The position numbers and the translations under genes are program-made. 64,000 nucleotides of DNA from Amoebidium appalachense (Eukaryota > Protista > Ichthyosporea): positions 10,940,468 through 11,004,467 of the forward strand of contig CAVNZM010000004.1 of the NCBI GenBank assembly GCA_963693365.1. Direction: 5' to 3'. Positions within the stretch are counted from its first letter, which is position 1. Each line of letters opens with the position of its first letter. Below the pieces are notes generated by a model. The model searched no databases and was not told the DNA's origin. It saw only the letters and a list, made by a program, of their open reading frames with translations. This document shows, in pieces, positions 1 to 64,000 of the stretch.

Positions 1-510
1 GACTCTGTCAGTGATATGCACACGGGGTAAATGGTGTGTGCAAAAACCGTGTTTCCATGTGCGTTTCCAGTTGAACGAGCGTGCTTGTGCAGAGGAGATT
101 CATGACGGCGAAGCCGTTGTAAATTTAGGTTTGTAGCCGTATGGCAACCATGTGCAAATGCTACCAGTGTGTTTGTAGTCCTTAAACAATCATCGATTGC
201 GCTCGCATGTGTGCGCACGGGCATGCAAACTCAAGAAAAGGGACATTATTTTACAGGCAATCGTGTTACGCGTGGACACGTTACGTAAAATAAAGTGAAG
301 ACAGAAGGCAACAAAGCTTCAAGTCAAGAGGAACCAGGAAGCGGTCAGCAAGGGATGATTCAGAAGAAACAGGTGGTCAAAAAGTAATAAACAATAAACA
401 CTGCACATATACAATTAGCCTCGAAAACAACATATTTTTAATACTGATAAATTTAATCAAAACCTGAAGGGGGAAAAAAAAAACATCGCAAAACAAAACA
501 AAACACCCAC

Positions 511-2245
511 CCTCATGGAAGTGCCCCTCCTGCCCATAAACGGGTCCTCCACCGCCTTTGGTCGTGCCCTTCCCCTCATCGAGCCGCCGCGCTCACGACT
601 GAAGTGGTCTGAATTTGGATGGTACTTACGTGAGTGGATATGTACATACAATGGATGAAAGCATACAGAAAGGAAAGGTAATTATATCTCTCTACCCTAC
701 ATTGGTGGCAATATGCGCCTGTTCCTTAGGGTTCGAAACAAAAAATGTAGGACAAATATACACAACAATTCCACCAGTAAACTTCTAAGGCCATCTACAT
801 ACCCTACATTGGTGGCAATATGCGCCTGTTCCTTAGGGTTCGAAACAAAAAATGTAGGACAAATATACACAACAATTCCACCAGTAAACTTCGAAGGCCA
901 TCTACAATGTGTGAACCACGGAGGCGAGGGGGGAAGGAGAGGGGGGGGGAGCTCGAGGGAGGGATCCGGAGGAGGGAGGGACATCGTTGTCAAACAGAAA
1001 CGCAGAGGCGAGGGGGGAAGGAGAGGGGGGGGGGGGGGGGGGGGGGAGCTCGAGGGAGGGATCCGGAGGAGGGAGGGACATCGTTGTCAAACAGAAACGC
1101 AGAGCAAGTAAAATCAACCCACCTTTAGCCGGTGTTGCTGCCCCGGATATAGAAGGTGACGCAAACCCGCTCACGTGCTCACTCACAGAGTCTCCGTGCA
1201 AGATGTAGTCGATGCTAAAAATAGAGCGTGGGGTGCTGGGCGTGGGGGTGGCTGCCTCTTCCCTCTTGACCACGTGTACTGGGTAGTCATAAGCACGAGG
1301 CGTGTCGTGCATTTGTGCCTCAGGCGCACAGTGCTCATAGTATCCTGCGTGTGGTGTGTGCGCATGGTACCCGGACCCATTGCTACCCAGCGAGTCGTAC
1401 GAATCTGTTGTCTCCACAGATGACCTTCTTTCTGACTCTAGATTCATGCCATCGTAGTGATCATCCTCAGGTACTGTTTGCGAAATTATGTGCGCGCGTG
1501 AACTTCTAGCAGGGATTTCATTGGCGAGAATACGTTCCAAATCGACCTGGCGTTGTCTCTGCAGCGCGATCTTGTCGGTGAAGCGGCGAGGTGTGAAAGA
1601 CGATTTGATGTCCAGGCCACCAAATTGCTCCTGTTGAAAAGAAACAATTATTGACGGGTTGGTAAGGTACTATGTGGACATGCACGGTGCATCACAGGCC
1701 AATGCCCAAGGACCCGAGACCAATCGACAGTTAGCCAATAACTGAAAAAATTAATGTATGGCCAATCCCCATTGCAACAAGCAGAAGCTTTGCACGCGGG
1801 CCAGGATACTTGGCCAATCCCCATTGCAACAAGCAGAAACTTTGCACTCAGGCCAGGATACTTGTCCTACTGACGGTCCGTCATGTGCCATGTTAGATGT
1901 GGTTCTTGACAGCCATGCCATGACATTACCATGCACAATACTTAAATTTCTGATTAAGGAACAGGGGACAAGTGCCTTCTGTTTCCACACCTCCCATCCT
2001 TTCTAGCAATTGACGAACAATTTGCACACAGTATAATCAACAAACAGATTCGCAAATAACCGTGACACACACGTGCAAACAGTACCCATGGCTGCCATTA
2101 CCTGCAGTAGGTCGTCTAGTTCCTGCTGCCTTAACTGTTGCTGCGCTATTTTGTCGGCAAATCGTCGTGGGGCCTCCCTATTTTTAACCTCCCACGCAGC
2201 TGAGGAAACAACTGCCGTGACGGCTACCTCCCGCACCATTGGCAT
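511..2245 (-). CDS. CRTC/TORC-like (CREB-regulated transcription coactivator-like) protein with two tandem TORC_N-like motifs and an eh1 motif; at least 250 aa, 3' end not resolved
   Basis: Phase-consistent exons 2245-2102, 1630-1123 and 608-511 (donors GTAATG, GTGGGT, GTGGGT; CAG acceptors; in-frame TAG upstream of the ATG). Spliced protein: MPMVREVAVTAVVSSAAWEVKNREA-PRRFADKIAQQQLRQQELDDLLQ-EQFGGLDIKSSFT-PRRFTDKIALQRQRQVDLERIL...VKREE...SIFSIDYILHG...RRGTSMR. The motif resembles the CRTC N-terminus as recalled (PRKFSEKIALQKQRQ in CRTC2). Downstream exons are unclear or lie outside the window. Confidence 0.7.
694..907. repeat. Tandem duplication, 2 x 107 bp, intronic
   Basis: ACCCTACATTGGTGGCAATATGCG...GGCCATCTACA at 694-800 and 801-907, nearly identical (cttctaagg vs cttcgaagg). 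Confidence 0.95.
921..1104. repeat. Tandem duplication, 2 copies differing only in poly-G length
   Basis: GAGGCGAGGGGGGAAGGAGA-(G)n-AGCTCGAGGGAGGGATCCGG...CAGAAACGCAGAG occurs twice, with n=9 (941-949) and n=22 (1025-1046). Confidence 0.95.
1759..1863. repeat. Tandem duplication, 2 x ~53 bp, intronic
   Basis: TGGCCAATCCCCATTGCAACAAGCAGAA...GGCCAGGATACT occurs twice with a few substitutions. Confidence 0.9.
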
Positions 2246-3225
2246 GGCTGAAACAGGAGCCGAATGTTGCGCCAAGAAGAAAGATTGCAGCTAGCGATGG
2301 CGTTGCTGAGTTTGTGCTTGCGTTCTGACAATATAAATCTTTATGTCACTGCAATCCCTCGAACGCTCAGAGCAGGTCTTCGTTGTTTCTCACAGGCCAA
2401 GCAGGTCTTCGCGTTGATCAGAAATTATGAAGTAATTTTAGAACAGAAGTGAGTTGAGCACCACGTGACTCACCCGTGTCGCAAGGTAATGAGCGCCAAA
2501 AAAAAAAAAAAAAGAAGAAGAAAAGGAAGAAGGCCCAAGTAACAACACTAGCATGCAAGTTAGTTCTACAAAAACAACCAGGTTCCACTGAATACTCTAT
2601 CTTCTGACTACTATCAACTATGACTACGTGTGCACTGTGCTGTGGCGTTTTGTCGACCACACGACACACAGCGAGGTATGCTTGATGATGTCATCCAACT
2701 CGTTAATATTCCTTGTGTTGTTACCTTTCAAGAGATACGAATATGAGGGGATTCTTCACATTATATTTTAGAGGGGGGGAAGGCCGTTGAGCAGTTTAGT
2801 TATTTTTTTTTATTTGGGACATAAAAAACGCTGTTTATAGTAGAGCCTTTCTATGCAGTGCGCACAACACATAAAGCATCAACCGCCCATAATTGCTATA
2901 GAGGTCATGACACAAACGAGGGGTTATAGTTATCTTAGCGAGGAAAAAGTCTTCTCGACTGAGTCAACATTCCACACGGACACATGCATGGTGACACTTG
3001 ATAAAACCCAAGAATTACAGTCAAAATTACGAGGTAAAACAGGAATAAATGCCTGCTGATAATAAATAAACTTAAGCGTAATTTTATTTTGCTATTTTTT
3101 TTCTTATTTTTCCAAATCCATTCTTTTTTCCTAAAGCCGCTCATAAGAACCGTTCTTATCAGGTAATGCTTCGAACTATTTTTACACTCCTTCAAAGACG
3201 TCACAGGTCAGATACGCTAGCTCAG

Positions 3226-3484
3226 CCAATCACGTTTGCAGAACAAAATTCCATGATTGGAATGACGTCAGGACATGACGTCACCCTCTGCCCTGAGGGC
3301 CTGCTGGGCCGCTGGCCTGCGTTCAAGATCACAAACTTTCACAGGGAACGCCAAAAACCATACTAATTAATAAAAGAAAAGCTCATTTGTTTTAGTACCG
3401 CTATGTATTTATTATCTCCCACCACACGCATTTGAATAAAATAGAAAGAATACTTGCGAATATGTGTCCTCTTGAGTGACGTCA
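3226..3484. promoter_or_regulatory. Cluster of three perfect CRE palindromes (TGACGTCA) with CCAAT/ATTGG boxes, upstream of the CRTC-like gene
   Basis: TGACGTCA at 3263-3270, 3276-3283 and 3477-3484; CCAAT at 3226-3230; ATTGG at 3256-3260. The motifs are directly visible; their function is inferred. Confidence 0.45.
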
Positions 3485-3546
3485 GTAGTATTTTCACCGT
3501 GTGCGTACAGCACGCCGGCCTGGGCCGTGACCGGCCCGGTCGGCAG

Positions 3547-3848
3547 TAAGCCTATGTAAATCTATCCCAAAAAACTACCTAAATATCATATTGCTTTTCT
3601 CCCGATCTATCACAAAACCTACCTAAATATCATAGATCATAACCCGGAAAATCCCGAAAAATGGACCTAAATATCAAGTTCATCTATCCCTTTTTTTTTT
3701 TTTTAATCTATCCCTTGGGCCCCTATCTATCCCGAGAAATATCATTTTTCTCTCGCTGAAGCCTAAATATCCGGGCTAATATCCGGTGCTAAACTTAGCC
3801 CGGCGGGCAGGTATCCATAATATTTCGAAGACTCAGGCCTAAGTATCA

Positions 3849-3946
<98 letters not shown>

Positions 3947-3953
3947 GGTGGGT

Positions 3954-4003
<50 letters not shown>

Positions 4004-4114
4004 TGCATGCATGCATAAAAAGGATATGCATATGGATCATATGCACCATTACGTACGTGTGAGTCGTGACAAGTCTGCAGTGCACGTGTGGCCGGTCCCG
4101 GCCTCGATTGAGGG

Positions 4115-4173
<59 letters not shown>

Positions 4174-4235
4174 GGAATAACTTGTATGCATGCATGAAAA
4201 AGAGTATGTGTGCACGAACCAGAAGGCCAAAGGCT

Positions 4236-4277
<42 letters not shown>

Positions 4278-4650
4278 AAGGCACGGGACGGTCTTGCCAC
4301 CACAATGAAATTTTATCCTTGCTCACGTCGACTACTTATCTTCTACTACATATACATGACTTTTTATCAGCCTGACTTTGCTCTCGTTCACAACCTTGAT
4401 CTTCGCCTATTTGCTGTCATATCCCTGGCCACAAACATATATAATATATCCCTAAATCCACGGGATACCTAAATCTATCCTGAGCGCTCGACCGGGATAT
4501 ATCCACCCCCTGTGGATAGATTGGAAATCCCGCCCCTCCCTAAATATCATTTGGAACTATCCCAAAACTGCCTAAATATCCGGATATATCCCATATCCCG
4601 AGGACCCCTAAATATCCTGTGGAGATGCGGGATTTTTTTACATAGGCTTA
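3547..4650. mobile_element. Non-autonomous hAT-like DNA transposon (MITE-like, 1104 bp)
   Basis: Perfect 14-bp TIR TAAGCCTATGTAAA (3547-3560) / TTTACATAGGCTTA (4637-4650), extending to 22 bp with 3 mismatches. Exact 8-bp TSD GTCGGCAG at 3539-3546 and 4651-4658. About 10 subterminal CCTAAATATC-like motifs near the two ends. The interior is (TG)n and poly-G with no transposase. Confidence 0.9.
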
Positions 4651-5320
4651 GTCGGCAGTGATCACACGGCCGCAGCGATGACGCGCGCCCACCGTCATCA
4701 CGGCCCCACGCACACGCACACGCACGCACACGCACATAGGCCTACACAGTGTATTACACACACGCGCGCGCGCAAGCACACGCACACACATGCACACACA
4801 CGCACACACACGGCGTCATATGTCATACGCACACGCAAACACGCGCGCACGCACGCACACGTCACAACAGTCCCACATACACACACAAATACACATGTAC
4901 GTACACACTGACACACACGCACGTACACACGCACACTTTCAACGGTCACTTTGAAACTAGACTCTAATTCTTCAACTTCCCGTAGTTTTCCGTCCGATTA
5001 TAATAAACGCCCTCTAGAGCTACCTCAGAAGGACGCTAAGAACTTGAGAACAGAGCGCTCTGACGCGCAGAAGGGTGCAGGTGTGCATAATGTGGTGTGT
5101 TCCTCCTGCACTGCTGTTCGTCTAAACCTAGTACGTACCAGTATTATATGGCTGTCACACACATACGTTACGTACACACGCCTCCTAGTGCACTGCCACA
5201 CGCTCCGTACCGAATCTTACGGTACATAAGCGGAAGCACACATACACACAGTGTCACACATACGCGCGTGCACAGCGCACACGCACCAGACACGCACGCA
5301 CACACGGAAACAGACACACA

Positions 5321-5355
<35 letters not shown>

Positions 5356-5367
5356 TGAGTAAAGACG

Positions 5368-5398
<31 letters not shown>

Positions 5399-5496
5399 GG
5401 AGAGAGGGAGAGGGAGAGAGAGGGAGAGGGAGGGAGGGAGGGGGAAAGAGGAGAGCGAGAGAGGGAGGGAGGGACTCGAGAGAGAGCCTTCTGAGT

Positions 5497-5542
<46 letters not shown>

Positions 5543-5564
5543 GGGGGGGGGGGGGGGGGGGGGG

Positions 5565-5600
<36 letters not shown>

Positions 5601-6111
5601 CAGTGGTCACCCAGCCCCTCACAAACTGTGACAATCAATCTAATTGTTGAAGCCGAGACACACATGCATAGCCCGTGAGACACCGTCAGTAATCGATGCA
5701 AAGTTGTACAGGGTAAAACGGTGAAAGCCAACCCCACGTGTACACCACACATGCTTGCCCTCACGCACGTGCAGAATGAATGAAATAAATAGGCGGGAGA
5801 GATGAGCTGAGTCATGAACACACAACTTGAACCTTGTAAGCTACCAGAAATTAGAGTGAGCTACCGCACAGCTGACCAAACTAAGGTAACATAATCAATA
5901 TTAGTGATTAGGTTCTCTAGCACTTCGAGGAGTAAAACATAAGATCTACAGGTGGTGAGTGATGAAAAAGAGAGTCTCAGAGTTGGAGGGCCAGTGGTAT
6001 GGAGCTGTTCTCGTCTAGATGTCAAAGTTTTCCTATTCGGGGTGGGGTGGGGTGGGGGGGGGGAGGGGGGGGGGGAGAGGGAGAGGGAGAGAGAGGGAGA
6101 GGGGGGGGGGG

Positions 6112-6313
<202 letters not shown>

Positions 6314-7139
6314 ATCTTTGTTCAGACATCAAGTATATGTGCAATTGTACTTGTGGTGCGGTGGGGGGAGAGAGAGAGGGGGAGGGGGAGAGGGAAGAGA
6401 GAGGGGGAGAAGGGGGGTGGGGGAGTGAGAGAGAGAGAGAGAGAGGATGGGGGGGACCGGGGGGGGAGGGGACAGGGGTATTGATTTGCCACCGGGCCGG
6501 CCTGCATTGCCAATAACTTAACAGCTTCAAGTATCTTGACTATGCGGACGGACCTTGTTTATATTATCTTTTCTCTCCGTGCATGTGCATGGTCGATTTC
6601 ATCTGCATCATCCCGTTTGGCACTGTGACCCGCATAGAGGCACAGCAACAAATGGCCATGCATGCGTATGTCCTTGGCGCATGCGTAAATCCTCCCTCCC
6701 CCCCTCCCCCCCTCCCCCCTCCCCCCTCCCTTCTCCCCCCGCAGCCGTCGCCCCTCCCCCCCCCCCCCCCCCCCCCCAACCCCACCCCCCCGTCCCCTCC
6801 CCCCTCCTCCCCCCTCCCCCGATCCCCGTGCACGAGGGTCTGTTTTTTTAGGAGCGGGTCACGGAAGATCATTGTGACGTGTGCAGGTTTTGGGGGGGGG
6901 GGATGAAGGGGAAGGGGGGAAGGACAAGAAGGGGGGAGGGGGACGTTTGAGTATCAATGATGGTGTTGGTGGTGGATGATGGGTGGGGTGAGGGTGGGGG
7001 GAGGGTAACATCCCCATGCTCCCCCCCCCCCCCCCCCCCCCCCCCCGGGGCCCTCCACCCAACCTCCCCCCCCCCCCCCCCCCCCCTTCCTTCCCCACCC
7101 CTCCAATTACACGTCACTTGAAGAAAAATTACTATTCAG

Positions 7140-7646
7140 TGAATATACACCATACGTACCTCCAGAATACATATTACACCACTGTCCATGTGGATATCCA
7201 TCATAGTGTATTATCTCGAGAATACACCCGACTTTATCTTGCCAAACACCGCTATGCATGTGATATTATCCATCATTTCTCGAGAATACACCAATTTGCA
7301 GGTGGATATCCACAGAGTCTCGAGAATACATCACTATGCATGTGAAAATAATTAATCCGCTATATATATATGTCTCGAGAATACGCCACTATGCATGTGG
7401 ATACCCCCTATATCTCGGGAATACACCGCTATGCACGTAATTGTTATCATTCCAGTACATATCTCGAGATTACACCACTATGCATGTTCATATCTACCAT
7501 ATATCTCGAGAACACACCACTATGCGTGTTGACATCTACCATAAATTTCGAGAATACACCACTAAGCATGTGAATATCAACTAATTAGTGATCTCGAGAA
7601 TACGGCGCTATGCACGTGGATACCACTATATTTCTCGAGAATACAC
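7140..7646. repeat. Degenerate ~40-45 bp minisatellite, ~10-12 units
   Basis: The core TCTCGAGAATACACCACTATGCATGTGGATATC recurs near 7214, 7277, 7318, 7373, 7412, 7462, 7504, 7546, 7592 and 7633. Confidence 0.85.
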
Positions 7647-7754
7647 AGGTATGCATCAGGTGACATGGAGTAGTGAGTGAAGGATTGTCTATGTTCAGGC
7701 ATCGCACGGCGTGGTGCAGGGTTGGTGTACGCTCCAAACAAAAGGGTGTGCGTG

Positions 7755-7813
<59 letters not shown>

Positions 7814-7855
7814 GGATGGGAATCACGTGACAGACACGACACATGGCTTCAACAT

Positions 7856-8171
7856 TAGGTGCACACGTGGTCACCCACTTCATCGCTTTCTTTACTGATT
7901 TCTGAAGGGAGTACTGGGTCCGAAATTGCTCGGTACTACCTAAATACCTAAAACTGCAAATTGAAATGTGCAAACTCACTCGTAATTGGATTCCATTTAA
8001 GCATTTGTGTTCAATTTGAGGCATCAACCTGGATGCCCCTCTACGAGCTCGATAAATGAACTAGCTTTAGATTTACATTATGGGTTGGTGCATTTTTTAG
8101 GACATACTTCTGTGTACCCTACTCTTAGTTCACCATACGGAAAACCTAGTGTATAACAACGAGACACCCTA
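7856..8171. mobile_element. Possible degenerate Tc1/mariner-like MITE
   Basis: TA-flanked, weakly matching inverted ends (TA-GGTGCACACGTGGTCACCCACT vs reverse complement TA-GGGTGTCTCGTTGTTATACACT) around an AT-rich, non-microsatellite interior. The TIR match is poor. Confidence 0.3.
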
Positions 8172-8461
8172 TGTCAAAAAAAAAAAAAACACACCACCCA
8201 AAGGTCAACAATTACATCTACCTAATGTGCGGAAAAAGTGAAACCTACGGAAGTGTGGTCATTTACATGCATGAAACCCGGCGATACGCCCAAATAGTTC
8301 TGACATCATCCACATACGATTACATGATTGCATTCCCCAAATCACATGCTCCAAATATACACAAGAAAAAGAAGGAGAACATTCATTATTTGATATGCAT
8401 CCTACCGCACACCACGTGCATGGATTTTTTCCCCACGATCTACCACGTGATATACATTCTA

Positions 8462-9334
8462 TCATTGCCCACCACCGTTTTGCATTTGGACCAATCGCCT
8501 TTCGAAGGCAACGACATCGTGTGGTGAGTTGCACAGATACAACCTTCCATGGGAATCTAGAAGGGAATCCACGTGATCCGCCAGTCTCTCGCCGTCAAAC
8601 ACTATCATATTAAAATTTAAATGGGGGAGCCTCAGCCACATGAGCTGCTTTGTTAAAGAATTCCCATCATCCCCCTCCAATTCCGCGAGCATAGCCGCCA
8701 AATCCTTACACTGCTCTTCATCCACCTTCTCCTTTAACTCCCCAAAGGTCGTTTCTTCGTCGACGATTAAAGAAACACACTCGTTCGGGAGCACAACTTC
8801 CACTTTCCATGTCGTTGGCCCGGTTTTGGGTAGTAGTCTATATTTAGGTCTTGGCGGAGCCGTCAATACTGGTTTCGGCGTGACGGGTTTGGGTGCGGGT
8901 ACTGAAGCCGGTGCTGTTTGAGTAGAATGGAATCGTTTTCTGGCCTGTGGATGGGTTTGACTTCTTGCTCGAACTAGCGGCAATGTAGGCAAGGCAGGGA
9001 GGGACGCAAGACGATTAAAGGCACCGCGGATTCTTTGTGTGCTCTGGGCAAAGAGATTGCGGGTGCGTTCGTTGACGGTCGGAAGCGTTGAAAAGGATGG
9101 CCGACTCGGTACAAAGGTGCGAAGTTTGTCCTGTTAGCGATGGTGGTTAGTGGTGTGCTTTAACAAAATTACAGGAACTAGGGTGTTCCGGCAATGTGTT
9201 TGTCTCACCCGCCTATGGATGTGCACACCGTCCCCACGTGCATGTAAAGAAAAGAAGCATTTGTGCAACACAATCAAGCAGTGCACCATATGGCATGGTT
9301 CAATAAAGTTGTGTGTCAATGTTTCTGCGTTTGT

Positions 9335-9402
<68 letters not shown>

Positions 9403-9784
9403 CGTGTGTGTGTGTGTGTGCGCGCGCGCGCGTGCCATAGTGTGCTTTTTTTTTTTTTCTTTTTTCTTTTCTTTTTTTTTTTTTTTTCGGGGGGGGGAGG
9501 GGGGGGGGGGGAGGGGGGGGGGGGGGGGGGGGGGGGAGAGGGGGGAGGGCACAGAGTGTATGCTATGATACCAGTGCACGCGATTGTGTTCATCGACACA
9601 AACGTGCTTATGTCTGTATTATATGCTTGTGCACCACAACCACAAATGATATTTTCTGACAGAAGTTCATCTCCATATCTAGATGTGCACGTATTCAACT
9701 ATGCACGTATTCAACTGTGCACGTATTCAACTAGGACGTCAGACATGTGCAGGACAGTATTTGGACAATGCAGACCCAACCCCC

Positions 9785-9835
<51 letters not shown>

Positions 9836-10353
9836 CGTCAGACATGTGCAGGTCAATGTTTGGACAATGCTGAAACCCCCCCCCCCCCCCCAACCCCCCC
9901 CCCCAAAAAAAAAAAAAAAAAAAAAAAAAACATACCCACACCCATACCCGCACCCACACCCACCCACACACACAAAAAAAAAAACAATAAAGTGAAAAAA
10001 AGGGGAGAAAAAACGCCACACCTTGGAATACCTACCCGCACATGCAAATCTATTTCATTGGCGGCACACTGGAACACATGCATGCATAATGCACACAACT
10101 ACTCCTACACAAATACAAAGCTTGGAAAAAAAGCGCGGCGAGTGCACAACTACATTCTGTACATATGGTGAAGCATTGGAACAGATTGCATACACACAAA
10201 CTCAGTCACTCACCCACCCACCCACACACGCATGCACGCACACGCGCGTAAACACACTCCATGTGCATGCTACCAAGCACACACACACACACGTACACAT
10301 GCACACACAAACACACACGCACATGGAAACTCACACTCACACACACAAGCAGG

Positions 10354-10418
<65 letters not shown>

Positions 10419-11177
10419 CGAACATCCGCACGGATACACACCAGCACCCAAAACGTGACATGCACACACAAAAGCATACACACACGTGCAAACACACACA
10501 CACACATGTGCGCAGGAGCACATACACACACACACACCAACCCACACCAACCCACACACACACACACACAGAGGCACGTACCATGCTTTTTCTCGGTTTT
10601 GGTATGGAGGGCTCTGCAAAGGCCGTTGAACCCCTCGGCCAGCTATGACTGCGCACGCTAATACTGTTGGATAGATTCCGGCTCACTGAAGGAGGGGTTT
10701 GTGGTTGGGCCTGATGGTGATATCATATGTCAATTCACTTCAACATGGGGTCGTTTGGCAGCCTTTTAAGGCCTATATATAATCGACAAACGGCATTTAC
10801 ATGCACACACCACAACACTGGAATCCAACAGGTATGTTTATGTCAGGAGAAAACTTGGGCAAAGCAGCGGGGGGAAGAGGGGAGGGGGAGGGGGGGGGGA
10901 GGGGGTGCACAGAGGGTATTATCTGAACAGAGTATCAACACGGCAGAGAACGACCGAAGAGGTTACAATCCAGAACAATTAAGAATGGTGCGTACATGTA
11001 CAACGATATCACAGCACTAGGAACAGGGAAAGCGTGCAAGGAAAAAGAAGTTGAATGTGTCGGTGTGTGTGTTGTGTGTGCACTGTGCGGAGTGTGTGCA
11101 TGTGTGTGCATGCATAGTTGTGTGTGCATGCACGCCCACGAGCACGTGTGTGTGCGCTTTCATGTTAGGTGCAGACA

Positions 11178-11209
<32 letters not shown>

Positions 11210-12762
11210 CTTACAGTGGTGTTTGGTTCATTTACAGGTTCTATGCACGATATGGATCCTCCATCCACCGAAAGAGACGACTGATTCTGGTGGTGTGTAG
11301 GTGGTGGTGGCGGTGGCGCCGTCGCCGGGACAATACTATCTCCCTCGCAATCATTCGAAATTGGGGTATCTACCTCCGCACACACATGCTCATCCGAAAT
11401 TTCCTCTTGGTTATCTACTTCTTCCTCAATTTTCGCGTCTTCGGTTGTCCCTTTGGTACATTTGTTTTCCGTGCTGCTTGAATGCAAAGATACTATCGGC
11501 GACGGTGGTGGTGTGTGTGGGGTAATGCACACGACAGGTACCATTGACAATTCCATGCTTCCGGTGGTGTTTCGTGGGGCCCGCGGTGGTGGGTTTGTGC
11601 TTAGTCGAAGCGGCTGCACAGTTATTGGGAGTAGGTTTTAGTTGGAGCAAATTATTGGTAAAACATGAAAGCATCACAAATCCTTCAATGTAAACATTTC
11701 TGGTCTTGCAAACTAGCAAACCTTGGATAGAAAGTATGGCATTACATTCCAGCTTTAGCCATGTACATTATCACGGAAACGTACTCGGTATGTTTAGGGC
11801 ATGTGAGTAATACAGACAGTGTATTAGTCAATGCATTGTTTGTACGCATGGCTCAGTATTGCAGCAGCCATTGAAACATTATCCGTAAAGCAAGCAGCCA
11901 TGTGTTCCATGTAGCTGTACACGGGAGCAGTGATGCATCCTTTTCTCCAAAGATCTTTGGAACCGGATTCTATTTCGACCATTAATGAACATGTGCAGTC
12001 TGAGTTTTTAAGCATGTGGCTGTCGAGTGTATGGCCTTAAGAGCAGCTGGCTGTGATGCGCTGACACAACCGGTGTCACAGGTTCAAGGCTTGACAAACA
12101 CATTGACAGCGGCTTACTCCTTGTATAACAAATACATACAAGATCGACAAGCAAGGCTTGACAAACACATTGACAGCGGCTTACTCCTTGTATAACAAAT
12201 ACATACAAGATCGACAAGCGAGTTGTCCATGAGATCGAGACACCGGCAGAGACATTGAACACACTGAGAAGCAGAGGCCGTCTCAAGTTAAGTTGCACAC
12301 ACTTTGGGCTCAGATTGTGCAGTTTGTGCAGAGAATGACAGAAAGTGACAAAGAGCGTGCGATCTGTTCGAGTCTCATCGCAGTTGCACCACATTTCCAT
12401 TTCCGCGCGCACACCTTTTTTTTTGCACTTAGCACGCGCGCGCACACACACAGACACACACACGCACATTAGCATAGGCACAGGCCCACAGAACACAACG
12501 AGCAACTTCATAATGCACCTGCCCACATGTACACATGCTCGCCCACCCACCCACCCACCCACCCATCCGCCAGCCCAGCCGCCTACACAAATGCACACGC
12601 AGAAACCTTCCGTCTCGTATTTCTTTATTACTATTTTTTTTCATGTTAATGAACCCAACACAACAAACACCACAGACTCCACAAACACCATGCCCTTACC
12701 TGGGCCTGTGACGGTTTAGGGCCGCAGTCAAAAAACGCACTGGGGCTTACGGCTGCAGCCAT
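8462..12762 (-). CDS. Hypothetical protein, ~419 aa: disordered Pro/Ser/acidic N-terminal part and a possible C-terminal ubiquitin-like (RBD/RA/FERM-F0-like) domain
   Basis: Exons 12762-12700 ([21 protein letters not shown]), 11613-11215, 10710-10582 and 9130-8462. All are phase 0, with GTAAGG/GTAAGC/GTACGT donors, CAG acceptors and a CTAAC branch site before the last exon. The last exon contains [29 protein letters not shown]. The first exon is the least certain. Confidence 0.7.
9685..9876. repeat. Nested short duplications: 16 bp x3 followed by ~42 bp x2
   Basis: TGCACGTATTCAACT(A/G) x3 at 9685-9732. ACGTCAGACATGTGCAGG...TTTGGACAATGC near 9736 and 9835, separated by (CA)n and poly-A. Confidence 0.85.
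12085..12218. repeat. Perfect tandem duplication, 2 x 67 bp, intronic
   Basis: CAAGGCTTGACAAACACATTGACAGCGG...GATCGACAAG at 12085-12151 and 12152-12218. Confidence 0.95.
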
Positions 12763-15226
12763 GGTCTGCCTTCTAGAAAAAAATGAGCCCGCGCAACACT
12801 TTTCATTCACCAACGGCGTGGGGGGTTGTGGTTGCTAACATAAAATCATCAAGGGGAGAGTTTTTTGTCGAGCTTCTGAAGGAGTCTCAAAATTTGGTGT
12901 ACGAGCTGTACAGATGCAATCTTTATGCATATATGTATGTTTACGCTCTAGCAGGGCTAATTGAGGGCCTGGAGTGTGCTTAAGGTTAAATAACGCCCTG
13001 GGAAATACTGTTGAACAGGTTTGGTTATTACCACAGGAGAACCCAAATGGCTCTGACTTGCATCAAGGCTTCCAAATATTGGTTGTGTGGCCGTACGGTA
13101 AGGATATACTGTACATGTGTGTGCTGCGACTGCATGCGTGCGTTCAAGAAAGCCTATCTTACAACTAATCCAACAGATACAGAAGGGGTGATTGGAGTTC
13201 CTGTTTAGAGCCGTTACGAGAATACAAACACTGAAGTTATGACAGGACATGATACACACAACTGGCGCTTGTCTTGAGAAAACGTTTCTCTGTGCGAACT
13301 GGAGGTGGTCATTGATCAAGGCTTGATGCATGCTGCTGAGCTATGTGAGCACACAATGGCATGTGCCCGCTCCCATCCGCTTTAAAACATAAACAAGTGG
13401 TGATTTAACAAATGTATTGGCGCTGCTTTATAATATATAGCTGCTGAACAATTGATTATTAATATCGCATCGGGTTAAAATCAGGATAAGACGTATCGCA
13501 TTCTTGCGACTATGATTGAACGGTTTTATCCGCCCTTGAGGAGGGTAAATTTTGCCAACAATGCTATGGTATGTGAACAATCCAAGTGTCGCCGTCATCG
13601 CGAGGCTCCGGCCAACTTGAACGGGAAAAAACGGTCTCTGTTCAGTCTTGCAGCTCTCCTGCCACCTTTTGAGTTTTCAAGGCAGAATTTATTTTTAAGG
13701 CCTTAAAGCGACTGATCACGAGGCTCTCCAGCCCTTGACTCAGAAATGGAAGTAGATTTGGTCAGCACGTCAGGAGTCAGGACGTGGACAGCTCACTGAG
13801 CTCATGATATCGCAGTGTACAATCAGTCTGACGACTCACGATGCTCTCTGCGGGATCATGACTAAAAGTGATGATCAAGCCGTGTGGCCAAATCAACTTG
13901 AACTTGCAGGGTGCACGTGGTAGAGTGTGCATACTACGTGGAGCGTGCCGATACACCAAGCTGTAAAAGGCCGGGGTCGCAACCAGCTGAGGCTTCAACA
14001 CCATGCATATGGCCTCCATACATAAATAAATCAAATATATATAAGTCAGTGGCACACGCAGTAGTAATAATACTATGCACATGCACATGTTCATGCCATA
14101 TGTACTGGAAAACCCGTTGGTGGCATCTCAGCTTGGCTTGGCAACGTCGATTTTTCAAGGCCGGGACGCACCTTTCTGCACATGTGCACACACACAGCAC
14201 AAGCTAATTGTCAATTGTGTCAGCATTGACTCACCGGCAGCAACCACGTGACTTGCACAAGCATCATTTGACCACAGCCTCGTACGCGTGTTGAAAATTT
14301 ATCCGCAAGAACTTGTGCAACTTGGAGAAATGCGTTTGTGTCGGCCGCCCGTACATACGCGTTTTTTGTGGAGTCAGACAGGACCGTGAGGGTTCTAGGT
14401 CAAAAAGTCTGCCTGTTTACTCCTAGGCCTGCGGATGAACCACAGCGTCAACAGCACACGTACATGCATGAAAGTTTTTTTTTTGTTTTTTTTATACTGA
14501 CTTTATTGATAAGCTCATCATGAAAGTTTCCAAAAAGACGTGATTGTGATGAAGTTGCAACTTAACGGCTGAAATTTGCTTCGAGTTGGTGCCGTTGACA
14601 CCTTCAGTACGTGCGCGTACTCGCGTTGGGTATGTGCACATCTGACTCCAATGAGTCCCAGAGGCCAGGGCGGAGATGCTACGTACACGATGTCACGTGA
14701 AATTGAGGGCCCCAACATGTCGACGTCAGTCTTGGGAACAGTCAGCCGCCGCGGCCTGTACACGGCAGACCGGTTTGTGTCAGCGCACCTGAGCGCACGA
14801 CACTTTGCATGGCATGGACATCAGCAAGGGCCTCAGCCTGCCCGATAGATCACCATCCGAATTTCGTGGTGCCGTACGTTAGTAAGGTGTTATTGACGCT
14901 GCAATTGCCTTACGGGCTGACCATTTGTGCTCGAAATCGACTAAGCAAGTGCCACGATGCTGTGTCCACGGTACTTTCGTCTCGTTGGGCTATCATCAAT
15001 GACAACAGGAAGTCCCCGAGTATACATATACGCATGGCATATTTACTAGTGACCAGTCAGACAACCATGGCCATGGCGTTTTATTAATTCATCAGCCAAA
15101 CCTAAAAAAAAATAAAATAAAAAAAAAAACACAATAAAAGACAACGAATCTTCTCCAAGCCTAGGACTTTTAAAACGTTCACGTATGCCCCTTCTTCTTC
15201 CTTCGGAACTTTTTCAACCTCACACC

Positions 15227-15566
15227 ATGGCTGACGCATACGGGTTTGAGCACACAGCCGGGTCCGGGCTGGTGGTGGTGACGGGGGCAACGAGTGGCAT
15301 TGGGGAGGCCACGGCAGCCCTTTTTGCGCAAAAGGGACGCCCGCTGTTGCTGCTGGGGAGGAGGCAGGAGAGGCTGGACGCACTGGCGGCAAGGCACAGC
15401 AACGTCATGGCTGAGAAGGTGTGTGTGCGGGTGGGGGAAGGGGGGGGGGGGGGGGGGGAGGGGAGGGGAGAGGGGGGAGGGGATGTGGGTGTGTACAGAG
15501 AATGTGTGTGTGGGGGGGGGAGGGGGCTGGGGGGGGGGGGATGTGGGTGTGTTTAGAAAAGGGGTG

Positions 15567-15623
<57 letters not shown>

Positions 15624-15646
15624 GTGTGTGTGCGTGTGTGTGTGAC

Positions 15647-15679
<33 letters not shown>

Positions 15680-16184
15680 GCCCCCCGGGGGGGTTGGGGG
15701 GGTTGGGGGGGATGTGGGTGTGTGCACAGAAGGTGTTTGTGGTGCTGGTGGTGGTGTTGGTGGGGGAGGTGGGTGGATGTGTGTGTCCGTGTGCTGCACG
15801 TGTGTGCGTGTGCGTGTGTGCTTGTGCGTATGCGTGTGTGCACGCACGTGTATGTGTGTGTAATAGTAGGTGTGTGTCGGTGACACATGTTTCAATGGGA
15901 TCGTGTGATTGTTGTGGTGCATTTCGCCCCCATTATAAGCCCATAAGGCTGACGTTTGCGGCCCCACGTGATTCTGCTGCAGAACCACTTTCACGTCTTG
16001 AGACTTTATAACACCTGTAGAATTTGATGCCACGCCCCGGCCCGGGCAATAAAAAGCTTTTCGGAAAATACATTCCCCCCCCCTCTCCCCCCAACACACA
16101 CACACTCTTGGCAAAAAAAGAAAACAAAAAACTCTGGACACTGATATATGATACAACACACGGCACACCTCTCCCTCCCTCGAG

Positions 16185-16220
<36 letters not shown>

Positions 16221-16344
16221 GCGCACCAATACCGTGCACCACCACCACCATTACACCCACACGCACAGGTGGACATGCGTGATCTGAAGGCTGTGGAGGG
16301 TGCTGTGACACGTGCAGAGCAGCGCTTTGGCCCCGTGGAGGTTA

Positions 16345-16378
<34 letters not shown>

Positions 16379-16696
16379 CCCCCACCACCACCAACCCATC
16401 TACCCCACCCTAACACCCATCTTTGCCACCCACACACCAACGCAAAACTTTCGGACACAAAACGTGCACTGCGGCACAACAGGACACAGTGTCGCACTGC
16501 CCCCGTCTCTTCCTGCCCCCACCATTCCCCTGCCTACACAAGAAGACAAGAGTGACACACACACACACACACAAATATAAGCTTATGTACAATATATGAA
16601 CAATTTCACACACGAAAACATCCGCTTCTGTTCATCTTTCAATCAAACAAGCCAATTAATTACCGTGCTGGACCCAGCCTCCCCCCTCCCCCCGCC

Positions 16697-16737
<41 letters not shown>

Positions 16738-17990
16738 CCCCCGCCCACCCCCTTCACCCACCCTCCCCATCCCCCCTCCCTTCCCCACTTCCATCCCCCC
16801 CCCAACTACCATCCCACCACCAAAAGAACCACACCACCCCACCTCCACCCCCTTCCCTCTCAGATCTCGTAATACCACTAACTTCTGTCCCTGCATGGTG
16901 CACATATTTGGGGGTTTCCGACTTTAAGATACCAAAACAAACAAGTCTGAGGAACGACTGCAAATTTCTCATTAGAACTAGGACGGTTATGACTGTGCTG
17001 CCTCTTTCTTTCTTCATAAACCACATTTATATTTACTTGATGGTTTAGGTAGTTCCGCGATCATGAATTTCGTAACTGTGGGTGGTTACGACCCCCCCCC
17101 CCCCCCCCCCCTCCCCGTGGCTGCAACCCAACCCTACCCAACCCTCGTACCAAGCCCACTGAAGTTCACCGTGCCATTTTCTATCATTTCCCAATCTAAT
17201 CGTGGTGTTGCCTTCCCCCCCTCTTCCCCCCCCCTCTCTCCCCCTCCCCCCCTGCACGGCGCCACCTTCTAATACGCGTTACTCTCTGAAAAAGTCTCTG
17301 GCTGTTCCATCCATCCATTTTATCCGAATTTTTTTTTTTTACATGAACACCTCCCGTTGGGTCTTGCATTCCCACTCTCCACATTCCCTCTCCATTCCCC
17401 CCTCCCCCCCCTTTCCCCCCCCTCCCCCCCCCCCCCCTCTCCCTTCGGCGGCACAACTAATTTTTTTTTTTTCCATGGTCACTGATTGATTCTATGAATC
17501 TTTTAGGTGTTTGTCAACAATGCGGGGGTGATGTTTCTGGGGGATGTGGACACCCAATCCCCCACTGAATGGCAGGCCATGATCGACACAAACATCATTG
17601 GTGTGCTTAACGGAGTGCGCGCTGTGGTTGGTACGAATCCCGGCCTCCCGCCCCCCCCCCCTCCCCCCCCCCCCTCCCCCCCCCCCTACCCCCACCCCCC
17701 GCCCCCACCATCCCTACCTCCCGATTTCCAGCAGGAGCAGAAAGTTTTAAGGTTGTAGGGTTTTGTGTTATCTTATCTTTCAGTCAGTTCCTTACTTGTT
17801 TAGGTTAAAGCTTGTGGCACCTATTACACCCAAAACCAATCTGCAACGCATTATGACACGTTGCATGCGTGTGTTGTACCATTGCACACTTCCTGGTGCT
17901 CTTCACCTCATTCGTAACAGGTTTTTTTTATACCCTTGTCTTCCCTCAACTCAAATGCATATGTCAATCTTCTCAAAAACAACCTTGGAT

Positions 17991-18033
<43 letters not shown>

Positions 18034-19157
18034 CGCAGAGCCGCTTTTCAGGCCGCATCATCCAGTTGGCAAGCCGCTCTCAATTGTTGGTTGTTAAACT
18101 GAAACGGGTGCATTGAAATTTTATGCCCACGAGTATCCCCCCCCCTCCCCCCCCCCCCCCCCCGGCCCCTCCTTGCCCATTCCGTGCACGGAGCAAAACA
18201 TCGACCCACACCAACACATTGAATATATAAACATTCATATCACTAACAAACCACAACAACCAACAGGGGGCATGAAGGGGCGTGGGCATGGCACGATCAT
18301 CAACGTGAGCAGTGTGGCGGGGCTCAACCCCTATGCGCAGCATGCGGCCTACTGCGCCAGCAAGCATGCCGTGCACGGCCTGACCAAGACCCTGCGCTTG
18401 GACCTTGCCTCCTCCGGTGTGCGCTGTGTGCTCATCTCCCCGGGCATGGTCGACACCGAACTTGTGCACCACGTCACCGTATGCATTCCCTCCCCCCCCC
18501 CCCCCCCCCCCCCCCCACACACACACACCCTCGGCCCCTCCTCCCCTCTCCCCCCCCCCCACCCCCCCCCCTCCAGTTTAGCTATCCCCCCTCCCCCCCC
18601 CTTCCCCCCTTCCCCCCCCCCCCCCCCCCCAGTATGGTGGCAGTGTGGCCGCCGAGGGCCGGGGGAAGGGGGGGGGGGGGGGGGAGAGAGGAGGGGGGGG
18701 GGGGGGGAGGCTGCCCCTCCCTTGCCTCTCCCACTTGCACCCCCGAAGCGAAATTTAATTTGCTCGCCACGTTCCCGCCAAAACCCAAGCTTGCTACAGG
18801 AGAGATGTTTTCCCCTTTACACACCCTTTCCTATGCATGCCTACACAATCATTCGTGGTTTGTGTCTTTTTTCATGCATGCAAACGCCCAGGGCAACGTA
18901 CGTATTCGCGCTATCGCTTGTTTCACCCCCATTACTGAGAACAATAACAAGTTTTATAATCTTTAAATTTTATTTAATCATATTTAAACCGCGTGCAGGA
19001 CTCTGATGCCAAGGGCATGTGGCTGGGCAAGAAGGAGGCTGTGGGGTGCATCCTCCAGCCGATGGACATTGCCGAGTGCGTACTGTTTGCAGCCACACGG
19101 CCTGGTCACGTGACCATCAGGGAGATCGAGGTGTGCCCCACAAAGCAGAACGATTAG
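15227..19157 (+). CDS. Classical short-chain dehydrogenase/reductase (SDR), likely NADP(H)-preferring, 252 aa
   Basis: Exons 15227-15418, 16269-16340, 17507-17630, 18267-18478 and 18999-19157 (759 nt, phases consistent). Motifs: TGATSGIG, GRR after beta2, VNNAG, NVSS, catalytic YCASK, ISPGMVDT and C-terminal IREIEVCPTKQ. Confidence 0.95.
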
Positions 19158-20052
19158 ATTAATACTGGTTTATCTGTTTGCAGAAGGGGATGGTTGATGT
19201 GGTTTCTTAAAGGCAATGGGTGAGTCAAGTAGAGATGAGCCCTTAGTGTGTTGGTGTCTGTATTTTCATTGCCAATCACGGACGATTGGGAGCTGTTTTG
19301 TGCAATGTGCAAGCATGAGTATATACTTGGTGTGTAAAAATGGCGGTGTGGTGGAACACTGTGCGAGCAAGCATTATGGGCTTTAGTTAAAATGGGACCC
19401 GCATTACTTGCCACGATGAATTTTTTCCTTTCTTCTTGTGAAAAACCCGGCATTGCCGGCATTGCCGATTAAAACCTACAAGGTGCTTTTATTGACTGCT
19501 ACGATATCGGGTCTCCTCCTGGAGGCCGGCGTCTACATTTCTTTACAACCAGGCTGCTTAAGAATATGCAAATTACATCTCAGAGTATGACGGTTTTTGG
19601 CTGCCTGTTACTATGCTCATCTCTACCCTCCCTCCCCCATCCTCCTCCACTCCCCCCCCCCCTTCCCCCCCCCCCTTCCCCCCCTCCAGAAAAAGAAGAA
19701 GAAGAAGAAGAAAAAGAAGTCTTAAGAAAAAAAATGAGAGAGGAAAGAAAGAAAGAAAAAAGGGGGGGGGGGGGGGGGGGGAAAGGAAAAGAGGGGTTTT
19801 TCTTTCCGAGTAACTTTCATAAAACGAAAAAAAACTCACCCCATCGCCATGTTACCACCACCATGGTACCACCATCATCAGACACATACGTGTACACACA
19901 AACACGCACACACGCACACACGCACACACACACACACACACACACATATATAAACCTGCAACTTAGAACAATGGCACACAACATGTGACATTCTCTTTCT
20001 CTCTCTCTCTCCCTCCCTCCCTCCCTCCCTCCCTCCCTCCCTCCCTCCCTCC

Positions 20053-20085
<33 letters not shown>

Positions 20086-20394
20086 GCTCTCTCTCTCTCT
20101 CTCGCTCTCTCTCATTCATATCAGGGCCACCAGTAACACCACTGGCATTGTGTGCTGCCTTTAAAATAAAATATTTCCCCCTCCCCCTCTCCCCTCATTC
20201 TTCCCCTTCCCCTCCCCCCCTCCCCCCATTCTTTCCCCCTCCCCCCCCCCCCCTTAATAGGTTTTTCTGAGACCCCTAGTGATTTTCTATGCACAGCTGC
20301 AGAAATCCCCCTCCCCTCCCTCCCCCTGAACCTCTTTTCCATTATGCTCAGTGCCACATATCCTCCCCAGTCTCCCTCAGTGCTTGCAACCTCA

Positions 20395-20856
20395 GAGTCC
20401 TTCTCTCTATTCTGCCTGCCCTATTCTCCTTCCCAGCCTGAGGCCTCCTCCGCCCTTCCCCCGTTCCCTCTTTCTACCCCCCCCCCCCCCCCCCCCCCCC
20501 CCCAAAGCCCTATGAAGCATGGTAACAATACATACTCGATAAACGTCATGAAATAATATTTTGCTTCTGTTACAGTAAATCGGTTTTGAAATAGCTCTCG
20601 TATCCCCAGCTGGTTTTCCTTGTTTCCCCCTCCCAGCCTTGCCGTCTCCCCAGCCCCCCACCCTCCCCCTCCCCCTCCCCCTCCCCTCGGAGTCCTAAAA
20701 CCCCAAAACAATTACTGTACACGCACACACGTACACACACACACACTTCTCCTCCCCCAAGTCCCTCTTTGTTATTTTCTCTTCTCCCCCCCCCCCCCCC
20801 CCCCCCCCTCACTCCCTCCCCCTCTGGCTCTCTCTTTCTCCCTGCCCCCTTCTCCC
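20395..20856 (-). mobile_element. Dispersed repeat, module F (inverted copy of 25572-25949)
   Basis: CAAAGCCCTATGAAG...ACATACTCGATAAAC...TTGCTTCTGTTACAG...CCAAGTCCCTCTTTGTT is the reverse complement of sequence at 25572-25949. Confidence 0.85.
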
Positions 20857-20887
20857 GAAAAGAAACTCACCCCATGGCCATGTGACG

Positions 20888-21187
20888 AGCCTTCACTTTA
20901 GAGTACTACCGGGGCAACTAGTACTATCAAGTTGAAATCGCAGACCCGCGGCCGTTTTTATTCCATGGGGCACGAGACGACGGTCTAGCAAATGGTGTAT
21001 ACTGGTGGGGTTTGATAGTTACTGTAGCTTGATTTATGAACAAGCGTGGCACGTTTACGTCACACGAATGAGCTACAAGTTTACACTGCGGAAGAAAATA
21101 AAGGACTGGGGGAGGTTTAGGGGTTGAGAAAGAGGGCTGGGGGATGGAAGAACAACAAGTGCAACACCCATAAAATTACCTCCCCCC

Positions 21188-21245
<58 letters not shown>

Positions 21246-21340
21246 AGAAAAAGAAAAAGAACTGAGAAAAGAAAAAAGAAAAACTTAAAAAACAGGAAAC
21301 ATCAGGGAGAAGGGAAGAACACTAGATGAAGATCTGGAAG
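20888..21340 (+). mobile_element. Dispersed repeat, module A (direct copy of 31251-31668)
   Basis: Shares AGTACTACCGGGG, ACGACGGTCTAGCAAATGGTGTAT, GGGGTTTGATAGTTACTGTAGCTTG, GTGCAACACCCATAAAATTACCTCCCC and AAAAAACAGGAAACATCAGGGA with the copy at 31251. Confidence 0.9.
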
Positions 21341-21654
21341 GACGGTCTCAGTGAAGAGGAGAAGAAAAAGGAAGGAGATCGGAAATAGCCGAGAGTATAG
21401 AAAGCAACAAATGGAGGTCACGGAAAAGGCAAGCTGCCAAGGATTTGGAGACTTGAAGGGAAACGAAAATTTGAAAAACACGATTGATAATCGGGTGCGT
21501 GTGTGTGTGCGCGCACATGTGTATGTGCGCGTGTGTCACAAAAGTTTATTTGTATGTGGGCACGCGCATTTTTGTGTGTGTTTGAGTGTATGTGCGCGCG
21601 CGTGTGTGTGTGGTGTGTGTGTGTGTTTTGTGTGTGTGTGTGTGCGCGTGTCAC

Positions 21655-21780
<126 letters not shown>

Positions 21781-22837
21781 CGTCTGTGTGTGTGTGTCAG
21801 TGTGTGTGTATGTGTTTGTGTGTTGTGTGTCAGTCGCCATCTAAGCTAGAAAGGTTGTTGAAGACTGAGGGAGAACTGGTTAATTGGACCGTCAAGGACG
21901 GGCTGCATTTCCAAGGACCAATTGCAAGCTCCTGCGTGGACCGCCCAGGGCACTGTAGTGACCGGGAGGTAGCTTAGTGGGGATGGCAGTAGACTCATGG
22001 GGGTTACATTAGTCGTGGCCTAGAGCATGTACACTGGGTGACTCGGCAAAAATGCCGGCAGGTTTATTCCCCACGATTAATGTCTTACAACTGGTATACA
22101 TTATTGGCAGGGTCGAGGTAGCTTAATGTTAAACACAATAAAGGTAACCCCCCCCCCCCCCCCCCTCCCCCAACTTCCCCCATCAAAAGACAAAAAGACC
22201 CAGAAGAAAAAAAAGGCCCTGAGAAGGAGCAAGTTAGAAACACAAGGATAGAAAAGCAAGATAAGATAGAGAGGTCTCGTTGAAAAGAAAACGTCAGAAA
22301 GACAAGAAAGAAGGGTACTATAGGAAAGCTCGGGCAATTTTAACGCCTATGCATGGCACGGCTAATTTTTTTAAGTACATACTGCAGCTACTTGAAAGAT
22401 TCTGAACTGTGAATAAAAAACATGAAAGGACACAGCCGAACCGTTTAACTGCTGACTTCCACGGTCCGTGTCTTGACTAATTATGGTAAATATCATGCGG
22501 CATCAAAAAAAGGGCTGTATGAGGTGCGGGATATTGCAACTGCTATGATTCATTTTTCGGGTGTATTTCTTTCAAAATTGAATACCTGGTCCATATCATT
22601 ACTTGTCACATCCTGCCCAACGACACTGTGGTTCATGCTATATTTAATATATGCACACAAAATTCCTCCCTACTAATGAATATACCTCCTACTGCTAATG
22701 AATAATTTTTGTTTTGTTGACAGCCCGACGGTCACCTAGCAAGCCATATATACTCATACATGTGGCACCGCCGGACGGTCACTTCGGATCGGTCATAATG
22801 GTTCCAGGCAGGTATAGTTGCCACCCCTTTGAAATTC

Positions 22838-28027
<5,190 letters not shown>

Positions 28028-29350
28028 GTTGACAGCTGTTACTGTGATATATTCGTATATGCGCACGGGTTTTTTTTCCAATTCATGCGCACCGGTTTTC
28101 AAGTATTGGTTTGCACTTCATTCGTCTAAGTCACCGAAATCTGCCAAGTATTCACCACTGCGGCTATCATAGTATGGTGCACCATACAAATGTCCAGCGA
28201 GTCGTTCGTGCCCCGCCTTTTGACAGGCCCAAGTAATTGGCCTTGTTCGCAGGCCGTTAAAACTTTTCAACCTCCACCACTTACCAATGATTCTCAACTT
28301 TTCTAGAATCTGCATGATGAATCGTAAACCTAATCAATCACATACATATGGTTTGACTTTATTGCTTGGTAAGGAAAGCTGGACCAAACTCGCGAAGTCA
28401 AATATTTTCTTGGAATATATTATTGCGTAATGCTGCACATGTATCTGTGTTCCTACTCCAGTATTCATAACAATGCATATGGCCGAGGGCCCCCAATGGA
28501 ATGCGTGGTATCCAGATTTATCCGATATCATGATAAGGCATCCAGGTTTTATCGGAGAGTTTTGTTTTGGCATTTCAAGTGGGCACTGGGTAGGCCTATA
28601 TAACAGAACAGTTTATATAGGCTATGTACCGCTCGCCTAATATATTAACAAGATTGTTGTGCTCCTTGCGTCCTTCAATATTACGACGAACGAGAACGAG
28701 GGGTACGTCATACACTTAATGTTTCAGTAACTGGATGTCACTGTTCATACTTATCACTACTAGTACTACATCACCACTCCATGGCATTCCAAGAATCTAT
28801 TTTGCTTACAACTGACAGAACTTGAAACCGATCTCGAGCTCGCGAGGGACTCCTTAACGACTATGTCGGCATTTCTCGATTGTGATTTTAATACTTTACC
28901 ATGTCCGGACTTTCCTAAAACAAACATTACATATACGGAAACTACCAATCAGTGCGAGTCAATTTTATCGGCTTCGGCTGGCCGTGAGCCACCATGTACG
29001 TGATCCAGGGACGTCATTCTCAATTTCGTGACATCATCAATGACGACATGCAATTTTGAACTACGTCATAACTACGTCATAATTGAGAAAAACGACATAG
29101 ACCTTAAGCTTACTTACACTCCTGATCCATCTACATTGCACACGCACCGTCAATTCATAGGGACGGCACGTTCGGGCAGAGAGAGGGTGTGACACGTGCA
29201 CGTGTGTGTAGTAGATTTACTTTGAGTCACAGCGAGAGAGAGAGAGAGACAGAGAGAGGGGGGGGCTCCGGGGCCGAGGGGGGGGGGGGGGGGAAGAGAG
29301 AGAGAGAGAGAGAGAGGGAGGGGGGGGGGGGGGGAGAGAGGGGGGGGGGA

Positions 29351-29423
<73 letters not shown>

Positions 29424-29501
29424 TGTGTGTGTGTGCATGTATGTATGTGTGTGACTGTGTGTGTGTGTACACAGTGTGTGGTGCCACTCGCAGAATTACA
29501 G

Positions 29502-29559
<58 letters not shown>

Positions 29560-29593
29560 GTGTCTGTGTGTGTGTGCGCGCACGCGCGCCACG

Positions 29594-29624
<31 letters not shown>

Positions 29625-30353
29625 CGCGCGCGCGCGCGTGTGTGTGTGGTGCGCGCGCACGTGTACGGTGTGTTTGTGTTTGCCAACGGTGTGACTCGAG
29701 CTCAAATCGCTATACAAGCTAGTTATGAAAGATAAGGATATTCAGTATATATAGACACAAAGAACGGCCTTCAAGTTGCTTTCCGAGGTCCGAGGGCCAT
29801 AAACCTGCGCGCAAAAAAAGCTGTAACTGACCAGCTAATTGGAGGTAGCATATTGGAGTATTGGAGTCGGTAGTAGCCTAGCTAGGTGATGTTTCACCGT
29901 GGTCCGGTGCACATCATGGTGACGAGTTTCAGTGTCGGTGTGACTATTGTACAAATCGCCCACCCTTTTATTCCATATGATCCTCATGTGGTCACGACCA
30001 GTGTACATGTCTCTAGCAACTATCATATGTTGGTACCGCGGGCCCCTCTCTTCCCCAAAAAAAAAAGAAAAGAAGAAGAAGAAAAGAAAATTAAGGAAGA
30101 AATTGGAAGAAGAAGTGAGAAGACGAAGACTTGAATCAAGTACCAAGAACGAAAAAGATAGAAAATCGAGACAAGAAATTTTAAAGACCAGGAAAAAAAA
30201 CACGAAGGACGCTGCCGGACGGCATAACCACGGTGCTCTTCTAGACCAACTATATATATAATACTATACTGAATGATTAGCACACTGTGGCCACGTTAGT
30301 ATTATAACTCGCTATTTACAGTATTGTTTTCCAGGGAGGGAGGAGGGGAGGCT

Positions 30354-30387
<34 letters not shown>

Positions 30388-30571
30388 TATCATTACATGT
30401 ATCAAGAATGATATGCACACAAAACTTCCTCCTGCTCAGAACGTACCATGATAGTTCGATGTTCAGGCTGACTCATTTATTATTGGCAGCCTGGGCTCGA
30501 CGGCCACCGTGGGACCCGTTTACCCCTGGTGTGGCACCGACTGTGTTCTGAAGGGGCCACCCGCAAGTTGA

Positions 30572-30729
30572 ACATATTTGCATATACTTGCATATATTTA
30601 TGTCATATATTTGCATCATATTTGCGTATATTTGCATATATATTTTTACATATATCATACTTATTTGCATATTATATTAACTTGATAATATTTGCATATA
30701 TGTCATATATCTGCATATATTTGCATATA

Positions 30730-30751
<22 letters not shown>
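30572..30751. repeat. AT-rich degenerate tandem array of ATATTTGCAT units ending in (TA)n
   Basis: About six ATTTGCAT copies plus variants in 180 bp; the most AT-rich patch in the window. Confidence 0.8.
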
Positions 30752-30778
<27 letters not shown>

Positions 30779-30824
30779 CTCTGAGAGCTGAGAGAGAGAG
30801 AGAGGGAGAGAGGGGGGGGGGGGG

Positions 30825-30856
<32 letters not shown>

Positions 30857-30859
30857 GGA

Positions 30860-30897
<38 letters not shown>

Positions 30898-31250
30898 GAA
30901 GGAGAGAGAGAGAGAGAGCGAGAGAGAGGAAGGGAGGGAGGGAGGGAGGGCCCGAGGGAGGGAGAGAGAGAGGGGAGGGGGCGGGAGGGGGAGAGAGAGG
31001 GGAGGGCGCGGGGAGGGAGAGAGAGGGAGGGAGGGAGGGAGGGAGGGAAGGTCCTGGAGGCAGAGGGAGGGAGGGAGGGAGAGAGAGTGAAAGAGTGAGA
31101 GTGAGTGAAAGAGTGGCTCGAGTTAGGTGGGGGAGGGAGAAGGAGGGAGGGAGGGAGGGAGGGAAGGAGGGAGAGGGAGGGAGGGAGGGAGGGAGGGTCC
31201 GAGAGAGAGTAAAAGAACTAGTGAGAGTGAGTGAAATAGAGTGAGAGAAC

Positions 31251-31693
31251 AGCCTTACACCTTAAAGTACTACCGGGGGGCGACTATCCAAGAAACGACG
31301 GTCTAGCAAATGGTGTATGTTGGTGGGGTTTGATAGTTACTGTAGCTTGTTGTATGATCAGGCGTGGCACAACGTCACACAAATGAGCTACAGGTTAACA
31401 CTGAGGAAGAAATAAAGGACTGGGGGAGGTGTAGTGGTTGAGAAAGAGAATGGGGGGATGGAAGAACAACGAGTGCAACACCCATAAAATTACCTCCCCC
31501 CCCCCCCTCTCCCCCCCCCCCCCCCCCCCCAAAAAAAAAAAAAAAAAAAAACGAAAAAAAAGAAGGAAAAAAAAGAAAAGAAAAAGAACTGAGAAAAGAA
31601 AAAAGAAAAACGTAAAAAACAGGAAACATCAGGGAAAAAGGAAGAAAACTAGATTGTGAATCTGAAGAGGGCGGGGGGGGGGGGGGGGGGGGG

Positions 31694-31752
<59 letters not shown>

Positions 31753-32044
31753 CGTGAGACGGACAGGGAAGGGGAGGAAGAGAGAATGGGGGTAGGCGAG
31801 AAAGGGAGGAGGGGGGAGGGGGGAAAAGGAGAGAGAAAGGGAGAGAGGGGGGAGAGACCCGTGGGGGGGAGGGGGACAGGGCGAGAGGAGAGACTCGGAG
31901 TGATTGTGTAGAGAGAAGGGGGAGGGCAAGGGGAGGGGAGAGCTAGAAGTCGTCGGAGAGAGATAGAAAGATATAGCGAGAGGGGAGAAGAGAGAGATGG
32001 GTGGGGGGCACTGAGGGAGGGGAGAGAGAGGGAGGGGGAGGGGA

Positions 32045-32121
<77 letters not shown>

Positions 32122-32365
32122 TGAGAGAGAGAGGAAGGGGGTTTCGGGGAGAGAGAATGTGTGTGTGTGAGTACGTGTGATCGCACGCTGTTTCTACTTC
32201 TTTTGTGCAAGGAGTTCGGGTGGCCCTCCCGACTAGGGGAGGGTGGGGGGGAGGGCAGAAAGGATGCACAAAGATATTCGGTGAGGGGAAAAAAAGGATT
32301 GCAGAACCTATATACTGTGATTTTCTATTCTTTCAATTATTGGGGGTTGGGGTGGCCCCCCCGGG

Positions 32366-32400
<35 letters not shown>
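31251..32400 (+). mobile_element. Dispersed repeat, modules A+C
   Basis: 31251-31668 matches 20888-21340 and 31754-32400 matches 24415-25100. Confidence 0.85.
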
Positions 32401-32412
<12 letters not shown>

Positions 32413-34399
32413 GGGGAGGGGGAAAGGGGGGGGAAAGGGAAGGAGGGGGGGAGGGGGAGGGGAGGAGCAGGACTATGGGGTGGGCAGGTGTGTGTGTGTT
32501 GGGGAGGGAGGGCGCGGGGGGGGGGGGGGGGGGGGGGGAGAGAGGTGGAGAATGGAGGGTGATGGGTTGAGAGGGTGACAAATCAGTGTGCTGTTTAACA
32601 TTGGCAATTAGTCCGTGAGAAACAAAGCTCGGAATAATTGCTCTCTTAGGCGATTCCTATTCGTGCGTCTCGCATATTTGCCTACATGCTTGTCTTTTCA
32701 CGTGAAGGGGCCTGACCACGGTTGGCATCTTGAACAGATGTAGAGATCCAGCCTGTTTGCAACATGTTGCGGCAGGGGGTTCGAAGGACCCGGGTGCGTG
32801 AGTGATGCCTTCCGAGCCAATAGGAACGACTGCCGTTTCAAATGGTTGGATTCTCCTTGCTGAAAATCAAGCAAGAATAGATTTGGAGCCCCTACAGATC
32901 TAAAGAAGATCCAGGCGAACCCCTTTTTTGCTGAAAAGCCAGGGAGAACCTTTGTACAGTGTAGGCCAGTCCCGGTATCGCCAACCGCTCAACCGTTTGA
33001 TCACGTCTCGGCCGGAGTCTGCAGACTGTCGGAGCTCGAGACCTCTAGACCAAACATCGAAGGGGTGTTTTTTTTTTTTTTTTTTTTTTTCTTTTGGGTA
33101 CATTTGGTGATTAACAGGTAAAGCAGATTCCTTATGCATAACTCCAACGAGAAACGCTCCCTAAAGGTTCAACGAAACGTCAGATTCTGCAAGTAAGCGA
33201 AAATTGTCAGGTAGACGTAACATTCGCACAAAAATCCCCAGACGATTTCAACCCACACCACCACCACCATAACCACCAGTTCTTCTCCAGCCAGGATGCA
33301 CACTTTGTGGTTCACGAAGGCACATAAGGGCATACAAGTTAGCACACAATAACACAAGTGAGCATATAACTACTTTAATTCACACAAGCATCGTCGGGTG
33401 TGCGAATACGTGAGCCAACAACTCCTCGTTACTTCGCCACCAGTTGTGCTGGGAAAGCTCGTCCAGAAACCAGCACGGAGCAGGGACACGCAACCATCTT
33501 TACTTAAATTGTAAAATGCACACCCAGGAGGAGCAACCTACTGTGCCCCCACCAATACCTGCGGTGGCTTTACACATGGTGAGTTTTCCTTCCCTTTCAA
33601 AGGTATGAAAGCCGAGTATTCGGTAGGCCATGCCTGTGCGAGTCATCTTACCTAATGGGTTGGCAGTCACGAACAAACAAAGCTGTGAAAAAAGCTGACC
33701 AGGAACAAAGCAAGGAACACTGGGCTGGGTAGGAAAGGCAAAGAGAGGAAAGCGCATTGGGGGCGGGAGGGGCAAAGGGGGGAAAGGGGGAGGGGTGACA
33801 TGCTAGCACAAGCCTTCACTCTTGCCAACCTGCGACGACCCGCCCCCCCCCCCCCCACCCCCCCCACCCCCCCCCTTCCTTCCCCCCTCCCTCCTCCCTT
33901 GATCCATTTCGATGCTGCTTACAGAAGTACACCAATCTGAATTCTAGATGCACTGCTCAAAACAAGCACACGACACGTGGTGCTTAAGACATCAAGGAGG
34001 GGAGAAGACAAACCCCCAAAATGCGTACATGTCGTGCATTGACAAGCAAGCCCTTGCACGGACATTCCGAGGCATTCACATGTATTTAAAAGGGGACATA
34101 GGGTATGCAACAGGCCTTCTGTACACACTGTTGCTCCCACACAGCCGTATGGTCCCCCCCCCCCCCCCCCCCAACCCTTTCCTTTTCATACCGCATTTAA
34201 AGCTCAATTCCGGGGCTTCCTGTGTGTGAGCATACACACACGGTGCAATTTCCTTGCCTGTACGTTTCCAACATGCAGTTCAGGAACTTAAGTTGAAGGG
34301 ATACCACAGGACTCTGTGTCCTTTTCGTTTAAGGTTTATTGATTGCTTGGAGCTCTGTGTTTTTTTTTAACCCTTTGTTGGGATGGGGTGCAGGCGGAA

Positions 34400-50338
<15,939 letters not shown>

Positions 50339-50693
50339 TTGTAGATAGACATTAGTATGATGGTAACGCATTACACAGTGGTGTATACGTGTGCACATAC
50401 ACAGACACACACGTGCAGACTCAGGCACACGCACACGCAAGCTCACAGCGGCAGGGAGCGGTTAGTTCGGGGTTGTGTCGTCTCTTTGTTTTGATCCAGT
50501 TGGGTTCTTGTAGTGGTACAGTATTATTCTCTGAACTAATGTATGTATCAGTCGACGATTAACTTGGCAAGTGTGTGTGGCCTTGTACTGTATGGGTGAA
50601 TTCATTGTGATATGCATGTACGTGTTTGCACACCCACCAAAGCACACAAACGAACACATAACGAGCACATGATTATCATCGTCATCATCATCA

Positions 50694-50767
<74 letters not shown>

Positions 50768-51377
50768 TACTATCCGAGAGTAATGTTGTCCTCGAGTAAT
50801 TCGTGACATTTCTTCATACGCTTGTCTATTGGGGTAGGTTGATGATAAGCTAGACCATGCACGTATCATGTAATTCTGTGAAAGTGGTCTTGTAACCCTT
50901 AGGTTAGGGGGCATGAAATAGGTGCCCTAAGAAAGACATATCGAATGCTAAGGCTTTGTATCACCCTTTTGTCAATCGGGGTTTCTCTTGTTCAAAAAAA
51001 TAAACATGAGTTTATTTTGTCTGCACGTGCAGCACACACATCGACTGGATGCTGGTGACGGTCTGCCTGGCAGTAAATTGTGGTATCTGAGATTCAGATA
51101 TGCGCCAGGCACATGGGCATATGCAGTGTCCAATCTAAATATGGTATCATCCACGCGTACACCCGGTACATGTGTGGAAAAGGGATGGTGTACAGTCTTT
51201 ACACCAAGTCTCATTGACATGGTGAGATGCAGCCCTATGTCGAAGAATATTGTGCAAGGCACGGAAAACAATGGAGTTAATATTAACCATAGCCTTGATT
51301 ATGCATGAATTACATAGTACTGTAGCCGTACTGTAGCCGTATTCTTAGGTCTACAAAATGACCCACTGGGCCTCCAA

Positions 51378-51439
<62 letters not shown>

Positions 51440-51587
51440 TTGAGGGGGGGTTGGGGTGCCATGGCTAATTAGCTGACGTATGCGTGTATCCAATTATTAA
51501 AGGAAAAGTGCATCCATTAAAGGAAAAATAAGGGGACCAAGCACGCTGAACATGTACATACACAATCGTACACTTAAAACCCTCCTT

Positions 51588-52129
51588 TCAGCAATTTTCA
51601 GGCCCCGCAGCACCAGACTGCGCCACGAAATCCTTGCTCGAGGGGCAGCCGAGGGTCAGTCTACGGTGAAACACTTCCAGCATGAGCATCTGGCAGGCCC
51701 GGGTTAGAGAGGCATCATAACGGCCCTTGGAGCTCTCATCGCGAAGAAAAGCGTGCCGTGCGTTGAGTTCGCACCAGGCAAAATCCACGTTGTTGTCTTC
51801 AAGAGTGTCTTTGATTTCGCGGATTCCAGCCCTGGGCGTGTGGTTGTCCTGCTTGCCGAATACCATCAAAAGTTCCGTGTTTTTGAGATCCCCCTTCTTA
51901 ACTCGTTCGAGCGAATCGTCCCCCCCCTTTCCGAGAGAGCGTGTGTGTATGTCCGTGGCAAAGAAGCATACAGCGGCAATCACTTCGGGTTCAAACGCGC
52001 ACCGGAAAGCCAGGTGGCCCCCTAGACACAACCCCACAGAGCCTATGCGACCGTTGCAGTCCTTGCGTGACTTGAGATAATCGACCACCGCACGTGCATC
52101 GGCATCATATGCACCTACGGGCTTCGCAA

Positions 52130-52193
<64 letters not shown>

Positions 52194-52228
52194 GGGGGGG
52201 GGGGGGGAGGGGGAGGGAGGGGAGGGTG

Positions 52229-52291
<63 letters not shown>

Positions 52292-52568
52292 TGTGAGTGC
52301 GTTGTGTGGTGAAGGTGGTGTTGTTGGTGGTGGTGGTGGTGGTGGTGGTGGTGGTGGTGGTGGTGGTGGTGGGGGGGGGGGGGGGGGGGGGGGGGTATTA
52401 TAATACGTTTCAGATTACGAAGGACAGCAGACTGAGGATTTTGCGTGCGGTGCGTGGGGGAGGGGGGGGGGGAAGGGGGGCGAGCTAAAGACACATGCTG
52501 CAATTTGATACTGATGATAAGCAGTGCGCCCAAGTTTTGGGTGGATTTTCTTGACGTGCAGGGAGCCC

Positions 52569-52628
<60 letters not shown>

Positions 52629-52891
52629 GGGAGAGGTTAGGAACGAGGTGATTCAGCCTGACTATCAGTGGGAATAATGTGTTGGAATTGCCCCCGTTCG
52701 TCTTTAATTATGGGGGGCCAAAGCGCATGGGGAGAGAAGGGGGGGGGGGGGGGGGGGGGGAAGGGGTAATACAGTAAGTACTATTGAATGGAAGGAGCAC
52801 ACAAAATGTGGAGAAGTGGTGCAGAACTTAACAGGTCGAACAGCTGAGGTACAGCCTTGTTGGGAAAGGGGGTGGAAAAAAAGGGCGGCGG

Positions 52892-52940
<49 letters not shown>

Positions 52941-53027
52941 AGAAGTATGTAGAGCGTACGCGCGCGGAGACAAAAGGGAACAGATTACCGTGTGAGAGCC
53001 GAGGGAAATCGTTTACAGGTTGAAAAC

Positions 53028-53069
<42 letters not shown>

Positions 53070-53584
53070 GCCCCACACCACCTCCTCACTGCGCACACAT
53101 GCACCTTCCCGTAGGTACTACCCAGCACCCTTCTCGCCAATCTCACTCTCGGGTACCCCCCCTCCAACCTCCACTTCCCCTCCTCTCCCATTGTCAACCT
53201 TGCCTAACCTTCCTCGTTTCCTCAATCCGTGCCGCAGGTTTTCTCTAAGATTAAAAAGAAGCAGAATAGAGAAGAAACAAATTTCATGTGCGGACATAGG
53301 CATGAAGCACGTACCTTGTATGCGTTGCCCTTATCCGTGTCCTTGTCATCGTAGTTCAGCACCGTGCCGGGCACCTCAAAGTCATGATAAACCTCCGGGG
53401 CAGCAACAATAAACCCCTCGCTAGCCAGCAGCCGACAAATGCGACTCACAGGTCCCGTGACTTGGTAGATCTCAGAGTAGACAATAACACCCGCAAAAGT
53501 CCCATCACAAGCGGGCTTGAAAAGATGCACGCGCATAACACTGTCCCCAACCTTCAGGTCTGTGTAGCTCTCGTGAATCAACAT
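51588..53584 (-). CDS. Dienelactone hydrolase family protein (carboxymethylenebutenolidase-like alpha/beta hydrolase), 270 aa
   Basis: Exons 53584-53315 and 52130-51588 (phase 0, GTACGT...CACAG). Motifs: SEIYQVTGP, nucleophile elbow GLCLGG, GKQD (Asp) and [15 protein letters not shown] (His). Confidence 0.95.
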
Positions 53585-54040
53585 GGTGACGGATGTGTGT
53601 GTATAAGTGGAAAAGGAAGGGATCCCCTAAAACGGTGAAGGCGGGTTGGAAGCGTAAAAAACGGGGAAGCACAAACGGCAAACAAACAAGACAAAACTTT
53701 GAAACAAAAACTTATTTGGTCCAATTTGGCCTCCTGTTTGCGCAAGTTGAAATGCAGCTTTGTCATTGGTCATTGTCGTTTTTGGCGCGAAAATAGTAAT
53801 AACACAGCCGAGTCAACATCAAATGTTGATGTTCCCCGGGCCGAGTCATATGATAGCTAGGCCTGTTTAGCAAGCAGTCACTTCTGTGTGACGTCCGGAT
53901 TCTTGCAAATAGTTTTATATGCTTGCAAAAGAAAAAAGACAGCGAAGATAGTGTAAAGGGCAGCTTGGTGTGGCAGGGTGCATGCAAGCCAAATCCTTGA
54001 CCTTCACACCCAGTGAACCCGGAGGTGGAACACAGGGCAG
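53585..54040. promoter_or_regulatory. Probable bidirectional promoter between the hydrolase gene and RAD51D
   Basis: 456 bp between divergent ATGs, free of the microsatellites found elsewhere. Contains TTTTGGCGCGAAAA (E2F-like, 53779-53793), ATTGG/CCAAT and TGACGT. Confidence 0.6.
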
Positions 54041-55827
54041 ATGCTTCGCACTCTCCTTCCCCCCGGACAGGCGTCAGAAGAGCTCCTTACTGAGCTGAAG
54101 AAGAAAAACATACGCTCAGGTAGGAAACTAAAATTGCAACGACAATCAAAAAAGGGAAGACTTGCTTCATGTGAAAAAAGTAGGGGAAGAAGATTTGGTG
54201 TAAATCATGGAGGGAAAGAAAGGGGCTTTCTCAAAAAATGGAGGTTAATCAGATTGGTTTCCTGAAAAAAAAAAAAATTGCGGGAAAAAAATTGGCATCA
54301 TGTGTTTAGTGGGCGGAAAGAACATTTCGCTCTTTGTAAAAAATACGGAGAGAGGATTTGCAGACTAGTTTGGTGTCATAGATGAGACTTTGGGAGAGGA
54401 AACTGTACAGTGAGCAACGACACTTTCTAATTTCGCGCACCAACAGAGCAAATGTGCAGCACTTGGTCAGCCTTCCCTTCTTCCCCCCCCCCCCCTCCCC
54501 TCCCCTAGTCCCTCGGCCCTCCAACTTCAATTTCCCTTCTCCTTCTCGTGCCACCCTTTCCCCACTCCACTCCCGCCACCTCCGTTCTTCTCTTCCTTGT
54601 ATTTTCGCTTCTAAAGACTCTTCCAGCCTCTATGTTGAGGCTTCCATGTTTAATGCCTTAGAAAACGGAAGGCCCCCTCTCAACAGGTGGGAAGGGGAGA
54701 GGGTGATCGTGGATTGCGACAGGTTGGGAGGTTTTGAGGAAATCATGGAGTTGAATGCTGTGGATGTTGGGGCACAGTACACTGATGAATGGAACAATGA
54801 ACTGTACGGCTTTCCATGTGTGTAAGGTGGTATTGCAGCAAAACTCACAACGTCTTTTTTTTCACATTTCCCCAGCCCAGCAAGTGGTGCTGTCTGACCC
54901 TAACCTCTGGTTGAGGGACACAGCACACCCAGAACAGGTACGAGTTTTTGCTCTTCGTTTGCCCTGGTATCACTTTGTGTTTATGATAGAAGTGCTGAGG
55001 TCTTTGTAAATTTGTATAAGAAATCGCATACTCCTATAAACAAAATCACTTACTCCTGTTTCTTTTCATCTCATTTCAATGCGCATAGCTTGTGTCAAAA
55101 CCTCCGAAAAAATCCCCCCCCCCCCCCCCCCACCGCCCTCCCCCCGTTCTCCTCCCCCTTCTCCACCGAACCACCACCGACACTGGGAGTGGAGGCCATA
55201 ATCACCACCACTGCGACGGCGAGCACACAAAACACACAGACAGGCATAGAACGAAATGCCCTTGCAAACATGTACAAATGCGTGCTTGTATTCATCATTT
55301 AACCAGCCAAATAGCCGTGCCCATCATTTTGCAAGTCCTTTTTTGCATGCTTGTGGATCCGTGAATCATTATCACCACATCCCAAATCTAACACCATTAC
55401 ACGAACCTTTAACCAGGCCACTGCACTGAGGGATGCCGCTATCTCTTTGTGCTGCAGCCGCCCTGTGCGTGGGGACCATCTGTTCTCTCGCCTTCTAGAA
55501 GCCGGGGTGGTGCTGAGCACTGGCATAGACAGGTGGGGTATGACGTCATATGTGCACACAGTGATTTACTTATCACGGGGGGGGCGGTCCCTTTATCTTG
55601 CACACGTCCACTCTACCTACAGGTGGTTCGACCTTTCAGTATGGGTGCAAGTTTCGCTTTCGATCCGCACCTCGATATTTAGCTAGAGAAAAACACTCGT
55701 GGGCAGGGGGGGGGGGGGGGTGGGGGGTGGGATGATGGTGAGGGAGGCAGGGAGCATCTCCAAACATGAATGTCATACATCCCCCCCCCCCCCGCCCCTC
55801 CCTTGTTCCCCCTGCGCGCATTCCACC

Positions 55828-55869
<42 letters not shown>

Positions 55870-57546
55870 TAATTGGTTCAACATCACCACCACACACACC
55901 CCACCCGCTTACCATCCCACACCACTCACACCAAACTGTGTTTTTTCCACAGTGTGGACAGTATGCTCGATGGAGGGCTGATGAGTGGAGAGATCACTGA
56001 GTTGGTGGGTCCCCCGGCATCAGGAAAGACGCAGGTAATGCTGTGTGTGGGTTCAGGGGGGGGAGGGGGGGAGAGGAAAAGGTATGGGGGCGAGGGGGGG
56101 GGGGGGGGGGGGGGGGGGAAATAGTGGGCGGGGGAGGGGCGGGGGGAGGAGGGAAGGGGGGGGTTCGTGGTTTCAAGTAAGTTCGACAACATCTGGATGG
56201 TTGGATCGGTGCATGATCAAGTTGTCAATGGTCCTATTTATGTGCACCGATACATTACATTCTTCTATTTGTCCTCGCCCATTCAACAACAGCCCCCCCC
56301 CCCCTCCCCCCCCCCCCCCCCCCCCCCCCCCACACACACACACATCCTCATTCCCTTCCCATCTCTTTTTAATGGCTCCCGTCCTCTCTCCCTCGCTATC
56401 TCGTTTGTTCTCCCCCCCCCCCCCCCCCCCCCGTGGCCCTTCCATTCCATTAAAACACGAATTTCTCTACCCTTCCTTCCACTTCCCTCCCTCCCATCTT
56501 TGCTGGCACTTTCCACCCCCACACTTTACTCACTTCCTGCATGCCCCCACGTGCAGTTATGCCACCATGCAGCGCTGCGCACGTGCACCCAGGGCACAGG
56601 CACTGTGCTGTATGTCGACACAAACAATTCCTTCTCAGCTGCACGCATGGCTGCATTCATGCATCAGTCAAAGGATAATCTTCCTGAGGTTCCCCCCCCC
56701 CCCCCCCCCCCCCCCCCCCCAGTCAAAGGATAATCTTCCTGAGGTTTGCCCCCCCCCCCCCCCCCCCCCCCCGTCGATGGGCTATGTTTAAGTAACACCT
56801 TCTCACCTTCTGCATGCATAATCGCTTTTAGACGTGCTATGTTGTAGGAATTGTTGAATTGTGGTATCTCCATAATTCCTTGGTTGCCACCCTCTATTAC
56901 CCCCCCCCCCCCCCGCCCCCCGAAAGCATGCACATGCAACACTGTATGGCTGTATGAATGAAAACGCGAAGGGTAGAGCTGGGGAAATACAACCCGCAGG
57001 CTTGTTGGGTGGATAGGTGAGTTCATGTGAGGTAAACGAAAGAGAAAAGGGGCTTAGATGAATGAGGTAATTGTGTGTGTGTGTGTGTGTGTTGTGGAGG
57101 AAGGGGAAGGGGCGAGGGGCGAGGGGCGGAGGTGGGGGGGAGGTGGGGGAGGGGGGAGGCAGGGAGGGAGGATATGTCAGATAAAATGGCGATAGAAGGA
57201 AGTCAGAAGGGTTTAAAGTCTGGGATATGGTTGGGGGGAAAGAGCAGCCGATACAACAGGAATTACGGAAAGGCCTATCTGCACGGAAAAATTGCACTGG
57301 GATTACGGCTGGTGAGGTTTTCCCTCAGTGCTGGAGAAGGGGGTGGGGGGGGGAGGGGGGGGGCGAGGGGAGGGGGGGGGGGAAGGGAGGGGGGATACTA
57401 ATATTTTTTACACAGAACCCTTTTGAGGTGATGGACTGTGTGCGCTGCCAGGGGGTCTATTCCATCTACGAGGTAGGGGCATAGGGCTGGGATACCATTA
57501 ATAGATTTTCTGCGCTATGCTACCCACATCCGACGTGTTCTACCCT

Positions 57547-57595
<49 letters not shown>

Positions 57596-57630
57596 ACCCC
57601 CACCCACCCGCCCCCACCCACTCACCCACC

Positions 57631-57662
<32 letters not shown>

Positions 57663-59287
57663 CCCCACCCCACCCCACCCCACCCACCCACCCACCACCC
57701 ACCACCACCCCTCCCCTCCTCCCTCTTCTCCCCGTCCCCAACTATCATGCATAATGTACGTGTACTCTTGTTCCGTGTACCACATTCAAACCCCCATCGA
57801 CACTACCACCACGCGTACACACACCACACATCCAGCAACATAGTTGCATGCACAAACACATGCAGTAACACACTTCTAGTATACACATAATCGAAAATAG
57901 AACAAAGAGCCCCGCCCGCATATGCATCACATACCTGAACACCCAACGCACGCGCATGCACAGGCATACACACAAACACAAACTCACACTTCCATATGAC
58001 ACTTTCAGTCTTTGGTGTTGTATGAAGTGGCCTCCCTTACACACCAGAGAACCGTAGGGTAAGCTGAAGTGTGTGTTTCTTATTCTTGAGTTTAAGGGAG
58101 TCAGTCGGTTCCTGTGAGTGTGTGTGAGCCCGTACCCACCGCATGAAGGTATGTGTCTGTGAATGTGCCTCCGCTTCTGTGTGTGTCTGCCCGTAAATGT
58201 GTAGGTGTTTATATCCAGAGATGATTCGCGGACCTTTTCATTTTCAAATTTATCTCGAAAAGAGCTTTTTATGTATCTCATGTTTGCCCGTTCCATACCG
58301 CCCACCCATCCGAATATCGCACACCGTGAGATAGTTTCAATATTCACCGGTTGCCATGTTCGTGCTATGCAGCTTTTTTCACTTCTCGAGGGGGTACGAG
58401 ATCACCTGCAATGTTCGTCCAGTGGCTCACGTGAGGTATGAAGATATATCACTCACCCGCATGTAAAAATTTGGAAATTTATCCTCTGAATTGTTCAAGT
58501 TGCATTAAGGGACGGGCCGGGATTGAATCCATTGTCCATGCGCAAATATTACAGAGCGACTAGATAGACTTTTTTCAGTGATCAAAAGGTTGTGCAAACT
58601 GGGAAGAGCCAACCACCAACAGAGTTTTAGCAATCTTTTTCTTCACAGAAGGCTTTTTCTAGCGTGTACGCCCATAGTTGCTAAGAGGGGTGCCGCTGCC
58701 CACGAGTAATAGATGCCTTGGGAGAGAAGAAAGTGTGGGCTTTTTTTCCTGGTTCCTGGAGGAGGCAGGTGTGGGGGTAGCTGGAAGGGGGGGGGGGAGG
58801 GAAGGGGGGAAAGGGGGGGGGGGGAGGGGGGAGGGGGGATACGCATAGCAGGGTCCATGTTGCAACAGGCCCCGGACATCAGGAAACTGCAAGAGAGGGT
58901 GTGTGTGTGTGTGTGCGTGCCCGTGTGTGTGTGTGTGTGTGTGTTGTGTCTTGACCTTCCATTTTGCCTCCCAGGACCACCTATTCTTCACGCATCTGCA
59001 GCTCATAGTCATTGACTCCGTCACCCCCCTGCTGTCCTGTCTGATGGGGGCTCCAAATTCCCAAGGTGTGTTTGTACCCTTCCCCCCCCCCCCCCTCCTC
59101 CTCCTCTTCCAACCCACCCTCCCCTTACTGCCCACCACCCACCCCTCAACATGCACACACACTCCACACACACAATCTCACTCTCACTCTCCACATGCAC
59201 ACACGAACACAAACACGCACGCACGCACCACACACCACACACACACTCATACACACTCTCTCTCTTTCTTCATATCACACACAAGCG

Positions 59288-59345
<58 letters not shown>

Positions 59346-60126
59346 ACCACCACCACCACCACCACCCACACCAGCACCCCCTCTTTCTTTCTTCCGTCCT
59401 TTCTCTTTTCCCCTTTGCGTTGTATGCATGGTCAGCAATGTTGATCATATAAACTGGCCTAGACATGCTACTATGAGTCTGCCAATCAGCACCCGGTAAA
59501 CAATGAAGAGCCCCCCTCCCCCCCCTCTCCCCCCCCCCCCCCCCCCCCCCCCCCTTTCTCCCTTCCCCTCTTCTAAAAGGAAAGAAAGAAGATTAACCAA
59601 AGGAAAGAATGAAGAGAGAAAGACAGAAAATGAGGAAAAACGAAAGAAAGAAAAGGGCACCCTCATGTGGCAGAAGAGAAATTACGCCGAAACCTCCACA
59701 TGTCTCATTCCACTGCCAGTCATACTAACCAATTAGGTGCCGTGCAGGTCACGTGCTGATGTCCTCATTGGCTGCTACCGTACGTCAGCTGGCACACGAC
59801 CATCACCTCGTCATCTTGGTGAGTGTGTGTTTTGGCGTGTGTCCCCTTCGTTCCCTTCGACACCCATATATGTACATTGAATCTATGAACCATGTTTAGA
59901 TCTCATTAGTGCTCTCGTATCCCACTCAAAATATACTGTGTCCATGTAAAAAGGTCGACTCAACAAGGTTGCTTGAAAATAATGATCACTGAAAAGTCTG
60001 TTTGATGTAACAATCCTAGGGCAATTTCTAATGTGTATGGTCTACCTTGAACATGTCTAAGGCTCTCTTTTTTCTTATCGCGCTCTCTTTGCCCTTTCGT
60101 CATCCCCCTCTCATTCCCCCCTCCCC

Positions 60127-60157
<31 letters not shown>

Positions 60158-60493
60158 GAAACTTCCTTCTTTCAAAACCTCGATGTCGTATGGTTGTGTA
60201 TGTTTGCATGTGTGCTCACATGATAGTGAACGCCTGTCCTTAATGCAACCTGCATCCCTTATCGATGTATGGAACACAATACATTTGTATCCATGTATGG
60301 GAATGTAACGTCTCACCTTCCATATTAGGTCACCAACGGCACTGTGCAGGAGTATGCCCGTAGTGGGGTTAAGGCAGCGCTCGGTGCCACGTGGACATAT
60401 GTGCCAGACACACAGCTGTGGCTGCATGCGGCACACGGTATGTTGCACTACACACACACACACACTCACTCCACACACAGGCACGCAGACATG

Positions 60494-60532
<39 letters not shown>

Positions 60533-60673
60533 TCACTCACTCACTCCACACACAGGCACAAACACATGCATACACACATACACACACACACACACACACA
60601 CTCACACACTCACACACTCACACACTCACTCCAAACACAGGCATACACACACGCACACACACACACACACACA

Positions 60674-60731
<58 letters not shown>

Positions 60732-60784
60732 ACTCACTCACACACTCACACACTCACTCCACACACAGGCACACACACATGCAC

Positions 60785-60819
<35 letters not shown>

Positions 60820-60939
60820 CTCACTCACTCCACACACAGGCACACACACATGCACACACACACACACACACACACTCACACACTCACACACTCACACACA
60901 CACACACTCCACACACTCCACACACAGGCACACACACAT

Positions 60940-61017
<78 letters not shown>

Positions 61018-61119
61018 TCACACACACACACTCCACACACAGGCACAAACACATGCATGTACACACACACACACACACACACCTCACACACTCACTCCAC
61101 ACACAGGCACACACACATG

Positions 61120-61151
<32 letters not shown>

Positions 61152-61204
61152 CACACACTCACACACTCACTCCACACACAGGCACGCACACATGCATACA
61201 CACA

Positions 61205-61289
<85 letters not shown>

Positions 61290-61585
61290 TACACACACAC
61301 ACACACACATTGACTCACACTCACACACACGCGCACACACGCACACGCAAAAGCACACACGTCAAAACCCACAGGCACGCATGCACACCATGCGTCCGTG
61401 GGTGCACACATGCACTCGTTTGTGCGCACATGCGCGCGCACACACACACATTTACACACACACTCAACCACACCTTTCCTACCACCCTCGCCTACACCTA
61501 CACTTCTTACCTGCTTGCGTGTCTCTTCCCTCCCTTTCTTTCATTTCTTCCTTTGTTGTGTCCTCCCCTGCCCCCCTTCCCTTCG

Positions 61586-61625
<40 letters not shown>

Positions 61626-61949
61626 CCCTCACCCCAACTGCTTTGCAGTTTCCGCGATCTACACTTCCCAACTGCCCTCATCATTTTTGTCATTTGTGTG
61701 TTCCTGCCTCTTTGTCCACTCCCTACTACAAACATGTCTCACACGACCCTTCCCTCCCATACCGCAAACCAGCACCCCTCGCCCCTCCACAAAAAGAAAG
61801 GATATTGAAAGAAAGAAAGAAAGAACACTCACACAAAGGGTTATGCAAATCCATATCCCCCCCCCCCCCCCCCCCTCCATTTTCCTGCAAATAGATGATT
61901 CAAGATCCCCCCCCCTTCCCCCCCCCCCCCCCCCCCCTCTCACCCCCTT

Positions 61950-61981
<32 letters not shown>

Positions 61982-62092
61982 ACCGAGGATGGGCTCTGCT
62001 TATTATGCGTACTCTTTATGTATGGTTTGCACTCTGCATCTTGTTATCCGTTGTTCATGTGTACCCCATATTTTGTGACGCATTCAAACTCC

Positions 62093-62151
<59 letters not shown>

Positions 62152-62741
62152 AAAAAAAAAAAAAAGTGGAATGTTAACCCCGTCAATGTACTATGAGACG
62201 AATATCAAGAGTGTCGGGATATCCACCAAGGCGTACATATGGAAAAACCCCCTCTTTTCAGGTGTGCTACAGCTCGTTATATGTGTGGGTGCTGACGGCA
62301 TGGGTTACAGGTAGGGGCAAGCGCAGAGTCGAACTGACAAAGAGCACACGCCTGGTACGTTACAAATTTCTTGGCTTTGCTATCCCCCCCCCCCTCCCCC
62401 CCCCCCCCCCCCCCCCGGCGCTCTGCCCCTACTTCAAACCCCCTCCCCCCCTCCTCCCTCTCTTTCCCTGCCCCTACTTATACTTGCACACACACTGCCC
62501 CCTCCCCCCCCCCCCCCCCCCCCCCCCCTTCCTCCCCTCTTCCCCCCCCCCCCCCCCCCCCCCCCTTTTCCCCTTCAACCCCTCTTGTCCATTTCCGTTT
62601 CCATCCCTTCCAACACACGTAGTCTGATTCGTACCTTTATCGGCACACGGTATCCCACTTTACTATGCTGCTACTGTGTATAAACATATCTAACCCTGGT
62701 TCCAGCCATGTGGACTGACGGCTGATTTTACCATCGACTAA
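54041..62741 (+). CDS. RAD51D: DNA repair protein RAD51 homolog 4 (RAD51D), 313 aa, 12 exons
   Basis: Exons 54041-54119, 54876-54937, 55417-55532, 55953-56034, 56557-56688, 57416-57472, 58373-58435, 58975-59065, 59748-59818, 60329-60437, 62311-62354, 62706-62741 (942 nt, open). Motifs: [34 protein letters not shown] (Walker A), [21 protein letters not shown] (Walker B), [17 protein letters not shown] and LTKSTRLPCG. Confidence 0.93.
60450..61330. repeat. Compound CA-rich minisatellite in a RAD51D intron
   Basis: About eight units of CACTCCACACACAGGCAC.CACACATGCA embedded in variable (CA)n/(CACT)n. This is the source of the spurious 319-601 aa ORFs. Confidence 0.9.
61985..62090 (+). repeat. 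~120-bp poly(C)-tailed intronic dispersed repeat, copy 4 (5' truncated by poly-C)
   Basis: GAGGATGGGCTCTGCTTATTATGCGTACTCTTTATGTATGG...GACGCATTCAAACTCC followed by poly-C; very similar to copy 1. Confidence 0.85.
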
Positions 62742-63900
62742 ACACGGCTTGCGGTGGGCGGGCAGTGAACACGTGTTAAGGCCTGTCACGTGATCAGTGT
62801 GACGTCAGCACCTACACATTTCAATGGCTATATGCGGATCCACAGTGTTGGACGAAAATCACCCTTTAACAAACATGTTTCTGATCCCAAGGGTTGAATC
62901 AGAACCACCATTCGAGAGAATTGGTAGCAAAGAATGTGGTGATGTATGGGGTTCGTGTGACTAGCATGGCTTTTAGGCGATTTGGGGGTGGTTCCCTTAT
63001 GGTTTCTCGCTGAATCCATATCTCCTTGAAATAACGATAATGTTACAGTGGTTTGATTGGATTGGATTGGGGACTTGCATCTTGCCTGACCCCCCCCCCC
63101 CCCCCCCCCCCCCCCCTTTCTCCGGTGTTTTTTTCAATTATAATGAAGGTTTTTTTTTTTTTTTTTTTTGATTTATTAATGGCTTTTCTTTCTTTTTTTA
63201 TCCCGCGGGGGGGGGGGGGGGGGGGGAGGGGGGGGGAGGGGGGGGGGGATACCATAAGATGACACACCTTGTTATATTGACCACGAATGACTCGGATTTC
63301 TTAACGTCGATAATGCCATACTTAGGCATGAATGGTGTTGATATGGCTGTACATGCTCAACCCTATAGTGTACATATCCCACTGTAAGAATGTGAATAAA
63401 TTTCATGCGATTAACAGATATATATATTCAGTGTACACATGTGCAACCTGAATGAATGTTTCATCTCTTATGTTTTGACCACCAGGTCCGTGGGAGATTC
63501 GGTTGCAGATATTGAAGAGCCTGTGTGTGTAGGCAGTTATATGTACATGCACACACGCGTGAGTTTAAGTCATAGAGTACATGTATCAGCCTGCGGTGTC
63601 ACACGGGAAGGCGACCGTGTACGTACACCATGCATGGCATAATGATAGGCATTGAGCCCATGTACATGCATTATGTGTCGACGACAAAACATGTATACGT
63701 ATTTGTGTGTGCACCTGCGCATGTGTGTATGTGCATGTGTGTGTATGTTTATGTATATCTTATCTACCATAATTTCAAATTGCTTCGGTGATCGATGTCA
63801 CATAATACCTTGTATTTCAAAGTCATCGCAAAAGGCACTGTGACATACGAGGGCAATAAAATGCCTCTAAATTTAAATATAGTTTAGTAACTTTAGGGGG

Positions 63901-63936
<36 letters not shown>

Positions 63937-64000
63937 GTTGCTCATTTATTTTACCAAAAAAAAAACTTCAACCCGCACCCGTATATCTTGCCAGCATAGG

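What the first reader, a model, noticed from the sequence alone, without database searches (positions are those of the whole stretch)
511..3484. Candidate new regulatory module: a CRE-driven, bivalent CRTC-like protein carrying a repression motif (possible 'anti-CRTC' feedback repressor)
Seen in sequence: one spliced protein has two copies of a PRRFxDKIAxQxxRQ helix and a FSIDYIL motif, and three perfect TGACGTCA sites lie 1.0-1.25 kb upstream of its ATG. Established: animal CRTCs dock on the CREB bZIP through a single N-terminal PRKFSEKIAL helix and activate transcription; FSIxxIL (eh1) recruits Groucho/TLE-type corepressors; TGACGTCA is the CREB site. Inference: CREB could induce this gene, and its product could occupy the CRTC docking sites and recruit a corepressor. 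That would be a negative-feedback loop analogous to ICER but built from the coactivator side. I know of no described CRTC with this architecture, but could not search to confirm.
Basis: partly seen in the sequence, partly recalled or inferred. Interest (0 to 1): 0.88.

Follow-up and report, generated by a model that had tools for sequence, protein, structure and literature searches.

The report
Two-armed CRTC relative bearing repressor motif
A single-celled relative of animals encodes a protein with two copies of the helix that animal CRTC activators use to grip the transcription factor CREB, no recognisable activation domain, and a conserved short motif predicted to recruit the repressor Groucho, so it likely damps CREB targets rather than switching them on.

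Summary
The gene (minus strand, ATG 2245) is spliced as read. Its 280-aa product is on record from the ichthyosporean Amoebidium parasiticum; the last 30 residues lie outside the window. Two TORC_N helices, 36 residues apart, together pass Pfam's cut-off (28.8 vs 25 bits); TORC_M and TORC_C are absent. New here: a paralog keeps the tandem helices, an eh1-like motif at the same place and a basic C-terminal block, and a third, unnamed sequence has the tandem helices. The species has true Groucho (PMC4943189). A complex model puts one chain on both faces of a CREB bZIP dimer (0.67, best control 0.01), but the CREB was an animal-like stand-in and a like complex is solved. Best reading (0.5): a CREB-docking Groucho adaptor. 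The feedback loop is unsupported: the three CREs are real and clustered, but another CRE pair sits in an unrelated intron, induction is untested, and no activating CRTC was found for it to oppose. New variant of a known kind; interest 0.6.

The parts
2246..2606 (-). 5' untranslated part of exon 1 (at least this far; true start not seen)
   Evidence: contig of run X2 covers 2101-2606
2102..2245 (-). coding part of exon 1, residues 1-48; CREB-binding-type helix 1 starts at 2170 (P26)
   Evidence: TORC_N 13.8 bits alone
1631..2101 (-). intron 1 (471 nt, GT..AG), splits helix 1
   Evidence: joint in X1 and X2
1123..1630 (-). exon 2: end of helix 1, 10-residue linker, helix 2, disordered acidic middle, eh1-like motif, start of conserved C-terminal block
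1514..1591 (-). CREB-binding-type helix 2 (residues 62-87)
   Evidence: TORC_N 19.3 bits for exon 2; CRTC2 matches in PDB; helix 62-86 in model
1199..1219 (-). eh1-like motif FSIDYIL (residues 186-192); paralog has FTIDFLL
609..1122 (-). intron 2 (514 nt, GT..AG)
   Evidence: joint in X1 and X2
511..608 (-). exon 3: basic block with two F-x3-RG-x-S-[ML]-R repeats, conserved in the paralog
   Evidence: no Pfam or PDB match
1..510 (-). intron 3, runs off the window; the exon(s) for the last 30 residues lie beyond base 1
   Evidence: GT donor; loose end in X1, X2
3224..3283 (.). upstream cluster: two CCAAT boxes and the CRE pair at 3263 and 3276
   Evidence: function untested
3477..3484 (.). third CRE palindrome
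   Evidence: function untested

Best explanation
This is a spliced gene of the ichthyosporean Amoebidium parasiticum whose 280-residue product has two CRTC-type helices, is predicted to clamp both faces of one CREB bZIP dimer, and likely recruits Groucho through its eh1-like motif, making it a probable CREB-docking corepressor adaptor. Shown: gene structure, tandem TORC_N helices, absence of TORC_M/TORC_C matches, conservation of helices, motif and C-terminal block in a paralog. Predicted: animal CRTC binds CREB 2:2; here one chain would supply both helices, joined by a 9-10 residue linker, and so would fill both CRTC sites with high avidity. Inferred: the disordered tail would carry the eh1 to the Groucho WD40 pore; the basic C-terminal block with conserved RxxS sites would be a phospho-switch and/or nuclear-targeting element. 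CRE-driven feedback is possible but not part of what the evidence supports.
For: TORC_N 28.8 bits, cut-off 25, two stretches, nothing else at E<=10; profile of the three relatives hits three CRTC2 chains at E 1.7e-5 to 7.1e-5, next best 1.8. Tandem helices with period 35-36 in P0002, P0003, P0004; 9 of 27 positions invariant over the 6 repeats. P0002/P0003 identity: helix 1 22 of 26, helix 2 16 of 26, middle 30 of 96, motif 4 of 7 (other 3 conservative), C-block 44 of 71; the motif survives between long insertions; shuffle P 0.0008 and 0.0006. FSIDYIL fits the consensus FS[VI]xx[IL][LM], and A. parasiticum has Groucho orthologs and transcription factors with conserved EH1 motifs (PMC4943189). 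Ichthyosporeans have CREB (PMC5560861). Complex model: score 0.67, best of 3 controls 0.01; runs agree in at least 87% of contacts, partner pLDDT at least 76; mark reached by 51 of 78 solved and 2 of 108 mismatched microbial pairs, 39 of 65 and 2 of 126 in eukaryotes; 14 of 14 helix-2 contact positions equal helix-1 positions plus 36, on opposite copies. A CRTC CREB-binding domain without activation domain is dominant negative in human cells, and both domains are needed for activity (PMC13571231; PMC5325614).
Against: The complex pass may come from memory of the solved CRTC2-CREB complex: the bZIP used was an animal-like stand-in nearly identical to the solved chain, without DNA; the species' own CREB was not obtained. 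Each helix matches only the first 17-18 positions of TORC_N; the second half is diverged. The motif's conservation rests on two paralogs of one species; P0004 ends before it. Both motifs have an aromatic residue at position 5, which a stricter eh1 pattern (recalled from ELM) excludes, and none of six such 7-mers occurs in the literature searched. The middle region is acidic (18 D/E vs 7 K/R), as activation regions often are. No binding, localisation or expression data.
Confidence: 0.5

Rival explanations
1. It is this lineage's working CRTC: a bivalent CREB coactivator (or activator/repressor switch) with a diverged activation region; the hydrophobic motif would be an amphipathic activator motif for CBP/p300 rather than, or as well as, an eh1.
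For: Both TORC_N proteins seen from this species have this build, so no canonical CRTC is in view; acidic, Tyr-rich disordered middle; ichthyosporean p300/CBP has a KIX domain (PMC5560861); the motif also fits a hydrophobic-x-x-hydrophobic-hydrophobic activator pattern (recalled); RGGS[ML] echoes the CRTC regulatory site I GGSLP (PMC5325614) though without the downstream PNV.
Against: No TORC_C or TORC_M match; the C-terminal 80 residues are basic, not acidic (13 K/R vs 5 D/E); the motif is an exact eh1 consensus in a species with Groucho; its flanks are not acidic in the paralog.
Confidence: 0.25
2. One reading: CREB induces the gene through the upstream CREs and the product displaces an activating CRTC and recruits Groucho, an ICER-like feedback loop built from the coactivator side (a special case of the best explanation).
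For: Three perfect CREs with CCAAT boxes within 0.9 kb of the transcribed region; protein anatomy as above.
Against: 4 of the 7 CREs in the window lie elsewhere; the other close pair, also flanked by CCAAT boxes, lies in an intron of an unrelated gene; no induction data; the paralog's promoter was not available; no activating CRTC of this species was seen (searches were insensitive to single-helix CRTCs: no animal CRTC passed either).
Confidence: 0.15
3. The helices dock on a bZIP but the protein is mainly a passive blocker or a scaffold for something else (for instance nucleic-acid binding through the RG-rich basic block), or the two helices bridge two separate dimers on neighbouring CREs; the eh1 match is incidental.
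For: The best-conserved non-helical part is the basic block (44 of 71), which neither model explains; CREs occur in close pairs (13 and 23 bp apart); a bare CREB-binding domain blocks without any corepressor.
Against: The motif is kept in both paralogs where neighbours are not; fixed 35-36 period fits one dimer in the model.
Confidence: 0.15

Closest known systems
Animal CRTC1-3 / TORC coactivators (Pfam TORC_N PF12884, TORC_M, TORC_C; PDB 5ZKO, 5ZK1, 4HTM)
   Same: The N-terminal CREB-binding helix (PRRFTDKIALQRQRQ vs PRKFSEKIALQKQRQ in CRTC2); disordered remainder with basophilic serine sites.
   Different: Two helices instead of one; no TORC_M or TORC_C; 280-378 aa; eh1-like motif; basic C-terminal block without match in Pfam or PDB; found in an ichthyosporean.
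Engineered dominant-negative CRTC (dnCRTC, CRTC1 1-55) (PMC13571231)
   Same: CREB-binding domain without activation domain; would occupy the CRTC sites.
   Different: Natural, bivalent and carrying a candidate corepressor motif.
EH1-bearing ichthyosporean transcription factors and Groucho (Copley 2016, PMC4943189)
   Same: Same species, same motif type, same kind of evidence (motif conserved between paralogs).
   Different: Those are DNA-binding C2H2 and GATA factors; this protein has no DNA-binding domain match and would reach DNA through CREB. It is not among the supplement's alignments that I read (S2a-c and most of S2d).
ICER (inducible cAMP early repressor; recalled)
   Same: Would damp CRE-dependent transcription; CRE cluster upstream.
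   Different: ICER is a bZIP that binds DNA itself; induction and feedback are unshown here.

Membership tests
CRTC/TORC coactivators | TORC_N CREB-binding domain above Pfam cut-off | tested here: met
   28.8 bits vs 25 for the whole protein, as the sum of two partial stretches; relatives 35.7 and 50.6
CRTC/TORC coactivators | Central regulatory region TORC_M with SIK/AMPK and 14-3-3 sites | tested here: not met
   no TORC_M at E<=10; no RxxSxP; only RGGS[ML]-type sites of unknown homology
CRTC/TORC coactivators | C-terminal transactivation domain TORC_C | tested here: not met
   no TORC_C in P0002 or P0003; both end within 11 aligned columns of each other, so truncation is unlikely, though the stop codon was not seen
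CRTC/TORC coactivators | Binds the CREB bZIP on CRE DNA | tested here: inconclusive
   model passes (0.67 vs 0.01) with a stand-in CREB, no DNA, and a solved like complex
CRTC/TORC coactivators | Activates CRE-dependent transcription | not testable with these tools
   needs reporter assays
EH1 Groucho-interaction motif proteins | Consensus FS[VI]xx[IL][LM] outside folded domains | tested here: met
   FSIDYIL exact; paralog FTIDFLL has T for S; region disordered in model; fails a stricter recalled pattern that bars aromatics at position 5
EH1 Groucho-interaction motif proteins | Motif conserved among homologs | tested here: met
   2 of 2 full-length homologs, same species; no cross-species test possible
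EH1 Groucho-interaction motif proteins | Groucho present in the organism and bound by the motif | tested here: inconclusive
   presence from PMC4943189; binding untested
ICER-like CRE-inducible feedback repressors | Induction through promoter CREs | not testable with these tools
   CREs present; only contigs of one sample available

The most novel reading that the evidence does not exclude
The CRTC helix predates animals and, in Groucho-bearing unicellular relatives, was doubled into a single-chain clamp on the CREB dimer and wired to Groucho: a natural anti-CRTC that CREB itself induces through the upstream CRE cluster, or even a sign that the premetazoan CRTC module could act as a repressor or switch before the animal coactivator architecture.
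Probability: 0.18. Interest if true: 0.85.

Novelty: new variant of a known kind. Interest (0 to 1): 0.6.

Why it matters
It places the CRTC CREB-binding helix outside animals, in an architecture that I did not find described, and offers a direct test of whether a coactivator's docking module was once coupled to Groucho repression. A natural single-chain binder of both CRTC sites on CREB would also be a template for inhibitors of the CRTC-CREB interface, which is being pursued with single stapled helices (PMC13571231).

Tried and rejected
No whole genome is held, so CREB, Groucho, a canonical CRTC, the last exon and the paralog's promoter could not be sought in it. Run search: no RNA holder listed as such; X1-X3 are RNA by guess, one sample; X3 laid nothing; P0002 comes from a transcript assembly and may rest on the same data, so it is not counted as independent. 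Homolog search of exon 2 among longer proteins: 0 of 493 candidates; near lengths: 1 of 48, the protein itself; profile search: 3 of 5716, the inputs only. Of the 4 HMMER hits I dropped P0005 (831 aa, no TORC_N, repeat protein from metagenomes) as spurious. ESM Atlas: top score 0.80, no usable lead. AlphaFold model of the whole protein is low-confidence (pLDDT 52, pTM 0.17; only the two helices at 78-85), so no fold search was run. Exon 3 block: no Pfam or PDB match; homology of RGGS[ML] to CRTC site I remains unshown. The KNREA string before helix 1 resembles a bZIP basic region but is absent in both relatives and no bZIP family matched: chance. Earlier-scan look-ups gave nothing. Literature: 10 searches; CRTC+Groucho+eh1 0 papers; CRTC+Capsaspora and CRTC+choanoflagellate 1 paper, CRTC only in its reference list; TORC/PF12884 not in supplements of PMC6792448 (1 file), PMC5560861, PMC4739763, PMC4943189 (1 of 2 searched).

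Full report
Observation. The finding describes a minus-strand gene. The ATG is at 2245; coding exons are 2245-2102, 1630-1123 and 608-511, with GT..AG introns of 471 and 514 nt. Contigs of 2 of 3 public runs laid (X1, X2; one sample; RNA by the tool's guess) join across both introns and leave a loose end after exon 3. The protein is on record as P0002, 280 aa, EukProt Amoebidium parasiticum, an ichthyosporean; the window's exons give its first 250 residues, and the last 30 are not in the window. The two helices start at residues 26 and 62, FSIDYIL at 186. The three CREs lie 1018-1232 bases from the ATG; transcription extends to at least 2606.

The helices. Alone they score 13.8 and 19.3 bits on TORC_N; the whole protein scores 28.8 against a cut-off of 25, and no other Pfam family appears at E<=10, so no TORC_M or TORC_C. 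The only PDB matches of exon 2 are three CRTC2 chains (E 0.04-0.16), improving to about 1e-5 with a profile. Only the first 17-18 of 63 model positions match. AlphaFold gives two helices (26-52, 62-86) and disorder elsewhere.

Relatives. A search of 1.84 billion representatives returned 4 proteins: P0002; P0003, a 378-aa paralog of the same species; P0004, a 101-aa unnamed piece, probably one exon read into an intron (inference); and P0005, dropped as spurious. P0003 and P0004 both have the tandem helices with period 35-36; in P0004 they lie in one reading frame. P0003 also has FTIDFLL where P0002 has FSIDYIL, between long unalignable insertions, and shares a basic C-terminal block (44 of 71 identical, against 30 of 96 in the middle) with two F-x3-RG-x-S-[ML]-R repeats. 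The two proteins end within 11 columns of each other, which argues against a missing activation domain beyond a truncated end; the stop codon was not seen. A profile search found no further members among 5716 candidates; it also passed no animal CRTC, so it cannot exclude a canonical single-helix CRTC in this species.

The motif. Copley 2016 (PMC4943189; parts 1-3 of 5 of the text and part 1 of 6 of the supplement read) gives the consensus FS[VI]xx[IL][LM], reports Groucho orthologs in A. parasiticum and conserved EH1 motifs in its C2H2 and GATA factors; this protein is not among the alignments I read. FSIDYIL fits exactly, the paralog with T for S; shuffle P 0.0008 and 0.0006. Against: a loose pattern occurs in 6.9% of shuffles, both motifs carry an aromatic residue that a stricter recalled pattern bars, and conservation is within one species only.

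Docking. Human CRTC2 binds CREB 2:2 on CRE DNA through a helix at 22-45, and its binding domain alone is dominant negative (PMC13571231, passages); both binding and activation domains are needed for activity (PMC5325614, passages). Ichthyosporeans have CREB and KIX-bearing p300/CBP (PMC5560861, passages). Folding residues 20-92 with two copies of a CREB bZIP from a metagenome contig (P0007) scored 0.67 against a best control of 0.01; runs agreed in at least 87% of contacts, partner pLDDT at least 76; the mark was reached by 51 of 78 solved and 2 of 108 mismatched microbial pairs (39 of 65 and 2 of 126 in eukaryotes). The two helices sit symmetrically on the two faces; 14 of 14 helix-2 contacts are helix-1 contacts plus 36. 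Because P0007 is nearly identical to the CREB of the solved complex, this shows likeness and that the linker can span the dimer in the model, not that this protein binds.

The CREs. Seven perfect sites occur in 64 kb against 0.86 expected (Markov orders 1-4 give 0.2-1.2, order 5 gives 4.3). Three upstream of this gene, beside two CCAAT boxes, is unlikely at the window's own rate (P about 2e-4 to 7e-4, post hoc). But the other close pair (49557, 49580), also among CCAAT boxes, lies in a stretch that a contig of an unrelated gene skips, so such clusters are not unique to this gene, and nothing here tests induction.

Mechanism. Most likely (0.5) a CREB-docking corepressor adaptor: one chain would fill both CRTC sites and bring Groucho. 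Rivals: the lineage's own diverged coactivator or switch (0.25); the full CRE-driven anti-CRTC loop, a special case needing an inducible promoter and an activating CRTC (0.15); passive blocker, scaffold or bridge between two dimers (0.15). Shown are anatomy and conservation; docking is predicted; Groucho binding, repression, phospho-control and feedback are inferred.

Comparison and novelty. It works like a CRTC at the docking step but fails two of the family's defining features (TORC_M, TORC_C), so I file it as CRTC-derived, not as a CRTC coactivator. Ten literature searches of the held library (listings and abstract starts only unless cited above) and supplement searches of four papers showed no description of a non-animal, tandem or eh1-bearing CRTC; the library lacks most subscription papers, bioRxiv supplements were closed, and the automatic Pfam annotation of these proteins is already on record. 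Verdict: new variant of a known kind, interest 0.6.

Noticed in passing
window 3547-4650: Non-coding element with terminal inverted repeats (22 nt, 86%) and an exact 8-bp target-site duplication GTCGGCAG, as hAT-type MITEs have (class recalled); it sits 62 bp beyond the third CRE. Contigs in X1 and X2 match its end with one difference and run on unlike, so other copies exist.
   Followed up: partly
window 49483-49663: Second CRE pair (49557, 49580) with three CCAAT boxes inside an intron of an unrelated plus-strand gene; a low-depth contig covers part of that intron. Possible intronic enhancer or hidden promoter.
   Followed up: partly
window 511-608 and P0003 306-338: The C-terminal block holds two F-x3-RG-x-S-[ML]-R repeats in both paralogs, mirroring the doubled helices; no Pfam or PDB match.
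   Followed up: partly
window 709-1104: Intron 2 contains two separate near-perfect direct duplications of about 75-100 bp (seen); recent duplication or assembly artefact.
   Followed up: no
window 51591-52127 (-): Last exon of a dienelactone hydrolase family gene (Pfam DLH, E 7e-16).
   Followed up: partly
window 55954-56037 (+): Exon of a Rad51-like gene (Pfam Rad51 E 3e-4); the CRE at 55541 appears to lie in one of its introns (by eye).
   Followed up: partly
window 8465-9133 (-): 223-codon open frame of ordinary composition with no Pfam match; nearest upstream candidate gene.
   Followed up: partly
window 7140-7650: Array of degenerate repeats around TCTCGAGAATACACC; accounts for most of the 8 TCTCGAGA palindromes in the window.
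   Followed up: no
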